Origin: Candidatus Heimdallarchaeota archaeon
Lineage (GTDB): Archaea > Asgardarchaeota > Heimdallarchaeia > JABLTI01
Assembly (NCBI GenBank): GCA_019058275.1
Contig: JAHLVW010000015.1
Coordinates: 64,001-128,000, forward strand
Length of the DNA: 64,000 nt
Reading direction: 5' to 3'
In this document: in pieces, positions 1-64,000 of the stretch
Layout of the letters: each line of letters opens with the position of its first letter
Position numbering within the stretch: position 1 is the first letter of the stretch
Translations under genes and position numbers: made by a program
Notes under the pieces: generated by a model
The model's database searches: none
What the model saw: the letters and a program-made list of their open reading frames with translations, nothing else
Told to the model about the DNA's origin: nothing

Positions 1-1
1 G

Positions 2-2179
2 AAATTACCTTATGTTGTTGATGTTCTTGAAATAGATCCACGAACAGACAATATGTATCCTCACCTTAAGGGTTACTTTGAATGGGTAGTGAAAGTAAAC
101 TTACCATTGTTAAATTGGTCCTTAGAGAGATCATATGATGATATTTATGTGAAATATGACTTTAACTTAACTGATATGCAGAACTATCCCCAAGTAATAG
201 GAGAAATGTCATTAGATTCCACATTACCAATAGATGGTTCAGAAGACTTAGTATGTAGCTTCACTTTTGAAAATGTTGATGATACTGAACCTGCCTATGA
301 CATAGAATTAGCATATGGTGAATTCAAAAATAAAGACTTGGATGGTTTCACAGCTTTAGTTAACAATCCTGAATTAACATTTAATGATGCTAAAGAAATG
401 TATTATAATGCTACATCTCAAATCTTAACTGATACAGTTATACCATTAGGTCCTCCTGAAATTGTTAAAATTACTGGTTGGTTCTGGAACAGTACAGGAA
501 CTGCTGATTGGTTACGAAATAACCAAATTGTACTTCCTGAGGAGTTTGATAATCCTGAACAATTCATATATGTCGAAAAAGAATTCCTGCAATTGGATGA
601 AATGGACTTTACACTAGAAAACTTGACAGATGCTAATGGTACATTGACTGGTTATTCAACATTGAAAACTACTATCCCAGTATTGAATCCAGGTGAAAAT
701 GTTACAAAGAAATTTGCAATGCGCGATCTTCCAACAGGTAACTTTAATGAATATGTAGCTATTGAAAATACTACAAATGACTTCAGTATAATACTTAATG
801 CAACTCACAGTTGGGAAGATCTCTTTATAATTATGATGCAACTCTTTGGTTCATCTCTGCATATTCCTGAAGATCAAGTAACATGGACTAACTGGTTCCC
901 AGAACCAGTAATTGGATCAGCTTTTGTCTACAAAGACGGAGATGATAAGGAATATATGGGTATGACAAATGGTCTTGTTTTACAAGTCTACGATGATGAA
1001 GCAATTCTTGTAGGCAAAGTATCCTTAGATAAAGATGTATATCGATTTGGTGATAACACTACTTTTACTCTGGAGTTAACAAATATTGGAAATGCTAATG
1101 CAACTAATGTTAATTATAGTTTCTACCATGCATTTGTTACTGATGACCTTGAACTAGCATATATAGAGGAAATTGAAGATAGTGATGGTGTAATTAGCAT
1201 AATTGAACCTCTTGAAACTGTTACAAGAAATTATACAGTACCAGCAAGAACTCACATAGGTTTACATCCAGTATTCGCTATGTTCAATTATACGAGTGAT
1301 GAAGCTGATGATCCAACATATGATATTTTTAGTGCTTGTGATCATCCTGCGGTTTTAAGCTCAATGGATTTTGGCATTGTTTTGCCACCTCTTAATAAGG
1401 AACAAAATCAAGAACCAACATATCCAACACCAGAAGTAGAAGTGACTATGGATATTATAGGTTACGAAGAAAATGTCACAGAAATTGGTGATGAGTTGCT
1501 AATCAGGTATACTATTACCAATATTGGTGATGAAGACACCAACATAATATTTATCCAAAGATTTCCAATTGACGAAGTTTCTGGTACAATACTCCTAAGA
1601 CCAGTAAATGATGCAGATGAAGTTAATGTTACCGTAGATGGAGTTCCTTTCACTGATTATGATATTATTTGGGATCCAAACAACGAGCCTAATGATATTG
1701 GTATGCCAGTAGCAGCACTCGCTGATGAGATCATCAACTGGCGTGGAGCTCATGGTATTCCATTAGCTGTTGATGAAACAATGGTGATTGAATTTGCAGT
1801 AGAGGTGAATACTGCAGGAGAAATCTATCTACCACCAGCAGAGATTCGATACAGAAGTGAATATGAAATACCAGAAACAAATGCAGTTAATGAAGAACGT
1901 TCTACAGACACAGAAACTGCTGGTTCACCTGCAGGTCTCATTGCTGCATGTGATTTACCAGAGGAAATTGCATCTGTTCTCACACCACAAGTAGATCAAG
2001 AAGATTTTGCTGGTCAAAGTTCTACCAATTCTTGGGGATCCTATTCCGAAAGCTTATCCCTAGCAATTGCTGAATTAGCTGGTACTGGATTAAACTTCCT
2101 CTACATTGGTATTGGTGTAATTGCAGTAACTGGTGTTGCTATACTAATTTACTTCACTGCAAACGGAAAGAGAAAGTAA
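2..2179 (+). CDS. Large acidic surface (S-layer-like) protein with Ig-like CARDB/DUF11-type domains and a C-terminal membrane anchor; 5'-truncated by the window edge
   Basis: The frame is open from position 2 to the ATG at 53. Repeated Ig-like motifs (FTLELTNIGNANATNV, IRYTITNIGDED), many N-x-S/T sequons, and a C-terminal hydrophobic helix followed by a basic tail (GKRK). Confidence 0.7.
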   Translation, partial: KLPYVVDVLEIDPRTDNMYPHLKGYFEWVVKVNLPLLNWSLERSYDDIYVKYDFNLTDMQNYPQVIGEMSLDSTLPIDGSEDLVCSFTFENVDDTEPAYDIELAYGEFKNKDLDGFTALVNNPELTFNDAKEMYYNATSQILTDTVIPLGPPEIVKITGWFWNSTGTADWLRNNQIVLPEEFDNPEQFIYVEKEFLQLDEMDFTLENLTDANGTLTGYSTLKTTIPVLNPGENVTKKFAMRDLPTGNFNEYVAIENTTNDFSIILNATHSWEDLFIIMMQLFGSSLHIPEDQVTWTNWFPEPVIGSAFVYKDGDDKEYMGMTNGLVLQVYDDEAILVGKVSLDKDVYRFGDNTTFTLELTNIGNANATNVNYSFYHAFVTDDLELAYIEEIEDSDGVISIIEPLETVTRNYTVPARTHIGLHPVFAMFNYTSDEADDPTYDIFSACDHPAVLSSMDFGIVLPPLNKEQNQEPTYPTPEVEVTMDIIGYEENVTEIGDELLIRYTITNIGDEDTNIIFIQRFPIDEVSGTILLRPVNDADEVNVTVDGVPFTDYDIIWDPNNEPNDIGMPVAALADEIINWRGAHGIPLAVDETMVIEFAVEVNTAGEIYLPPAEIRYRSEYEIPETNAVNEERSTDTETAGSPAGLIAACDLPEEIASVLTPQVDQEDFAGQSSTNSWGSYSESLSLAIAELAGTGLNFLYIGIGVIAVTGVAILIYFTANGKRK

Positions 2180-2209
2180 AAAACCTCCCCTCGTTCACCC
2201 TCTTTCAAA

Positions 2210-2250
2210 ATGAAAAAAGGGTAATAACCCTTTTTCATACTATTTTTTCT
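2210..2250 (+). terminator. Hairpin plus T-tract terminator
   Basis: ATGAAAAAAGGGT-AATA-ACCCTTTTTCAT (one bulge) followed by a T-run, just after the stop at 2179. Confidence 0.55.
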
Positions 2251-2342
2251 AATTTTTATTTTGATAATGCTTTTTCTTGGTAATGTTCCTACCGAAATGA
2301 TTTTGAGTAAAACAATCATAATGCTATTGAGGATTTAAGAAG

Positions 2343-4283
2343 ATGTCTAAAAAGGAAGTTAGCTCTGACTACTTACGAGCCAGGGGTCTAAGTGAGCAAG
2401 AGATTCTAGTTTATTCAACAGTTTTAGGATTGGGTAGTGCAACTATCGGGGAAATTAATTTAGCCATTAAAATGGTGCTACCTGAAATCTATGTTCAAAT
2501 GAAACAATTAGAAGAAATTGGTTATATTAAGCAAATCCCTGGAAAAATTCCCAGATACATCGCGATGGAACCATTTCTAAAAGATTATGCTCAAGTAACT
2601 GCAGAAGTGAAACTTGGATTAATTAAGATTAAAGATAATTTCATATCACAAGCTGGACAATTCGACACAAAAATTAAGACCATTGTTCCTGGATTAGGTG
2701 ATTTTTGTGAAAATGAAAAGAACAAAAAATTGAATGATTCAGCTGTTAGAATTGATCGTTTGGAAGAAAGCATTAAACAAGTAGTTGAAAACAACTATCA
2801 ACAGCTAAAATATCTTGGAAGTACTTTATCAACTTGGACTTCAGAAAGTATCAAACAAACTCTTCCGGCTTTTGAAGAGGATTTAGAGAAAAGTAAAGAC
2901 AGTTTTGTTTCTACTATTTCAAAATATGCTGATTCCCTTGTTATTGATTCACGAGATATAAGAGATAAATTAGAAAAATCTACCATTCACCACAAAATCT
3001 TAGTTGCTGAAAGGTTAGAGAAATTAAAAGGTGATATTGATCAAGGATTAACTGAATTACGAGACAATATTGTCAAGAAGAATTTTACTACCTCTACAAG
3101 TTATAGTGCTAATTTAGATGAAAAGGATATTCAAGCGCGAGAAAGTGCTGCTGAAGTTATAAGTAGTCTAATTAGAAATGTCATTGTTCTCGCTCGCGAA
3201 AAACCAGGAGATATTAGTAGCGAGACTGCTCAAATGATTAACAACTCCTTGGGACCACTTTTCAGGAACTTTGACTTTCTGCAAAATGAAGTTAAAACCA
3301 CCCTTGTAACTCTATTAGAGGACAATTCTGAGGAAGTTTCCGTGCTCGTTCGTCATGTTAATAACTTGGTAGATGGCTCAATTCCAGAAGTTCTAGAAAT
3401 AGTAACTAACCATCTTGAGGAAAGTCGCGACGAATCTGCTAGATTTATTGATCAAAAGATAACTGATCCCTTTAAAGAATTAGAGAAGATGAAGGGAGAT
3501 ATTTCTCAAGATATTCTTTTGTTCAAAGAAAATATCAAACGAGAAGCAATAAGGCAAGATGAGATTGCGAAAGCATCTATAGTTGATCGATTAATAAAAG
3601 CAGAAGAGCGTATCGAACTAACTAAAATTGAAGTAAAAGATGCTCTTTCATTATCGAGAATTGAAGTTGAAGATCTAGTTCAAACTTTAATTAAGAACAT
3701 TATAAATGAAAATTCATCAAAAATTGAGCAAACTGCACAGATTATGACTGAAGCAGGAACGGCTTTAGAGAACACATTAGGTAATACTATTTACTTACTT
3801 GATAATTCAGGAAAAACATTCGACGGCATTCTCAATATGTCTGAGAAAGTAATGCCTATCGATGAGCTTGAACTAGAGCTTATTTATGGCAATAATAGCA
3901 TTGAAAGATCAATGAGAGATATGCTTTTACGAGCTAAAGAAGAATTCATTGTTATTACGCCTTATGTCAACACTGAATACTTGTATGAAATAGAAAAACA
4001 GCCACAGATAACTAACTACCAAATAATTTCTAATATAAGAGAAGAGGATGTTGGTCTTCTAACCTCACTTGTTAAGAGAGGTAATGTTAGTACTTTGAAT
4101 TACAAGGGAATGGACTTTTGGATTGCTATCAAAGATAATGAAGAAATTCTTTACGCACCAAAAATTAGTGCTGAAAAGAATATTGCATTTTATACAACAA
4201 ATCCAAAATTCTACAAGATCTTCTTTGATTTAACAAACCAGAATATCTTTTCAAAGATGAAAGCTCAGGAATTTCAATCCTAA
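2343..4283 (+). CDS. TrmB-family wHTH + very long helical/coiled-coil rod + C-terminal TrmB/PLD-fold-like domain
   Basis: N-terminus GLSEQEILVYSTVLGLGSATIGEI..LEEIGYI..RYIAMEP is TrmB wHTH-like. About 430 aa of helical sequence follows. C-terminus MRDMLLRAKEEFIVITPYV..IAIKDNEEILY. Confidence 0.7.
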   Translation: MSKKEVSSDYLRARGLSEQEILVYSTVLGLGSATIGEINLAIKMVLPEIYVQMKQLEEIGYIKQIPGKIPRYIAMEPFLKDYAQVTAEVKLGLIKIKDNFISQAGQFDTKIKTIVPGLGDFCENEKNKKLNDSAVRIDRLEESIKQVVENNYQQLKYLGSTLSTWTSESIKQTLPAFEEDLEKSKDSFVSTISKYADSLVIDSRDIRDKLEKSTIHHKILVAERLEKLKGDIDQGLTELRDNIVKKNFTTSTSYSANLDEKDIQARESAAEVISSLIRNVIVLAREKPGDISSETAQMINNSLGPLFRNFDFLQNEVKTTLVTLLEDNSEEVSVLVRHVNNLVDGSIPEVLEIVTNHLEESRDESARFIDQKITDPFKELEKMKGDISQDILLFKENIKREAIRQDEIAKASIVDRLIKAEERIELTKIEVKDALSLSRIEVEDLVQTLIKNIINENSSKIEQTAQIMTEAGTALENTLGNTIYLLDNSGKTFDGILNMSEKVMPIDELELELIYGNNSIERSMRDMLLRAKEEFIVITPYVNTEYLYEIEKQPQITNYQIISNIREEDVGLLTSLVKRGNVSTLNYKGMDFWIAIKDNEEILYAPKISAEKNIAFYTTNPKFYKIFFDLTNQNIFSKMKAQEFQS

Positions 4284-4404
4284 GCTCCTTCTTTTCTTTT
4301 ATAGTGTTATATAGATAACAAAATACCTTAAATATTAGTAATAAAATTCACTTAAGTGAGTAATATTTACTGATATCGAATAATTTTTAATTGGAGGACA
4401 CTAA

Positions 4405-4746
4405 ATGCCAAAAAGGAACGAAAAGAGCGCTGAAATATCAGGTATGATGGCAGAATTATATGAGCTAAGTATTCCTGGACAGTTGATTGGTAAAGAGGTA
4501 ATTGATGCATCTGCAAGAAAGATTGGTGTTATCCGAAATGTTAAACTAACCTTTCCCCCTGCTAAAATAAACGTAATTATTAAGGGGCTTGATATAGAAT
4601 TCCAATTACCAATGGATTCTATTTCCACTGTTGGTGGAGTAGTTCAATTAAAAGAAACTGTTAAACAAGCAGAAGAGTTAGAAATTCGTGATGTTGCACG
4701 ACTACGAGAAGAAATTGCTAATGAAATTGCTGCTTATCTAAGGTAA
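4405..4746 (+). CDS. PRC-barrel domain protein with a short C-terminal helix
   Basis: LIGKEVIDASARKIGVIRNV..LPMDSISTVGGVVQLK is the PRC-barrel pattern; GGAGGA SD-like motif upstream. Confidence 0.75.
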   Translation: MPKRNEKSAEISGMMAELYELSIPGQLIGKEVIDASARKIGVIRNVKLTFPPAKINVIIKGLDIEFQLPMDSISTVGGVVQLKETVKQAEELEIRDVARLREEIANEIAAYLR

Positions 4747-4840
4747 TATTCTTTGTTGGTTTTATCCTTCATTACCTTCTTATTTTCTTGAATTGATGTA
4801 ATTTACCTCCAAAAAAACATCTAAAAAGGGATTTCAACCA

Positions 4841-4872
4841 TTTATAAGTAGCATAGAACAAACTTTGTTCTA
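4841..4872 (+). promoter_or_regulatory. TATA box followed by a perfect 9-bp palindrome (putative operator)
   Basis: TTTATAA at 4841, then TAGAACAAA-C-TTTGTTCTA (4854-4872); AGGAGGT SD precedes the TTG start at 4914. Confidence 0.5.
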
Positions 4873-4913
4873 CATGATAGAAATCTTACCTATCCTTATT
4901 AGGAGGTACAAAA

Positions 4914-6203
4914 TTGTCTGAAAATAACGAAAGAATGCTCCGAGAAGAAATAAGTGCAGCTGTTAATGAAAAGGATTACACCATTGCTGTTACAAAAGCT
5001 GAACAGATGGCTGGTTATTTTGAAGAAATTGGCGATTCTGAAAAAGCTAAAGAAGCTTGGATGGAAGCTGCTAAATTGTTTTTAGAATGGTCTCAAAACC
5101 AACGAGATAATAAAACTCATAAAAATTCTGCAAAATCTATGGTTCATGCTGCAGATATTTTTGGTAATTTGGGAGTTGAAAGAGAAGCTGCTCAAGCCAT
5201 TGATTTAGCTGCTCAAGATTTAGCATTAGCTGGAGATGAATATATTGTTTGGAAACAACCAGTTGGTGCGGGAGTATGCTATTCTGCTGCTGCTATACTA
5301 TATGTGCTAGTATCTCAAGAAGAAAAAGCACATCAAGTGATAAATCAAGTAAAAACTAGAGTAGATGCTTTAAGACATGATTCTGCTGCAAATGCAATGA
5401 TGGACTTACCTTTGCAATTAATATATGCAAAGAATCAGCTTGATATTCAGCTTCTTAATAATGTCAAAACAATGATTTACTCGAGTCTCATTCCTGCATT
5501 AACTAATAGTGGATTATCTGAATTTACATCTTATATTGAGAGAACAGTATTAGGTGTAGAGAGTTATATCAACGCAACTCAAAAATATCCAATACTTGAG
5601 TATGAAGTTAAAATGAAGGGAGAGGTTCAAGTTGATGAGGCTTTTGACATACAAGTTATGGTAAAGAATTCTGGAGAAGACACAGCTCATAACATTGAAC
5701 TTGAAATGGTACCAAAGAAAGAAGTAACAATCGTCAGAGAATTTAGTAAACTAAAAGCAACTGAAATTCCACCTGGATCAGCAGTAGCCTTAACATGGCG
5801 CTGTATTGTTAAATCAGAACATCTTATCGAAGAAACTCAACAAATCAACCTATCTGCGAGATTGAGTTTCTCTGACTCTAAAGGTTTACAGCAAACACTA
5901 ACTGTTAGTCCTATTGCTTTCTCGACTATGAGTACAAAAGAACAAGATCAATTAGGTATGGAATTGAAGGTTCTAAAAGATAACATACAGAAATACAAAG
6001 AGAATTTATTACCAATTGCAGAAAAAGCTGGTGAAAAAGTCGTTTCAAAGATTTTTGATATAATTGCTCAATTGATTGATCAAGCTGAAGGTTTTGTTGG
6101 AGCCGGTGCAGTTCAAGATGCAAAAGCTTGGAACAAACTTCTACAATTAATCTTAGAACTCATAAATGATATACCAAATCAAATTGAAATTGATAAAGAA
6201 TAA
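4914..6203 (+). CDS. SNAP/TPR-like alpha-solenoid + Ig-like domain + helical tail; predicted cytoplasmic
   Basis: Ala-rich helical repeats (AKEAWMEAAKLF, AGVCYSAAAILY), then an Ig-like segment VMVKNSGEDTAHNIEL..IPPG..LSFSDSKG. No signal peptide or TM helix. Confidence 0.6.
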   Translation: MSENNERMLREEISAAVNEKDYTIAVTKAEQMAGYFEEIGDSEKAKEAWMEAAKLFLEWSQNQRDNKTHKNSAKSMVHAADIFGNLGVEREAAQAIDLAAQDLALAGDEYIVWKQPVGAGVCYSAAAILYVLVSQEEKAHQVINQVKTRVDALRHDSAANAMMDLPLQLIYAKNQLDIQLLNNVKTMIYSSLIPALTNSGLSEFTSYIERTVLGVESYINATQKYPILEYEVKMKGEVQVDEAFDIQVMVKNSGEDTAHNIELEMVPKKEVTIVREFSKLKATEIPPGSAVALTWRCIVKSEHLIEETQQINLSARLSFSDSKGLQQTLTVSPIAFSTMSTKEQDQLGMELKVLKDNIQKYKENLLPIAEKAGEKVVSKIFDIIAQLIDQAEGFVGAGAVQDAKAWNKLLQLILELINDIPNQIEIDKE

Positions 6204-6215
6204 TATTTCTTATAG

Positions 6216-6250
6216 AAAGGTAACGTTAATACCTTTTCTTTCCTTTATTT
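6216..6250. terminator. Hairpin terminator between convergent genes
   Basis: AAAGGTA-ACGTTAA-TACCTTT followed by T-rich sequence. Confidence 0.4.
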
Positions 6251-6254
6251 TTAT

Positions 6255-7673
6255 TCAGGAATCAGATGCAAGTTTTGTGCTCCAAGGATATCTTTCTAAT
6301 ATAGTAGAAATTACAGATTGTACTTTCCTTGCTTCATAGGTTTTATCATAGTAAAGAAAGATGCCATGTCCTCCTCTAATTCTCTTTAATTGCTGATAAA
6401 CAGTTTTAGTTGTTCGAACACAATCATAAATAATCAATTTATCAGCTTCTGGAAGATCAATATCTCTTTCACCAACAGGTGACATAATTATTGCTGCTTT
6501 TCCATCATAATTTCGAAAACTTTGCAAAACTACATTTTTATCGAAGATTTGTCCTGTTATCAAAAAGGGTTTTATTTTTGCTCGAGTTAAAAATAAACTA
6601 ATTGTTTTTGCAGTTCTAATGTATGAACATAGAATAACTGTTTTGTTGGTGTTTTTAGCAATTTCAACAGCTTTCAGAATTTTTTGTGGTGTAACAGATA
6701 ATTCACTTTCGTCGATATCTGGATATCTATAAAGGAATTTCTTTAATTGCTGAGGAATCATTGAAAACAAATACTTTCTCAATAAGGTTAGAGATTGTGC
6801 TTTACCACGAAGAGATTCAGTAACAGGAGCTTGAAGCAATGCTTGAGGACCTATAGCATCTACTTGTTTTAGGTAATCAGGATCTTCTTCTCGTAATTCT
6901 GCACGGATATCATTGTATGCTTCTTTTAACAAATCATCAATAATTTCTGATATTTCAATAATTGAAGGATCAGAAACAGGTATTGCTTCAACTGTTGTTT
7001 CTTTTGTGAATTTAGCAACATCAGTTCCTGTGAGACAATCCATATAGATTAGTTCAACATCTGGTATAAATTCAACCAAGGTGTCTAATTCTTTGCGTAA
7101 TTCGATTTGATCTTGATCAAGGACATAATGAGAATCACGTAAAGTTCCAGACATTCCAATAAATAATGATGAGCTAAGTTTGCCGATCAATTCAGGCCAA
7201 GGGTAGACCAAAACTCTTCTAGAACCCATTCGACGAATCAATTTGTCTACTTCATTAATTATAACAATATCAAATGATTCAGCTAATGTTCTGGGACCTT
7301 TATTCAGTATATTTGATAGTTTTTGAGGTGTGCAAAGAATAACTCGAGAATCTTGAAGCAACTTTTGAGCAAAAGAATTACTTATTCCGGGACCGATCCA
7401 ATTGAATCCCTCAACACCGCCATATTCATTTTGCAGGAAATCTTTTGTTTCTACTAGAGATGAGGAAGATAAAACAATAAAAATTATTTTTTTATCAGGA
7501 AAAAGAGTAGTCAATAGCTCATAAGTAATTACCCTTTTACCCATACCACAATCAAGTTCAAGTATAACACTTTTATCTTTACTAGTATGCAATTTGATTA
7601 AATCGAGTATGAGTTTCTGGTAACCACGAGGTTTAATTTTCCTATCTACTTTCTGCATCAATTTCTTCCTCAA
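6255..7673 (-). CDS. Divergent SF2 helicase (Hef/MPH1/FANCM-like core, no nuclease domain) with degenerate motifs
   Basis: PRGYQ Q-motif, LDCGMGKR (motif I), CTPQK, INEVD (II), GMSGT (III), SPVGERDIDLPEADKLIIYD (V), QQLKRIRG (VI). Confidence 0.7.
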   Translation of the reverse strand: MRKKLMQKVDRKIKPRGYQKLILDLIKLHTSKDKSVILELDCGMGKRVITYELLTTLFPDKKIIFIVLSSSSLVETKDFLQNEYGGVEGFNWIGPGISNSFAQKLLQDSRVILCTPQKLSNILNKGPRTLAESFDIVIINEVDKLIRRMGSRRVLVYPWPELIGKLSSSLFIGMSGTLRDSHYVLDQDQIELRKELDTLVEFIPDVELIYMDCLTGTDVAKFTKETTVEAIPVSDPSIIEISEIIDDLLKEAYNDIRAELREEDPDYLKQVDAIGPQALLQAPVTESLRGKAQSLTLLRKYLFSMIPQQLKKFLYRYPDIDESELSVTPQKILKAVEIAKNTNKTVILCSYIRTAKTISLFLTRAKIKPFLITGQIFDKNVVLQSFRNYDGKAAIIMSPVGERDIDLPEADKLIIYDCVRTTKTVYQQLKRIRGGHGIFLYYDKTYEARKVQSVISTILERYPWSTKLASDS

Positions 7674-7707
7674 TATTATAGTGACATTTTTCTTTAATAA
7701 AATATAA

Positions 7708-7821
7708 AGGGGCTAAAAAGGCGCCCCTCAATATGATAGCAAAGTTTGTGCTGGGCGCACAAAATTGAAGAACGATGATTTATTTTTCTTATCTCTTGCC
7801 GAGGAGATGATATTGCCGAGG
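7708..7821. other. Cluster of three GC-rich hairpins plus a 9-nt direct repeat (possible structured RNA)
   Basis: AGGGGC/GCCCCT 7708-7728; TTTGTGC/GCACAAA 7745-7763; ATCTC/GAGAT 7791-7808; TTGCCGAGG at 7796 and 7813. Confidence 0.3.
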
Positions 7822-7959
7822 TTTCAACCCAAAAGTAAATTCGTTCTTCATCTAAATAGATTAGTGGTCTATCAATTATAAAAAGAAACACAGAAGAGTT
7901 CACCGAAAGTATTGTGGCTATTTTTAAATAAAAATAAGAAAAATCACTTTGTCGTTTTT

Positions 7960-8403
7960 TCATTGATTACTTATAATTACGTTTTCAATGTCAAAATGTC
8001 TTTTAGCTAAAAGTCTAGCACGTTCAATGTTACGACCATCCTTACCAATAGCTAAACCTCTTTGCCCTTGCTTAATTGTTACAAAAGCGAGGTTTGGTTT
8101 ATCTTTTCTTCTAACAACTACAACTTTCTCAACACAAGCAGGTACAAGTGCATTTTTTATGAATCGTTCAGGATCATCATCATCTTCTACAATTTCAATA
8201 TCCTTTGCTAACATTGATTTTAGTTTCTTAATGTTTAATCCACTTCGTCCTATTGCTGTACCTACAGCACCACGTCTTACAACAAAAATAACTCTATCAA
8301 GTTTCTTGTCTATAACGCAATCCTTAGCACTTATCTTAGTAACATTAGTAAAGACATTCATGGTTTTCATTTCATCGAGGGATAATTTGATTCCTCTTGA
8401 CAG
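7960..8403 (-). CDS. nusA: Archaeal NusA-like KH-domain transcription factor; probable CTG start
   Basis: Two KH GxxG loops (AIGRSG, AIGKDG) and the usual position after rpl30e. The conserved N-terminus SRGIKLSLDEM lies upstream of the first ATG. Confidence 0.92.
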   Translation of the reverse strand: MSRGIKLSLDEMKTMNVFTNVTKISAKDCVIDKKLDRVIFVVRRGAVGTAIGRSGLNIKKLKSMLAKDIEIVEDDDDPERFIKNALVPACVEKVVVVRRKDKPNLAFVTIKQGQRGLAIGKDGRNIERARLLAKRHFDIENVIISNQ

Positions 8404-8439
8404 TTTTTACACGACCTGCATAATTAACTTTAGAGTTGG

Positions 8440-8748
8440 TTATTTTTTCTTCAGCATTCTTAGAATTTTGCTATCACCAAGTTCATATACTGAAATGGCT
8501 GAAACAACGTGTCCCCTACCACATAAAGCACCTAATTCATAACCATTTCCATGGTAATTAACTATAGGAATATTGGCCAATTTAGAATAGTACTCTATTT
8601 GGTCTCTTTTCTCTTTTGGACAATTAGCAGCTAAAATTATTAATTGTGCTCGTCCAAATTTGACAGCTTTTACAGTTCGATTAATTCCATAATCCTTTTT
8701 GCCAGTTCTAGCAATAATTTGTATTTCTCTATTTATATCGTATGACAT
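8440..8748 (-). CDS. rpl30e: 50S ribosomal protein L30e
   Basis: TGKKDYGINRTVKAVKFGRAQLIILAANCP..ELGALCGR; synteny with rpoA''/nusA. Start placed at MSYDIN. Confidence 0.95.
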   Translation of the reverse strand: MSYDINREIQIIARTGKKDYGINRTVKAVKFGRAQLIILAANCPKEKRDQIEYYSKLANIPIVNYHGNGYELGALCGRGHVVSAISVYELGDSKILRMLKKK

Positions 8749-8855
8749 ATTACTTTTCTCCAACTTTTGTTTTCTCAAAGTAATGTTATTATTTTACTCC
8801 CAAGAAAAAGAGAATTTAAATCATTCGCTTATATTGAAAAGTAGATTCTTCTCTC

Positions 8856-10088
<1,233 letters not shown>

Positions 10089-10102
10089 TTACCACCCTCA
10101 AA

Positions 10103-12781
10103 TTATTCCTCTACTGTTGTTTTTAACACTCGGTCAATTATTGCATCGATATTAACTGCTTTTCCATGTTCAGTTTTTGCAGGATCAATTCCATCATCTC
10201 CATAAATGAATTGGATGATTTCACCACCCGCTCCTCTAACTGTACCATCATACTCAGCTTTAATATCCAATAAAGCATGAATTAATCGTCTTTGCATGTA
10301 TCCACTGGTTGAAGTACGAACAGCTGTGTCTACTAGACCTTCACGACCACCGCAAGCATGCATAAAGAACTCAACTGGAGTTAACCCTCTTCTAAAGCTA
10401 TTTCTCACGAAACCTCTTGAGGGAGCATCAAGAGCTCCCGGTTTAAAGTGTGGTAATGTTCTTCCTCTAAAACCTCTTTTAATTCGTTCACCACGGACAG
10501 ATTGTTGACCTAAACAAGCAGCCATTTGACCGAGGTTCAACATGCTTCCTCTAGCACCAGTCTTCGCCATAATTACTGCTTCGTTTTCCATTCCTAAGTA
10601 TTCACCAGCAACATCACTTGCAGTTGATCTTGATTTTGAAAGAATTTCCATGATTTTCATTTCAAGAGTTTCTTCTAGAGATCTACCTGCTAGTCTTTCA
10701 AGGATGCCTTGTCTGTAAGCTTCAATTGTTTCTTTGGTTTCTTTTTCAGCTTCATCCAATATCTCATCAATTCTTGCTTTAGCTTCTTTTGGAATGTTGA
10801 TATTCCAAAAGCCCATTGTAAAGCCCTTATAGGAAAGCACTCGAATGAAAAGCTTAGTAATAGCATCTAAGAATTCTCTTGCTTTTTCAGTTCCTTGATC
10901 AACCAAAATTCTGCCTAAAAGACTTCCTTCTTGTTGAGAACCTATAGCTTTCTTATCAATTACACCAGTTTTTAATATACCATTTCTTACAGTAACATAA
11001 GAATCATATTTGCAATTTTCTTGCAGACATTCAGTGCATTTCTGACAAATCTTAGCAGTATTTGTATAGTATGTTCCTTTGGGGATAAAGAGACTGAAAA
11101 TCTGTTTACCGCTGAAAAGTTCAATTGGTTCTTTAATTTCCGGTTCTGGTAGGTCTATATTAAATCCTGAAGAAATAATGAATTGCATTGCTTCTTTTCT
11201 TGTAAAGTATGAACCTTTTCTTGTTAGTAAGTAAGATGCAGAAATATAATCCCAATTTGCACCGATGAGTGGACCACCGTACCTTGGTGAGGAAATTTGT
11301 TGTTCAGCAAGCATGAGTGTTCTTGCTTCTGCTTGAGCTTCCTCGCTTTGTGGAACATGAAGGTTCATTTCATCTCCATCGAAATCTGCGTTATATGGTG
11401 GGCAGACACATAGGTTTAATCGGAATGTTCTGAAAGGCATAACTTTGACTTTATGAGCCATAATAGACATTCTATGTAATGATGGTTGTCTGTTAAATAA
11501 GACAATATCACCGTCTTTCAAATGTCTTTCAACTATGAATCCAGGTTCAAGTGAATCTGCTACATTTCGTTTCTCTTTAACAAAACGTAAGTCGATCCGT
11601 AATCCTTCTTGTCTAATAATGTAATTAGCCCCTGGATGATTCACAGGACCTCTCATAACAAGCTCTTTCAATTCCTCAATATTCCACTCAGTAACTCTTT
11701 CAGGAATTGTTAATTGCATTGCAATTTCCAAAGGAACACCAACCTCATTTATACTTAAATTGGGATCTGGAGAAATAACAGTTCGAGAGGAGAAATCAAC
11801 ACGCTTACCACATAAATTGCTTCTGAAACGTCCTTCCTTACCTTTCAACCTTTGAGTTAAGGTTCTTAATGCTCTTCCGGAACGATGTCTAGCAGGAGGA
11901 ATGCCTGAAACTTCATTGTTGAAGTATGTAGTTACGTGATATTGTAACAATTCCCAAAGATCTTCTACGATGAGTTGAGGGGCACCAGCTTCAATATTTT
12001 CTCGTAATCTTTGATTAATACGAATAATATCAACAAGTTTGTGAGTAAGATCATCTTCTGATCGGATACTGGATTCAAGAGTTATACTTGGTCTCATAGC
12101 AACTGGAGGTACTGGTAAAACTGTTAAAACCATCCATTCAGGTCTTGCATGTGCTGGATTTATTCCCAAAATTGGACAGTCCTCATCTGAAATCCTTTCC
12201 ATTCGATCTCTGACATCAGAAGGAGATAATTTCTTTCGATCAGTTACTTTGCTTTTCTTACTAACACGAATTTCTTCATAAAAAGTAGTTGGTTTTTCCA
12301 ATCTTATTTTAGATTCTAATGCTTGACAATGAGGGCATGTCTCAGTTTTTGCAGCTTTCTTAAGAATTTCGTTAATATAAGCAGAATTTTTTTGTTCCCA
12401 TCGCTTCTCATATTTAGTAAGCTCTTGTTTAAGCTTGTAGAGTTCTTCTTCTGGTAACAAGACTCTACTACATTCACAACAGATGGCTCTAAGAATCTTG
12501 TAAATTTTCTTGTTAAAACCTACATGGGAAATAGGTCTGGAGAGTTCAATATGACCAAAGTGTCCTTCACATTCACCAACTCTATTACCACAAGTTTTAC
12601 ACCTTTGACCAGGATCTATTGTGCCCAATCGTCTATCCATTAGTCCAGAGGGGATTGCTGTGCCGTCTTCATCGTAAGTGTCTGCAGTAATGACACGAAC
12701 AACACTCATTTTTCTAATCTCATCTGGTGATAATAAACCGAATTGTAATGCGTCGATTATTTTTGGTAATTTAAATGCCAT
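10103..12781 (-). CDS. rpoA1: RNA polymerase subunit A' (Rpo1N)
   Basis: Catalytic NADFDGDEMN, LFNRQPSLH, GHFGHIEL zinc site, bridge helix GGREGLVDTAVRT. Confidence 0.99.
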   Translation of the reverse strand: MAFKLPKIIDALQFGLLSPDEIRKMSVVRVITADTYDEDGTAIPSGLMDRRLGTIDPGQRCKTCGNRVGECEGHFGHIELSRPISHVGFNKKIYKILRAICCECSRVLLPEEELYKLKQELTKYEKRWEQKNSAYINEILKKAAKTETCPHCQALESKIRLEKPTTFYEEIRVSKKSKVTDRKKLSPSDVRDRMERISDEDCPILGINPAHARPEWMVLTVLPVPPVAMRPSITLESSIRSEDDLTHKLVDIIRINQRLRENIEAGAPQLIVEDLWELLQYHVTTYFNNEVSGIPPARHRSGRALRTLTQRLKGKEGRFRSNLCGKRVDFSSRTVISPDPNLSINEVGVPLEIAMQLTIPERVTEWNIEELKELVMRGPVNHPGANYIIRQEGLRIDLRFVKEKRNVADSLEPGFIVERHLKDGDIVLFNRQPSLHRMSIMAHKVKVMPFRTFRLNLCVCPPYNADFDGDEMNLHVPQSEEAQAEARTLMLAEQQISSPRYGGPLIGANWDYISASYLLTRKGSYFTRKEAMQFIISSGFNIDLPEPEIKEPIELFSGKQIFSLFIPKGTYYTNTAKICQKCTECLQENCKYDSYVTVRNGILKTGVIDKKAIGSQQEGSLLGRILVDQGTEKAREFLDAITKLFIRVLSYKGFTMGFWNINIPKEAKARIDEILDEAEKETKETIEAYRQGILERLAGRSLEETLEMKIMEILSKSRSTASDVAGEYLGMENEAVIMAKTGARGSMLNLGQMAACLGQQSVRGERIKRGFRGRTLPHFKPGALDAPSRGFVRNSFRRGLTPVEFFMHACGGREGLVDTAVRTSTSGYMQRRLIHALLDIKAEYDGTVRGAGGEIIQFIYGDDGIDPAKTEHGKAVNIDAIIDRVLKTTVEE

Positions 12782-12799
12782 TTTTTTTCCTCCATCTCT

Positions 12800-15700
12800 C
12801 TATGCTTGGTCCTTTAAGATCAATCTTGGCGCCATCCCAAGTGAGAATAGTTCTTGCAATAGCAATTTGAATGCATAACTCATTATTACTTGAGATACTG
12901 CTGCTTCGCCTTTACAAACAGGACAGAAATACTTGTCCCTGTTTCGGTCATAAGTAGCGATAACTCCACACGCTCCACAGATATTTATTGTTGTTTTATC
13001 TGATTCTTCCAACAATCGTTCTTTTAGGAGCAGTGCAGCTCCATGACCAACAAGACAATCTCGTTCCATTTCTCCGAAACGAAGACCACCTTCTCTTGCA
13101 CGACCTTCTGTTGGTTGTCTTGTGAGAATTTGAACAGGTCCTCTAGATCTAGCATGAGTTTTGTCTTTTACAAGATGATGTAGTTTCTGATAATAAGCCA
13201 TACCCATAAAGATGTCAACATCATACTTTCTACCAGTCAAACCATTATACATAGCTTGTTTTCCATAGTAGTTTAGACCTAGCTCTTTCATTCCTTTAAC
13301 AAGATCGTCTGAGGAAATTCCTTCAAAAGGTGTAGCATCCAATACGATTCCCTTTTTCGATCCCAGAACTGCAGCCATAGTTTCCAAAATTTGACCAATG
13401 GTCATTCTTGAGGGAATAGCATGACAATTAACAATAATATCAGGAACAATACCTTCCGATGTAAATGGTAAGTCTTCAGAAGGAGCAATTAAACCAATAA
13501 CTCCTTTTTGACCATGTCGAGAGGCAAATTTATCACCGAGTTCAGGAATTCGCATATCCCTCATTTTAACTTTAACTAAACGGTTTCCATCACTGGTTTC
13601 AGTTAAATAAACAGTATCAACAAATCCTTCTTCGCTGTGTCTCATGCTGATACTTGTTTCATGCCTAATTGGAGCTCGAACTTCAAACTCGCTATATTCT
13701 TCAAGAAATCTTGGAGGTGAGGTTCTTCCAATGATAACTTCATCGCCTTTAATGTTGCTTTCTGGTTCAACTATACCATCAGCACTTAAATGAACATAAG
13801 CTTCTGGAGGTCTGAACCCACGAACATCTTTACTCATTCGTTCAAATTTATCTTCTTGTCCAGCAGGATATCGTCTTTCTTCTGCTTCATACCTTCTGAA
13901 GAATGCAGAACGAGCAAGACCGCGCTCAATAGATTGTTTATTAAAAATAATTGCATCTTCCATGTTATATCCTTCATAACTAAGAAGGGCTATGACCATA
14001 TTTTGTCCTGCAGGTCTTTTGTCAAAATTAATAATATCCATACCATGTGTTTTCACAAGGGGTTTCTGAGGATAGAAGAGAATATGTGATCGAGTATCAA
14101 CTCGCAAACGGTAATTTGCAGCATACATACCTAGTGCTTGTTTTGCCATAGCTGATTCATAAGTGTTTCTTGGTGATTGGTTGTGTTCTGCAAATGGGAT
14201 TAGAGACGCACAAATACCTAGAATAGCACTTGGTGTAATTTCTAAGTGTGTATGTGTTGAATCACTTTCTAAATTATGAGGTTCCATTGCAATGTAAGAG
14301 CTTTCCTCTTCTTCTGCATCAAGATATTCTACAATACCTCTTCGAATCAAATCAGTCCAAGACCATGCTCCAGATATAACCTTGTCTATATGTTTCTTCT
14401 CTAACTTGAGCTTACTTCGGTCAGCTATTAAGAGAGGTCTTCTTACTCGACCATGATCACAATTAATCTGAATTTCTTGAATATCTTCGTAATAATTGAC
14501 ATTTACTTCAGAACTAAGGATATCTTTTCTTCTCGCTTTCTTAATGTCATTTACAAAACTTTTGGGACTTGGATGTGATCCTAGTAATCGACCATTAAGA
14601 AATATTTTACATGATTCAGTTGATTTCATATTTTCAAGTTCATTAAAACCTAATGAAGAAAGAAATTCTTCAATTTCTTTTACTGAAACACCTACGCTAA
14701 TGTAAGCATCCATTGCTAGATTCTTGACAAGACCACAATTTGGACCTTCTGGGGTTTCACTTGGACAAATTTTTCCAAAATGTGTTGGATGAAGATCTCG
14801 TGCTTCAAAATGAGGTTGATTTCTACTTAGAGGACTAACAACTCTTCTTAAATGGCTGAGTGTAGAGATATAGTTTGTTCTATCTAGCAATTGACTAACA
14901 CCAGCTTTACCACCAACCCAATTACCTGTAGCTAAAGCGTGTCTTAATCTCTCAGTAATAACATCAGCTCTAACTGCAGTTTTAATATTAGGGGTTCTAC
15001 CTCTAACTGCAGTTCTTTCAAGTTGGTATTTAATATCACGACACAAACTCATAAAGGCGACTCTAAACAATGAGATTAAAGATTCACCAGAGAGTTTTAA
15101 TCGTTTGTTTGAATAATGATCTTTATCGTCTTCAGTTCTTTTTCCTAATTCAAGCTCTAATAATCTTTGAGCCATTTGACCTAAGAAAAAGGCTTTTCCA
15201 ATACGATGTTCTTCTTTTGTACCAATGTGTCTAAGTAAATATCTATTCAAGATTTCACGAGCACGTTTTATTCGGTAATCCATTGTTTGACCAACAGCTA
15301 CTCGCTTACCAATGAAATCAAGAGCTTTTTCTTCATCAGTAACTTCAGAAGATTCATCTAAAGATGGAATTAATTCCTTACGAACATCTTGCTCATCAGA
15401 AACAGCATCTACAATGGATTTATCAGAAGCTAGACCTAAAGCTTTCATTAAAATTGAAAAAGGTATTTTTCTAGGAACAGAAGGGAAACTAATATTTAAG
15501 CTTCCATCTCGAGATCTTTCCATAGTAACAGGTGCTCTTACTCCTTGAGCAGTGCTAAAGACTTTGGCCATACTAGTTACACTACCAGTTTTCAACTCAA
15601 TTAAAATTCTATTAGGAGCTAAATCTTCTTGTGTAACTAAAACCCTTTCACTACCATTAATGATGAAGTAACCACCAGGATCATTGGGATCTTCTCCTGC

Positions 15701-16141
15701 TTTAATAAGTTCTTCATCTGTCATTCTGCTTAATGGACAAACTTTTGATTTTAACATAATGGGCATACGACCAACAAAAACCCTGGAGGTTTCTCGAGGG
15801 ATTTCATTTCCTGCTTCATCAATACGGATTGGAGTCATATCGAGATAGAGTGGAGCAGTATAGGTAAGATTTCTAATTCTTGCTTCACTAGGATAAATAT
15901 TATTTAATGATCCATCCGCTTCTCTAATATTTGGTGGGTCCATTTCAATTTTGTTAATTTTAACATAGTAATTTGGGATTTCAGGTTTAATACTACCTAT
16001 TTCTCTCACGACAGATTGCATGCCATTATGAATAAATTCATTGTAACTATCAAGATGCTGTCGGACGAGCCCAAGTTCCTTTACCATTGACTCTATTAGA
16101 ATCCATCTATCTTCTATTGTTATGTTTTCAGTTTCAGACAT
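12800..16141 (-). CDS. rpoB: RNA polymerase subunit B (Rpo2), single chain
   Basis: GDKFASRHGQKG, GYNMEDA, ETPEG, GGLRFGEMERD, C-terminal zinc ribbon; one 1113-aa ORF. Confidence 0.99.
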   Translation of the reverse strand: MSETENITIEDRWILIESMVKELGLVRQHLDSYNEFIHNGMQSVVREIGSIKPEIPNYYVKINKIEMDPPNIREADGSLNNIYPSEARIRNLTYTAPLYLDMTPIRIDEAGNEIPRETSRVFVGRMPIMLKSKVCPLSRMTDEELIKAGEDPNDPGGYFIINGSERVLVTQEDLAPNRILIELKTGSVTSMAKVFSTAQGVRAPVTMERSRDGSLNISFPSVPRKIPFSILMKALGLASDKSIVDAVSDEQDVRKELIPSLDESSEVTDEEKALDFIGKRVAVGQTMDYRIKRAREILNRYLLRHIGTKEEHRIGKAFFLGQMAQRLLELELGKRTEDDKDHYSNKRLKLSGESLISLFRVAFMSLCRDIKYQLERTAVRGRTPNIKTAVRADVITERLRHALATGNWVGGKAGVSQLLDRTNYISTLSHLRRVVSPLSRNQPHFEARDLHPTHFGKICPSETPEGPNCGLVKNLAMDAYISVGVSVKEIEEFLSSLGFNELENMKSTESCKIFLNGRLLGSHPSPKSFVNDIKKARRKDILSSEVNVNYYEDIQEIQINCDHGRVRRPLLIADRSKLKLEKKHIDKVISGAWSWTDLIRRGIVEYLDAEEEESSYIAMEPHNLESDSTHTHLEITPSAILGICASLIPFAEHNQSPRNTYESAMAKQALGMYAANYRLRVDTRSHILFYPQKPLVKTHGMDIINFDKRPAGQNMVIALLSYEGYNMEDAIIFNKQSIERGLARSAFFRRYEAEERRYPAGQEDKFERMSKDVRGFRPPEAYVHLSADGIVEPESNIKGDEVIIGRTSPPRFLEEYSEFEVRAPIRHETSISMRHSEEGFVDTVYLTETSDGNRLVKVKMRDMRIPELGDKFASRHGQKGVIGLIAPSEDLPFTSEGIVPDIIVNCHAIPSRMTIGQILETMAAVLGSKKGIVLDATPFEGISSDDLVKGMKELGLNYYGKQAMYNGLTGRKYDVDIFMGMAYYQKLHHLVKDKTHARSRGPVQILTRQPTEGRAREGGLRFGEMERDCLVGHGAALLLKERLLEESDKTTINICGACGVIATYDRNRDKYFCPVCKGEAAVSQVIMSYAFKLLLQELFSLGMAPRLILKDQA

Positions 16142-16648
16142 TCAGTTTTGCCTCACTGATACGGACTTCTAGGACAATTTTTCATGCCAAAAAGGTAATG
16201 TTTTGCAGCTGGAAGAGCAACAATCTCTTTTCGTATTCTATCGTCTTTTAAATATTACTACAAGGAACGCATTTCAAGATTATATTTAGTTATTTCTACT
16301 ATCTACATGCTATTAATAACATATTATTTTTCGAAATTCGATGGCATAATCTGTGAACGAACACGAATTGTAAATAATTAGAATATAATCTTGATGATTT
16401 AATGCAAATCATGATGAATTGTAACAAATCTAGTAGATGCAGCTATATATTGAATTTCCCCTGAGTTTTTACTTTCTGACATATCACATATTTATTATCT
16501 TTTTATATAATTAAGTAATAACTTAGTCAAATATTTTTCCATTAGATTGAAATAAAATCGGGGATTTTTAATGTCTTATTTTAAGAATAGTTGTGAGTAG
16601 AGTAGAAACTCTGAGGTCACAAGCATAATAATTGAATGACCCTTTCCA
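16142..16648. promoter_or_regulatory. AT-rich divergent promoter region between the rpoB operon and the Rag-like operon
   Basis: No ORF of 60 aa or more; TATA-like tracts near 16246-16255 (minus) and 16500-16510 (plus). Confidence 0.5.
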
Positions 16649-17626
16649 TTGGATGGATTTTACGTGCAAACAAATAAACAAGAGCTGGAACTTGAAACGG
16701 AAAAAATACTTTTGGCAGGTCTAGATAATGCTGGGAAAAGCTCAATTCAAGACATTCTGAAATTTACACCAATTGAAGCTGCACTCCGAAGAGTCCCAAG
16801 TAAGGATTTGGAAATCTTTAACAAGAATTTCTTGAAGAAGAATTATATTTTCTTTGTACCACCTGGACAAGAAGATCTCAGATTAAATGAATATCATGGT
16901 TCAATGAGAGAGGAATATTTTGGTAATGTTAGCACATTTATTTTTATCATCGACTCATCAGACGATTTGAGATTTAAGGAAGCAAGTGCAGAATTACAGA
17001 GATCTATTGAAGACTTACTAGATCTTTCTCCCAACTGTAAGAGCTTTCTAATTTTTGCTCATAAACAAGACCTCAATAACGCATCAGATGGGATGAGAAT
17101 AAAAAAAGAAATCTTGGATCCGTTAAAGCAATTGTATCCAGGGATAATTCTACAATTCAAAATATATGAAACAACGGTACTGAATCCTGAGACTATTCAC
17201 GAACCATTTGTAAGAGCTATTGCAAAACATGTTGGTATTGTAAGAATTGATTTTGATAAACTGGCTGAATGGATAAGAGAAAAGGTGAGAGCTAGAATTG
17301 TTCTAATTACTGATCCTAATGGTCTGCTTATTGGCGAGTCTTTTACAGGGGAAGAGAATTCGTTAGTATATGCTGCTTATGTAGCAAAGATTTTTTCAGC
17401 AACAGAAGATTTCCAAAGTGATTTGGAAGGAGATAGTGTGAAGATAATTTTGTTAGAAGAAAATAGCGAAAATCATTACAGCATCATTTCAAGAATCAAT
17501 TGTTCAAAGAATGATTATTTGGCTTTGTTTATTGGAAATCCTTTGGCGAATATTGGTATGACACGGTTAGTAAATAAGAAAGGACTTCAAAAATTAAAAG
17601 CTGCTTATAGTAATTACAAGGAATAA
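16649..17626 (+). CDS. RagA/Gtr1-like small GTPase with a C-terminal Roadblock/LC7 domain
   Basis: G1 GLDNAGKS, PGQ switch II, YFGNVSTFIFIID, LSPNCKSFLIFAHKQD (Rag-type HKxD G4). C-terminal IVLITDPNGLLIGE..NIGMTRL Roadblock pattern. Start may be GTG at 16664. Confidence 0.8.
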   Translation: MDGFYVQTNKQELELETEKILLAGLDNAGKSSIQDILKFTPIEAALRRVPSKDLEIFNKNFLKKNYIFFVPPGQEDLRLNEYHGSMREEYFGNVSTFIFIIDSSDDLRFKEASAELQRSIEDLLDLSPNCKSFLIFAHKQDLNNASDGMRIKKEILDPLKQLYPGIILQFKIYETTVLNPETIHEPFVRAIAKHVGIVRIDFDKLAEWIREKVRARIVLITDPNGLLIGESFTGEENSLVYAAYVAKIFSATEDFQSDLEGDSVKIILLEENSENHYSIISRINCSKNDYLALFIGNPLANIGMTRLVNKKGLQKLKAAYSNYKE

Positions 17627-17673
17627 AGAGTTAGGTAAAAAATCGAGTTAACTTTGAGTGGTAAGGTGTTTAA

Positions 17674-18750
17674 ATGAACCAAACAGATGATATAACAGCA
17701 GTATTAGTGGAATTCGATTCTATTAAGGGGCCAGTTATAAGAAAAAAGCAACCTGCAAGTTACATTTTCCCTGAAAATTCTGAAATGGAAAGTGTATTAA
17801 TGTGGGCAATTAGGGCATCTGAATTTTCCGTTCGTAAAATTGAAAAGCAAACAGCTTATGCAAAAGCGATTTCATTAAGAGACCCTAATTTCACCCGCAA
17901 GAAAAGACAATTCGGTATTGCACTAATTACTGAAACAACAATGGATTTAGGAAAGGCAGAATCCATTCTTGATAAGATTATTTCTGTTTGTGTAAAAGAA
18001 AGTGAAAATAAACCATATTTCAAAATGCTGAATGGTTTACTCATTGCAATTGGTGATTTTCAACAGATCATTAATGGTGAATCCTTAACAACAAAGAATC
18101 CAAACATTATAAATCAAAAAGAGAAAACGAGTGATTCTAATGAAAAGGAGGATAAATATAACGAGCAACAAATACAACAATACTTACTAATGAGCAACAG
18201 ATTGAATCTTTTCAACAAGATTACTTTTCTAGATAAAGAGAATAACACAAAAACAATTGTTTGCTTAGCAGAAGGGTTTAGCAAAGCTAATGGAGTTTTT
18301 GGCGTACCTTACGAATATACATCAGATAGATTTAACATCCAAGTGGATTTACGATATGAAATTCCAGAGGGATTAGAACAAGGTCTCGAGATATTAGCAA
18401 GGATACTTAGTACTATGACAACTGGTAAAGAATTCAACGAGAAGGTATTGGTTTCTGCGGAATTTATTGATAGATTGCTTTTTGAAAAAGTAGATATAAA
18501 ATATTATCTCCCATTTTTACAATATTTGATTTCAATGGATCATTTTACAATAACTGAATTCAAAACAGAAGAGTATAAAGAACAATATGCAAGTTTGAAA
18601 GAAACTCATGGAGATTGGATAGATTGCTTAATTGGCAAGGAATTTGATGGCCAAAAATTATCTGAATTCTTTAAAATCACTGGAACCAACAAGGAAGGAT
18701 TAGAACTACTTGTAGACTTATTATTTGTGAAATTAATTGCAATTTTTTAA
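17674..18750 (+). CDS. NPRL2/FLCN-like longin (uDENN-type) domain protein with a C-terminal winged-helix-like segment
   Basis: N-terminal VLVEFDSIKGPVIRKKQP and LRDPNFTRKKRQFGIALI longin motifs; C-terminal FDG..LVDLLFVKLIAIF. Confidence 0.65.
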   Translation: MNQTDDITAVLVEFDSIKGPVIRKKQPASYIFPENSEMESVLMWAIRASEFSVRKIEKQTAYAKAISLRDPNFTRKKRQFGIALITETTMDLGKAESILDKIISVCVKESENKPYFKMLNGLLIAIGDFQQIINGESLTTKNPNIINQKEKTSDSNEKEDKYNEQQIQQYLLMSNRLNLFNKITFLDKENNTKTIVCLAEGFSKANGVFGVPYEYTSDRFNIQVDLRYEIPEGLEQGLEILARILSTMTTGKEFNEKVLVSAEFIDRLLFEKVDIKYYLPFLQYLISMDHFTITEFKTEEYKEQYASLKETHGDWIDCLIGKEFDGQKLSEFFKITGTNKEGLELLVDLLFVKLIAIF

Positions 18751-18794
18751 AAACCCTTGTTATCTTTGTATTGTAACAAGGAGTACAATCACTA

Positions 18795-19613
18795 ATGGAA
18801 ACAGAAAAGGCAAATAGCTCATGGATGATTCCTGGAAAACCAGCAATCGAGTTCTATGAAGAAAAGTTCGGAAAAACATTGGTAATTGCAGATTTGCATC
18901 TAGGATTTGTCTATGGGCAAAATAAGAAAGGAATTCTTATACCTGTTTCCAAAAGACCTGAAGAAGAACTTGTGGAATTAATTGAAGAAAGAAAACCGAA
19001 AAGGTTAATCATAGTAGGAGATTTTAAAGACGAGATATTTGGAACTGCGCATCCTTTGGCTGGTAGAGCTTGGAAGCTCCTACGAAGAATGTTGAATCTT
19101 ACAAGACTGACTATAATTAAAGGGAATCATGATGGGAAAATTGAAGAGATACTCCCAGATGAAATCGAACTTATTCAACCATCAGGTTTAGTTGTGAAAG
19201 AAAAGAAGGAAGGATTATCAGTGGGATTATGGCATGGTCATGCAAATCCTGTCTTGGATGTTTATTCTGCTGATGTAACCATATCTGGACATGCACACCC
19301 GACTTTTGCTTTTCGTGATGAAATTGGTACAAAAATTACAGAAAAAGTTTGGGTGAAAGCAAAATGGTTGCACGCTGAAGGAGATCAAGAGAGATTACAC
19401 ATAATTTTGCCTGCTTTCAATAAGTATCTTGATGGCTTTTCTATTGATGGGAAATTCTTCAAAACAATAGTAACAATGAAAGAAGGAATTGATTTTGATA
19501 ATGCCGAAGTTTTTACTCTTGATGGTGTTCTAATTGGTACGATAAAAGAATTACAAGATGAAAGAATCATTTCTGATAATGAAAGAACAAAGAAGAGATA
19601 CAAGAAAAGATGA
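18795..19613 (+). CDS. Calcineurin-like metallophosphoesterase (COG1407/ICC-like)
   Basis: DLHLG, GD, GNHD, HGH and GHAHP motifs all intact. Confidence 0.9.
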   Translation: METEKANSSWMIPGKPAIEFYEEKFGKTLVIADLHLGFVYGQNKKGILIPVSKRPEEELVELIEERKPKRLIIVGDFKDEIFGTAHPLAGRAWKLLRRMLNLTRLTIIKGNHDGKIEEILPDEIELIQPSGLVVKEKKEGLSVGLWHGHANPVLDVYSADVTISGHAHPTFAFRDEIGTKITEKVWVKAKWLHAEGDQERLHIILPAFNKYLDGFSIDGKFFKTIVTMKEGIDFDNAEVFTLDGVLIGTIKELQDERIISDNERTKKRYKKR

Positions 19614-19642
19614 CTAGTTCTGTTCTCAAATCATTCAATTCT

Positions 19643-21025
19643 TTATTTATCGTATTTTCTTGCTACTACTACACCTGATATTGCGCTTTGCATAACACCT
19701 CGAGTTATACCTGCTCCATCACCAACGAAGTAGAGATTTTTGATATCCTTTGATTCTAAATTATCAGTCAAATCTATTCTAATACTATAGAGTTTAATTT
19801 CAGGAGCATATAACAAGGTATTTGGTCCATCAATTCCAGGCATTATTGCATTAAGGTGTGTTAGGAAATCTCTTAGATCACTCATAACTCTACTTGGCAT
19901 AGCAAAAGTGATATCACCTGCGACTGCACTCTGGAGAGTAGGTTTGATAACAGAACGTTCGAGTCGTTCAGGAGTAGAACGACGACCATTCTTTAAATCT
20001 TCAAATCTTTGAACTAATGGAGAATTTCCTCCTGAAAGCATATTCGCAAGATTTGCAACATGTTTTGCATATTCTATGGGTTGTTTAAATGGTTCTGTAA
20101 AATTACATGTAACAAGTATCGCAAAATTTGTGTTTGGACTTTTAATATCAGTACGGCTTTCGCCATTAACACAAGTACTCTCATTGTATCTTTCTGTGGT
20201 TACAAAACCACCAGGACATACACAAAAAGTACGGACACGATCTTCGTAGGTTTTAGTTACATATTCAATTTTGAACTCGTATAAATTCTCTGTGAATTCC
20301 TCACAATATTCATTTAAAGTTTCAACACGAACTCCAATATCAACAGCGTTATGAGAATAGTTTATTTTAAGAAGATCGCATTCAGATTTCAACCAATTAG
20401 TGCCACCACGACCAACACCCATAACGACATTTTTAGCTTTGTAAACTTTCCCATCGGAAGTTGATACACCTTCAACTTTTCCATTGTTAACGATGATTTT
20501 ATCGACTGTGGTTTTTAGTACAATATTAATTTTATCTTTTAGATATTGGTAGATATTATGCATAATTGCAGTAGCATTATCGGTTCCTAAATGCCTAATT
20601 GGGTAAGTAATTAATTTCATATTTTCTTTTCGACATTTACTTTCCAAGCGATCTACAAATTCGGGATCAGGACTAAAGTAGCGATCACCACCATTGCTGT
20701 AAGAAAGTACTGTTTTATCAACATATTCTGTTAAATCTATAAGCTCCTCTGAGGTGAGAAAGTCACTCATCCAACCTCCAACAGTACCAGAAACATCTTT
20801 GGTTATCTTACCATCAGACCAAGCACCAGCACCACCAAAACCACTTGTAATATCACAAGTTTTACAAGCTCTACAATCAGTATTGCTTTCTCTTCGGGGA
20901 CACTTTCTCTTATAGACCTCTTTTCCACTTTCAATTAGAGTAATCTTCTTAATCCCTTTATTCAACAATTCAAGTGCACAAAATATCCCAGCAGGACCTG
21001 CACCAACAATAACGAAATCGTCCAT
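19643..21025 (-). CDS. NAD(P)/FAD-dependent oxidoreductase (COG2509-like) with a Cys cluster
   Basis: GAGPAG Rossmann motif, CPRR..CRACKTC, GFGGAGAWSDGK, RTFCVCPGG, VGDGAG. Confidence 0.85.
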   Translation of the reverse strand: MDDFVIVGAGPAGIFCALELLNKGIKKITLIESGKEVYKRKCPRRESNTDCRACKTCDITSGFGGAGAWSDGKITKDVSGTVGGWMSDFLTSEELIDLTEYVDKTVLSYSNGGDRYFSPDPEFVDRLESKCRKENMKLITYPIRHLGTDNATAIMHNIYQYLKDKINIVLKTTVDKIIVNNGKVEGVSTSDGKVYKAKNVVMGVGRGGTNWLKSECDLLKINYSHNAVDIGVRVETLNEYCEEFTENLYEFKIEYVTKTYEDRVRTFCVCPGGFVTTERYNESTCVNGESRTDIKSPNTNFAILVTCNFTEPFKQPIEYAKHVANLANMLSGGNSPLVQRFEDLKNGRRSTPERLERSVIKPTLQSAVAGDITFAMPSRVMSDLRDFLTHLNAIMPGIDGPNTLLYAPEIKLYSIRIDLTDNLESKDIKNLYFVGDGAGITRGVMQSAISGVVVARKYDK

Positions 21026-21122
21026 TTGTTCTTACCTTGATTTCTTTTATTTACCAATTCAAAAATTCTTCGCTAGTTTTTCTAAAATTCTGACAACATT
21101 TATACAATTTGCGTGTTTTTTT

Positions 21123-22409
21123 CTATAATGAAAAAAGTAACAGAGCTAAATTGTTAAACAAGAGAAACATAACATAACCAAAAAGCATTAAGAAAACAAA
21201 AGGTAAGCCCGGGGTTACCCAAACAGTTTTTTTATCATGAATTTTTAGTTGCCAAATTGTTCTAAATTGTCTTTTTTCCATGACTTCTTCTTCATCTAGT
21301 CCCATGCATATTTTCAAACGCCATTCACCAGGTGGACTTTTTTTGGTCCCGTTGATTTTACCTTTTTTAGAAGTACCAACGTAATCTCCTTCTAATTCAC
21401 CTAATAATTCTCCATCAAATGATCCTTCAAAAATACCAGTGATTGTTCCAATGAAAATCCCATCTAATGGACCAGTATATTGTCCAGTATAGCTTATCAT
21501 TGAATTTCTAGACTTTATTTCGCTTTTCTCAGATTCAGTAGTCGAAAAGGTTTTTTTGTATTTTATGAGTACATGATCAATTACTTCATCATCATCTGAT
21601 TTTTCAATCTCTAGTTTCTTAGAAATTTCCTTTGCTTTTGTCAGAATTTCCTTTACATCTTGTTCATCAATTGGTTTGTCTAATTCTAAGAGGAATTTAC
21701 CAGTAATAGTACCAGTAAATTCACCATTCATTTTACCTTGAAAGATTCCTGTAAAGGTACCATCTAATCTCCCCTCAAAATCACCATTAAACTTACCTTT
21801 GAAAGATTGATTAATTAATTCCTCCATGAAATCATAATGAAGTTTTTCAACATTTATCTTGTCTACTTTCTTCCTAAAACCAAAGAGGAAACAACGAATC
21901 TTTTCAGAGGAGGAACCTCTTACTTCATCAAATAGTGACCCTCTTGTAGAGGTAATTGTATTAATAATCATAAGAACAATTGGATAAAAGAGAGCAATAA
22001 TTCCGGAATTGAGCAAAATAGAGAAGATTGATGTATCAATAATTGGTATGGAAGCAACAGAAATATCTAAGATATTCTTTTTAAGTGGATGTACTGGAGA
22101 GAGAATCGAGATAGCCCAAAGAGCTTTTGTATCAGCTCCACCCCAAACTCCTAGATAAAAGAGAATGAAGCCAAAAATAAAGCCTACAGTAATAGTTAGC
22201 AAAACATTAGCAAGAGGTTCAAAGTAGGAATTATCGCCTTCAAAATTTATAATATACAAGATATCTAAGATAATGCCAATTCCTGCCATCAAAACCCAAA
22301 TAATTTCTCTTCTAACTTCTCGGTATAAAAGATCCTTAATACCAGCATAAAGCAAAGCACCTAAAGTAAGAGTAGGAACTAAGATTTGATAAACATCCAT
22401 AAAAGCCAT
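21123..22409 (-). CDS. A24 prepilin/preflagellin peptidase (FlaK/PibD-like) with Gly-repeat insertions
   Basis: First Asp in AGIKDLLYREV, GGAD (GxGD-type) motif, C-terminal VWVTPGLPF, multiple TM helices. Confidence 0.85.
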   Translation of the reverse strand: MAFMDVYQILVPTLTLGALLYAGIKDLLYREVRREIIWVLMAGIGIILDILYIINFEGDNSYFEPLANVLLTITVGFIFGFILFYLGVWGGADTKALWAISILSPVHPLKKNILDISVASIPIIDTSIFSILLNSGIIALFYPIVLMIINTITSTRGSLFDEVRGSSSEKIRCFLFGFRKKVDKINVEKLHYDFMEELINQSFKGKFNGDFEGRLDGTFTGIFQGKMNGEFTGTITGKFLLELDKPIDEQDVKEILTKAKEISKKLEIEKSDDDEVIDHVLIKYKKTFSTTESEKSEIKSRNSMISYTGQYTGPLDGIFIGTITGIFEGSFDGELLGELEGDYVGTSKKGKINGTKKSPPGEWRLKICMGLDEEEVMEKRQFRTIWQLKIHDKKTVWVTPGLPFVFLMLFGYVMFLLFNNLALLLFSL

Positions 22410-22491
22410 TTTATCACATTCTTAAATTTTAAAGCCATCCAAAGTCCTTAACTAATGTTATTTACTAACTTGATTTTTTCGCATTTTTTTC

Positions 22492-23430
22492 TTAATTGTC
22501 TTTGTCTTCACCATCTTCATCTGGAGTACTAGGTCGTAAACAACCAGTACTAATTAAAATATTGCGTAATTTTTCAAGATCACCTTCTGATAATGGAAGC
22601 AAGGGTCTTCTAGGAATACCAACATTAACACCAAGAAGGTTCAAACTTGCTTTAATTGCAACAGGGAAAGTTCCTAATTTTAATCCTAATTCTAAAGGAA
22701 TCAACTTTGTTTGTATCTCTTCAAATTTCTTATTCATTTCAACATTGAATGCTTCAAACAATTCAACCAAAAGATTTGGAACAACATTTGCACTTGGGAC
22801 GATTGCTCCTTCAACTCCGGCTTCTTTGATTGCTTGAGGAACTAATAAACCACGACCAGTATAAACAAGAAAACCATCACTTACAGCTGCACTTATTTGA
22901 GGTATTTTCTTGAAATCGCTACTAACTTCAACGATCCCAACAACATTGCTTAATTTTGAAAGTCTGCCAATATGATCAACAGGTAAATCTAGTTTACAGA
23001 GATCTGGATCATTAACAAAAAGCAAGTTTGCATCTATTTTCGAACTAACATATTCGAAATGATTCACCAATTCTGGAATAGTTATTGTTGGTAGTCGAGG
23101 AGGGTAAACAACAAAGCCATCAGCTCCTGCATCAATAGCATACTTCGAAATCTCTAACAAACGATGAGTGGACTCAGAAGGGAGTCCAATATAGACTGGA
23201 ACAGCATTATTTACTTGATCTATTATCGTATCTATTACAGAATGATAATCCTCATTATTCAGGGAATATGGTTCACCACAAATACCTGTAGGTATGATTG
23301 CATTAATTTCACTGTTAATTAGAAAATCAACGAGCTCACGAAGACCTGCTAAATCTAAAGTTTCATCTTCGTTGAAAGGCGTAACGCACGGGCAACCTAT
23401 TCCTTTGAATTTCTTCCCCATTATTTTCAT
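22492..23430 (-). CDS. DapA/NAL-family TIM-barrel protein lacking the Schiff-base Lys
   Basis: VTPFNEDETLD, G..GE, GADG..V.PP, IKASLNLLG..PRRPL; the GIK motif reads GIV. Confidence 0.8.
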   Translation of the reverse strand: MKIMGKKFKGIGCPCVTPFNEDETLDLAGLRELVDFLINSEINAIIPTGICGEPYSLNNEDYHSVIDTIIDQVNNAVPVYIGLPSESTHRLLEISKYAIDAGADGFVVYPPRLPTITIPELVNHFEYVSSKIDANLLFVNDPDLCKLDLPVDHIGRLSKLSNVVGIVEVSSDFKKIPQISAAVSDGFLVYTGRGLLVPQAIKEAGVEGAIVPSANVVPNLLVELFEAFNVEMNKKFEEIQTKLIPLELGLKLGTFPVAIKASLNLLGVNVGIPRRPLLPLSEGDLEKLRNILISTGCLRPSTPDEDGEDKDN

Positions 23431-23445
23431 CTCAGTAAATCTATT

Positions 23446-23919
23446 TTAGTTCTTTTTTGTTTTTTTTCTCTTAGACTCAGCTTTCTTTAGCCCACACACA
23501 GGACAGAAATCTAAGGCAACATTAGGGTGAGCACAAAAGGAACAACTTGGCGATTCGACTTCTTTTGGTAACATTAATTCTCCAGTTGCAGAATCAAAAT
23601 AAACTAAAAGCTTTCCTTGCCCACGTAATTGAAGTAATAATACGCGTAAATAATCAACATCTAAAATTAAGTCTGAAGATAATTTATCAAGTGATATTGA
23701 ATCGACTTGTAAATTTGAAAAATACTTAAGGATTCTTCTCTCAATAATGTATTCTTCGAAAATACCAAATAAACCAGTTACGAAGAGAAGTATTCCAGGG
23801 AGAACTAACCAAACATCTCCGGGGATAAGTGGATGATTTGGCGTGAGAGCTCCCCAGATAATAAACAGCAAACCAAGAACAGTGCTAACAATATACCAAA
23901 TGTGATGTGTTTCACGCAT
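23446..23919 (-). CDS. Two-TM membrane protein with a winged-helix/PCI-like segment and a C-terminal zinc ribbon
   Basis: Two N-terminal hydrophobic helices; ISLDKLSSDL..LRGQGKL; CSFC..CPVCG. Confidence 0.6.
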   Translation of the reverse strand: MRETHHIWYIVSTVLGLLFIIWGALTPNHPLIPGDVWLVLPGILLFVTGLFGIFEEYIIERRILKYFSNLQVDSISLDKLSSDLILDVDYLRVLLLQLRGQGKLLVYFDSATGELMLPKEVESPSCSFCAHPNVALDFCPVCGLKKAESKRKKTKKN

Positions 23920-24055
23920 TTTATTGCCTTCAAAGATTAGTGTGTTTAATTTCTAGCTGTTAGAGGAATATACCTATTATTTGATGATAATAAAGCATTT
24001 TCGATAGTAGAGTGCATAAAAACCTTAAAACAAACATCTACTGAGGAAAACGAAA

Positions 24056-24835
24056 TTACATCTCGAAGATAGTATCTTCAGCAATTTGGGTTATTTCTTG
24101 ATGAGATTTCCTAAGTGCAGTGCGACCAAGATTGGTTAGTTCGTAAACTTTTCTTTCTCTATCGCCATCCCATTTTGATTTACTAACAATGTAATTTTTT
24201 TCAACTAACCTGTGGAGGGAGGGATAAATAGTACCTAAAGCTATTTTCTGACCAAAGTAGTCATCTAGCTTTTCAACCAATTCGTACCCATGAAGAGGGG
24301 ATTGATCCAAGATAAGCAAAATGCGGAATTGAGCTAAACTTTTGAGAAGTTCAATACCAGGAGCGTCAGAGTCAATGCTAGAAATTTGGATTTTCAAGAT
24401 GCTTTGGAGATTCTTTTGAGCATTATTCATGGCAATACGACCAAAACGAGTGCTAACATAGGTCTTACGTTTGCGACCAGAAATAATCATGGTAGTGCTT
24501 TGGATGTACTCTTTAGATTCCATCCTTTGAAGGAGAGGGTAAATGGTTCCAGGAGATAAACGGCGACAATAAATAGGTTCTAAGCGATTGGCAAGCTCAT
24601 AACCATGTTGAGGACCATGCTTAAGGATAAGAAGGATCAGTAATTGAGTTAAACCTGAGATAAGCTCATGACCAACATCATCTGAAGCATTATTCTCACT
24701 TCGGGTAGCAGTTTCACTTTTTTCAGGCAAATAACTCACAACAATATTAGTATGATAAGATATATTCCTATATTCATCATGGAATAATGCCCTTATTATA
24801 TTTATCCATTTCAAAATACGAATGAAAAAACTCAA
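24056..24835 (-). CDS. Tandem double PadR-family transcriptional regulator (start uncertain)
   Basis: Two repeats of HGYEL..GTIYP.L.R...(K/N).YI.S..RK.Y. Confidence 0.85.
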   Translation of the reverse strand: MSFFIRILKWINIIRALFHDEYRNISYHTNIVVSYLPEKSETATRSENNASDDVGHELISGLTQLLILLILKHGPQHGYELANRLEPIYCRRLSPGTIYPLLQRMESKEYIQSTTMIISGRKRKTYVSTRFGRIAMNNAQKNLQSILKIQISSIDSDAPGIELLKSLAQFRILLILDQSPLHGYELVEKLDDYFGQKIALGTIYPSLHRLVEKNYIVSKSKWDGDRERKVYELTNLGRTALRKSHQEITQIAEDTIFEM

Positions 24836-24887
24836 AGAGAACTAGTAAAGAAAAGAAAAATAAAAAAAAGGAATAGAATCTAAAATC

Positions 24888-26294
24888 CTATTCTTTAGTT
24901 TTTTTAATTTTAACTTCGGTGATGACACCTACTGCAACAGTTTGACCCATGTCACGAGCAGCAAAACGACCCAAAGATGGATAATCAGTAAATTTCTCGC
25001 AAATGAATGGGGCAAATGGTTGGAAGGTAATCTCTGCAAAGTCACCGTTTAAAAGGTAGATATCTGGATTATATTCACCAGTTTTTACAAGTGATTTTCG
25101 TTGAGCAGATTTCTTGAGAACTTTGAATTTAACAATTTGACAAGCTTGAGCAGCTTGACCAAGATGAATGATAGGAGCATAACCCTTAGCCATACCGGTT
25201 GGTTGGTTAGCACCTGGTTTGGATAGGTTCTTCAAAATGAAAGTTCTAGCTACGAAGGTATCAACAAGCTTTGGTTCATCTTTACCAGGATGACCTATAA
25301 CATCACCTTTCAGAATCTCATTACGAGCAATGCCTTTAATGTTTAAACCAACATTGTCACCAGGTTCAGCTTTTGAAAGCTGTTCATGATGCATTTCAAT
25401 GGTTTGAACTTTGGCTTTTTGCTTGGAGATTGGGAAGATAACTTCATCACCAGGTTTCAAGATACCAGATTCAATTTTACCTACTGGAACAGTACCAACA
25501 CCTTTAATGGCATAAACATCTTGAATGGGCATTCGAAGAGGTTTACCAGTTGGTTTTTCAGGAACACTAAAATCATTGAGAGCAACCATAAGTGAAGGAC
25601 CCTTATACCAAGCCATTTTATCGCTCTTACTAACAAGACCGTCACCAGTCATACCGCTAGTTGGGACGAACTTGATGTTAGCAACACGTTCTTTTGAAAC
25701 TAAACCAGACTTAACAAAACCATCAATGAGAGCTCGAACACGCTCAACGACGTTATTGTAGCCAGCCTCTTTGAATTGAACAAGATCCATCTTGTTAACA
25801 GCAACAACAATTTGGTTGATGCCAAGAGTGATGGCTAAAGTTAAGTGCTCAATAGTCTGACCACCAGGGATACGACGATCGCCCTTAGGAGTCTTCTCAA
25901 CACGTTCAAGTGATAAACCAGACTCAAGGTCGTTCTTTTCAGCGGAAACGACAAGAATGGCAGCATTGGCTTGAGAAGCACCAGTAATCATGTTCTTAAC
26001 GAAGTCCCGGTGACCAGGAGCATCAATAATAGTAAAAACAGTACTCTTGGTCTCAAACTTGAAGAAAGAAACGTCAATGGTTAAACCACGCTCACGCTCT
26101 TCTTGGAGTTTTTGCAAGACCCAAGCATATTTCCAGGAAGGTTTGCCGATCTTCTCAGATTCCTCAGCATACTTGTCAATCAAACGCTTGTCAACAGCGC
26201 CAGCAAGAAAGAGCATGTGCCCAGTCATGGTGCTCTTGCCATGATCGACGTGCCCTATTACTACTAGGTTTAAATGGGGTTTATCATCGGCCAT
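24888..26294 (-). CDS. tuf: Translation elongation factor EF-1 alpha, divergent
   Basis: KPHLNLVVIGHVDHGKST, ERERGLTI, DAPGHRDFVKNMITGASQA, NKMD, LGRFAARDMGQTVAVG. Start placed at MADDK. Confidence 0.92.
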   Translation of the reverse strand: MADDKPHLNLVVIGHVDHGKSTMTGHMLFLAGAVDKRLIDKYAEESEKIGKPSWKYAWVLQKLQEERERGLTIDVSFFKFETKSTVFTIIDAPGHRDFVKNMITGASQANAAILVVSAEKNDLESGLSLERVEKTPKGDRRIPGGQTIEHLTLAITLGINQIVVAVNKMDLVQFKEAGYNNVVERVRALIDGFVKSGLVSKERVANIKFVPTSGMTGDGLVSKSDKMAWYKGPSLMVALNDFSVPEKPTGKPLRMPIQDVYAIKGVGTVPVGKIESGILKPGDEVIFPISKQKAKVQTIEMHHEQLSKAEPGDNVGLNIKGIARNEILKGDVIGHPGKDEPKLVDTFVARTFILKNLSKPGANQPTGMAKGYAPIIHLGQAAQACQIVKFKVLKKSAQRKSLVKTGEYNPDIYLLNGDFAEITFQPFAPFICEKFTDYPSLGRFAARDMGQTVAVGVITEVKIKKTKE

Positions 26295-26559
26295 TTTTTT
26301 GTACACCTATTATATTTTCGTTTTTTTTATTCTCAAATTCCTTTTGATTTGATATTCGCAGATTGCCTTTTTTCTCTTTAAGAATTTTTTGTATGGATTA
26401 GTAATTAGAGAAACTCTCTGCATTCTAGAGGTTTTCTCTATTGATTATAAAATTTGTGTTAATTTGCTTGTTTGTCATCACCATCTTCTATTTTCTCCTC
26501 TTCCAAAGCTATTATTCATTCATTTGATATTTACATTCATACATAGTAGACAATTTTAG

Positions 26560-26599
26560 AAAAAAAAAAGAATTCTTAGAATATGTTTTATCTAAGAAT
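26560..26599 (-). terminator. Hairpin plus oligo-T terminator
   Basis: ATTCTTAGA/TCTAAGAAT 9-bp inverted repeat (26572-26599), followed on the minus strand by a T-run. Confidence 0.6.
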
Positions 26600-26601
26600 A
26601 T

Positions 26602-27036
26602 CTAGTAATAAAAAACTCCCATAGTTACATATACAAACGTAGCAATGAAAGATAAGATTCCAAGTATGAAAAATAAAATTGTCAATATTTTAATAATTTT
26701 ATATCTCATTGCAGTTGGGGTGTGTTGCTCTTTTACAATCCATATGAAATCTGTATTAAAACATAATTTACCCTTTGTATTTGGTTTAGGAATTACAACT
26801 GGTAGTACATAATTTACTACTGCTAAAGATAAAAATAACATTGGAAATAATATCATTCTAAAGAACCAGTCAGAGAATTCATTGTTGAGTGATATGAAAA
26901 TATGACTAAATAGTATTGCAAATAAGAAATTTATAAACATTACAGCTACTGTTGTTCCACCAATAATTTTGAAGTCAAATTTAAACTGTTTAATTGCTTC
27001 TTGTTGTGCATCAAATACTTCATTTTCTGTTTCCAT
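26602..27036 (-). CDS. Small three-TM hypothetical membrane protein
   Basis: Three hydrophobic segments; 16 bp downstream of the preceding gene. Confidence 0.6.
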   Translation of the reverse strand: METENEVFDAQQEAIKQFKFDFKIIGGTTVAVMFINFLFAILFSHIFISLNNEFSDWFFRMILFPMLFLSLAVVNYVLPVVIPKPNTKGKLCFNTDFIWIVKEQHTPTAMRYKIIKILTILFFILGILSFIATFVYVTMGVFYY

Positions 27037-27052
27037 TAATAGATGTCATCTC

Positions 27053-28528
27053 CTAATTATTTTCAATACAAATAAATAGTATAGACAAAAGGATTGCTAT
27101 AACAACAATTGCTATGCCAATAATAAAAAGAAATGAACCTAATGTACTTGACAAAACCGTCCAGCCAATCCCTAAAGCCTTAAATAGTGGGATTTCAATT
27201 GCTTTTTTTATAGCCAAATATTCAAGTCCTTTCCATATTAAACCCAAACCTAATGCTCCAATAAGAGCAACCAAACCTGCTTTTAATGGAATTTTAGTAT
27301 CTGGATTTGTATCATTATTGGTTAAAATCTCATAAAATGCAACAAGATCAAATGTATATTCCTCACTTTCAGATATACCATTTATTTTAATATCTTGGAT
27401 TTGAACATAGTCTAATGTATCACAATCTGTAAATACAGTTGCATTAAATTCAATTAAATTATCACTTATTTTATATGTCTGATAACCTATTTGTCTTAGG
27501 ATTTCATTAGACATTGTAAACTTTACTAGATACCACTTATGATTTAACATAAAATTACCTAAATCAGTGATACTTGACTCTGTCTCTAAATCCCAATAAT
27601 AGCCACCTTCCCAACCGGTATATGCATAACAAAAACCATCAAATAATGATTGTTTATCAACATTGGTAGTTTCCGATATAATTTTTATTGCATCGATATA
27701 TGTTATTGAGCTGGTTGTTCTTGCAGAAATCCCAGGATGACCTTCATTAAGTCTGCTAGTATCATTAACTGTGTCATAACTAAATGTAGGAGTAGAAGAA
27801 AATTCGTTATTTTTGGTAACCCAGGCATTTAATTGTGTTCCAACGACCTCAAATTTCATGTGCCACCACGCGTAATTGATATTCTCACCTAAATCATAGG
27901 TTACTAAAGGTGTCCAACCAATAGCTTCTCTTCTGTAAATCCTAGCATAATCAACGTATAATCGTAACATATATCCGTCTGTAAATGAAGGGGCGGATGA
28001 AGAATCTAGAGTTGTCGTTCGAAGCCAGAGTGTAGGATAAAGATAACAAGTTTCGAGATAGAAATATGCTTCTATTGATCCATCTTCAAATGATTGATCG
28101 AATTGTATACCATCATAAAGTTTGCCATTCGAATCTGATGTTGTTTTTAATGAATAGTAACCTTCTTTTGCAATAACGTTTGTTCTACTGAAGTAAGTTG
28201 GATTAGCGAAACTATAAGGATCAAGAGGTTCATATATCGTTTCAAAACCTTGATAGTAGGTTTGTTGAATAAGATATTTCCCCTCATCATTGGTATTGCT
28301 ACCATCATCACCACCGCCATCACCACCACCACCAGGATCTAATACAACATCCATTGGTTCAAATCCAATATCTTGTACTGGATCAAACGATTGCGATTCA
28401 ATTTCAAGTAAATCATCAGCTATTTCAGTACTTGTCACATTCTTAACATGGGCTGGTAAGAATTGATTTACAGTTATACCTACCAATAAGCATATTATTA
28501 TTACACATAGATTTTTAGTTAATTTCAA
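27053..28528 (-). CDS. Secreted/membrane protein with a ConA/LamG-like beta-sandwich and a hydrophobic C-terminus
   Basis: Signal peptide; DPGGGGDGGGDDG linker; WWHMKFEVVGTQLNAWV..GHPGI..YIDAIKI beta-sandwich pattern; 2-3 C-terminal hydrophobic helices. Confidence 0.55.
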   Translation of the reverse strand: MKLTKNLCVIIICLLVGITVNQFLPAHVKNVTSTEIADDLLEIESQSFDPVQDIGFEPMDVVLDPGGGGDGGGDDGSNTNDEGKYLIQQTYYQGFETIYEPLDPYSFANPTYFSRTNVIAKEGYYSLKTTSDSNGKLYDGIQFDQSFEDGSIEAYFYLETCYLYPTLWLRTTTLDSSSAPSFTDGYMLRLYVDYARIYRREAIGWTPLVTYDLGENINYAWWHMKFEVVGTQLNAWVTKNNEFSSTPTFSYDTVNDTSRLNEGHPGISARTTSSITYIDAIKIISETTNVDKQSLFDGFCYAYTGWEGGYYWDLETESSITDLGNFMLNHKWYLVKFTMSNEILRQIGYQTYKISDNLIEFNATVFTDCDTLDYVQIQDIKINGISESEEYTFDLVAFYEILTNNDTNPDTKIPLKAGLVALIGALGLGLIWKGLEYLAIKKAIEIPLFKALGIGWTVLSSTLGSFLFIIGIAIVVIAILLSILFICIENN

Positions 28529-28768
28529 GTTTTTTTCCCTCTCATTGTTTATTCAATTTTGGAAAAAGAATGATTCCTAATCATATTAATAAATCATTTA
28601 GTCATTATAAATTTTATTTTTTTTCGTATTAATTAGTTTCATATGATAAACGCTTATTTATATAAAGACAATTCTAATGTATTATGAAAAACGCAGAAAA
28701 ATTGTCAGAGTTGCAGTTTTATAAGATTTTTCAGTAATAATGGAAAAAGAAGAGATGATTAAGCTAAA

Positions 28769-29824
28769 TCAAATAACTATGCGATAGAAGAAGCGTTCAT
28801 CTAAACTATTTTTTACTGCTATCATATCTAAAGCTGGAGCTGCAAACATTTTCACAGGTCTATTCTTGGATTCCAGTAAGTGTTTCAACTGTGTAATAAT
28901 ATCTATTGAACTAAGATTTGCTAGTGCAAGTAAAGCAAAGGATATTTGGTTTACATTTGGATAGTGTTCATACCCTTTAGATACAATTGCTATAAGCTCA
29001 GGAATATTCCTTTCATCAAGTAGCTTAGTAACATGCTTATAATCTGTATAAACACGTTATAGAGCTGTAGAGGGTATTAAGAAGATAAAAGCAGGACTCA
29101 AACAGAATAATAACACTAAAGTTTCTCCTGTTAAGGCATCTGATAATCCTATAATTGTAATATTAAGAATTCCTTTTATCAACAGAGGTATTCCTAAGAA
29201 ACAAACGCTACTAAATAATCACAGAATTGGTCTAGCCATACTTCTGAATTTTTTAGGATATAGGTTTACGTAGTTTCCATTGAAATCTTGATAAGGTTTC
29301 CTTTCTATTATTTGTCTGTTTGCTGTCGTTAATTTTTCCTCTACTTGTTTCAAGGTATTCTGAATGATTTGTTTCATCTTACCGGTTTCTATTTCTTCTA
29401 GATCTGATAAGACATCAACTACTGTATCGTTAGGCATAGTTGGAAGAGCGTAAATTGCTAATTTTCTTCTCCATTTTCTCTTACTGTTAATTTCATTTTT
29501 AGCTAGACCTAGAAGTTGGTAAACCTTCATACCTAGAACCATACTCCCAATAAATGCGATATTTTTTGACATTCTAGTTAGCATTATATTGCAGATGAGA
29601 CTAATACTGAATATAATAATCCCTCCAAAAAGTAAGGTTCCTAATGCAATGTTTGTGACATAAATAGATGGATATGGAATGTATTTTGTGAGAATAGCCA
29701 GTCCAATGCTTATTATCGCTAGTGTTCTAGTGAACCAAAAAATACCTTTTAGAACCTTCAAGTTATTCAATTGTCTAAGAAATTCTGTTGTATGACCAAT
29801 TGGTATGTTTTTTGTAATTGTCAT
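28769..29824 (-). pseudogene. Internally duplicated (2TM + HEAT-like)x2 gene interrupted by two in-frame stops
   Basis: The frame of ORF 29219..29824 continues past TGA (29221-29219) and TAA (29059-29057) to TGA at 28771-28769, encoding two further TM helices and FALLALANL..ALDMIA. Confidence 0.65.
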
Positions 29825-30182
29825 TATTTCCTAAAACTCCTTTTCAACTACAAAAATCAGATGTTTTTAGTATTTTTAAATTATTATTTTATTTTTTAGA
29901 ATTATTGATTATAGAAAAAAATAAGTTTATTCTGTTACATCAACGATTGAGCAGGAAGAAAGGGAAGATGACTAATCACGCTCAAAGAAAGGGAAAAGGG
30001 GAATTTCCTTAAATAACGGAGATAACAAATAATGTTTCAATAGTAACTTACGTTATAAACTATTTAAACTACCAAAACTTTTTCTTATAAATTTAATTAA
30101 GTATAAGTTAATGGAGTATATTGCAAACATTTTTAGAAATAATGACTAGGTTGTCAAGTATGAAGCAAGTGAGGGATTTAAA

Positions 30183-31085
30183 TTGATCAGAAGAATAATT
30201 GATTACAAGGACTCTTTAGATGGTACAATAGAATACCGATGGATAAAAGGGAAGATCGAAACAAACAACTTAAGCAATGTGCCTAAACACACCCTTTTAG
30301 TTGCTCAGAAATATAATCAAATAAAATCAAAATCCTATCCTCTGGAGCTTGCTAATGAGATTATTGTGATAGGAGAGAAAGATGGAGATATTGGTATACA
30401 ATCGCTTATACTTGCATTGCGTCGAGCTGAAAGAAAGAAAAATGCAAATTATATTTCTGTTATTAATTCCTCATTAGATAAAATTGCTAATGAACTTGGT
30501 TTTGAAGATCGTTTTGAAATGATTTCATTCTTTAATCCTCCTGAAATCATTGCTGAGGTTCCTTATCCTTATGATCTAACAGCTGATCGAGATTTTGATG
30601 AAAAATTACTTGACATTTACTCTTCTATTTTGAGAATTATCCAAGAAGTTCGACCAAATATCCAAGTTACTCTCCCTCGTATTGCTGAACTTGCAAATTC
30701 ACCAAAGAAGTACATTGATGATGTCATTATTGCTATTCTCGAACAAAGACCTGAGTTGGGAGAATTTTTGAAATTAGAACAAGTTTTCATTAGAAGAGAG
30801 AATACTGATGAGCTCATCGATGATTTAATTTCTCACCCTATTCCTCGCTATGGAACTTATAATTGCTTCTATTGCCATACTATTATTGAAAATCGTTCTG
30901 CAACCAATTGCCCCAGTTGTAATGAATCTATTCTTCGGTGTATTGTTTGTAAATTGCCGATCTCATCAAATGAATTCATTGGAGCTTGTAAGGAATGTCA
31001 AGGAGTTGCTCATTTAAATCATCTACAAGAATGGGTAAAAGTGAAAGGGACTTGTCCTGTTTGTCAGCGAAAAATATCAATCTAA
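30183..31085 (+). CDS. Protein with a C-terminal zinc finger + RING (C4-H2-C2) domain; putative E3-ligase-like
   Basis: CFYC..CPSC followed by C-x2-C-x12-C-x2-C-x4-H-x2-H-x3-W-x6-CPVC. Confidence 0.75.
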   Translation: MIRRIIDYKDSLDGTIEYRWIKGKIETNNLSNVPKHTLLVAQKYNQIKSKSYPLELANEIIVIGEKDGDIGIQSLILALRRAERKKNANYISVINSSLDKIANELGFEDRFEMISFFNPPEIIAEVPYPYDLTADRDFDEKLLDIYSSILRIIQEVRPNIQVTLPRIAELANSPKKYIDDVIIAILEQRPELGEFLKLEQVFIRRENTDELIDDLISHPIPRYGTYNCFYCHTIIENRSATNCPSCNESILRCIVCKLPISSNEFIGACKECQGVAHLNHLQEWVKVKGTCPVCQRKISI

Positions 31086-31127
31086 TAATTAGAGAATGTT
31101 TTTTAATGACCGTCATAAAAAGCTATC

Positions 31128-32345
31128 TTGAGGATAATGGGAAAAGATATACTTAGATTTTGGTTTGTTTGTTTTATTATCTTAATTTTATTACCTGTTG
31201 AATCAAAATTTGTTGATACAAAGAAACCCGCTCAGGAAGAATTTAGATTTCTCACTAACAGGCTCTTTGAAAATGAATTTCTTATAAGCAACACAGTAGA
31301 TGCTGTAATAGATATCGAATATGATAGCAATCTTACAGATTATAGTTTTCCAGGCGATGGTTCTGTAAGTAATCCTTACAGAATTGAAGATTATGTTATT
31401 GACACAACCATGAGATATGGGATTAAAATCATTAATACTACCAAACATATCCTCATCCAAAATTGTTCTATTAGGGCTGAAGGGAGAGCTATTGGAGTTT
31501 TCCAAACTGCTTCAAATACAATTACTATTGATAACTGTACATGTGACAGCTTTGATCGGTTTGGTTTGCTAGCAAGCTATGTCCCCAAGATGGTTGTTAC
31601 AAATAACTTGTTTATCGATAACGAACAAGGCATTAATTACAATAGTTGTTTTGAAGCACTAATTGCTAACAACACTTTTGTCGATAACGATATAGGTATC
31701 AGAATTGAAAATAATTCTACTTATGGTGTTTTATCTGGCAATTATATTTACGATAATAGTAATGGTATGCAACTAACAAATGCCCCTGGCAATCAAATAA
31801 AAGAAAATATTCTCTTTAACAATGGTGTTGGTATCATTCTAGATAGTACCTACCCAGAAGGAGCATCAACTAATTGTGAAATTAGCTATAATCTTATTGA
31901 AAATACTACTTCCTTTGGTCTTATAATATCAGCTTTCTTAAGTCAAGATTTCTCAAGTTACAATGAAATCCATCATAATTCCTTTGTCAATAATAATCTC
32001 AATGGAAAGAGTCAAGCCAAAGATGATGGAGTAGAAAATCTTTGGTCTAAAGAAGGTACTAGAGTAGGTAACTACTGGTCTGATTGGTGGGGAATTGGTT
32101 CCTACAAGATTAATGGTTCTGCTGAAAACAAGGACAGATATCCAATATCAATACCTCTTCATACCTTGCAAACATCAGTTCCTACCATCCTTAAAGGAAG
32201 AGCTATTATTTTTGGAACTCTTATACCAGTATTAGTTATTGGTTACATTGTTGTTAATGAATCCAAGAGAAACAGAAAAGCAAAAGGTCAACAACTAGTA
32301 ATCGTTGAAGAGGAAGAAAAAGAAGCTAATGAAGATAACTCTTAG
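31128..32345 (+). CDS. Membrane-anchored right-handed beta-helix (NosD/PbH1) protein
   Basis: Repeated NN.F.DN..GI stacks, GNYWSDW..D.YP motif, N- and C-terminal hydrophobic helices. Confidence 0.85.
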   Translation: MRIMGKDILRFWFVCFIILILLPVESKFVDTKKPAQEEFRFLTNRLFENEFLISNTVDAVIDIEYDSNLTDYSFPGDGSVSNPYRIEDYVIDTTMRYGIKIINTTKHILIQNCSIRAEGRAIGVFQTASNTITIDNCTCDSFDRFGLLASYVPKMVVTNNLFIDNEQGINYNSCFEALIANNTFVDNDIGIRIENNSTYGVLSGNYIYDNSNGMQLTNAPGNQIKENILFNNGVGIILDSTYPEGASTNCEISYNLIENTTSFGLIISAFLSQDFSSYNEIHHNSFVNNNLNGKSQAKDDGVENLWSKEGTRVGNYWSDWWGIGSYKINGSAENKDRYPISIPLHTLQTSVPTILKGRAIIFGTLIPVLVIGYIVVNESKRNRKAKGQQLVIVEEEEKEANEDNS

Positions 32346-32426
32346 CAAGCAAATCCATGCTTTGATTTGAAAAGGTTTTAAAAGTTGATTACAGAATTAC
32401 TTCATGTTTGTTTAGGTGATAACTGA

Positions 32427-32774
32427 ATGTCACTCTATTGTCCAAGTTGTGGAGCAGTAAATGAAGAATTCGCAGAATTCTGTGCAAGTTGTGGAGAATC
32501 TCTTGCTAAAGCTAGAGACCGCAAAGTCAAACATGAAAAAGCAAAACAAGAAAAGACTTCTGAAGGAACTGAGGAGAAGAAGCTCTATCGTTCTCGTACA
32601 GACAAAATGGTTACTGGTCTTTCTGCTGGTCTAGCTAAATACCTGGATCTAGATATTGACTTAGTCCGAATTTTGTGGTTGATTGCTTTTGTAGTTTCCG
32701 GTGGAATTGTTTTAGTAGTCTATTTAATTATGGCTATGGCTATTCCTCTTGAGCCTGAAGTAGAAACTACTTAA
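32427..32774 (+). CDS. Zinc-ribbon + PspC domain membrane protein
   Basis: CPSCG..FCASCG; KLYRSRTDKMVTGLSAGLAKYL.LD..LVR PspC signature. Confidence 0.85.
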   Translation: MSLYCPSCGAVNEEFAEFCASCGESLAKARDRKVKHEKAKQEKTSEGTEEKKLYRSRTDKMVTGLSAGLAKYLDLDIDLVRILWLIAFVVSGGIVLVVYLIMAMAIPLEPEVETT

Positions 32775-32818
32775 AACTACTTCTTTTTTATTTTTCTTTT
32801 CGTTTTAAGCAGTTGTTT

Positions 32819-35704
32819 TTAGATCTCTTTAATCATTACTGCTTCTTCTTTCCTTGCAGAAATTATTCCTGGAATTACTGAGCTAAGTAATGATGCACCA
32901 AACATGATAGCTATCGTTAGTATCAATTTCAGTGACGAGTAAACCATCTCCCATGGTGGGATAAATGAGTTTATCGCAATAATTGACATGAACATATATG
33001 ATGCAAAAACCCCAAGTAGTATCCCCGTAAAAGCACCTAATAACAAGACAGTAAATGATTCAGTATAGAAATAGCTAAACAACTGTCTTGGAGAAATACC
33101 TATGGTTTTCATAATCCCAACCTCATTTGTTCTCTCGAGAGTATGAATTACCATCATTATTGACATAGCAAAAACTAATATCAAAATAGAAGCGATGAAA
33201 TTGGAATTCAATGCTCCAAAAATTACCGTTGACCTTAAACTTCCTTCTGAGAAAGTAACTCTCTCTGCAATACTATCTACTTTTCTTCCATATGTCCATT
33301 CTTCTATTCCTTGAACAACTGATTCAGTAGCATAGTCATCTTTGACCTTAACGAATAGTTGTGTGTAAAAATCAGAACTGTCTCCAGATAGATTGAAAAT
33401 ATGTTCTGATGAAGCAACCAAAGAAAGTTCAAACTGAATTGTACCAAATGTTGGTTTTTTAACGTAAACTACTGGCCAGAAATTGTAAAAATCTACAATC
33501 TTTGCTTGTTTTGTATCTATATCTGAACTACCTGAAAATTTAGGAATGTATATATCAAATAAGTCTCCTTCTGAGACATTAAAGGAAGATGATTGGTCAT
33601 GTTGCATGATAATATTTAGTGAAACATTCGATTCTAAGGGGGCGTCTAGTTTCGAGATTATTTCCATAGTATCTGAATCAAGGTATTCCCGGTCGAAATA
33701 ACCAACCTGTCCAAACTCTGACGTGTTTATCCCCATAAATGTAAAATGATAAACCACACTACCACGTGTTATAGGTGCTGTAGAAAACCAAGTAACATAA
33801 GTTGTAGCTTCTACTCCTTCTACTGCTTCTATATTTTGTCTAAAAACCTTATCAGATAAAGCCACATTGGAAATGACTATATCCGAACCTATAGTATAAG
33901 CTGCATTTTCATAATCAAATCCTTGGTAACTATCTGGTATTACTATCGAGACAGTTGCCATGGTGAATGTAAGCATAACTAATACTAACGATCGCATGGT
34001 GGCACTTCTGCGCCTTCCTAAGCTTCTAAAAGCAATACTCAGTAACTCTAGTTTATGGAATTTCCATGTAACTTTGGAAAGCCACTTCGTTATTATAGGA
34101 AAGAGCCTTGTCACGACCATGATAGTTCCAATAATAACTAGAATGGGAGCGGGAGTTCCCAATAACCTAGCAAACGCTATTGAGACATTAACGTTTTTGA
34201 GCTGAATCCAGGTAATTACCCAAGCAATTATGCCAACAACTAGTAGAAAGATATCAATGTAAAACCTTTCCCAAAATGGTTTTTTATCTCGCATTTCACT
34301 AAAAGCTTCTTCTTTCTCTAGTTGACTTAGATTCCTTATACTCCCTACATTTACAAGTAGAGAGCCAATAAAACCTGCAATAATTACTATCTCCAATATT
34401 AACACAAAGAATCGGGGAATTACAGTTGGACCTGTGAAATTTAAAAATGCAGCACTTTTCAGTATCAGAAATGTATAAGGATATGCAAGTATAAATGCTA
34501 ATACTATCGCTATTGCTGTGAATATTACTAACTCCACCAGAAGCATTACTACAATTTCAGCTTGAGAACTACCTCTCATATTAAGAAGACCCAATTGTCG
34601 TTTCCTACGTTTCTTAATCAAATTTGAAGAATAAGCTGTTAAAGATAATGCCATGCTAATCATTGGAATCATAAACATAATGATTAAAATTCTGAAAATC
34701 TCAAATTCACTAACAAAATCTTGTAATATAATAATAATGTTCAAATCAAGATGAACTTCATTTGTAAATTCAGTGTCTTCAATCGAAGAACGTATTTGTT
34801 CTGTGAATCCAATAAACTTCTCAATTTCATTTTTTAAGTTGAAAGCATCAATTTCGTCTAGATTGAAAGCTATTGATCCTATAAATGTAGATTGATCTGG
34901 TGCTACCTGTGAAGGTGTTCCTGTTAATCCATGAGTGAAATCCATTAATGATTTATACGATGAAAGAATCAATTGATCTTCAGCGAGAATTGAGAAGAGA
35001 TTTGTCAAGAAAGCTTTCTCTTCATAACTATTGTTTAAAGATTCTTGTAACTCATAAACATCAATAACCCCTGTAATGTTTAGTGTTGCACCTGCAGCAG
35101 GGATACCTTGTTCAACACCAGCAGCAAGGTTTAGTGGATTGTAAATAGTAAAAACATTGTTTAATCCTTTAGATAGATTGGTATTTCTTAACATATCTGG
35201 TCTGAGAAGTAAAAGGACTTCACTAGAATTTGATGGAAGAGTCCCGTCATCTTGAATGTATGGGCTTAGTATATCAAAGAAAAAACTTGGTACACCAACA
35301 TAATTAACAGCTACTAACTCAGTATTGTTATAATTCAAATAATCAGTATAAGGAAGTACTACAGCCCGCCGATTGATCCAATACCTAAAAGCAGTAGTCC
35401 CTTCTAACCCAGAGGAAACGAGCGCTTTATCTACAATTGTCTCGAGTTCAGGTACAATCGTATCCTCTCTATTATAGGTGTTAATCATATTTGTTGGCGT
35501 TATTGTTATTTGTTCTTCTGGATTCTCTCTTATGTAAGTATTAAAAGCATCATATTGAAAGCTATAAAGAAAGATCAAGCTTTCAGCAACTAATGCAAGG
35601 CTAATTCCCAAGCCAATAAATGCGACCAGAGTATATCTTTTGTTAATGAAAATTATTCTGAAAAACAGATTTATTTTCTCATATACTCTACGTATAGTTG
35701 CCAA
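32819..35704 (-). CDS. FtsX/MacB-like (type VII) ABC transporter permease, duplicated architecture
   Basis: RRKRQLGLLNMRGSS and ERTNEVGIMKTIGISP FtsX motifs; two large extracellular domains. Confidence 0.85.
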   Translation of the reverse strand: MATIRRVYEKINLFFRIIFINKRYTLVAFIGLGISLALVAESLIFLYSFQYDAFNTYIRENPEEQITITPTNMINTYNREDTIVPELETIVDKALVSSGLEGTTAFRYWINRRAVVLPYTDYLNYNNTELVAVNYVGVPSFFFDILSPYIQDDGTLPSNSSEVLLLLRPDMLRNTNLSKGLNNVFTIYNPLNLAAGVEQGIPAAGATLNITGVIDVYELQESLNNSYEEKAFLTNLFSILAEDQLILSSYKSLMDFTHGLTGTPSQVAPDQSTFIGSIAFNLDEIDAFNLKNEIEKFIGFTEQIRSSIEDTEFTNEVHLDLNIIIILQDFVSEFEIFRILIIMFMIPMISMALSLTAYSSNLIKKRRKRQLGLLNMRGSSQAEIVVMLLVELVIFTAIAIVLAFILAYPYTFLILKSAAFLNFTGPTVIPRFFVLILEIVIIAGFIGSLLVNVGSIRNLSQLEKEEAFSEMRDKKPFWERFYIDIFLLVVGIIAWVITWIQLKNVNVSIAFARLLGTPAPILVIIGTIMVVTRLFPIITKWLSKVTWKFHKLELLSIAFRSLGRRRSATMRSLVLVMLTFTMATVSIVIPDSYQGFDYENAAYTIGSDIVISNVALSDKVFRQNIEAVEGVEATTYVTWFSTAPITRGSVVYHFTFMGINTSEFGQVGYFDREYLDSDTMEIISKLDAPLESNVSLNIIMQHDQSSSFNVSEGDLFDIYIPKFSGSSDIDTKQAKIVDFYNFWPVVYVKKPTFGTIQFELSLVASSEHIFNLSGDSSDFYTQLFVKVKDDYATESVVQGIEEWTYGRKVDSIAERVTFSEGSLRSTVIFGALNSNFIASILILVFAMSIMMVIHTLERTNEVGIMKTIGISPRQLFSYFYTESFTVLLLGAFTGILLGVFASYMFMSIIAINSFIPPWEMVYSSLKLILTIAIMFGASLLSSVIPGIISARKEEAVMIKEI

Positions 35705-35880
35705 CTACTTTACCTCAACAATAATTATAAGAAATCCGTTTTAAGCATTTAGACCAATTTTATTTTAAAGAAGCTCATGAAGTAAACAAGAAAAAACAAC
35801 TTTTTGATAAGAATTAAATTCTATTAGGATATAGATTTCATTATAGTTGTATTATAATAAGCAAGGTTGTTTTAACTGTA

Positions 35881-38067
35881 ATGAAAGCAAAATATCAAAT
35901 AAGATTTCTATCCATAATCGTAACGATTGTTATACCATTAGTACTACTTAGTTCTAATTCCAATCTGGATAAGTATTTTGTAGAAAACGAACTTGCAAAT
36001 TTTCCTTTAACAAATACCATTGAAATGAATGGTTATACAGATATAGAATCTTATTTTGATAATCCTATCTGGATAAATGATAACATTATTGGATCTATTA
36101 TTTCTTCACCAACAATTAGTGATTTAGATAATGATTCAGATATGGAAATTATATTATTAACTGATAGGAATTTTGTTTATATTTTGGATCACACTGGATT
36201 ACCTTTGGATGGTTGGGGTGAGCCTTTTGCACTACATTTAGATGAGGACCTAACTTCACATTCTGGTGATGCTCCACACCCAATAGTATTAGATTTCAAT
36301 GATGATGGTGAACAAGAGATTATTGTTGCAACATTCAATGGGACAATTCATGCATTCTTCTTAAATGGTACAGAAGTTCCTGGTTGGCCTGTATACATTG
36401 ACGGGAATATTTCTTCTTCACCAGCAGCAGGGGATATAGATGGCGATTTGCAAGATGAGATTGTTGTAAGTAGTTGGAATTTTAATATCCATGCTTTTGA
36501 ATTAGATGGGAATAATGTTACTGGATTTCCATTTACTGGATCAACAGATCAAATATTTAGCACACCTGCTCTTGCCAATCTTGATAGTGATCCCGAACTA
36601 GAAATAGCATTTGGTTCAGATGATAGCAACGTATATGTTTTAAACGGAGATGGAACAGTTATGCCAGGTTGGCCTAAAGAAACTAAGCATCATGTAAAAT
36701 CAGCACCAGCTATAGCAGATTTGGATCTTGATGGTAAAAATGAGATAATTGTTGGTTCAGTCGATAAGAGCATCTACATTTTTAGAAATAACGGTTCTAA
36801 TTTTGGCAGCTGGCCTTGTAAAACACCCATTTCGATTTATACTAGTCCAACTGTTGGTGATATTAATTGTGATGGGTTTATTGATATTGTAATTCAAGCT
36901 AATAGTTCACTATATGCTTTTACAGATGTAGTGAATAGTAATGACACTGAATGGACTAACTACTATCCAGGAGTAATAAGTAGGGAACAGATTATTGTTG
37001 ACATTGATGGAGATCTAGTTCCTGAGATTATTCAAGTTACTAGTATTGGTTTTATTAGAATAATATCAAATAATGGCACTACTATACATTCGAAATTGTT
37101 AACGTTTAATGGAATCGAATCTCAACCAGCAGTTGGAGATATAGATGGGGATAAAATTCTTGAAATTATTTTTACAACTAGAGCTACTGGTACAGTTGAA
37201 GCAATTGCTGAAGTTCATGCTTTCAAGTTAGGGTCTTTAGGATTACTACCTTGGGGTGGATTCAGAGCAGGAAGAGAAAGAAATGGTAGACCATTTGATA
37301 GCGATGGTGATGGTTTAAACACAGCTGAAGAAGAGATTTTAGGAACAGATGAAAACAACCCAGATACAGACGGGGATACAATACTTGATGGTGATGAGAT
37401 CTACAAATATAATCTTAATCCTGTGATACCAGATGCAGATGCAGATTATGATAATGATTTATTGAGTAATGTAGATGAGTTCGATATCTACAACACTGAT
37501 CCTACAAATCCCGATACAGATGGGGATACATTAGAGGATGGGGAAGAAGTTTATACTTATGGAACAGATCCTACAAAATCAGATACCGATGATGATTTCA
37601 TGCCTGATAATTTTGAGGTTAGGTTTGAGAACACCGATCCTCACGTTCCTGATACTTATCAAGATCTTGATGAAGATAATTTAACTAATGTCGAGGAATA
37701 TGATCAGGATACTAATCCAGACAATCCGGACACAGATGGTGACTCTCTTCTAGATGGAGATGAAGTGAAAAGATACCATACAGATCCAAATGTGCCTGAT
37801 GCGGATTTGGATTCTGATGGAGATGGACTTACCAATGTTGACGAAGTAGACCTTTATGGTACAGACCCTACAGATCCTGATTCAGATGACGACGGATATG
37901 ATGACTACTACGAGGTTAAACGTGGTACGGACCCAAATGACCCCAACAGTACGCCATTCCCATTATGGACTATTGCCCCAATAACTTTAGGTTCAAGTTT
38001 AATACTGGGAATTGCAGGTTACTTTACTATCAAAAATATTTACTTAAAGAAAAGAAGAGCCATTTAA
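35881..38067 (+). CDS. Surface protein with FG-GAP/VCBS beta-propeller repeats, TSP3-like Ca-binding repeats and a C-terminal TM helix
   Basis: GWP..SSPA.GDIDGD..EIVV repeats; DTDGD.L.DG.E...GTDP repeats; signal peptide and TM anchor. Confidence 0.85.
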   Translation: MKAKYQIRFLSIIVTIVIPLVLLSSNSNLDKYFVENELANFPLTNTIEMNGYTDIESYFDNPIWINDNIIGSIISSPTISDLDNDSDMEIILLTDRNFVYILDHTGLPLDGWGEPFALHLDEDLTSHSGDAPHPIVLDFNDDGEQEIIVATFNGTIHAFFLNGTEVPGWPVYIDGNISSSPAAGDIDGDLQDEIVVSSWNFNIHAFELDGNNVTGFPFTGSTDQIFSTPALANLDSDPELEIAFGSDDSNVYVLNGDGTVMPGWPKETKHHVKSAPAIADLDLDGKNEIIVGSVDKSIYIFRNNGSNFGSWPCKTPISIYTSPTVGDINCDGFIDIVIQANSSLYAFTDVVNSNDTEWTNYYPGVISREQIIVDIDGDLVPEIIQVTSIGFIRIISNNGTTIHSKLLTFNGIESQPAVGDIDGDKILEIIFTTRATGTVEAIAEVHAFKLGSLGLLPWGGFRAGRERNGRPFDSDGDGLNTAEEEILGTDENNPDTDGDTILDGDEIYKYNLNPVIPDADADYDNDLLSNVDEFDIYNTDPTNPDTDGDTLEDGEEVYTYGTDPTKSDTDDDFMPDNFEVRFENTDPHVPDTYQDLDEDNLTNVEEYDQDTNPDNPDTDGDSLLDGDEVKRYHTDPNVPDADLDSDGDGLTNVDEVDLYGTDPTDPDSDDDGYDDYYEVKRGTDPNDPNSTPFPLWTIAPITLGSSLILGIAGYFTIKNIYLKKRRAI
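37297..37950 (+). repeat. Intragenic TSP3-like Asp-rich repeat tract
   Basis: About 23-aa units of D(S/T)DGDGL.D..E....TDP. Confidence 0.8.
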
Positions 38068-38142
38068 ATTCCTAATCCTCTCTTTTTTGTTCTATTTTTT
38101 TTTAACAAGATTATTAGAAATGCTTTTTATTGCAAGAGACTT

Positions 38143-38907
38143 TTGATAACTAAGCTGGATGTGAGTAGATTGGCAAAAGATGAAGATTATGTAATTGTTA
38201 CTAAAGGATTAACAAAAGAATATCCATTTGGGGAAACTACAATTAAAGCTATCAATGGCATTGATTTTGCTATTAAGAAAGGGGAATATGCAACAATTGT
38301 TGGTCCTTCTGGTAGTGGTAAAACAACTTTCCTCAATTTAATCGGAACTATTGATAATCCTACATCTGGAGAAATATTCTTCAATGGAAGAAAAGTTTCT
38401 GAAATGACTGGTAAAGAAATTAGGGAACTTAGAAGAACAAAAATTGGTTTTGTTTTTCAAGCTTTCAACCTCCTGGAAATTCTTACGACCGCTGAAAATA
38501 TCGCTCTTCCTATGATCATTAATGGTACTCCAGCTGTTGAGAGAGAAGAACGAGTACAAGAACTTCTTGAGATAATTGGTCTTCCAGATAGAGGAGAACA
38601 TTTCCCAATGGAACTTAGTGGTGGTCAAAGGCAAAGAGTGGCTATTGCAAGATCATTAGCTAATAAACCTGAAGTCATTCTTTTAGACGAACCAACAGGT
38701 CAAGTTGATAGTAACACTTCTCGTGAAATTATGGATTATCTTTTGAAAATCAATAGAGAAGAAGGTGTTACATTAATTGTCGTTACTCATGAAGATATGA
38801 TTGCTTCTGAATCAAGAAGACCTTTAACAATTATCGATGGCAAAATCTATGAAGGAATTCTTGAATCATTCTTAGACATTAAAGCCATACAAGAAGGAAC
38901 ATTATAG
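38143..38907 (+). CDS. ABC transporter ATP-binding protein (LolD/MacB-like)
   Basis: GPSGSGKT, IGFVFQ, LSGGQRQRVAIAR, LLDEPTG, VTH. Confidence 0.95.
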   Translation: MITKLDVSRLAKDEDYVIVTKGLTKEYPFGETTIKAINGIDFAIKKGEYATIVGPSGSGKTTFLNLIGTIDNPTSGEIFFNGRKVSEMTGKEIRELRRTKIGFVFQAFNLLEILTTAENIALPMIINGTPAVEREERVQELLEIIGLPDRGEHFPMELSGGQRQRVAIARSLANKPEVILLDEPTGQVDSNTSREIMDYLLKINREEGVTLIVVTHEDMIASESRRPLTIIDGKIYEGILESFLDIKAIQEGTL

Positions 38908-39049
38908 ATAAATCCTTTTGTCCTTTTATTTCTCTTTTCTACTTTGTATTGAACATCTAATTGAGAATACTCTTAGTAAATGCTCAAGTTTAAAGTTCCC
39001 TAAAAGGAAAATTAAAATAGAGTGACTTTTCTTTTTAATCAATGAATGT

Positions 39050-39069
39050 CAAAAATGACTTCATTTTTG
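39050..39069. promoter_or_regulatory. Perfect 9-bp palindrome upstream of the TrmB-rod gene
   Basis: CAAAAATGA-CT-TCATTTTTG, about 85 bp before the ATG at 39153. Confidence 0.4.
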
Positions 39070-39152
39070 TTAAAAACATAAAATTACTATGCTGATAATA
39101 TATGACATTAAAAAGTTAATAGTCTAATAATAATTATGAGGGGAATAAAAAG

Positions 39153-41510
39153 ATGTCTACACAACCATCTATAACACCATTCCTAGATAGGATTGGTTTA
39201 AGTGAAGAAGAACAAAAAGTGTATTTTGCTTTACTCGCTCTCGGTCCTTTAACTGCTGGAGAGATATCCAAATATTCTAAAGTGAAGCCAATTTCTAAAG
39301 TAAAAACAACTCTTGGAAGTTTATTCGCAAGAAATTACGCTTACAATATTGAAGGATTAGTCGATAAAGCAATTGGACTTTATCCTTTTAGAGAGATCGC
39401 TAAAGAAGCAGGTAAAGATGCTAAGAAAATTGATCAACTTATTGCTGAGCTTAAATCCTATGTTGCTGAGCAAATCAAGCATTTTGACCAAGTGATGGAA
39501 GATACCAAAGATTATGTTCGCAGTGAGAAGAAGAAGAAGAGTGACACAGTCACTGCAAATAGCAATGAGAATCGAGCTGGCATTGAAGCTAAATTAACAG
39601 AAGCTACAACTACCATTACAACAACTGTTGATACTACAAAGAAAAGCATTACAAGTGCAGCTAATAGATTCCTCAAGAAGCAAACTGAAAATGCTGATAC
39701 CTTCGAAAGCGGTACAATTGAGAATTTTGACTTGTTTGCTGCTGACTTGAAAGAAAAAAATGAATCAGCACTTCAAACTTTAAGTGACGATATTAAAGCT
39801 AACAATGATAGCTTTCTTGCTGATGGAACAAGAGCATTAAATTCTACTCATCAATCTATTTCTTCGAAAGCAGATAGTTTAGGTGATACTCTCAAAGGAG
39901 ATTCCAAAGAAAAACTAGACAACACTAGAGACCATGTTCTTATTGGTTTGGAATCATTCATTAGTGAGTCTGAAGGTAATGTTAATAGCTTGAATGAAAT
40001 CTTAACAACTGAAACAAATGAACAATCTTCAACTATCAAAGCAACAGCTGAAAAAGCTAAGAAAAATAGAATTGATTTGAACAACCAATTCAAGAGTGGT
40101 ATTGCTGAAAATTTTGAGAAGGTTAAAACTGATTTTGCTCAAGATTTTGAAGTATTTCAAGGCAAGTTTACTAAGCAGTTGGATAGGATTGCAGAGAGAT
40201 TCAAAAAGCAAATTGATGATCTAAAAGCTAGTACAGCAACCGATGTTGGTTTACTGTGTGAAGAAGCATCAGCTTCAGTAACAGAACTTGTCAATAAACA
40301 CAATGAGGAAATAGCTGCTAACGTTGATTTAGATAACAAAGCAGTGGAAGATGGAACAACTGCTATGCTTGCTAAAGTGAATGCACAAAACACCAAAGCA
40401 ATTAAAGGAATTGATTCATCAGTTGGTGCTCTTAATTCAAGTATAATTTTATTGAAAGCTAATTACAGTGCTGATATTAACTCTAGAATAGATGAAACGA
40501 TATCTTCGATGGACACAGCAATTGATGGTACTGTCCAAGAAACAAAGGATGAATATGAATCTGCAAGAGTTTCAATTGTAGATAAATTAGAAACCTTAAC
40601 TTCTGGTAATTCAAACACTACCTCTAATGTAACTATTACACAAACAGAGGAAATAAAGGCAACAACTGATGCTCTAGTTACAGGTAGTAAAGAACAACTT
40701 GCAGAAACTAAGAGTGAAATGCTAAGCAGCACAAAGAAGACCAAGCAAAAGATTGCTTCTGATTCCACAAGTGGTTTTGATACAATTGGTACAACAGCAA
40801 CTACAACACTAAAAGAAACAGCTGAAACAGCTAAAACTGGAATCAGAAATAATGAAGAAACAACCATTGGTGCAATTAATGCAATTACTAATGTCGTAGA
40901 AACATCAGTAAGAAAAGAAATCGAAGCAGTAAAAGGTGGCTTCAATGATTACTACAAACGTTTTGCTAAAGATGCTCTCAAAATTTCCAAATTACTAATG
41001 GATTTCGAGAAGCAACATATCGCATTCCAAGATACAGTAATGGTCTATCCAAGGCCAAAAATTGAAACTGCTATTCTATATAGTAAGGATGCTATCTTTG
41101 ATAGATTAGATGATATGCTTACTAATAGAATCAAATCTAACGTAACACTGGTTATTCCTGATCCAACTGATATTCCAACTAGGTCTTTAGCTAAGGTCAA
41201 AGATCAAGCTAAAATGACTATTATCTCAAAGATCGATGAAATTGGTAATAAGGACATCATTGATCAGATAAAAGCAGCTGATGCTCTTGGTCGAGCTAAA
41301 ATCAGAAAGATCGGCATGCAAGACATGGTAGGTTACTCTGAATACATTGCTTTTGACAGAGATGGTGGCGAAGAGATGCTTATAGCATTCAAAGATGAAA
41401 CAGAGAAAGATTGGGTAGGAATTCTATCCACATCAGATGGTTTCAAGAATGTTGTTATAGGCGAAACTCTTGGCAGACAAGCACTATCAATTTCAAGAGA
41501 ACTGAAATAA
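39153..41510 (+). CDS. Second TrmB-family wHTH + long helical rod + TrmB/PLD-like C-terminal domain
   Basis: GLSEEEQKVYFALLALGPLTAGEISKYS; about 550 aa Ala/Thr/Lys/Glu-rich helical region; C-terminal RIKSNVTLVIP..IAFDRDGGEEMLIA. Confidence 0.7.
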   Translation: MSTQPSITPFLDRIGLSEEEQKVYFALLALGPLTAGEISKYSKVKPISKVKTTLGSLFARNYAYNIEGLVDKAIGLYPFREIAKEAGKDAKKIDQLIAELKSYVAEQIKHFDQVMEDTKDYVRSEKKKKSDTVTANSNENRAGIEAKLTEATTTITTTVDTTKKSITSAANRFLKKQTENADTFESGTIENFDLFAADLKEKNESALQTLSDDIKANNDSFLADGTRALNSTHQSISSKADSLGDTLKGDSKEKLDNTRDHVLIGLESFISESEGNVNSLNEILTTETNEQSSTIKATAEKAKKNRIDLNNQFKSGIAENFEKVKTDFAQDFEVFQGKFTKQLDRIAERFKKQIDDLKASTATDVGLLCEEASASVTELVNKHNEEIAANVDLDNKAVEDGTTAMLAKVNAQNTKAIKGIDSSVGALNSSIILLKANYSADINSRIDETISSMDTAIDGTVQETKDEYESARVSIVDKLETLTSGNSNTTSNVTITQTEEIKATTDALVTGSKEQLAETKSEMLSSTKKTKQKIASDSTSGFDTIGTTATTTLKETAETAKTGIRNNEETTIGAINAITNVVETSVRKEIEAVKGGFNDYYKRFAKDALKISKLLMDFEKQHIAFQDTVMVYPRPKIETAILYSKDAIFDRLDDMLTNRIKSNVTLVIPDPTDIPTRSLAKVKDQAKMTIISKIDEIGNKDIIDQIKAADALGRAKIRKIGMQDMVGYSEYIAFDRDGGEEMLIAFKDETEKDWVGILSTSDGFKNVVIGETLGRQALSISRELK

Positions 41511-41526
41511 ACTGCAAACACTATTA

Positions 41527-41567
41527 GGATCTATATCATTATAGATCCACTCTCTAATTTTTTTTTT
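41527..41567 (+). terminator. Hairpin plus oligo-T terminator
   Basis: GGATCTATA-TCAT-TATAGATCC followed by a T-run. Confidence 0.6.
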
Positions 41568-41730
41568 CCTCAAAATCCTTAAATTAATGTGAGAAGAGAG
41601 TGATTCTCAGAAAATCAATATCAAATCTAAAATATGAGAATGAATAAATATTCTTTTAAGAAAAGAACTTGCAGTGCAAGATATCCAATAGAATTGCTTA
41701 TCTAAAAATATGAAATAGGAATGGTAGAAA

Positions 41731-42474
41731 ATGACACAAACAGAATCTGATTACAAAAGCTTCCTTTTTGGTAGCGATGTTGATTTTGATAGTAAGCAAT
41801 TAGCGGTAGTATTAAAGTTAGGAATTTATGGTGCAATTAACAATCCGATTGATATCACTAGTAGTGAGTTAGGGAGATACTTAGGAGTATCCCAACAAAC
41901 TGCTGCAAGGTATTTAGTTGAATTAGAAAAGAACCATTTGATTGAAAGAACTAGAACTTCTAGAGGACAATCAGTCCAAATAACTAAACTTGGTCGAGAA
42001 CTGCTGGAAAACTTGAGCATAATGATAACTAAAGCTCTTTATTCACAAACTCGTTCAGCCACAATTTATGGGGAATTAGAGAGTGGCTTAGGAGAAGGAG
42101 CATGGTATATCTCACAAGAAGGATATTCACAACAATTTATTGATGTATTGGGGTTTGTTCCCTTCCCTGGAACATTAAATCTACGTATTTTGAACATTGA
42201 TGATTTAAAGAAAATTGCTCATATAAGGCAATCAGAACCTTATATTATTCGAGGATTTCAAAAGAAAGGACGACATTTTGGAGATGTCATGTGCTATAAA
42301 GCTCGATTCATAGATGGAACAATGGGCGCAATAATAATACCGAGCAGGACACATCACAACAAAGATATTCTTGAAGCAATTGCTCCAGTAAATCTTAGAG
42401 AGAAATTAGCGGAAAACCCTAACATACCACTAAGAGATGGTGTTAACATAAGAATTGATGTTCTGCTTCAGTAG
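41731..42474 (+). CDS. ribK: CTP-dependent riboflavin kinase with N-terminal wHTH (RbkR-type)
   Basis: LGVSQQTAARYL.ELE HTH; SGLGEGAWY, PFPGTLN, P.RTHH..ILE.IAP..LR. Confidence 0.92.
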   Translation: MTQTESDYKSFLFGSDVDFDSKQLAVVLKLGIYGAINNPIDITSSELGRYLGVSQQTAARYLVELEKNHLIERTRTSRGQSVQITKLGRELLENLSIMITKALYSQTRSATIYGELESGLGEGAWYISQEGYSQQFIDVLGFVPFPGTLNLRILNIDDLKKIAHIRQSEPYIIRGFQKKGRHFGDVMCYKARFIDGTMGAIIIPSRTHHNKDILEAIAPVNLREKLAENPNIPLRDGVNIRIDVLLQ

Positions 42475-42521
42475 TAGCGGAACTCATCATTCTTCTTTCT
42501 TTATTATAAACAACTATTCAT

Positions 42522-43025
42522 TTAATAAACTGATTCAAGTGTTGCTATTAACTCATTGAATAGTTTCTGAGCTATTTCTTTTTTAAGATCATGTCGGTTT
42601 TTCTTAGGATCAAGCTCCAATTCACGAGCAATAGTTGTTTGACCAGCTATAGCTACCCCAATAAAAACAGTACCTTTTAATTTTCCCTCAATTGACTCAC
42701 CGATTACTCCAGTAGTAGACAAACCTATGTCAGCATCGTATTCTAATACACCTTCAGCCATCATTTTAGCTACTTCAAGAGAGATTGTTCCATGATCGCG
42801 AATAATATATGATGGGATGCCCAAGAATTCTTCTTTTGAATCAATGGTATAAGCAACAATACTATAAAGGAGAACATCTGAAGAATCATCAAGATCTGTA
42901 AGAAGAGATGATACTAGTCCGCCTGTACAGCTTTCTGCAATAGCAAGTGTTAAAGTTCGAGTACGAAGTTCATGAAGAACTTGTTCTGCTAGTTCAGATA
43001 GTTCATCATCAATAGTCAAATTCAT
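42522..43025 (-). CDS. CinA C-terminal domain / NMN deamidase (PncC family)
   Basis: LAIAESCTGG, Y...SK...LG, MAEG, STTG. Confidence 0.85.
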   Translation of the reverse strand: MNLTIDDELSELAEQVLHELRTRTLTLAIAESCTGGLVSSLLTDLDDSSDVLLYSIVAYTIDSKEEFLGIPSYIIRDHGTISLEVAKMMAEGVLEYDADIGLSTTGVIGESIEGKLKGTVFIGVAIAGQTTIARELELDPKKNRHDLKKEIAQKLFNELIATLESVY

Positions 43026-43163
43026 GCACCTATTTCTACAGATATTTGCTTAATTAAAAGAGTATAGATTATTGTCTCTATAATTTTTTTTCTAATCCTA
43101 AAAGTCAGTTTAAAAAGCTCTTACCAAGATAGAAGAACACTTTATTGAGGAGACGAGATTCTA

Positions 43164-43244
43164 GTGAACGAAAATGTTTGTCCGCATTGTGGAACAATTC
43201 TTGATTTGAAAGATATTTATTGGAACACTAAAGAAAATAAATGA
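43164..43244 (+). other. 26-codon CPxCG micro-ORF or gene remnant
   Basis: GTG start, VNENVCPHCGTILDLKDIYWNTKENK*; GAGGAG 11 nt upstream. Confidence 0.3.
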
Positions 43245-43748
43245 CTTTTCAAGGGAATTAATCATAAATCCCATTGGCAATTGGCAAAGATATACTACAA
43301 AAAGCTGGGAGGAATTAGTAATGAATAGAGTTAAAGAAATTTATCTTGCACATAGTAAACCTTTTTCAATTAGAGATTTAAATTAAAACAAGAAGTATAA
43401 AGTACATAAAAAAAGCAAGAACAAATTAATAAGAAATAGTTTGGTCATTTTAATTGAAACCAATTTAATGACCATAAACTAATGCATAATCCATTCTTGC
43501 TTTATTTTGGAATTTTTTGATTTGATCTTTAATTGTTTTTTTGTGATAGATTTCTTGTCTCATTTTTTATTTCTCCGTCTTGTTTTTTAAGATACTATTC
43601 TCACACAGATATATAAGGGTTTCTCAAATAATGAGAAGAAAATATTATATATTTAGAATGCGATTTCAAAAGTTAAGAATAACATTTAAATATACAAGAA
43701 TGCATTATATTAATATAAGAAATAAATACTAAACAATAAGAAAATGAG

Positions 43749-44393
43749 GTGATAAGAATGAGTCAAGACGTGATAACTTACAAACAACAAACAGTAATGG
43801 CACTTAACGAAGAGCAAGTAGATTTGTTATATAGTGATGCTAACTTAAGCTACATTATCAAGTTCTTAAGAGCAGGTCCACGAACTGTAAAAGAATTGGA
43901 AAAAGATTTCACAAAGAAAGGTATCAAAAAATCGGATAAATCAATTTATCGTTACTTAAAGAATTTAACAGAAGTTGGAATGGTCGCAAAAGCAGGTAAG
44001 AGGATCACATCGAAAGGAGCAAGTGAACTTCAGACTGAAACAATTTACATACGAACCTCAAAAATGTTTTTAACAGAGAATCTTAGAAAAAAGATGAATA
44101 CTTTAGATAAAAAAGATGTTGAGTTGTTTTATGATACAATTTTCTCTTTACTTGCTGGTAAATTCAAAGATAAGATAAAGTCCGATAAAGGTGTTGATAA
44201 GCTAATTAATACTCTTGAATCTAAAAAATTCGAACTTGTGAATGACATATTAGGAAATGCTGATGAAGAAACGCTAGGTAAGGTAAACAAACTAGATTGG
44301 GGCTTACTTGATTATTTAATAGAATATATTGGATGGTTAGCCCTAAGTTTAGATTACAATGTTGTTGAAGAAATTGAAGATTGCTGTTGCTAA
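43749..44393 (+). CDS. Winged-helix transcriptional regulator (ArsR-like N-terminus)
   Basis: IIKFLRAGPRTVKEL..SIYRYLKNL.EVGMV..IY.RT. Confidence 0.7.
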   Translation: MIRMSQDVITYKQQTVMALNEEQVDLLYSDANLSYIIKFLRAGPRTVKELEKDFTKKGIKKSDKSIYRYLKNLTEVGMVAKAGKRITSKGASELQTETIYIRTSKMFLTENLRKKMNTLDKKDVELFYDTIFSLLAGKFKDKIKSDKGVDKLINTLESKKFELVNDILGNADEETLGKVNKLDWGLLDYLIEYIGWLALSLDYNVVEEIEDCCC

Positions 44394-44816
44394 ATTAAAT
44401 TTAGGCTCTTGAAAAAGATAATAAAAGAAATTTAAAGAGAAGGAGTTAACCTTCAATTGGTTTAGCTTCCTTTCTTTTATATTTTATTTTTAATTTATTT
44501 TCTTTCGTTTCTGAAATAGAATAACAAAAAATGATACAATGAATATTGATGAAATCATGAGATTATGATAAGAAAGGAAGAATTACTAAAGATTATTTTT
44601 TTGAAGTAAATGGTAAGAAATCATAGCAATTATCGTCAAACTGCTAATTGTGAGACTGGTCGTTCTGATTAATGGAACACCAAAAACAATGTTAACGAGT
44701 TGGTTACCTACTACTATCCACAATGCAGGAAGAAAGTAATAATATAATAAAAAAGCGGAAGATGGAGAGTGTCTTCTCTTTTTTCTTGAGTTTCTTAGAA
44801 AACATTTAGAAAAAAT

Positions 44817-44950
44817 TGGAGTGCAGGGCGAGATTCGAATTCGCGCAAAGAGAAAGGTTTCTGTTTGTCTCGCGTACAGCGGATACCAACAAAATCCGAA
44901 CACATCAGATTTTTCTGCAGTCCGCCGCCTCGCCTCTAGACTACCTGCAC
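44817..44950 (-). tRNA. tRNA-Cys(GCA) with two introns (37/38, 30 nt; 53/54, 29 nt) and encoded CCA
   Basis: Acceptor GTGCAGG/CCTGCAC, U73, CCA; anticodon arm GCGGA-CTGCAGA-TCCGC; T arm GCGAG-TTCGAAT-CTCGC. Removing 44914-44885 and 44868-44840 gives a 75-nt cloverleaf. Confidence 0.9.
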
Positions 44951-45085
44951 ACTTTTTCGGTTGTTTTATTCTCTACGACAATTATTTTTAAAGATAATGG
45001 CAAATATTGCTTATAAGTTACACATAGTTATTTCTTATTATTGATTTCTATATCTATTATTATTTATCTCATCCGTCACTCCAAT

Positions 45086-45427
45086 TTATTTTTTATTCTT
45101 CATTTGTTTTTCTTTTAAATCTCTTATATGATTGAAAACATCTTGATCATGACATATATATCGTGTAAAACTAAATATCAGAATGAGTAAGAACGTAACG
45201 ATTGGTAAATAAAAAGCATATGTCAGTTTTAACTCATTGTAAATCCCTTTTAGAACTTGATTATATATTCCCCAAAATATCAATCCAATAAACCCAATAA
45301 GAGTAAAAGCAAATAGAAGGCTGTAACCTAAAATTATCCTACTATTTACTCTCTTTCTCACCATGAAAATAAATCCCAATAAAAGAGAGCACAAAATTAT
45401 TTTTAAAACCTTTACATTAAAAAACAC
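45086..45427 (-). CDS. Small hypothetical membrane protein
   Basis: Three hydrophobic segments and a basic tail; very AT-rich; start uncertain. Confidence 0.4.
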   Translation of the reverse strand: MFFNVKVLKIILCSLLLGFIFMVRKRVNSRIILGYSLLFAFTLIGFIGLIFWGIYNQVLKGIYNELKLTYAFYLPIVTFLLILIFSFTRYICHDQDVFNHIRDLKEKQMKNKK

Positions 45428-45596
45428 TATTAATATAATTAATAAAGGAAAAGAAAAAGTAAGGTATTGTTTTAAAGAAAATGAGCATTTTAATTAGTAG
45501 ACATTAGTGGCAAATCAAAACTTATTTTCCAAAAAGTTTTAGACTTAAAGCATCTTGGATATAATCATAGGAAAGTAGCTTGTTGGAGCTAATTGT

Positions 45597-48368
45597 TTGA
45601 GTAAATTAATTGAGCAGATGAAAGTGTATATTAGGGTGCTCCTACTAAATCGACGCTCCACACTTCTCTCATTTCTAGGGTTGGGGTTGAGTCTGGTTCT
45701 CATATCAGAGGGACTGATTGTTGCTTACACCTATCAATATGGTGCTTTTGTGGAGCATGTGGGGGAGACTCCATCAAAACAATTAACAGTATCTATGTCT
45801 GCCTTTGACATTGAAGACAATTCGAGAGAATTAAATGACTATTTTCATGAAATAACTGCTCAAATTTCCTCTGAACTTGGGTTGACAACTTACATACGCA
45901 AAATGGATTGGTATTTTGAAAAATTTCTTATCCTTGGTATACAAGTTCCAGCTGTTAATGGAAATTTTCAGTACCTTCGAGATATTAACTTATATGGTGT
46001 TTCTTATGATTACTTTAGTGTATTTCAATCACTTCTGTTTAACGGTTCGCTCCCATCTAATTCTGATGATGTGTTAGTAGTGGCTAAAAGCAGCACATTT
46101 ATGAATTCCAACTTGAGTGTGGGAACATTTCCTTTGTACATACCAACATGGGGAGGTGTAATGAGAATTGGTGATATTAATGTCTCTGGAATAATCAAAA
46201 AAGAACAATTTAATACCTATGACGGTTCATCTCAAGAAGATCTCAAAGCAATGACTGAGTACTTTACAGAAGAATTCATGTTGATTAACATAGATAATTT
46301 CCCAAATGGTGTAATGAGACCATTGGGGCGATATTCCTTTTATATTGAAGATATCGACTCATTCAATATTGATGAAGATATAGCAAATATTAATGCATTA
46401 AGCCAACAACTCACAAGGGAATTTAAGGAAGCTGGATACACGTTACATGTGTACAATCATCTAAATGAGCTTCTAAGGGATTTTGCTGATGAATTTAAAC
46501 TGTTTCAACTTTTTGGCATCCTATTCCTTGTTCCTCTTGCAGTAGTTTCTATTGCACTTGCCAGTTTTTCAGCTAATCTATTAAAACGAAGACAGAGGCA
46601 ACAAATCGCGAGTTTGTTTCAACGAGGTTCCTCACAAACTGCAGTGTGGGTACTGTTATTTGTTCAGCTTGTAGAAGTAACGGTATCTGGAATAATATTT
46701 TGTTGTGCAATTGGCTATCCTTTTACATGGCTGATGCTGAAAAGCACAGATTTTCTTGCTTTTGCTAAAGTAGGGCTTGTACCTGTAATTAAGGGTATCA
46801 TTTTTTATGTTATTATAGGAGCAGCTTTTGTAATTTCGTTTGTAATAAATTTATTAGATATAAAGGATCTCAGTAAAATCTCCTTAACTGAAGCACATGA
46901 GGAAGTACAACAAAAACAACCTCTATGGAGGAAATTATACTTAGATATTTGTTTGTTAATTATTGGTCTTATAATTTGGCTGATTGTAAAATATCACCTA
47001 CAAGCGACAGCAGCGTATACTTTCGCATATAATTTAGGAATTATTGCACCAGCTTGTATTATTTTAGGAGGAATTTTACTTGCAGCTCGTTTGTATATAA
47101 TTATTACAGAAGTGATCTCAAAGGAGTTATGGAAAAGTGAAAAATTAGGGATATTTGCTTTTTCGACAAAACGCAGTAGTAGACGAAAGCAAACAACACT
47201 CAGAAGTGTTCTACTCATTGCTCTAACATTTACTCTGCTTTTTACAGTATTAATAAGTGTTGAATCATACAAGAAGTTTGATACTGAAAAAGCCTATTAT
47301 TCAGTAGGGGCAGATATTCTTGTAAAAAATGTTAATTCATTTTCAAATGAAACAAAGAACCAAATACTGGCAATTCCCGGAGTGCAAGAAGCCACCTATC
47401 TTTATTATACAAGTCAGGTAGTATCCTATAGTAATATATTATACTCCTATCTTATAGTGGGTATAGATCCACAAGAATTTACAAAGACTGCTTATTTTGA
47501 TAAAGAGTACTTAAATGGCAAGACTCCAGAAGACTTCTTTAATACCATAAATAAGACCACTGATGTTGTGATGCAATATGATCAATATGCAAAAGCTTTC
47601 AATGTTTCTAATGTGAATATTACTGTTCCAGTTGAAAAATATCCTGAAGGAATGGTAACTCATGATTTACAAGTCGTTGGCTTATACAAGTTTCTACCAC
47701 GATTCTTCATTGAATTCCCATCAATAGAGTCAACAACTTTTAGCTTTACTATAATTAGTAAATATGCTCTCGTTGATGAGCTTGCTTATAGTCCCATTAA
47801 TATTGCTTATGATATTATTGTAAAGGTAACAGAAGAGCACAGTATTACCCAAGTAGCGGAAAAAATTGAAAATACATTGAATATGGAAACAGAAAATGTT
47901 GAAGATGTCATTAATCGTTACTCAAGAAGCTTTCGAAATACCATGCTATATAGTTCGTTAAATACTACATTCATATTTTCGATAATCATTGCAGTAGCGT
48001 CTATTTTATTATTAATTCTTATACAATTAGTGGAAAATAAAAGAGAAATTAACATATTAAGAATCATTGGGTTTTCTCCAAAACAATTTTACAAACTTTT
48101 TTTAACAGAAGTATTTCAAATAATGTTTTTCTGTTCAATAATAGGTTTATTTTTAGGGATTTTGACTTCAACGATGTTGATGGATATCTTAACATTTAAA
48201 ACAGCAATACCATCAGATGAATTATCTTTCCCTTTTACACAATTATTCATAGTAATGTTCACGATAATGGCTATTGCTTTACTAACAACAGTGATAACAG
48301 TAGGAATTATTTTTCGAAAAGAAGCATACAAAGAAAAAGAGAAAGAAATTAAAAGTAAGAGTAACTAA
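45597..48368 (+). CDS. FtsX/MacB-like ABC permease, paralog of 32819..35704
   Basis: Shared motifs (FLGLGLSLVLISE..Y.YQY, RR..Q......RGSS, KP.W...Y.DI, AYFD.EYL, ENKREINILRIIGFS). Confidence 0.85.
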   Translation: MSKLIEQMKVYIRVLLLNRRSTLLSFLGLGLSLVLISEGLIVAYTYQYGAFVEHVGETPSKQLTVSMSAFDIEDNSRELNDYFHEITAQISSELGLTTYIRKMDWYFEKFLILGIQVPAVNGNFQYLRDINLYGVSYDYFSVFQSLLFNGSLPSNSDDVLVVAKSSTFMNSNLSVGTFPLYIPTWGGVMRIGDINVSGIIKKEQFNTYDGSSQEDLKAMTEYFTEEFMLINIDNFPNGVMRPLGRYSFYIEDIDSFNIDEDIANINALSQQLTREFKEAGYTLHVYNHLNELLRDFADEFKLFQLFGILFLVPLAVVSIALASFSANLLKRRQRQQIASLFQRGSSQTAVWVLLFVQLVEVTVSGIIFCCAIGYPFTWLMLKSTDFLAFAKVGLVPVIKGIIFYVIIGAAFVISFVINLLDIKDLSKISLTEAHEEVQQKQPLWRKLYLDICLLIIGLIIWLIVKYHLQATAAYTFAYNLGIIAPACIILGGILLAARLYIIITEVISKELWKSEKLGIFAFSTKRSSRRKQTTLRSVLLIALTFTLLFTVLISVESYKKFDTEKAYYSVGADILVKNVNSFSNETKNQILAIPGVQEATYLYYTSQVVSYSNILYSYLIVGIDPQEFTKTAYFDKEYLNGKTPEDFFNTINKTTDVVMQYDQYAKAFNVSNVNITVPVEKYPEGMVTHDLQVVGLYKFLPRFFIEFPSIESTTFSFTIISKYALVDELAYSPINIAYDIIVKVTEEHSITQVAEKIENTLNMETENVEDVINRYSRSFRNTMLYSSLNTTFIFSIIIAVASILLLILIQLVENKREINILRIIGFSPKQFYKLFLTEVFQIMFFCSIIGLFLGILTSTMLMDILTFKTAIPSDELSFPFTQLFIVMFTIMAIALLTTVITVGIIFRKEAYKEKEKEIKSKSN

Positions 48369-48462
48369 AGACCAATCTCGTTAATTAGTGGTGAATCAGA
48401 TAGCTTCATAAATAAGACAATTAGAGTAGAAATACTATTATTTTTTAAAAGAGTATTGTACT

Positions 48463-51400
48463 ATGAGAGAAGAGATGATTCTGCTTTCCAATAAAAATTA
48501 TAAGCAAATGCTATTTGTGATTTTATTTATTGAAATATTGCTAGTGAATATAGCTTTTTCAGAGAATAATGGGAGAATACAAGCTTCATATAATAGCAAA
48601 AAGTGTAACAGTTCTGATGAAAAGTTTAGCTCAGCAGATACTCTCTCTGAAAATCCTTTGATTTCATCAACTGTAAACAGTGAATCTAGTATAGGAGTGA
48701 GCAGTTATGGAATCCAAGCGGAAAATTACACAAGCTATTTGTGGACAATAGACACAGTGCTTCAAAATGATGTCAGTTATGTTTTTGATTTGAAGATAGT
48801 TGCTGACAGCGAAGATAACATACATGTAATAATACTTGGAAAAATAAATGATAATATAGGAATATATCATAAGATATTTTTCAAAAACAATCAATCTTGG
48901 AATGAATTAAAGTTTATAGGAACAGCTGCAACTAGCTCATACCTTTCCACAATGGATGTTGTAGCTGGTCGAAATGGTACAATCCACTTAACCTACCAAC
49001 TTTCTGGAGTTTGGTATCGGTTGTTTAGAAATGAAATGTGGGAGGATGGCATTCTGATTAGTTCTGGTATTCGACCGAAAATACAAACAAGTTTTAATGG
49101 ACTCCCTAAAATCTTTTTCTATGATGATTGGAATTATGAGGATGGAAGATGGAATCCAGAAACATTTTGCCTTGCAGAACAATTAATAAACAGCACATGG
49201 GCAGATAATAGGTTTTTTGATCCTTTCCCATATGGTGTTTTTAATTATGATTTAGCTATAAGTTACAGAAATCATCAAGAAATTGTAGATATGTATGTTT
49301 GTGGGATTGAGAGTATCTATGATTGGGATATCCATCAATATATAGGGAAAAGATATAATTTCTATCATATTTCAAAATCAAATATTTCTGATGATTTATC
49401 TTCAATTAGTAATTTCCAAAATTATGTAGGGCATTATTTTGTACCTTATGGACAAGTAGAATCATTACTGATAGCTGACCATGATGGAATACTCCACTTA
49501 TTTGCGAATATCCCTTACATGACTGAAAACAGATTATATTATCAAACATATAATGGTACTGTTTGGAAAGATCCTATTACTTTAGCTCAAAGAACGACAG
49601 ACTATCTCAATATCCGTGCAAACAAAGCAGCTGCTGTAGAACCATCTAACAGATTAGCATTTATCTGGTCATATGGAGATAGTATTAATTATTTGATGGT
49701 CGGAAAAATGCAACTGAAAACCTATCAAGAAGCTAATGGGTGGTCCGAAACAGAAGACCTACACAGCTACATAACCTATGCAAAATACCCCAACATAGTG
49801 TTTGATTCCATAGGAGATGCTCACTTAGTTTGGTGGGAAATGGTTGATGATGAACAAACAATACGATATAAATACGGATATGGTGACAGTGATGGAGATG
49901 GACTACTAAATAAAGATGAACAAGAAATTTATGGTACTGATCCATTTGATTTTGATACTGATGATGATGAATTCTCTGATGGGGAAGAAATAAGTTTAGG
50001 ATTTGACCCCCTTAATCCTGATGAAGATGGGGATGGCATGTACGATGGTTGGGAGTATCATCATGGATTAGATCCTTATATTGATGATTCAAATGATGAT
50101 TTAGATATTGATCTGCTGTTAAACATTGAAGAATTTTTAGTGGGAACCTACCCAGATAGTAACGATACAGATGCAGATGATGTGAGCGATTATGATGAAG
50201 TGAAAATTTATTTTACTAATCCTTTACATGAGGATACTGATGGTGATCAAGTTCTAGATGGCATAGAGATTTATGATTTAAATTCGAATCCTAATAATAC
50301 TGATACAGATGCCGATGGTATGGATGATTATTATGAGTATACATGGCAAGTTGTTCTTGATATCTTAGTGAATGATTCCTATCAGGATCCTGATGGAGAT
50401 GGTTTGCTGAATATCTATGAATACCAATGGAATATCAATCCAAACAATCCAGATCATGATGGTGACGGATTGAATGATTATGATGAAGTAATTGTCTACT
50501 TCACTCAACCAACTATACCCGATACTGATGGAGACGGACTCTCAGACGGAGAAGAAGTCCATACATATGGTACGGACCCAAATGAAATGGATTCAGATAA
50601 TGATTATGTTGATGACAAGGTAGAAATTGATAATGGGTTTGATCCCTTAAATAATGATACAGATAATGATTTAATGCTTGATGGGTATGAATGGCTATTT
50701 GGACTCGACCCATTAAATGCTGCTGATGCTAATTATGACTATGATTCAGATGGATTAGTGAATTATCAAGAATCATTGTACTGGTCTGATCCTTTCTCAG
50801 AAGATACTGATAACGATAATTTAACTGATAAAGAAGAGGTTGATATTGGCACTAATCCAATCCTGCCAGATACTGATGGAGACTTATTAGACGATTATTT
50901 AGAAATCATGTTTTTGCATACAAATGCTACAAATGTTGATACCGATTATGATGGGTTAACCGATTATCAAGAATATATAATTTATCAAACAAATCCTACA
51001 ATCGCCGACACAGATGAGGATTTTTTAGGTGATGGTGATGAAGTGTTAATCTATGGTACTAATCCACTCAAGGAAGATACAGACGGCGAAGGACTTAGTG
51101 ATGGAGATGAGGTTGCCTTAGGAACTAATCCATTAAATAGAGACACAGAAGGTGATGGTATGGATGATTTTTGGGAGATAAGCAACAACCTTAATCCTTT
51201 GGCAGATGATGCTTCAGGTGATGCTGATAGTGATGGTGTTTCTAATCTTACTGAATATCAATTTGCTTCTAATCCACAAGAAAGAGATACTGATCAAGAT
51301 GAATTAACAGATTATCAAGAAATCTATGAATATGGAACATCTCCAATAAACAATGATACAGATTTTGATGGTTTAACTGACTATGATGAGTTGATGATTT

Positions 51401-51708
51401 ATCACACTTCACCTCTTGACATAGACACTGATGATGATAGAATAAATGATGGGGAAGAAGTACTCATCGGTACCAATCCCACATTGTTTGATACTGATGG
51501 TGATGGTGTTGGTGATGGTCAAGAAATAAAAGATGGTACTGATCCTCTTAATCCAAATGATAATAAACTTAAAAATGTTCGTAATTTTGTAATTGGATTG
51601 ACTATAATTGCAATCAATTTTCTATTCCTATATTACTTCATTCCAACCTTTGTAATGAAAATTAGAACTAGAAAAGTTCGTAAAGAGCTGAATTCTAAGT
51701 CATTTTAG
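48463..51708 (+). CDS. Surface protein with a putative beta-propeller, a long TSP3-like repeat stalk and a C-terminal TM helix
   Basis: DS.G..H.VW-type blade motifs; about 560 aa of DTDGDGL.D..E repeats; TM anchor and basic tail. Confidence 0.8.
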   Translation: MREEMILLSNKNYKQMLFVILFIEILLVNIAFSENNGRIQASYNSKKCNSSDEKFSSADTLSENPLISSTVNSESSIGVSSYGIQAENYTSYLWTIDTVLQNDVSYVFDLKIVADSEDNIHVIILGKINDNIGIYHKIFFKNNQSWNELKFIGTAATSSYLSTMDVVAGRNGTIHLTYQLSGVWYRLFRNEMWEDGILISSGIRPKIQTSFNGLPKIFFYDDWNYEDGRWNPETFCLAEQLINSTWADNRFFDPFPYGVFNYDLAISYRNHQEIVDMYVCGIESIYDWDIHQYIGKRYNFYHISKSNISDDLSSISNFQNYVGHYFVPYGQVESLLIADHDGILHLFANIPYMTENRLYYQTYNGTVWKDPITLAQRTTDYLNIRANKAAAVEPSNRLAFIWSYGDSINYLMVGKMQLKTYQEANGWSETEDLHSYITYAKYPNIVFDSIGDAHLVWWEMVDDEQTIRYKYGYGDSDGDGLLNKDEQEIYGTDPFDFDTDDDEFSDGEEISLGFDPLNPDEDGDGMYDGWEYHHGLDPYIDDSNDDLDIDLLLNIEEFLVGTYPDSNDTDADDVSDYDEVKIYFTNPLHEDTDGDQVLDGIEIYDLNSNPNNTDTDADGMDDYYEYTWQVVLDILVNDSYQDPDGDGLLNIYEYQWNINPNNPDHDGDGLNDYDEVIVYFTQPTIPDTDGDGLSDGEEVHTYGTDPNEMDSDNDYVDDKVEIDNGFDPLNNDTDNDLMLDGYEWLFGLDPLNAADANYDYDSDGLVNYQESLYWSDPFSEDTDNDNLTDKEEVDIGTNPILPDTDGDLLDDYLEIMFLHTNATNVDTDYDGLTDYQEYIIYQTNPTIADTDEDFLGDGDEVLIYGTNPLKEDTDGEGLSDGDEVALGTNPLNRDTEGDGMDDFWEISNNLNPLADDASGDADSDGVSNLTEYQFASNPQERDTDQDELTDYQEIYEYGTSPINNDTDFDGLTDYDELMIYHTSPLDIDTDDDRINDGEEVLIGTNPTLFDTDGDGVGDGQEIKDGTDPLNPNDNKLKNVRNFVIGLTIIAINFLFLYYFIPTFVMKIRTRKVRKELNSKSF
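49882..51565 (+). repeat. Intragenic TSP3-like Asp-rich repeat tract
   Basis: More than 20 units of about 23 aa, D(T/S)DxDxL.D..E....TNP. Confidence 0.8.
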
Positions 51709-51945
51709 AATTGAATATGAGAAAACATGAGCGTTATTAACTATCTTGAGTTTCTGATGATGAATTTACTTAGTGTATTTAGTGTTACTGTTAAAAGACA
51801 TAGTAAGAAAAAAGCAAGTCACATTTTGTGACCTCATTTTGAGTCTTCAAACTGTGAATCTGCTTTAAATATCATTTTCAGTATGTGTATCTTGTGTGGT
51901 GATATCTATGATAGAAAAAATAACAGTTAGAAAACAAAGGAAAGA

Positions 51946-52107
51946 CTTCCGAAAGGAGATTCGAGTTCCTGATATGTTTGCAAATAAGAAAATTATCCCT
52001 TATTAAAAACGAATGAATGCCCAGTCCCCAAAGTATTACTCATTTTGTCTCCGAGATGAGTTGAATTCTAGAAGGGTTAGAGTTTGTCAGGAACTCCAAT
52101 CCTTCTA
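51946..52107 (+). ncRNA. Putative structured RNA or leader upstream of dhs
   Basis: GAAA-tetraloop hairpin 51947-51958; ACTCAT/ATGAGT hairpin 52038-52061; long hairpin 52069-52107; alternative helix 51963-51974 with 52085-52096. G-U pairs favour the plus strand. Confidence 0.35.
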
Positions 52108-52182
52108 CTTATCCGTGATTATTTCGCATTATATGTCACTAATTTTTTAAGTCTCTTCTATTAGCAACATTATAGTGTTTAT

Positions 52183-53139
52183 TTGGAGTTTTGCGTTTTG
52201 CCTAAGAAAAGCTCAAGTCACAAGCTTAAAGTCGTTAAACATGCGAATATCTGGAAAAATATGACTGTAGCAGATTTGCTTAAAGAATACAAGAAAATCG
52301 GCTTTAGCGGTAAAGAGCTTGCTAAAGCTCGTGATGTTATGAAAGCAATGCTTGAGGATAAGGATTGTATTAAATTCGCCACTCTTGCTGGTGCTCTTAT
52401 TCCTGGTGGTCTGAAAAAAGTTATCTACAGTTTAATTGAAAATGATTTGGTTGATGCATTAATAGTTACTGGTTCAATTCTCACACATGACTTGATTGAA
52501 GCCTTTGGTGAAGCTCATTTCCATGCTCCATTAAAAGTTCCTGATTATGAATTACAAAAGCAAGAGCTCAATCGAATCTACAATGTTGTAGTACCAACAA
52601 AAGGCTATCGAGATTTAGAGGATGGGTTACAAGCAATTTTTCCTAAGCTCCCACAAGAAACCATGTCAGCTGCAAGATTTCTTCATGAGCTCGGTAAACA
52701 AATGCCTGTTAATTGTCTGGTAAAAATTACTGCGGAAAAAAATATCCCTATCTTTTGTCCCTCTTTACCAGATAGTATTCTTGGATTTCAAATCTGGATG
52801 TTCTCAAATCTACATAAACTAAAAGTTAATCCTTCACTGGATCAACAAGATTTATTGGACTTTACTTGGAAATCTGACGATGATCAAACTAGAGTAGGAG
52901 CACTAATTGTTGCTGGTGGTGTGCCAAAACATTTTCTGGCTTTAGCAGCTCAAATTGCAGGCAAATCACTTAACTATGCTGTCCAAATAACTATGGATCG
53001 TCCTGAGCATGGTGGTGTTAGTGGAGCATCAATAAGTGAAGCAGTTTCTTGGGGAAAAGTTGATGAAAAAGCAAAAACAGCTAATATTATTGCTGATGCT
53101 ACAATAGCTCTCCCTCTTTTGATAGCTTCTTTGCTATAA
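52183..53139 (+). CDS. dhs: Deoxyhypusine synthase family protein
   Basis: GALIPGGL, HDLIEA, PIFCPSL.DS, GGVPKH, GGVSGA..SEAVSWGK (catalytic Lys), DATIALPL. Confidence 0.92.
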   Translation: MEFCVLPKKSSSHKLKVVKHANIWKNMTVADLLKEYKKIGFSGKELAKARDVMKAMLEDKDCIKFATLAGALIPGGLKKVIYSLIENDLVDALIVTGSILTHDLIEAFGEAHFHAPLKVPDYELQKQELNRIYNVVVPTKGYRDLEDGLQAIFPKLPQETMSAARFLHELGKQMPVNCLVKITAEKNIPIFCPSLPDSILGFQIWMFSNLHKLKVNPSLDQQDLLDFTWKSDDDQTRVGALIVAGGVPKHFLALAAQIAGKSLNYAVQITMDRPEHGGVSGASISEAVSWGKVDEKAKTANIIADATIALPLLIASLL

Positions 53140-53311
53140 AATTACATTCAAACGCATAAAAAAGTTCAATCTAATTTGAACGAAAAGAAAAGATAAAATA
53201 CTAAAAAGACTATATATTATATATAAGAAATAAAGTAGTTCCCAAAAGTTTATTATAACTTTAAAATTCGCTTTTGGTAAATTTACATGATTTGATGGTT
53301 GTATTTGAATA

Positions 53312-53968
53312 TTGGAGGAAATGATTTCTAGAATGTCTACTCAAGACGCCAATTATAATTTACTTGAATCCGTTGTCCGAGAAATAGGTGGAGATGATGC
53401 TGTAAAAGTTGCATCCCTTCTCGACCCTACAGAAGAAACAACTGATGAAGCTATTGCTGCTGGAGCAGAGATGAAATTAAATGCGGTTCGTAAAGTTCTC
53501 TACCGATTGTATGATGCAAGACTAGCTGAATTTAGACGAATAAGGGATAAGAGTACAGGTTGGTTTATCTACTTCTGGCGTTTGAAGCCTAATAGAGTAG
53601 AAGAGCTAGTTATTAATCGTAAGAAAACTGTTTATCGAAAATTAAAGGCTCGATTGGATTACGAACAGAAATATCATTTCTTCAATTGTGATCAAAATTA
53701 TTGTCCAAGATATACTTTTGATGAAGCTATGGAAAATAACTTTAAATGTATTGAATGTAATGGTGAGCTTCGAGCTTTTGACAATTCTGATATTATTAAG
53801 AATCTTAGTAAAAAGGTCAAAGAATTGCGAAAATCATTAAAAGAATCTGGTGTGAATGTTGACCAAATAGACACTGGTATAGAGGAACAAACTGGTCAAA
53901 TTATTGCTACAACTAAACCTACAGCAACTGCTGATAGTACTGGTAATAGTTCACATGGTTCCAAATAA
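53312..53968 (+). CDS. tfe: Transcription factor E (TFIIE-alpha homologue)
   Basis: TDEAIA....KLNAVRKVLYRLY, RD..TGWFIYFW, F.EAMENNFKC..C zinc ribbon. True start is probably the ATG at 53321 or 53333. Confidence 0.93.
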   Translation: MEEMISRMSTQDANYNLLESVVREIGGDDAVKVASLLDPTEETTDEAIAAGAEMKLNAVRKVLYRLYDARLAEFRRIRDKSTGWFIYFWRLKPNRVEELVINRKKTVYRKLKARLDYEQKYHFFNCDQNYCPRYTFDEAMENNFKCIECNGELRAFDNSDIIKNLSKKVKELRKSLKESGVNVDQIDTGIEEQTGQIIATTKPTATADSTGNSSHGSK

Positions 53969-54017
53969 ACTCACTAAATTCTAGTTATTTGTTTTTGTAA
54001 ATGATATACATTATTTC

Positions 54018-54809
54018 ATGTTGGAGTGCGAAAGTATTTTGATAAAAGTTAGTTTAGCAACAAAGATTCATACAAAAAAGCGAGAATCATTTAGATTATT
54101 TGATAAAGAAGTAAGAGATGCAATAAAAGACCTTGATGTTTCTATTTCAGCTGTTATTTTTGAAGAAGCAGGATACGTCACTATATCCTTGAAAGGAGAT
54201 GATGAAATTGCAGCTGCTAACTACCTAACCTCTTTGTATGGCAAAAGAGCAAATCTAGGCGAGTTGAAGGAAGGGGATATTGTAAAAGGATACATTTGTT
54301 CTAGTGGTAAAGTTGGTTTCGGTATTTTTGTAGATATAGGTATCAAAGAACCTTATGCTGTCGATGCACTACTACCAATGTATGCTCTCAGAGAACAGCT
54401 TACAGAAAACAAGAAAGTTCCAGTAAGGAAGATAATTGATAGTTTTGGACTTGTTAACAACATTCCATTGGAATTAACTATCGTGAAAGCTAGCATTGGT
54501 TTGAAAAAGATTGAAGCAAAATTATCACAAAATCAACTTGAATTATTTGAACGTTGGATGGAAGAAAGTTTAGATAGACTCTATATTGTTGGTGCTTTTG
54601 AGAATGAAATAGAAAATGCATTAACTAGCACTAATCATGAAAAAGATATTATTTCAATTGAAAAACTTGGTTGGATGGAAAATATAATTTCATGCAAATT
54701 TAACACCAGTGCTAAAGGTCTTATCCCAATATTAGGTCGAGTTTTACCAAAAGCAAAATTCGAGATTTTTTCTCCATCGAGAATAAAGAAAGTATTGAAG
54801 GAAAACTAG
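54018..54809 (+). CDS. Conserved archaeal S1/OB-fold-like protein (DUF2110-like)
   Basis: GDDE.AAANYL...YG, GKVGFGIFVDIG; position downstream of tfe. Confidence 0.7.
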   Translation: MLECESILIKVSLATKIHTKKRESFRLFDKEVRDAIKDLDVSISAVIFEEAGYVTISLKGDDEIAAANYLTSLYGKRANLGELKEGDIVKGYICSSGKVGFGIFVDIGIKEPYAVDALLPMYALREQLTENKKVPVRKIIDSFGLVNNIPLELTIVKASIGLKKIEAKLSQNQLELFERWMEESLDRLYIVGAFENEIENALTSTNHEKDIISIEKLGWMENIISCKFNTSAKGLIPILGRVLPKAKFEIFSPSRIKKVLKEN

Positions 54810-55477
54810 GTATCTATTTTGTTTTCTTCTTTTAATTCTTCTTCATCTACCAAAACTTCCTTCTTTATCAATCCATGGATTAAATTGTAAAGAATTTCAA
54901 CAATATCCTCAATACTTTGTTCACTGTCAATTAGGAAATAATTTCCTACTTGATCATTGTTATATATCTCTAGAAAAAGGTCCCTAACTTGCTGTAGGTA
55001 TTGCTGCCCTTCAAAGGTATTGATTTTTGATCTATCCTTTACAATTCTTTGAATAGCAACTTTAACATCTAGATCAAAAATTATTGTTAAATCTGGTTCC
55101 GGGAATTTATCCCTATTCGTGTTAAGTATACTCTCCCAATCATTATTATTACGAACACCTTGATAGCAAGCAGTTGAAAAGAAGTATCTATCCATAAAAA
55201 CAATCTTTTTCTCTTCCAAAGCTGGAAGAATTCGATGTTCAACATCCCATCCTCTATCTTCCAAAAACCATTGTAGTTCAGTTTCAAGTGAAGGTCTGTC
55301 ATTCACATAGCTTTCTCTAATTTTCTTACCAGCTTCAGTTATATTTGTAGGTTCTTTGAATATTTCAATTGTAAAGCTCAGTGCTTCAAAACGTTTCTTA
55401 AGCATTATAGCTAGAGATGTTTTCCCTGTACCATCAATTCCTTCAAATGCTATTAACAGACCTTTTTTCATTTTCAC
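54806..55477 (-). CDS. tmk: Thymidylate kinase
   Basis: FEGIDGTGKTS, KEP, DRYFFSTACYQG, PEPDL. Confidence 0.93.
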   Translation of the reverse strand: MKMKKGLLIAFEGIDGTGKTSLAIMLKKRFEALSFTIEIFKEPTNITEAGKKIRESYVNDRPSLETELQWFLEDRGWDVEHRILPALEEKKIVFMDRYFFSTACYQGVRNNNDWESILNTNRDKFPEPDLTIIFDLDVKVAIQRIVKDRSKINTFEGQQYLQQVRDLFLEIYNNDQVGNYFLIDSEQSIEDIVEILYNLIHGLIKKEVLVDEEELKEENKIDT

Positions 55478-55588
55478 AATAATCTATCCTAATTGTTTTT
55501 ACTCAATAAACTATTCTAGCTTGAAAATTAAAAAGTATTATTATTTTATATTAATAAAAAAGCTGTGAAAGGATAAATCCTTACACAA

Positions 55589-57475
55589 TTAATTCATCTG
55601 AGAGAAGATTGGACGTAGTGTTAGCAATTGAGATAGAGTTAAAGGAACAAAAGGCAAACCTTCTGTTTCATCTTTTATACGCTTAATTAATGCTTTTTCA
55701 GTCATTGGTTTCTCTTGTCGTCCCTCACGTCTTATACGTACATTGAATTTAACTGAATCAATTTCCTTATCGCCAATAACAAGAATATAAGGAATCCATT
55801 CTTGTTCTGCTTTTCTTATTTTCTTTCCTATTCGTTCAGAACGATCGTCGATATCCACTCTGATTTTATGTTTAGTCAATTTCTTAACTAGCTTTTTACT
55901 AAAGGCTAAATGTTCTTCAGTTATTGGCAATAGTCTTACTTGAACAGGTGAAAGCCAAACTGGAAATGCAGGTGCTTTTCCTTGTTGTTGTTCGGTATAT
56001 GCTTTTTCAAGTAAAGCATAAACAATACGCTCAATAGCTCCAGATATGCTTGTATGAAGTATTAATGGTCGTTGTTTTTCATTGTTAGAATCAATGTAGC
56101 TAATATTAAATCTCTCTGAGTTCTCGACATCGATTTGAACCGTGCTTAATGCAGCAGCTTTGTCTTGATTGTCTATGAAATTGAATTCAAATTTAGTAAT
56201 GAAGTAAGCATATCTTTTATCAAACAATTCAATTAAAGCTGGTCTCTTTCTTGCTTTAACCATCTCAATGTACCAATCTTTGTTCTCCTTAAAGAAATCC
56301 TTTTGAGCACGAAAAGCTGATTCGTAATCTAGTTCAAAATAATCAAGATTCTTTGCTGAAAGCTCATATTGTTCATTGAAATACTTCTTTGCTTCCCTTA
56401 TATCTTTACATAGTGTATGCATATCTGGCATGGTAAAGGTTCGTAATCTTCGTAAAGCAGCAACCTCACCTCTTTGCTCACGTCTAAAGGAATAATGAGT
56501 CATTTCAAAGAGTTTTATTGGGAGATTATTATGTGAAATTTGAGCATCAGCACTAATTAGAAATTGTCCAAAACATGCAGCAAATCGTAGAAAATAATTA
56601 TCAGTACCTGATTTTAGCACATATTGCCTTGCAGGAAAACGATGCATGTATTCCTCTATCGCGGGATGTGTATAACTATACATGATTGGACTTTCGATAG
56701 GCATTGCCCCATACTCTATAGTCATATCTTTTACTAGTTCCTCTATCAAGTATTTCATAATCCATCCTTTAGGATACCAACGATAGTTTCCAGCATCACT
56801 TCCAGGTTCATAATCTACGAGTTCTAGCTTTCTCATTAAATTAGCATGTGGTGGAGGAATATCAGATGAGCGTTTTTTTGCAGTTTCATAGTTTGCAAAT
56901 TTCTGTAGATTTTTGTGCTTGTTAAAATTGTAGTCTTTTACCGGGATTAATGTTCCATCGGGATCCATTATGAAGAATTCATGTTTTAATTCTTCCTCGC
57001 CTCTAAGAGCAGCACTTTCAACAGATTCATCTTTCTCTTTTACTTTAGTTACTTCTCCAACTACAATTGACCTTGAAAGCTCAGATAATGGATGTCCTTT
57101 ACACTTGATATCGAATGCTTTATACCAACCAAAAGGAGCACGTGTAACAGTGTAGCCTTTCTTCTTAAGGACAGTTTCCATGTCTTTTAGTACTCTTAAA
57201 GCAATATCTGGTCTTGAAGGATTATTAGATAAATGAACCCAAGGATATAATACAACATTCTTGGAACCAACTTGATCTGAGACAGCTTCAACTTCAGTAA
57301 CAGCTTTTTTACTAACTTCTTCAAAATGCTCTTCATCGTTTTTTTCAACAGAAGAGAACACAACTAGACATTCTTCAACACGTCTTAGCTTTTTCTCAAT
57401 TTCCTCTGCTGCCTTTATTGCTTTCTTTTTTGGTTCGAATTCTATGAAATCTGAATGAACAATTAAAATACGCAA
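55589..57475 (-). CDS. thrS: Threonyl-tRNA synthetase, archaeal type with N-terminal editing domain
   Basis: RAPFGWYKAF..CKGHPLSELSR, LRFAACFGQF, RLRTFTMPDMH, ILHTS.SG.IER. Confidence 0.97.
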   Translation of the reverse strand: MRILIVHSDFIEFEPKKKAIKAAEEIEKKLRRVEECLVVFSSVEKNDEEHFEEVSKKAVTEVEAVSDQVGSKNVVLYPWVHLSNNPSRPDIALRVLKDMETVLKKKGYTVTRAPFGWYKAFDIKCKGHPLSELSRSIVVGEVTKVKEKDESVESAALRGEEELKHEFFIMDPDGTLIPVKDYNFNKHKNLQKFANYETAKKRSSDIPPPHANLMRKLELVDYEPGSDAGNYRWYPKGWIMKYLIEELVKDMTIEYGAMPIESPIMYSYTHPAIEEYMHRFPARQYVLKSGTDNYFLRFAACFGQFLISADAQISHNNLPIKLFEMTHYSFRREQRGEVAALRRLRTFTMPDMHTLCKDIREAKKYFNEQYELSAKNLDYFELDYESAFRAQKDFFKENKDWYIEMVKARKRPALIELFDKRYAYFITKFEFNFIDNQDKAAALSTVQIDVENSERFNISYIDSNNEKQRPLILHTSISGAIERIVYALLEKAYTEQQQGKAPAFPVWLSPVQVRLLPITEEHLAFSKKLVKKLTKHKIRVDIDDRSERIGKKIRKAEQEWIPYILVIGDKEIDSVKFNVRIRREGRQEKPMTEKALIKRIKDETEGLPFVPLTLSQLLTLRPIFSQMN

Positions 57476-57591
57476 AATTAACCACCTATAATTTGCGATA
57501 AATCTATACTTATCTGTTTTAGATGAATTCTTTCGAACTTTGCATTAATAAAAGCTTTTGGAAATAGTAGGGAAATAGAGGAAAGAACAGC

Positions 57592-58425
57592 TTATTTTAG
57601 CATCTTCATTATAGCATAATCGATTATAGATGTTGGTAAGAACTCAAGAAGTCTTCGTGTTTTATGATTCTTAACCTTGTAACGAGCTTTGACTCTCTTT
57701 TTATGAAGAGCCTTGTAAACAGCTTTTGCAACATGTTTTGGGTCAGATCCTTTTTCCAGTTCTTTTTCACAAGTAACAATTACTTGTTCAATGAGATTCC
57801 TAAACATTGTTTTCTCTATGTCAATATCCTCAGCATATGTGCAATAGATTTTTTCTAAAAGATCAGTCTTTATTGCTCCGGCTTGTAAATGAACTACTTT
57901 AATTCCTTGAAACATAACTTCTCTTCTTAGTGCATCTGAAAAAGCCTCGAGAGCAAATTTACTCATTGAATAGGGACCATTTAACGGAAATGCTATTCTC
58001 CCAGCTTCTGAACCAATGTTAATGATCCTGCCTTTTCTTGCTAAAATTAATGGATAGAGAGCTTTGGTTACTTTGTAAGTACCTATAACATTGACATCGA
58101 TTATCTTTTGCATTTTTTTTTCGGAAACTTCAATTAAGGGGCCACCAACAAATAATCCAGCATTGTTAACTAATCCATCTATTCCTTCAGATATTTCTAG
58201 TATCTTTTCTTTTGCATCTTTGATTGATTGTAAATTAGTAATATCTAATAAAAGAGTGCTAATGTTTTCTCTCCCTTTTAGTTCATTCAAAGCTTTCTCA
58301 TCTATATCAGTAGCTATAACGTGATCTCCTTTTTGTGTCAAGTACTCTGTAATAGTCAATCCTATGCCATTTGCTGCTCCTGTAACGAGAACTATTTTCT
58401 GTTCTTTACCCATATTTGGAAACAT
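57592..58425 (-). CDS. Short-chain dehydrogenase/reductase
   Basis: TGAANGIG, NNAG, catalytic S and YSMSK. Confidence 0.93.
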   Translation of the reverse strand: MFPNMGKEQKIVLVTGAANGIGLTITEYLTQKGDHVIATDIDEKALNELKGRENISTLLLDITNLQSIKDAKEKILEISEGIDGLVNNAGLFVGGPLIEVSEKKMQKIIDVNVIGTYKVTKALYPLILARKGRIINIGSEAGRIAFPLNGPYSMSKFALEAFSDALRREVMFQGIKVVHLQAGAIKTDLLEKIYCTYAEDIDIEKTMFRNLIEQVIVTCEKELEKGSDPKHVAKAVYKALHKKRVKARYKVKNHKTRRLLEFLPTSIIDYAIMKMLK

Positions 58426-58489
58426 CCTAAATAGTTAGTAATAAATTCAAATTTTGAAGAACTAAGAACTTTAGTTCCTTTAAAATTAC

Positions 58490-59482
58490 CTATGTTTCTT
58501 CGGTGGCAAGTAATTTGTAAAGCTCCTCTTTAAATTCAGTTACTTCTTCCTTTGACTTGTTTCTTACATTTATCACTACTAAAAATAAGACTAAAGCAGC
58601 TGTTACAAAAAGTGAGACAAGTAAAATTACTAACCAATTGAATACTTTGGGTAATGAGAAGTGTTCAGTGGAAACATAGAATTTCGCTTCAAATGAACCT
58701 CTAGCTGGCATAGCATTTTTCCTACAATTGAATACCAACCAGTAATTTCCTTCGGAATCTGATTCAGTATCATAACTTAGGATATAGTAATCTTTCATAA
58801 ATTGCTCAACATCAAATTCTATATTATCCAGAAAATCAGATGTAACATTTTCTTCACCAACATCTATTGGCATTTTAATTTGAAGTTCTTGGCATTCTAA
58901 ATCAGCATCCCATGCTGGTCTAATTAAGTCTATGACAATGAGGTTGGTATCAACTCTATAATGAGCTATTTGCTCTGATAGAAAGAAGTTAGCATTGTAA
59001 GAAAAGTAGTATTGTAAAGTTGTATTTGTTTTGATTAAGGAGTTATTTTCAAGATAGACTCTATAGGAGAGATCAAAATCATTTGATGCACTATGATTTA
59101 CAGTAAATTGCTGACCATCTTGAATTGCATAGGTTTGATCATCAATTACTTCAACAATTTCTCCACTCTGTATGGTTCTAAAATACATGCCTACATGGTC
59201 AGTATTTGAAGGAGTACAATTAATTATAATCGTGACTTTACCAGATCCTTTTCTATCCATTTCTAAGACAGTTTTAATCCAATGCAAATCAGCATTATAA
59301 AACCCTTCACTTTTTGGTTCTAGAGTCATTGTTGTTGAAATTTCTTCCTTTTCAACAATGGTTACTAAATTTCTTGACATAGAATTTGCTGGGGTAAAGA
59401 ATACAATTACACTAGAAAGTAGAACTAAATTTATTGCTAAGATGAGAGTGAGAGATTTTCTTATATAGGTCATGTAAAACAA
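58490..59482 (-). CDS. Membrane-anchored extracellular beta-rich hypothetical protein
   Basis: N-terminal signal/TM helix and C-terminal TM helix. Confidence 0.6.
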   Translation of the reverse strand: MFYMTYIRKSLTLILAINLVLLSSVIVFFTPANSMSRNLVTIVEKEEISTTMTLEPKSEGFYNADLHWIKTVLEMDRKGSGKVTIIINCTPSNTDHVGMYFRTIQSGEIVEVIDDQTYAIQDGQQFTVNHSASNDFDLSYRVYLENNSLIKTNTTLQYYFSYNANFFLSEQIAHYRVDTNLIVIDLIRPAWDADLECQELQIKMPIDVGEENVTSDFLDNIEFDVEQFMKDYYILSYDTESDSEGNYWLVFNCRKNAMPARGSFEAKFYVSTEHFSLPKVFNWLVILLVSLFVTAALVLFLVVINVRNKSKEEVTEFKEELYKLLATEET

Positions 59483-59629
59483 ACTCTTTCTATGATGCTA
59501 GTTTGATTATGGAAATATAATTCAAAAAAGCTACTGTAATGTTGTTATTTGAAATTTCAGAGTTATATTTGCTAAAAATATTTATTTTCAAAACAAATAA
59601 AGGATAACTAAAAGCAATGAGGGATTTAA

Positions 59630-61954
59630 ATGCCAAATAAAACACCCAAAAAATCACTTGAAAAAGAACTAAAGAAGAACAGACAAGTTATTGTTCCAGT
59701 GATACCTGAAATGATTGATGCAAGAACTAAGCTTGGCAAGGGTGAGATTGAAGTTCCAGCTGAAATAAAAGAAATTGAAGCTTTGATCTTTTCTAGAGGT
59801 AGACTAAATGTTCAATTTTTCCGAGGTAGATCTAATCTCTATGTTGTTCCTAGTTGGGTGAAAGAAATGCTTTCAGTTAATAGTCCTGGAGTGATTTCAT
59901 TAGGTCATAATTCTTCCCTGATTAACTCAAACTACCGTGATTGGGTTGCTTTTGGTGGAATTGACTGTGAATCTGAGGGAACAGTAACAAGCAAAGGATT
60001 AGTCGTTCCATTGATTGATGGTTATGGCATTCTTTCAGGTTCATTGATTAATAATGCTCCTAATTATATAACTCGAGATGGAACAAGTTCACAAGAGCTT
60101 CTAAGTGGTTCCTTACCTATTGTTATTAATAATTGGAAAATTAAAAAGAAAAACTATCAGCAAATCGTTTTTGGTGGGAAATCAGGGAAAAGCGAAATTG
60201 GAGTTATGACATTTAAGAAAACGGAGAATGATAATACAAAGCTCCTTTTATCAATTAGACCGTTCAATCAAGAAGGAGTATCACTAATTAATAGTATAAC
60301 TTATCGTCCCAAAGATCAAGCTATTCTCATAAACAAGGAATTAGCATTCAAGATTATACAAGAACCTGAAAAAATAGCTGTAGCTAATTACCAAAATGAG
60401 GGCGATTCAGCTGTCAAACTTTTGAAGATTGCAAAGGATGTTGATCAGAACGAGGAGTTGTTGATAAATTGCTCTATTGGATTAGCAAATATGACACTAA
60501 TGTTTCCAGAGAATACATCTGAAATTGAAATTTTCTTCAGAATGAATAAGAAACCAATAGCTGCTCCACCAACTTTGGAAAAAATAAAGAATACTTGGAC
60601 AGAAAAATTATCTTTAGGATTGTCTCTCAAAACAGGAAATCATGAGATAGATAGGTTATTTTCAGCTAGCGTGACAAATTTACTTTTACTTGTTGATCCA
60701 AATAATATAACTCCGGGTCCAACTGAATATCATCGATTTTGGTGTAGAGATGCAGCTTTTCTCATAAATGCTTTAGACAAACTAGGTTATCACAAATATG
60801 CTGAAGAAGCTCTTGTTCAATTTATACAAAGACAAAGAAGTGATGGTTTCTTCTACAGTCATGAAGGTGAATTTGATTCGAATGGTGAAGGCATTTGGGT
60901 TCTTGCTGAACATGCTAAATTCACGAAAGATTACTCTTGGTTAGAAAAAACGTTTGATTCCATATACAAAGCTGCTGTATGTATAATTAATACAAGAAAA
61001 CAACCTAAAGTAGATCTACCTTCTGGCAAAATGGATTTGGTAAAAGGATTGCTTCCTCCAGGATTTAGTGCAGAACATTTAGGACCTTGCGATTACTTCT
61101 ATTGGGACAATTTCTGGGGAGTTGCTGGTTTACGAGAAGCAGCAAATTGTGCTAAAACTATCAAGCATAAATCACTTGAATTATTACAAAGTGAATATGA
61201 GAGCTATCTTTCGGATTTAATGTTAAGCATAGATCAGTTACATAGTGATTATGGTTACTTACCTGTTGGACCATTTAGAGAACTAGATAGTGCAATAATA
61301 GCGAATTTATGTGCATATCATCCTACAAAGATCTTTAATTCTTCGAGTGAAATACTAATGAACACAACAAATGCTATCTACAAAAATTTCACCCATAAAG
61401 GTGGATTTTTCCACGAAGTTGCTTGGAACTGTTATGGTACCTATTTAACAATGCATTTAGCCCAAGCTTATCATGAAGCAAATGATGAGGAGAAGGTAAC
61501 TGAGATTTTGGAATGGCTTGTTAAACACAAAACATGTGCTATGGGATGGGCAGAAGGAATAAGCCCTCAGACAATGAGGGGAGGAATGGGTGATTCCCCA
61601 CATGGATGGGCAAGTGCAGATTGGATTCATCTTCTTAGAAACATGTTTGCAAATGAAACTAAGGATGGTAGTTTGAAATTACTTAGTGGGTATCCTGTAA
61701 AATACCTTACAAATGGCATTTCTACTAGCAAATTAAAAACACATTTTGGTGAAATTCAATATTCTGCTAAAATCTATGATAATGTTTTAAAGCTTGAAAT
61801 TGAAAATAATTTATCATTGGAAACCTATCAGATTATGTCTCCTTATATTGTAACCAGTATCAGAACTGATAAGGGAGAGGCTTATATTGAATCTAGCAAA
61901 TGTGTTAAAGTCAGTAACAAAGCAACTAAAATTACGATAGGATTAGATGTTTGA
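59630..61954 (+). CDS. (alpha/alpha)6-barrel glycoside hydrolase (GH15/GDE-like)
   Basis: YHRFWCRDAAF..ALDKLG, EFDSNGEGIW, GLLPPGFSAEH, YWDNFW, WAE, PHGWASA. Confidence 0.75.
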   Translation: MPNKTPKKSLEKELKKNRQVIVPVIPEMIDARTKLGKGEIEVPAEIKEIEALIFSRGRLNVQFFRGRSNLYVVPSWVKEMLSVNSPGVISLGHNSSLINSNYRDWVAFGGIDCESEGTVTSKGLVVPLIDGYGILSGSLINNAPNYITRDGTSSQELLSGSLPIVINNWKIKKKNYQQIVFGGKSGKSEIGVMTFKKTENDNTKLLLSIRPFNQEGVSLINSITYRPKDQAILINKELAFKIIQEPEKIAVANYQNEGDSAVKLLKIAKDVDQNEELLINCSIGLANMTLMFPENTSEIEIFFRMNKKPIAAPPTLEKIKNTWTEKLSLGLSLKTGNHEIDRLFSASVTNLLLLVDPNNITPGPTEYHRFWCRDAAFLINALDKLGYHKYAEEALVQFIQRQRSDGFFYSHEGEFDSNGEGIWVLAEHAKFTKDYSWLEKTFDSIYKAAVCIINTRKQPKVDLPSGKMDLVKGLLPPGFSAEHLGPCDYFYWDNFWGVAGLREAANCAKTIKHKSLELLQSEYESYLSDLMLSIDQLHSDYGYLPVGPFRELDSAIIANLCAYHPTKIFNSSSEILMNTTNAIYKNFTHKGGFFHEVAWNCYGTYLTMHLAQAYHEANDEEKVTEILEWLVKHKTCAMGWAEGISPQTMRGGMGDSPHGWASADWIHLLRNMFANETKDGSLKLLSGYPVKYLTNGISTSKLKTHFGEIQYSAKIYDNVLKLEIENNLSLETYQIMSPYIVTSIRTDKGEAYIESSKCVKVSNKATKITIGLDV

Positions 61955-62173
61955 AGAAACAATCGTTGATAACTTATTTATTACATCAACATCCAATCGT
62001 TTAGAACGTTCCTTAATGCCTATACTATTTAACCTAATAATAAACCACTCTGGAAATCAAGAGATGCAAATCGTTAAATTAGTTTATTACAGTAGTATTG
62101 ATTGGTTCTTCAGTAGACATTTGGGATCCTTTTTGTGAGCTGATATTATATTATTTGTTTATTTTATTAGAAA

Positions 62174-63457
62174 TCATTCTTGTTCAGCGTCAGCAGTTAA
62201 TCCAAGCTCTTCAGCAAAAATTAACCTTAATTCAGGTTTGATTTCAAAAGAGACGATACGTCCATCTCGGTTCTTATTGAGAAAGTTTAAAGCAGCCATT
62301 TGGTTTAGATATCGAGAAAGATTTCCTTGATCCATTCCTAATTCATCTGATAATGCTGTGCCAACAATAGGTCCACCATTTTTCTCGCTAATAATTACCT
62401 CAAGAATATCTCTCATCTTTGGTGTGAGGATTTGTTTAATTCGCTCACTTTGTGCGTCCTTCAGCTTTTCTCTAGCAAATTCAACACCATCATTAATGGC
62501 ATCTAAACCTATTTTCTTAACATCATTCTGAGCAGCAACATCAAGAATTGATCTTAAAACTAAGAGAAGCATTCTTGGATTACCTGTTGCATATTTCTTG
62601 TTCACTTTTGAGATAACTTCTTCATCAAATGGTTCTAAGCTATCTGGTTTCTCTGGTCTGAAGGCTGTCAATCTTTTTCGTATTATTTCAATAGCAATCT
62701 TGTCTGTTACTGGTTTGAATTCAATCTCCACATGAACTCGAGTAGCAACAGCAGGATGAATTTCTTTTAGTGAAGCCCAGGCATTAGGTGTGGAACAAAT
62801 AACAGTTATGTGTCCAGGAATACCAACTGCATGACTAAAATACTCTCTTAAAATCTCAAATGTTTTTCTAATTTCACGTTGAATGCTTGCCTCAATAATC
62901 TCTTCAAATTCATCTATTATTAAACCTGAAAGAATATCTTGATCACCAATTTTCTTGAAAATCTTAGCTAAGTCCTCACCAGCCTCATAAGGTTTGAACT
63001 TCGATTCAGGTATTGAATTAATATCACGATATTTTTCCCAAAGTTTTTTAGCAAAATCTCTCAACTCATCAGAAGCTTTGTCATTATTCATAATTGGTAC
63101 ACAAACACTCTCAAATAAAGCATATGTTACAATACCAGGTGTACCGCCTGGCAATTTTGTATAAAAGACAAAAGCATCTTTTCTCATAAGGGTCTCTTTA
63201 ATAGAGCTAGCACGAATAGACTTTCCTGATCCATATTCACCTATAAGTGCAACAGTAGCAGAACCACTATTCAAAATTGTAGACAGATTTGAAGCTATTT
63301 TTTTATCTGCTGCAGTCACCACATGCATTTTTACTATTTCTTCTGCAGTCATCGATTCTGCTGAGATTTTATCAAAAGGATTTCTTTTAAGATCATATTT
63401 CGTTAGGTAATTATCTTCACTGAGCATATCATCATATATAGACAAACAAGTCACCAC
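62174..63457 (-). CDS. AAA+/P-loop ATPase with a C-terminal winged helix
   Basis: LKRNPF N-terminus, GEYGSGKS, IIDEFE, GNPR, LSDELGMDQGNLSRYL HTH. Confidence 0.8.
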   Translation of the reverse strand: MVTCLSIYDDMLSEDNYLTKYDLKRNPFDKISAESMTAEEIVKMHVVTAADKKIASNLSTILNSGSATVALIGEYGSGKSIRASSIKETLMRKDAFVFYTKLPGGTPGIVTYALFESVCVPIMNNDKASDELRDFAKKLWEKYRDINSIPESKFKPYEAGEDLAKIFKKIGDQDILSGLIIDEFEEIIEASIQREIRKTFEILREYFSHAVGIPGHITVICSTPNAWASLKEIHPAVATRVHVEIEFKPVTDKIAIEIIRKRLTAFRPEKPDSLEPFDEEVISKVNKKYATGNPRMLLLVLRSILDVAAQNDVKKIGLDAINDGVEFAREKLKDAQSERIKQILTPKMRDILEVIISEKNGGPIVGTALSDELGMDQGNLSRYLNQMAALNFLNKNRDGRIVSFEIKPELRLIFAEELGLTADAEQE

Positions 63458-63564
63458 ATTCTGTTTAAGAGATGAATAAATGTAAATTACTTAGTAAATT
63501 AATGTTCTTTCAAGTAAAAGAATGTTATTATTTGTAAATAAAGAAAGGAAAGGGTGTAATTTTC

Positions 63565-64000
63565 TCATTCTTTTGTTCGTATAGGATATGCCAATACGAT
63601 TTGAGTGGGATCTAGTTTCTTAAAATTGATGAAGAACTCAATGAACAAAGCTGCAAATACCAGATCAACTGCCCCAACTACCAGCATTGGTATGCCACAT
63701 AAGTTCATTATGAAGAAAATTAAATAAATCATAAACAGAGAGATTTTTAAAAGAATTCCCGCAGAAACCACTAAATGATTTTTAGTGATATCAAGACCAA
63801 CTAGAAAATACATAAATCCTAAATTAATAATTAGGAAAAGAAAGCTATAAAGCCAAATGTAAATTTCAGGTTTCTTATAAATAACAAATATTTGCAAGAA
63901 AGTATCCACTGTTGGAGCTAAAACAGCAAAGATAATTGCAGCAAGGATGTATCCGATACCTGCGACCATAAACATGTACTTGTAATAAATTGCTTTGTTC
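63565..64000 (-). CDS. Four-TM hypothetical membrane protein, probably 5'-truncated
   Basis: Hydrophobic helices; the frame stays open to the window edge upstream of the ATG at 63975. Confidence 0.6.
   Translation of the reverse strand, partial: NKAIYYKYMFMVAGIGYILAAIIFAVLAPTVDTFLQIFVIYKKPEIYIWLYSFLFLIINLGFMYFLVGLDITKNHLVVSAGILLKISLFMIYLIFFIMNLCGIPMLVVGAVDLVFAALFIEFFINFKKLDPTQIVLAYPIRTKE

Follow-up and report, generated by a model that had tools for sequence, protein, structure and literature searches.

A conserved gene pair in Asgard archaea encoding a Rag/Arf-like Roadblock GTPase and a putative GAP-type longin

In eukaryotes, the complexes that inactivate Rag and Arf GTPases contain longin domains (GATOR1, folliculin-FNIP and C9orf72-SMCR8); these complexes matter in cancer, epilepsy and ALS. 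NPRL2 (through Arg78), Npr2 (through Arg84), FLCN and SMCR8 (through Arg147) are arginine-finger GAPs. A GP motif combined with an arginine is the signature of GAP longins and of one class of Asgard longin, and is absent from longins of the GEF type (PMC12290439). NPRL2 and Npr2 additionally possess winged-helix repeats at their C-termini (PMC3747258). NPRL2 contacts NPRL3 through a C-lobe, has NPRL3 and DEPDC5 as its partners in GATOR1, and signals to TORC1. Asgard longins of the FLCN/SMCR8 type, or resembling NPRL2, and bearing both the GP motif and the arginine finger have already been published (PMC12290439, Traffic 2025; bioRxiv 10.1101/2020.10.19.343400), and the identity of the GTPase on which Asgard longins act has been presented as an open question (PMC12290439). 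Most Asgard ESP genes are reported to lie outside conserved neighbourhoods (Liu et al., bioRxiv 10.1101/2020.10.19.343400), and the GTPase genes of MK-D1 are generally not in operons with Roadblock or longin genes (Tran et al., PMC10933270).

For one Asgard longin family with the GAP signature, a specific candidate partner GTPase can now be named by comparative genomics, on the evidence of a conserved, often overlapping gene pair with an identical phyletic distribution in distant Asgard lineages. The pair was found in a stretch of 64,000 nucleotides from a Heimdallarchaeota genome, referred to here as the window. It consists of two co-oriented open reading frames, gene 1 (325 aa from a TTG codon) and gene 2 (358 aa from an ATG codon), separated by 47 bp (Table 1). 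A preliminary description made from the DNA letters had reported these two frames and the gap between them, together with a set of motifs that includes FGNVSTFIFIID and SPNCK in gene 1 and, in gene 2, VLVEFDSIKGPVIRKKQP (residues 10-27), LRDPNFTRKKRQFGIALI (residues 68-85) and a C-terminal FDG...LVDLLFVKLIAIF. All of these are present in the ORF listing and translations, and the codon of Arg75 falls at 17896-17898 as had been stated. The copy of gene 1 in the record, P0055, begins at a GTG codon at 16664 and encodes 320 aa; since its orthologues also begin there, this is probably the true start rather than the upstream TTG at 16649. Homologues aligning over the full length at 40-79% identity (39 for gene 1 and 46 for gene 2) establish that both are real genes. 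At 320 and 358 aa the proteins are small, and no membrane segment was detected in either.

Gene 2 is followed after 44 bp by gene 3, encoding a metallophosphoesterase (Pfam Metallophos, 30.9 bits; TIGR00024, 83 bits, which is below the cut-off), with GGAG placed 12 nt ahead of its ATG. Shine-Dalgarno-like motifs are thus present in both the 47-bp and the 44-bp gaps, and GGTAAGGTG, in the former, may work as the ribosome-binding signal of gene 2. The synteny of gene 3 is confined to the window's own family, and it is not found beside the Njord-type pairs described below.

Table 1. Features of the GTPase-longin locus, in window coordinates
Feature	Position	Strand	Basis
Gene 1: small GTPase, Arf/Rag-like, with a C-terminal Roadblock domain	16649..17626	+	Pfam, PDB sequence match
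Gene 1 G1/P-loop GLDNAGKS, residues 24-31	16718..16741	+	G24, G29 and K30 invariant in 22 sequences
Gene 1 atypical G3 VPPGQ, residues 70-74	16856..16870	+	F69, P72, G73 and Q74 invariant (22/22); position 70 is V or I
Gene 1 G4 HKQD, residues 138-141	17060..17071	+	H138, K139 and D141 invariant
Shine-Dalgarno-like GGTAAGGTG	17660..17668	+	Read from sequence; 5 nt upstream of the gene 2 ATG, within the 47-bp gap
Gene 2: GAP-type longin (putative), disordered linker, second longin-like domain, winged-helix-like C-terminus	17674..18750	+	AF2 models, fold searches, 46 homologues
Gene 2 N-terminal longin domain, residues 1-135, topology b-b-a-b-b-b-a-a	17674..18078	+	AF2 secondary structure, fold search, hhalign
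Gene 2 F14-D15-x3-G19-P20 (GP motif with aromatic-Asp pair), b1-b2 turn	17713..17733	+	Invariant 26/26 in A1 and 11/11 in A3
Gene 2 R75-K76-K77-R78, b4-b5 hairpin; R75 candidate finger, R78 alternative	17896..17907	+	Strands E59-70 and E73-86 (AF2)
Gene 2 charged, variable, low-confidence linker, residues 137-165	18082..18168	+	pLDDT below 50; columns poorly conserved in alignment A1
Gene 2 second longin-like alpha/beta domain (tentative), about residues 177-282, without GP/Arg motifs	18202..18519	+	C-terminal model pLDDT 92.9; VIA-wide search
Gene 2 highly conserved, winged-helix-like helical C-terminus, about residues 274-358; THGxW and REGLELLxDLLF	18493..18747	+	Invariant columns; weak fold matches
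Gene 3: metallophosphoesterase (SbcD/PdeM-like)	18795..19613	+	Pfam Metallophos, TIGR00024

The product of gene 1 matches the Pfam models Arf (55.5 bits) and Gtr1_RagA (50.8 bits, cut-off 22), in both cases above the cut-off. The latter model also gives matches in the two controls, E. coli and M. jannaschii, and elsewhere in the same genome it scores genes at 79-120 bits, compared with about 51 for gene 1. The Roadblock model Robl_LC7 scores 19.2 bits (E 1e-3), under its cut-off, and PF03259 is precomputed on the gene 1 orthologue P0091. The closest PDB sequence match by phmmer is 8yl2_A, the Asgard protein LokiRagO, over residues 17-284 (E 6e-11), and residues 18-305 align to Gtr1 (8fw5_D). 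Both alignments span the G domain and the Roadblock domain, in keeping with the Rag architecture that had been proposed for this protein. No close paralogue of gene 1 was found in the genome, so that a homodimer is the only simple option, whereas eukaryotic Rag GTPases form heterodimers; by analogy with solved Rag and LokiRag proteins, gene 1 probably dimerises via its Roadblock domain.

The canonical Rag/Gtr set of G motifs is incomplete in gene 1. G1 and G4 are present, and the His that replaces Asn in G4 is a trait of the Rag family. The Asp of the DxxGQ motif in G3, however, is replaced by Val or Ile in all 22 aligned sequences, with retention of the catalytic Gln74, and the pattern F-x-x-P-G-Q is common to all paired GTPases of the other lineages. 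Loss of the G3 Asp could weaken the binding of Mg2+ and nucleotide, and the nucleotide cycle of gene 1 may therefore be unusual. This atypical G3 in the client GTPase is an oddity of the locus independent of the pairing itself.

The AF2 model of the gene 2 N-terminus (pLDDT about 90) has a longin fold, as had been anticipated. Its top VIA match is 9o5d_D (Z 11.2, 138 residues aligned, model 3-143 against chain 5-152), and the leading VIA/Foldseek matches as a group (9o5d_D, 9o5a_H, 9v0j_A, 7t3b_B, 8adl_S and 9h4q_T) have Z 10.3-11.2 and rmsd 3.6-4.0 over 137-141 residues, these being GATOR1/SEACIT chains called NPRL2 or Npr2 from their length and residue range. SNARE and coat longins match at Z 8.6-8.9 and FLCN at Z 7.7-9.1; Foldseek returned GATOR1, SEAC, DENND10 and the FLCN-FNIP2 complex 6ulg at E 2e-4 to 1e-3. 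The likeness to NPRL2 claimed in the preliminary description holds to the extent that the best fold matches are chains of NPRL2 length, but generic longins trail by only about 2 Z, and the Lokiarchaeal longin 8yqg draws level with these chains (Z 10.7 vs 11.2). A shape search of the ESM Atlas with gene 2 recovered three eukaryotic NPR2 clusters together with Avl9/DENND10, while a feature search returned an Asgard cluster (score 0.94, with NPR2 on 19% of its members) followed by NPR2, C9orf72, Lst7 and NPR3 clusters.

Beyond the linker, VIA-wide matches of the middle domain are almost entirely longin/SRX domains, at Z 5-7.6, and because these values are modest the assignment of a second longin-like fold is tentative. 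Foldseek against the PDB with the C-terminal half of gene 2 gave no match at E up to 0.001. A winged helix of the NPRL2 type had been suggested for the C-terminus; about residues 281-358 do resemble residues 236-306 of 8adl_S, but weakly (Z 4.9, 70 aligned), and other winged-helix-like matches have Z 4.4-4.7. A folliculin-like DENN C-terminus was also considered for gene 2 and rejected, as no search returned DENN or cDENN, and the folds that the middle domain resembles are those of longin/SRX domains.

At the level of sequence, gene 2 is highly divergent. Pfam and NCBIfam searches gave no relevant match, and nothing relevant was found in the PDB with gene 2 (phmmer), with profile A1, or with the Njord-type partner profiles A6 and A7. 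The Pfam NPR2 model (PF06218) fails to match gene 2 even at an E limit of 10, and nothing else in the genome matches it either; in 28 orthologues of gene 2 it is likewise absent (E up to 1), the single Pfam match being to Afi1 (E 0.03). The direct sequence match to NPRL2 that had been proposed in the preliminary description is therefore not upheld by the Pfam and PDB profile searches, and the nearest family by sequence is instead folliculin-type. Gene 2 itself is unmatched by the Folliculin model PF11704, but the Njord orthologue L029 scores 23.4 bits against a cut-off of 23.3, and hhalign aligns profile A3 with the same genome's two Pfam-Folliculin longins at 86.8% (E 4.3e-6, 96 columns). In this alignment the FD..GP motif is exactly matched and the arginine hairpin falls within one residue.

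The two motifs of the GAP signature are found in the longin domain of gene 2. G19-P20 lies at the start of strand 2 (E19-26 in the AF2 model), and the FD..GP segment aligns by hhalign to FDDKQGP and FDDTIGP of Folliculin-type longins. The spacing of F14-D15...G19-P20 is equal to that of W33-D34...G38-P39 in C9orf72 (PMC12290439). R75, whose conservation bears directly on its proposed role, is retained in all 27 orthologues in A1 and in 11/11 sequences in A3; the corresponding counts for R78 are 27/27 and 10/11. Neither subfamily shows any variation at E13, F14, D15, G19, P20, D70, R75 or K76. Equivalence of R75 with NPRL2 Arg78 or Npr2 Arg84 is compatible with the aligned ranges (3-143 vs 5-152), a comparison of ranges only, with R78 as the alternative; hhalign places R78, not R75, on the conserved Arg of Folliculin-type longins. 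Among eight Njord-type partners, an Arg is present at the hairpin in six and the hairpin is Arg/Lys-rich in one. The orthologue from family f22 keeps the GP motif without Arg or Lys at the hairpin, and the arginine is thus not universal.

Wherever loci of the window's family have enough flanking sequence, the GTPase gene is followed by the longin gene; the order recurs in three other families (f25 of the Njordarchaeota, together with f24 and f22), making four Asgard families in all. At five of the six loci in these other families the two reading frames overlap, by 1-26 nt, and at the sixth they are separated by 4 nt. Both proteins of the other lineages are only about 20-25% identical to those of the window, and both genes are reciprocal best hits between lineages. 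Neighbourhood conservation, a point raised in the preliminary description, thus extends to distant Asgard lineages. None of the observations named there as refuting was made outright. Of 400 Asgard genomes, the 19 that carry the GTPase subfamily are also the ones that carry the longin, with one more in which the locus is cut by a contig end; this co-occurrence rests on about four lineages and therefore on few independent events. The idea that paralogous Njord GTPases are also paired with longins was rejected, as the genes downstream of them encode membrane-anchored proteins unlike the longin profiles. No earlier account of the conserved GTPase-longin pairing seems to exist. The novelty lies in the adjacency alone, since Asgard longins resembling NPRL2 or FLCN, with the conserved Arg, have already been published.

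Most likely, genes 1 and 2 encode a cognate GTPase and its regulator, co-transcribed and co-inherited, with gene 2 probably acting as a GAP that uses R75. Taken as a whole, including the placement of gene 2 as a divergent member of the GAP-type longins (folliculin/SMCR8/C9orf72/NPRL2), this reading has about an even chance of being correct. It may be envisaged that the N-terminal longin of gene 2 docks on the GTP-bound G domain of gene 1, and that Arg75, positioned at the b4-b5 hairpin adjoining the F14-D15...G19-P20 turn, would insert into the nucleotide pocket beside Gln74, stimulating GTP hydrolysis. The second longin-like domain, being in the same chain, may replace the second longin subunit (NPRL3, FNIP or C9orf72) of the eukaryotic heterodimers, and the pair might respond to some upstream signal. 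Co-folding of full-length gene 1 and gene 2 with GTP and Mg gave 0.01 against a mark of 0.32, which is uninformative either way.

A bolder proposal, rather doubtful as a joint claim, sees in these two proteins a self-contained precursor of the switch that turns off Rag GTPases in eukaryotes. The role of the NPRL2-NPRL3 or FLCN-FNIP heterodimer would here fall to one chain bearing two longin-like domains. The GTPase that it serves, with a Rag layout and the G3 aspartate lost, would depend on the partner for productive handling of Mg2+ and GTP, and acidic residues (E13/D15/D70) might come from the partner along with an arginine. If so, longin arginine-finger GAPs and their pairing with Roadblock GTPases would predate both eukaryotes and TOR. 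Since the proteins are small, with no membrane segment detected, the question of a pre-eukaryotic longin GAP is testable in vitro.

The evidence for coupling applies equally to a cognate partner that is not a GAP, namely a GEF, a platform or scaffold specific for one nucleotide state, or an effector; the conserved basic hairpin would in that case be a surface for binding, or for contacting membrane or nucleic acid. Several features would suit such a partner: the f22 orthologue is still paired without the arginine, the Z values of generic longins fall short by only about 2, and loss of the G3 Asp could make exchange or stabilisation the regulated step. Most longin, DENN and Roadblock regulators are, moreover, GEFs or platforms (DENN, Mon1-Ccz1, TRAPP, Ragulator), and a GEF role has been proposed by Liu et al. 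for another Asgard longin/DENN module (bioRxiv 10.1101/2020.10.19.343400). However, the FD..GP and Arg signature is reported to be specific to GAP longins (PMC12290439), no other part of the domain is as well conserved, and the nearest families by fold, features and profile are all GAP longins, leaving a non-GAP partner possible but on the unlikely side. It is improbable that the genes are simply neighbours on one transcript whose products do not interact directly, with the likeness to GAP longins reflecting common longin ancestry only. Gene 3 illustrates that unrelated genes can share a conserved block within a family, but it is not kept outside that family, whereas genes 1 and 2 retain their order, with frames overlapping at 5/6 loci, in lineages where the proteins are ~20-25% identical; their phyletic patterns match exactly among the 400 genomes and both are reciprocal best hits.

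The preliminary description had gone further, presenting the pair as a minimal Rag-GATOR1 module and a prokaryotic amino-acid-sensing switch. In the strict sense of orthology, with gene 2 as NPRL2 and gene 1 as RagA, this is very improbable. The top structural matches fit NPRL2/Npr2 by length, the C-terminus of gene 2 weakly matches residues 236-306 of the SEAC chain, and gene 1 combines the HKQD G4 motif with a Roadblock domain. Nevertheless, Pfam NPR2 is blank in gene 2 and in the genome and the sequence links lead to Folliculin; NPRL2 is without a second longin-like domain; and for gene 1 Arf scores slightly above Gtr1_RagA, with far better Rag matches elsewhere (120 vs 51 bits). In this genome, which is 92.8% complete, neither an NPRL3-like second longin protein (profile A3) nor a PI3K/TOR kinase domain was found, and nothing ties the locus to amino acids, its neighbour being a phosphoesterase. 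As no NPRL3 or TOR-kinase homologue was found, both labels are analogies, not findings.

The cognate GTPase and putative GAP favoured here can be set beside several known systems. The published Asgard GAP-type longins share with gene 2 the N-terminal longin, the GP motif in the b1-b2 turn, the hairpin Arg and hosts of the Heimdall group. Gene 2 differs from them in being too divergent for the Pfam Folliculin and NPR2 models, in having, where those have DENN or two-component domains, another longin-like domain followed by a winged-helix-like tail, and in residing in a conserved putative operon with a specific GTPase. NPRL2/Npr2, the catalytic subunits of GATOR1/SEACIT (PDB 6ces, 7t3a/b, 8adl, 9o5d), provide the best longin fold match, have an Arg at a hairpin position that may be comparable and act on a GTPase with a Roadblock C-terminus (RagA/Gtr1), and the winged-helix-like C-terminus is possibly a further likeness. 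In contrast to them, gene 2 lacks sequence-level similarity, contains an extra middle domain and comes from a genome in which no NPRL3 or TOR-kinase homologue was found; as a single gene, it could form at most a homo-oligomer or an intramolecular longin pair. Folliculin-FNIP (Lst7-Lst4; a RagC/D GAP; PDB 6nzd, 6ulg, 8dhb) is the only family linked to gene 2 by sequence or profile. The gene 2 family displays the same FD..GP and R-x-x-(x)-R hairpin pattern, although its hairpin is one residue shorter and no DENN domain follows the longin.

On the GTPase side, LokiRagO and LokiRagM, Rag-like GTPases of Lokiarchaeota with crystal structures (PDB 8yl2, 9m28), and the Asgard RagGtr/ArfL groups have the two-domain layout of gene 1, but LokiRagO has WDLGGQ where gene 1 and its paired orthologues have F-x-x-P-G-Q. 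Unlike the GTPase genes of MK-D1, gene 1 does adjoin a longin gene in a putative operon. In bacteria, MglA-MglB likewise places a prokaryotic small GTPase beside a regulator of the Roadblock/longin superfamily, with MglB acting as a GAP. MglB is not known to supply an arginine finger. It is a single Roadblock, whereas in the Asgard pair the Roadblock is carried by the GTPase and its putative regulator is a longin that bears the GAP signature of eukaryotes.

The two genes of the preliminary description, a GTPase of Rag layout with a G domain and C-terminal Roadblock (gene 1) and a longin-domain partner (gene 2), lie exactly where it placed them in the ORF listing, 47 bp apart. All of the motifs that it quoted are found in them, as is the Arg75 codon. 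A third co-oriented gene, encoding a metallophosphoesterase (gene 3), follows after 44 bp. A Shine-Dalgarno-like GGTAAGGTG stands shortly 5' of gene 2 and GGAG shortly 5' of gene 3, and a 507-bp AT-rich spacer (16142-16648) separates gene 1 from a divergent RNA polymerase subunit B gene. The true start of gene 1 is more likely the GTG at 16664, as its database copy (P0055, 320 aa) and its orthologues begin there.

Coordinates of the features discussed (window positions, or contig and locus positions in the window's own genome, G000)
Feature	Position	Strand	Basis
Gene 1, 325 aa	16649-17626	+	ORF listing
G3 motif VPPGQ, gene 1 residues 70-74	16856-16870	+	Alignment of relatives
Gene 2, 358 aa	17674-18750	+	ORF listing
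Arg75 codon of gene 2	17896-17898	+	Translation
Gene 3, metallophosphoesterase of SbcD/PdeM kind	18795-19613	+	Pfam / NCBIfam matches
Folliculin-type longin, 444 aa	G000:C55:35307-36641 (L077:508-1842)		N-terminus above Pfam Folliculin cut-off
Folliculin-type longin, 379 aa	G000:C69:75635-76774 (L078:636-1775)		N-terminus above Pfam Folliculin cut-off

The pairing, whose conservation across Asgard genomes the preliminary description saw as a check on its proposal, is kept in the window's family and in three others. Gene 2 is present in all 11 other genomes scored within the window's family, and the order GTPase, gene 2, phosphoesterase recurs at every locus with sufficient flank; as these genomes are close kin, this synteny alone is weak evidence. 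A longin-domain profile search recovered shorter partners (228-291 aa) in families f25 (5/5 genomes, one contig being titled Candidatus Njordarchaeota), f24 (2/7) and f22 (1/1), each immediately preceded by a GTPase-Roadblock gene (318-368 aa). At six of these loci the two frames overlap by 1-26 nt (five loci) or are 4 nt apart (one locus); at L013 and L014 the genes abut within 3 nt. Gene 1 is the best match of the Njord GTPases in the window's genome and gene 2 the sole match of the Njord longins. Across 400 genomes, a profile of the GTPase subfamily, with scores above 112 bits, picked out the genomes that carry the longin, with a single exception in which the contig starts at the longin gene; this co-occurrence spans about four lineages, and hence few independent events. 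Gene 3 lies directly 3' of the pair in every window-family genome with an assembled flank; its scores do not reach the cut-offs of TIGR00024 and PdeM. Since the Njord-type pairs lack it as a neighbour, it is probably a family-specific passenger.

Paralogous Njord GTPases (280-300 aa) of the same xPGQ/HKQD type occur at L068, L069, L071 and L075 in genomes G293-G296. Downstream of each, in an overlapping frame, lies a gene for a protein of 248-268 aa that bears a transmembrane helix at its N-terminus. No similarity of these four partners to the longin profiles was found. They represent a further conserved pairing of a GTPase with a different kind of partner, and the pairing with longins is thus specific to one orthologous lineage.

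Gene 1 exceeds the Pfam cut-offs for both Arf (55.5 bits) and Gtr1_RagA (50.8 bits), and falls below that for Roadblock/LC7 (19.2 bits). Its closest PDB sequence match is 8yl2_A (E 6e-11, residues 17-284), which the structure search lists as LokiRagO, a RagA-like GTPase from Lokiarchaeota, and the alignment with yeast Gtr1 in the same database spans both domains (residues 18-305). The G4 motif is HKQD, histidine at this position being a Rag trait. In all 22 aligned relatives the aspartate of the G3 motif DxxGQ is replaced by valine or isoleucine, and the catalytic Gln74 is invariant. Throughout the paired subfamily (gene 1, L013, L014, L029-L034) F-x-x-P-G-Q replaces DxxGQ, with V, I or A for the aspartate, and an invariant Pro-Ser occupies the switch-I position where Arf has Pro-Thr; Gln74 and HKQD are kept, the latter in most of the f25, f24 and f22 GTPases, all of which share F-x-x-P-G-Q. 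The Asp-less motif suggests unusual handling of Mg2+ and nucleotide. A genome-wide search found no close paralogue of gene 1, and other genes of this genome are much stronger Gtr1_RagA matches (79-120 bits). Judged by these scores and motifs, gene 1 is a divergent GTPase with Rag layout and not a clear RagA orthologue. The genome's strongest Gtr1_RagA matches (84 and 120 bits) are two divergently oriented genes at G000:C55:246249-249090, with ORFs of 566 and 427 aa about 1.8 kb apart, which may be its more canonical Rag-like pair.

Gene 2 has no match in Pfam, NCBIfam or the PDB, by single-sequence or profile searches. Its family is small, with 46 proteins among 5.8 billion clusters and 12 representatives among 1.8 billion. 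Nearly all carry a Heimdall-group or unclassified Asgard label; three labels, Bathyarchaeia, Zixibacteria and Thorarchaeota, may be MAG mislabels. The full-length AF2 model (alignment of 28 orthologues, pLDDT 80.5) divides into four parts: residues 7-127 form a longin domain of b-b-a-b-b-b-a-a topology and residues 137-165 a disordered linker, after which come an alpha/beta domain and a helical end. In Foldseek searches of the PDB with the N-terminal domain, SEA-complex and GATOR1 chains rank top (E 2e-4 to 1e-3), followed by DENND10 and the FLCN-FNIP2 complex 6ulg, with ordinary longins lower (E 1e-2 to 7e-2). VIA-align gives Z 10.9-11.2 for 9o5d_D, 9o5a_H and 9v0j_A, 10.7 for the Lokiarchaeal longin 8yqg, 10.3 for SEAC chains, 7.7-9.1 for FLCN complexes and 8.6-8.9 for Sec22b, COPZ1, VAMP7 and Ykt6. 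The first three chains (137-138 residues aligned, model 3-143 on chain 5-152) fit NPRL2, an identity drawn from chain length (363-370) and residue range. An ESM Atlas shape search returned Asgard hypothetical proteins, three eukaryotic NPR2 clusters and DENND10/Avl9; a feature search returned an Asgard cluster (score 0.94) with the NPR2 family on 19% of members and, as lower, lead-level matches, NPR2, C9orf72, DENND11, Lst7 and NPR3 clusters. The predicted N-terminal fold is thus a longin, to which GAP-type longins are consistently nearest by a modest margin. The C-terminal half, modelled alone (pLDDT 92.9), has no Foldseek match in the PDB. In VIA-wide searches, residues ~177-282 match almost exclusively longin/SRX domains (Z 5-7.6), and the last ~80 residues give weak winged-helix-like matches, including residues 236-306 (Z 4.9) of the same SEAC chain that is matched by the N-terminal domain. 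These fold searches point to a modelled architecture of longin, linker, second longin-like domain and winged-helix-like tail.

Very probably, the two genes encode a cognate GTPase and regulator with some direct functional link. In the gene 2 family E13, F14, D15, G19 and P20 are invariant (26/26), as are D70, R75, K76 and R78 (27/27); in the AF2 model G19-P20 open strand 2 and R75, likened earlier to NPRL2 Arg78, lies at the turn joining strands 4 and 5. According to PMC12290439, the b1-b2 turn of FLCN, NPRL2, SMCR8 and C9orf72 bears a GP motif, specific to these proteins and missing from GEF-type longins, that adjoins the arginine finger; the motif also occurs in one class of Heimdall longins, for which the same study leaves open a partnership with ArfR or Rag GTPases. 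Two longins encoded in this genome score above the Pfam Folliculin cut-off (28.1 and 26.4 bits), and both have FDDxxGP together with an RG..R hairpin; no Gtr1_RagA match was found near either gene on its contig. Profile-profile comparison relates the gene 2 family to them (86.8% probability, E 4.3e-6, 96 columns), matching FD..GP exactly and the hairpins TRKKRQFG and ARGRRRALG to within one residue. As this places R78, not R75, on a conserved arginine, both are candidates for the acting residue. At 23.4 bits, the hairpin region of one Njord partner likewise reaches the Pfam Folliculin cut-off.

GAP longins are defined by the very residues that gene 2 conserves most strongly; for this reason a GAP with an arginine finger would be its best single mechanism, with about an even chance of being correct. 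The main rival, a tentative one, is that gene 2 serves its GTPase in a non-GAP role. In its favour, longin domains usually act as GEFs or platforms, the client GTPase lacks the G3 aspartate, and the f22 longin (L034:979-1806, minus strand, genome G283) retains GP but has a hairpin (…QQLNSYHQFSLV…) devoid of Arg and Lys. The GTPase paired with the latter has NKQD in place of HKQD, and this pair may have degenerated or may work by a different mechanism. The wider proposal of a minimal Rag-GATOR1 amino-acid sensor finds no support: the Pfam NPR2 model is blank for gene 2, its orthologues and the whole genome (92.8% complete), in which neither an NPRL3-like paralogue nor a PI3K/TOR kinase domain was found, and no feature of the locus points to amino acids.

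Several components have precedents. Asgard Rag-like GTPases, crystal structures included (PMC10933270; PDB 8yl2, 9m28), NPRL2-like longins (Liu et al., bioRxiv 10.1101/2020.10.19.343400) and FLCN/SMCR8-type longins with GP and Arg (PMC12290439) have been published. In MK-D1, GTPase genes generally lie outside operons with Roadblock or longin genes (Tran et al., PMC10933270); most ESP genes lie outside conserved neighbourhoods, the operon described being of a Rab-like GTPase with DENN (Liu et al., bioRxiv 10.1101/2020.10.19.343400), and an Arf-family preprint contains no neighbourhood analysis. None of these papers describes a conserved Rag-longin operon. Apparently new are the conserved pairing with its matching phyletic pattern, the G3 motif of the client GTPase without its aspartate and the predicted two-longin-plus-winged-helix architecture of gene 2. 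The GP and Arg combination of gene 2 is exactly that of the GAP longins, and F14-D15-x3-G19-P20 has spacing identical to W33-D34...G38-P39 of C9orf72, which is essential there (cited in PMC12290439). The overall modelled layout of gene 2 differs both from that of NPRL2 and from the longin-DENN layout of folliculin.
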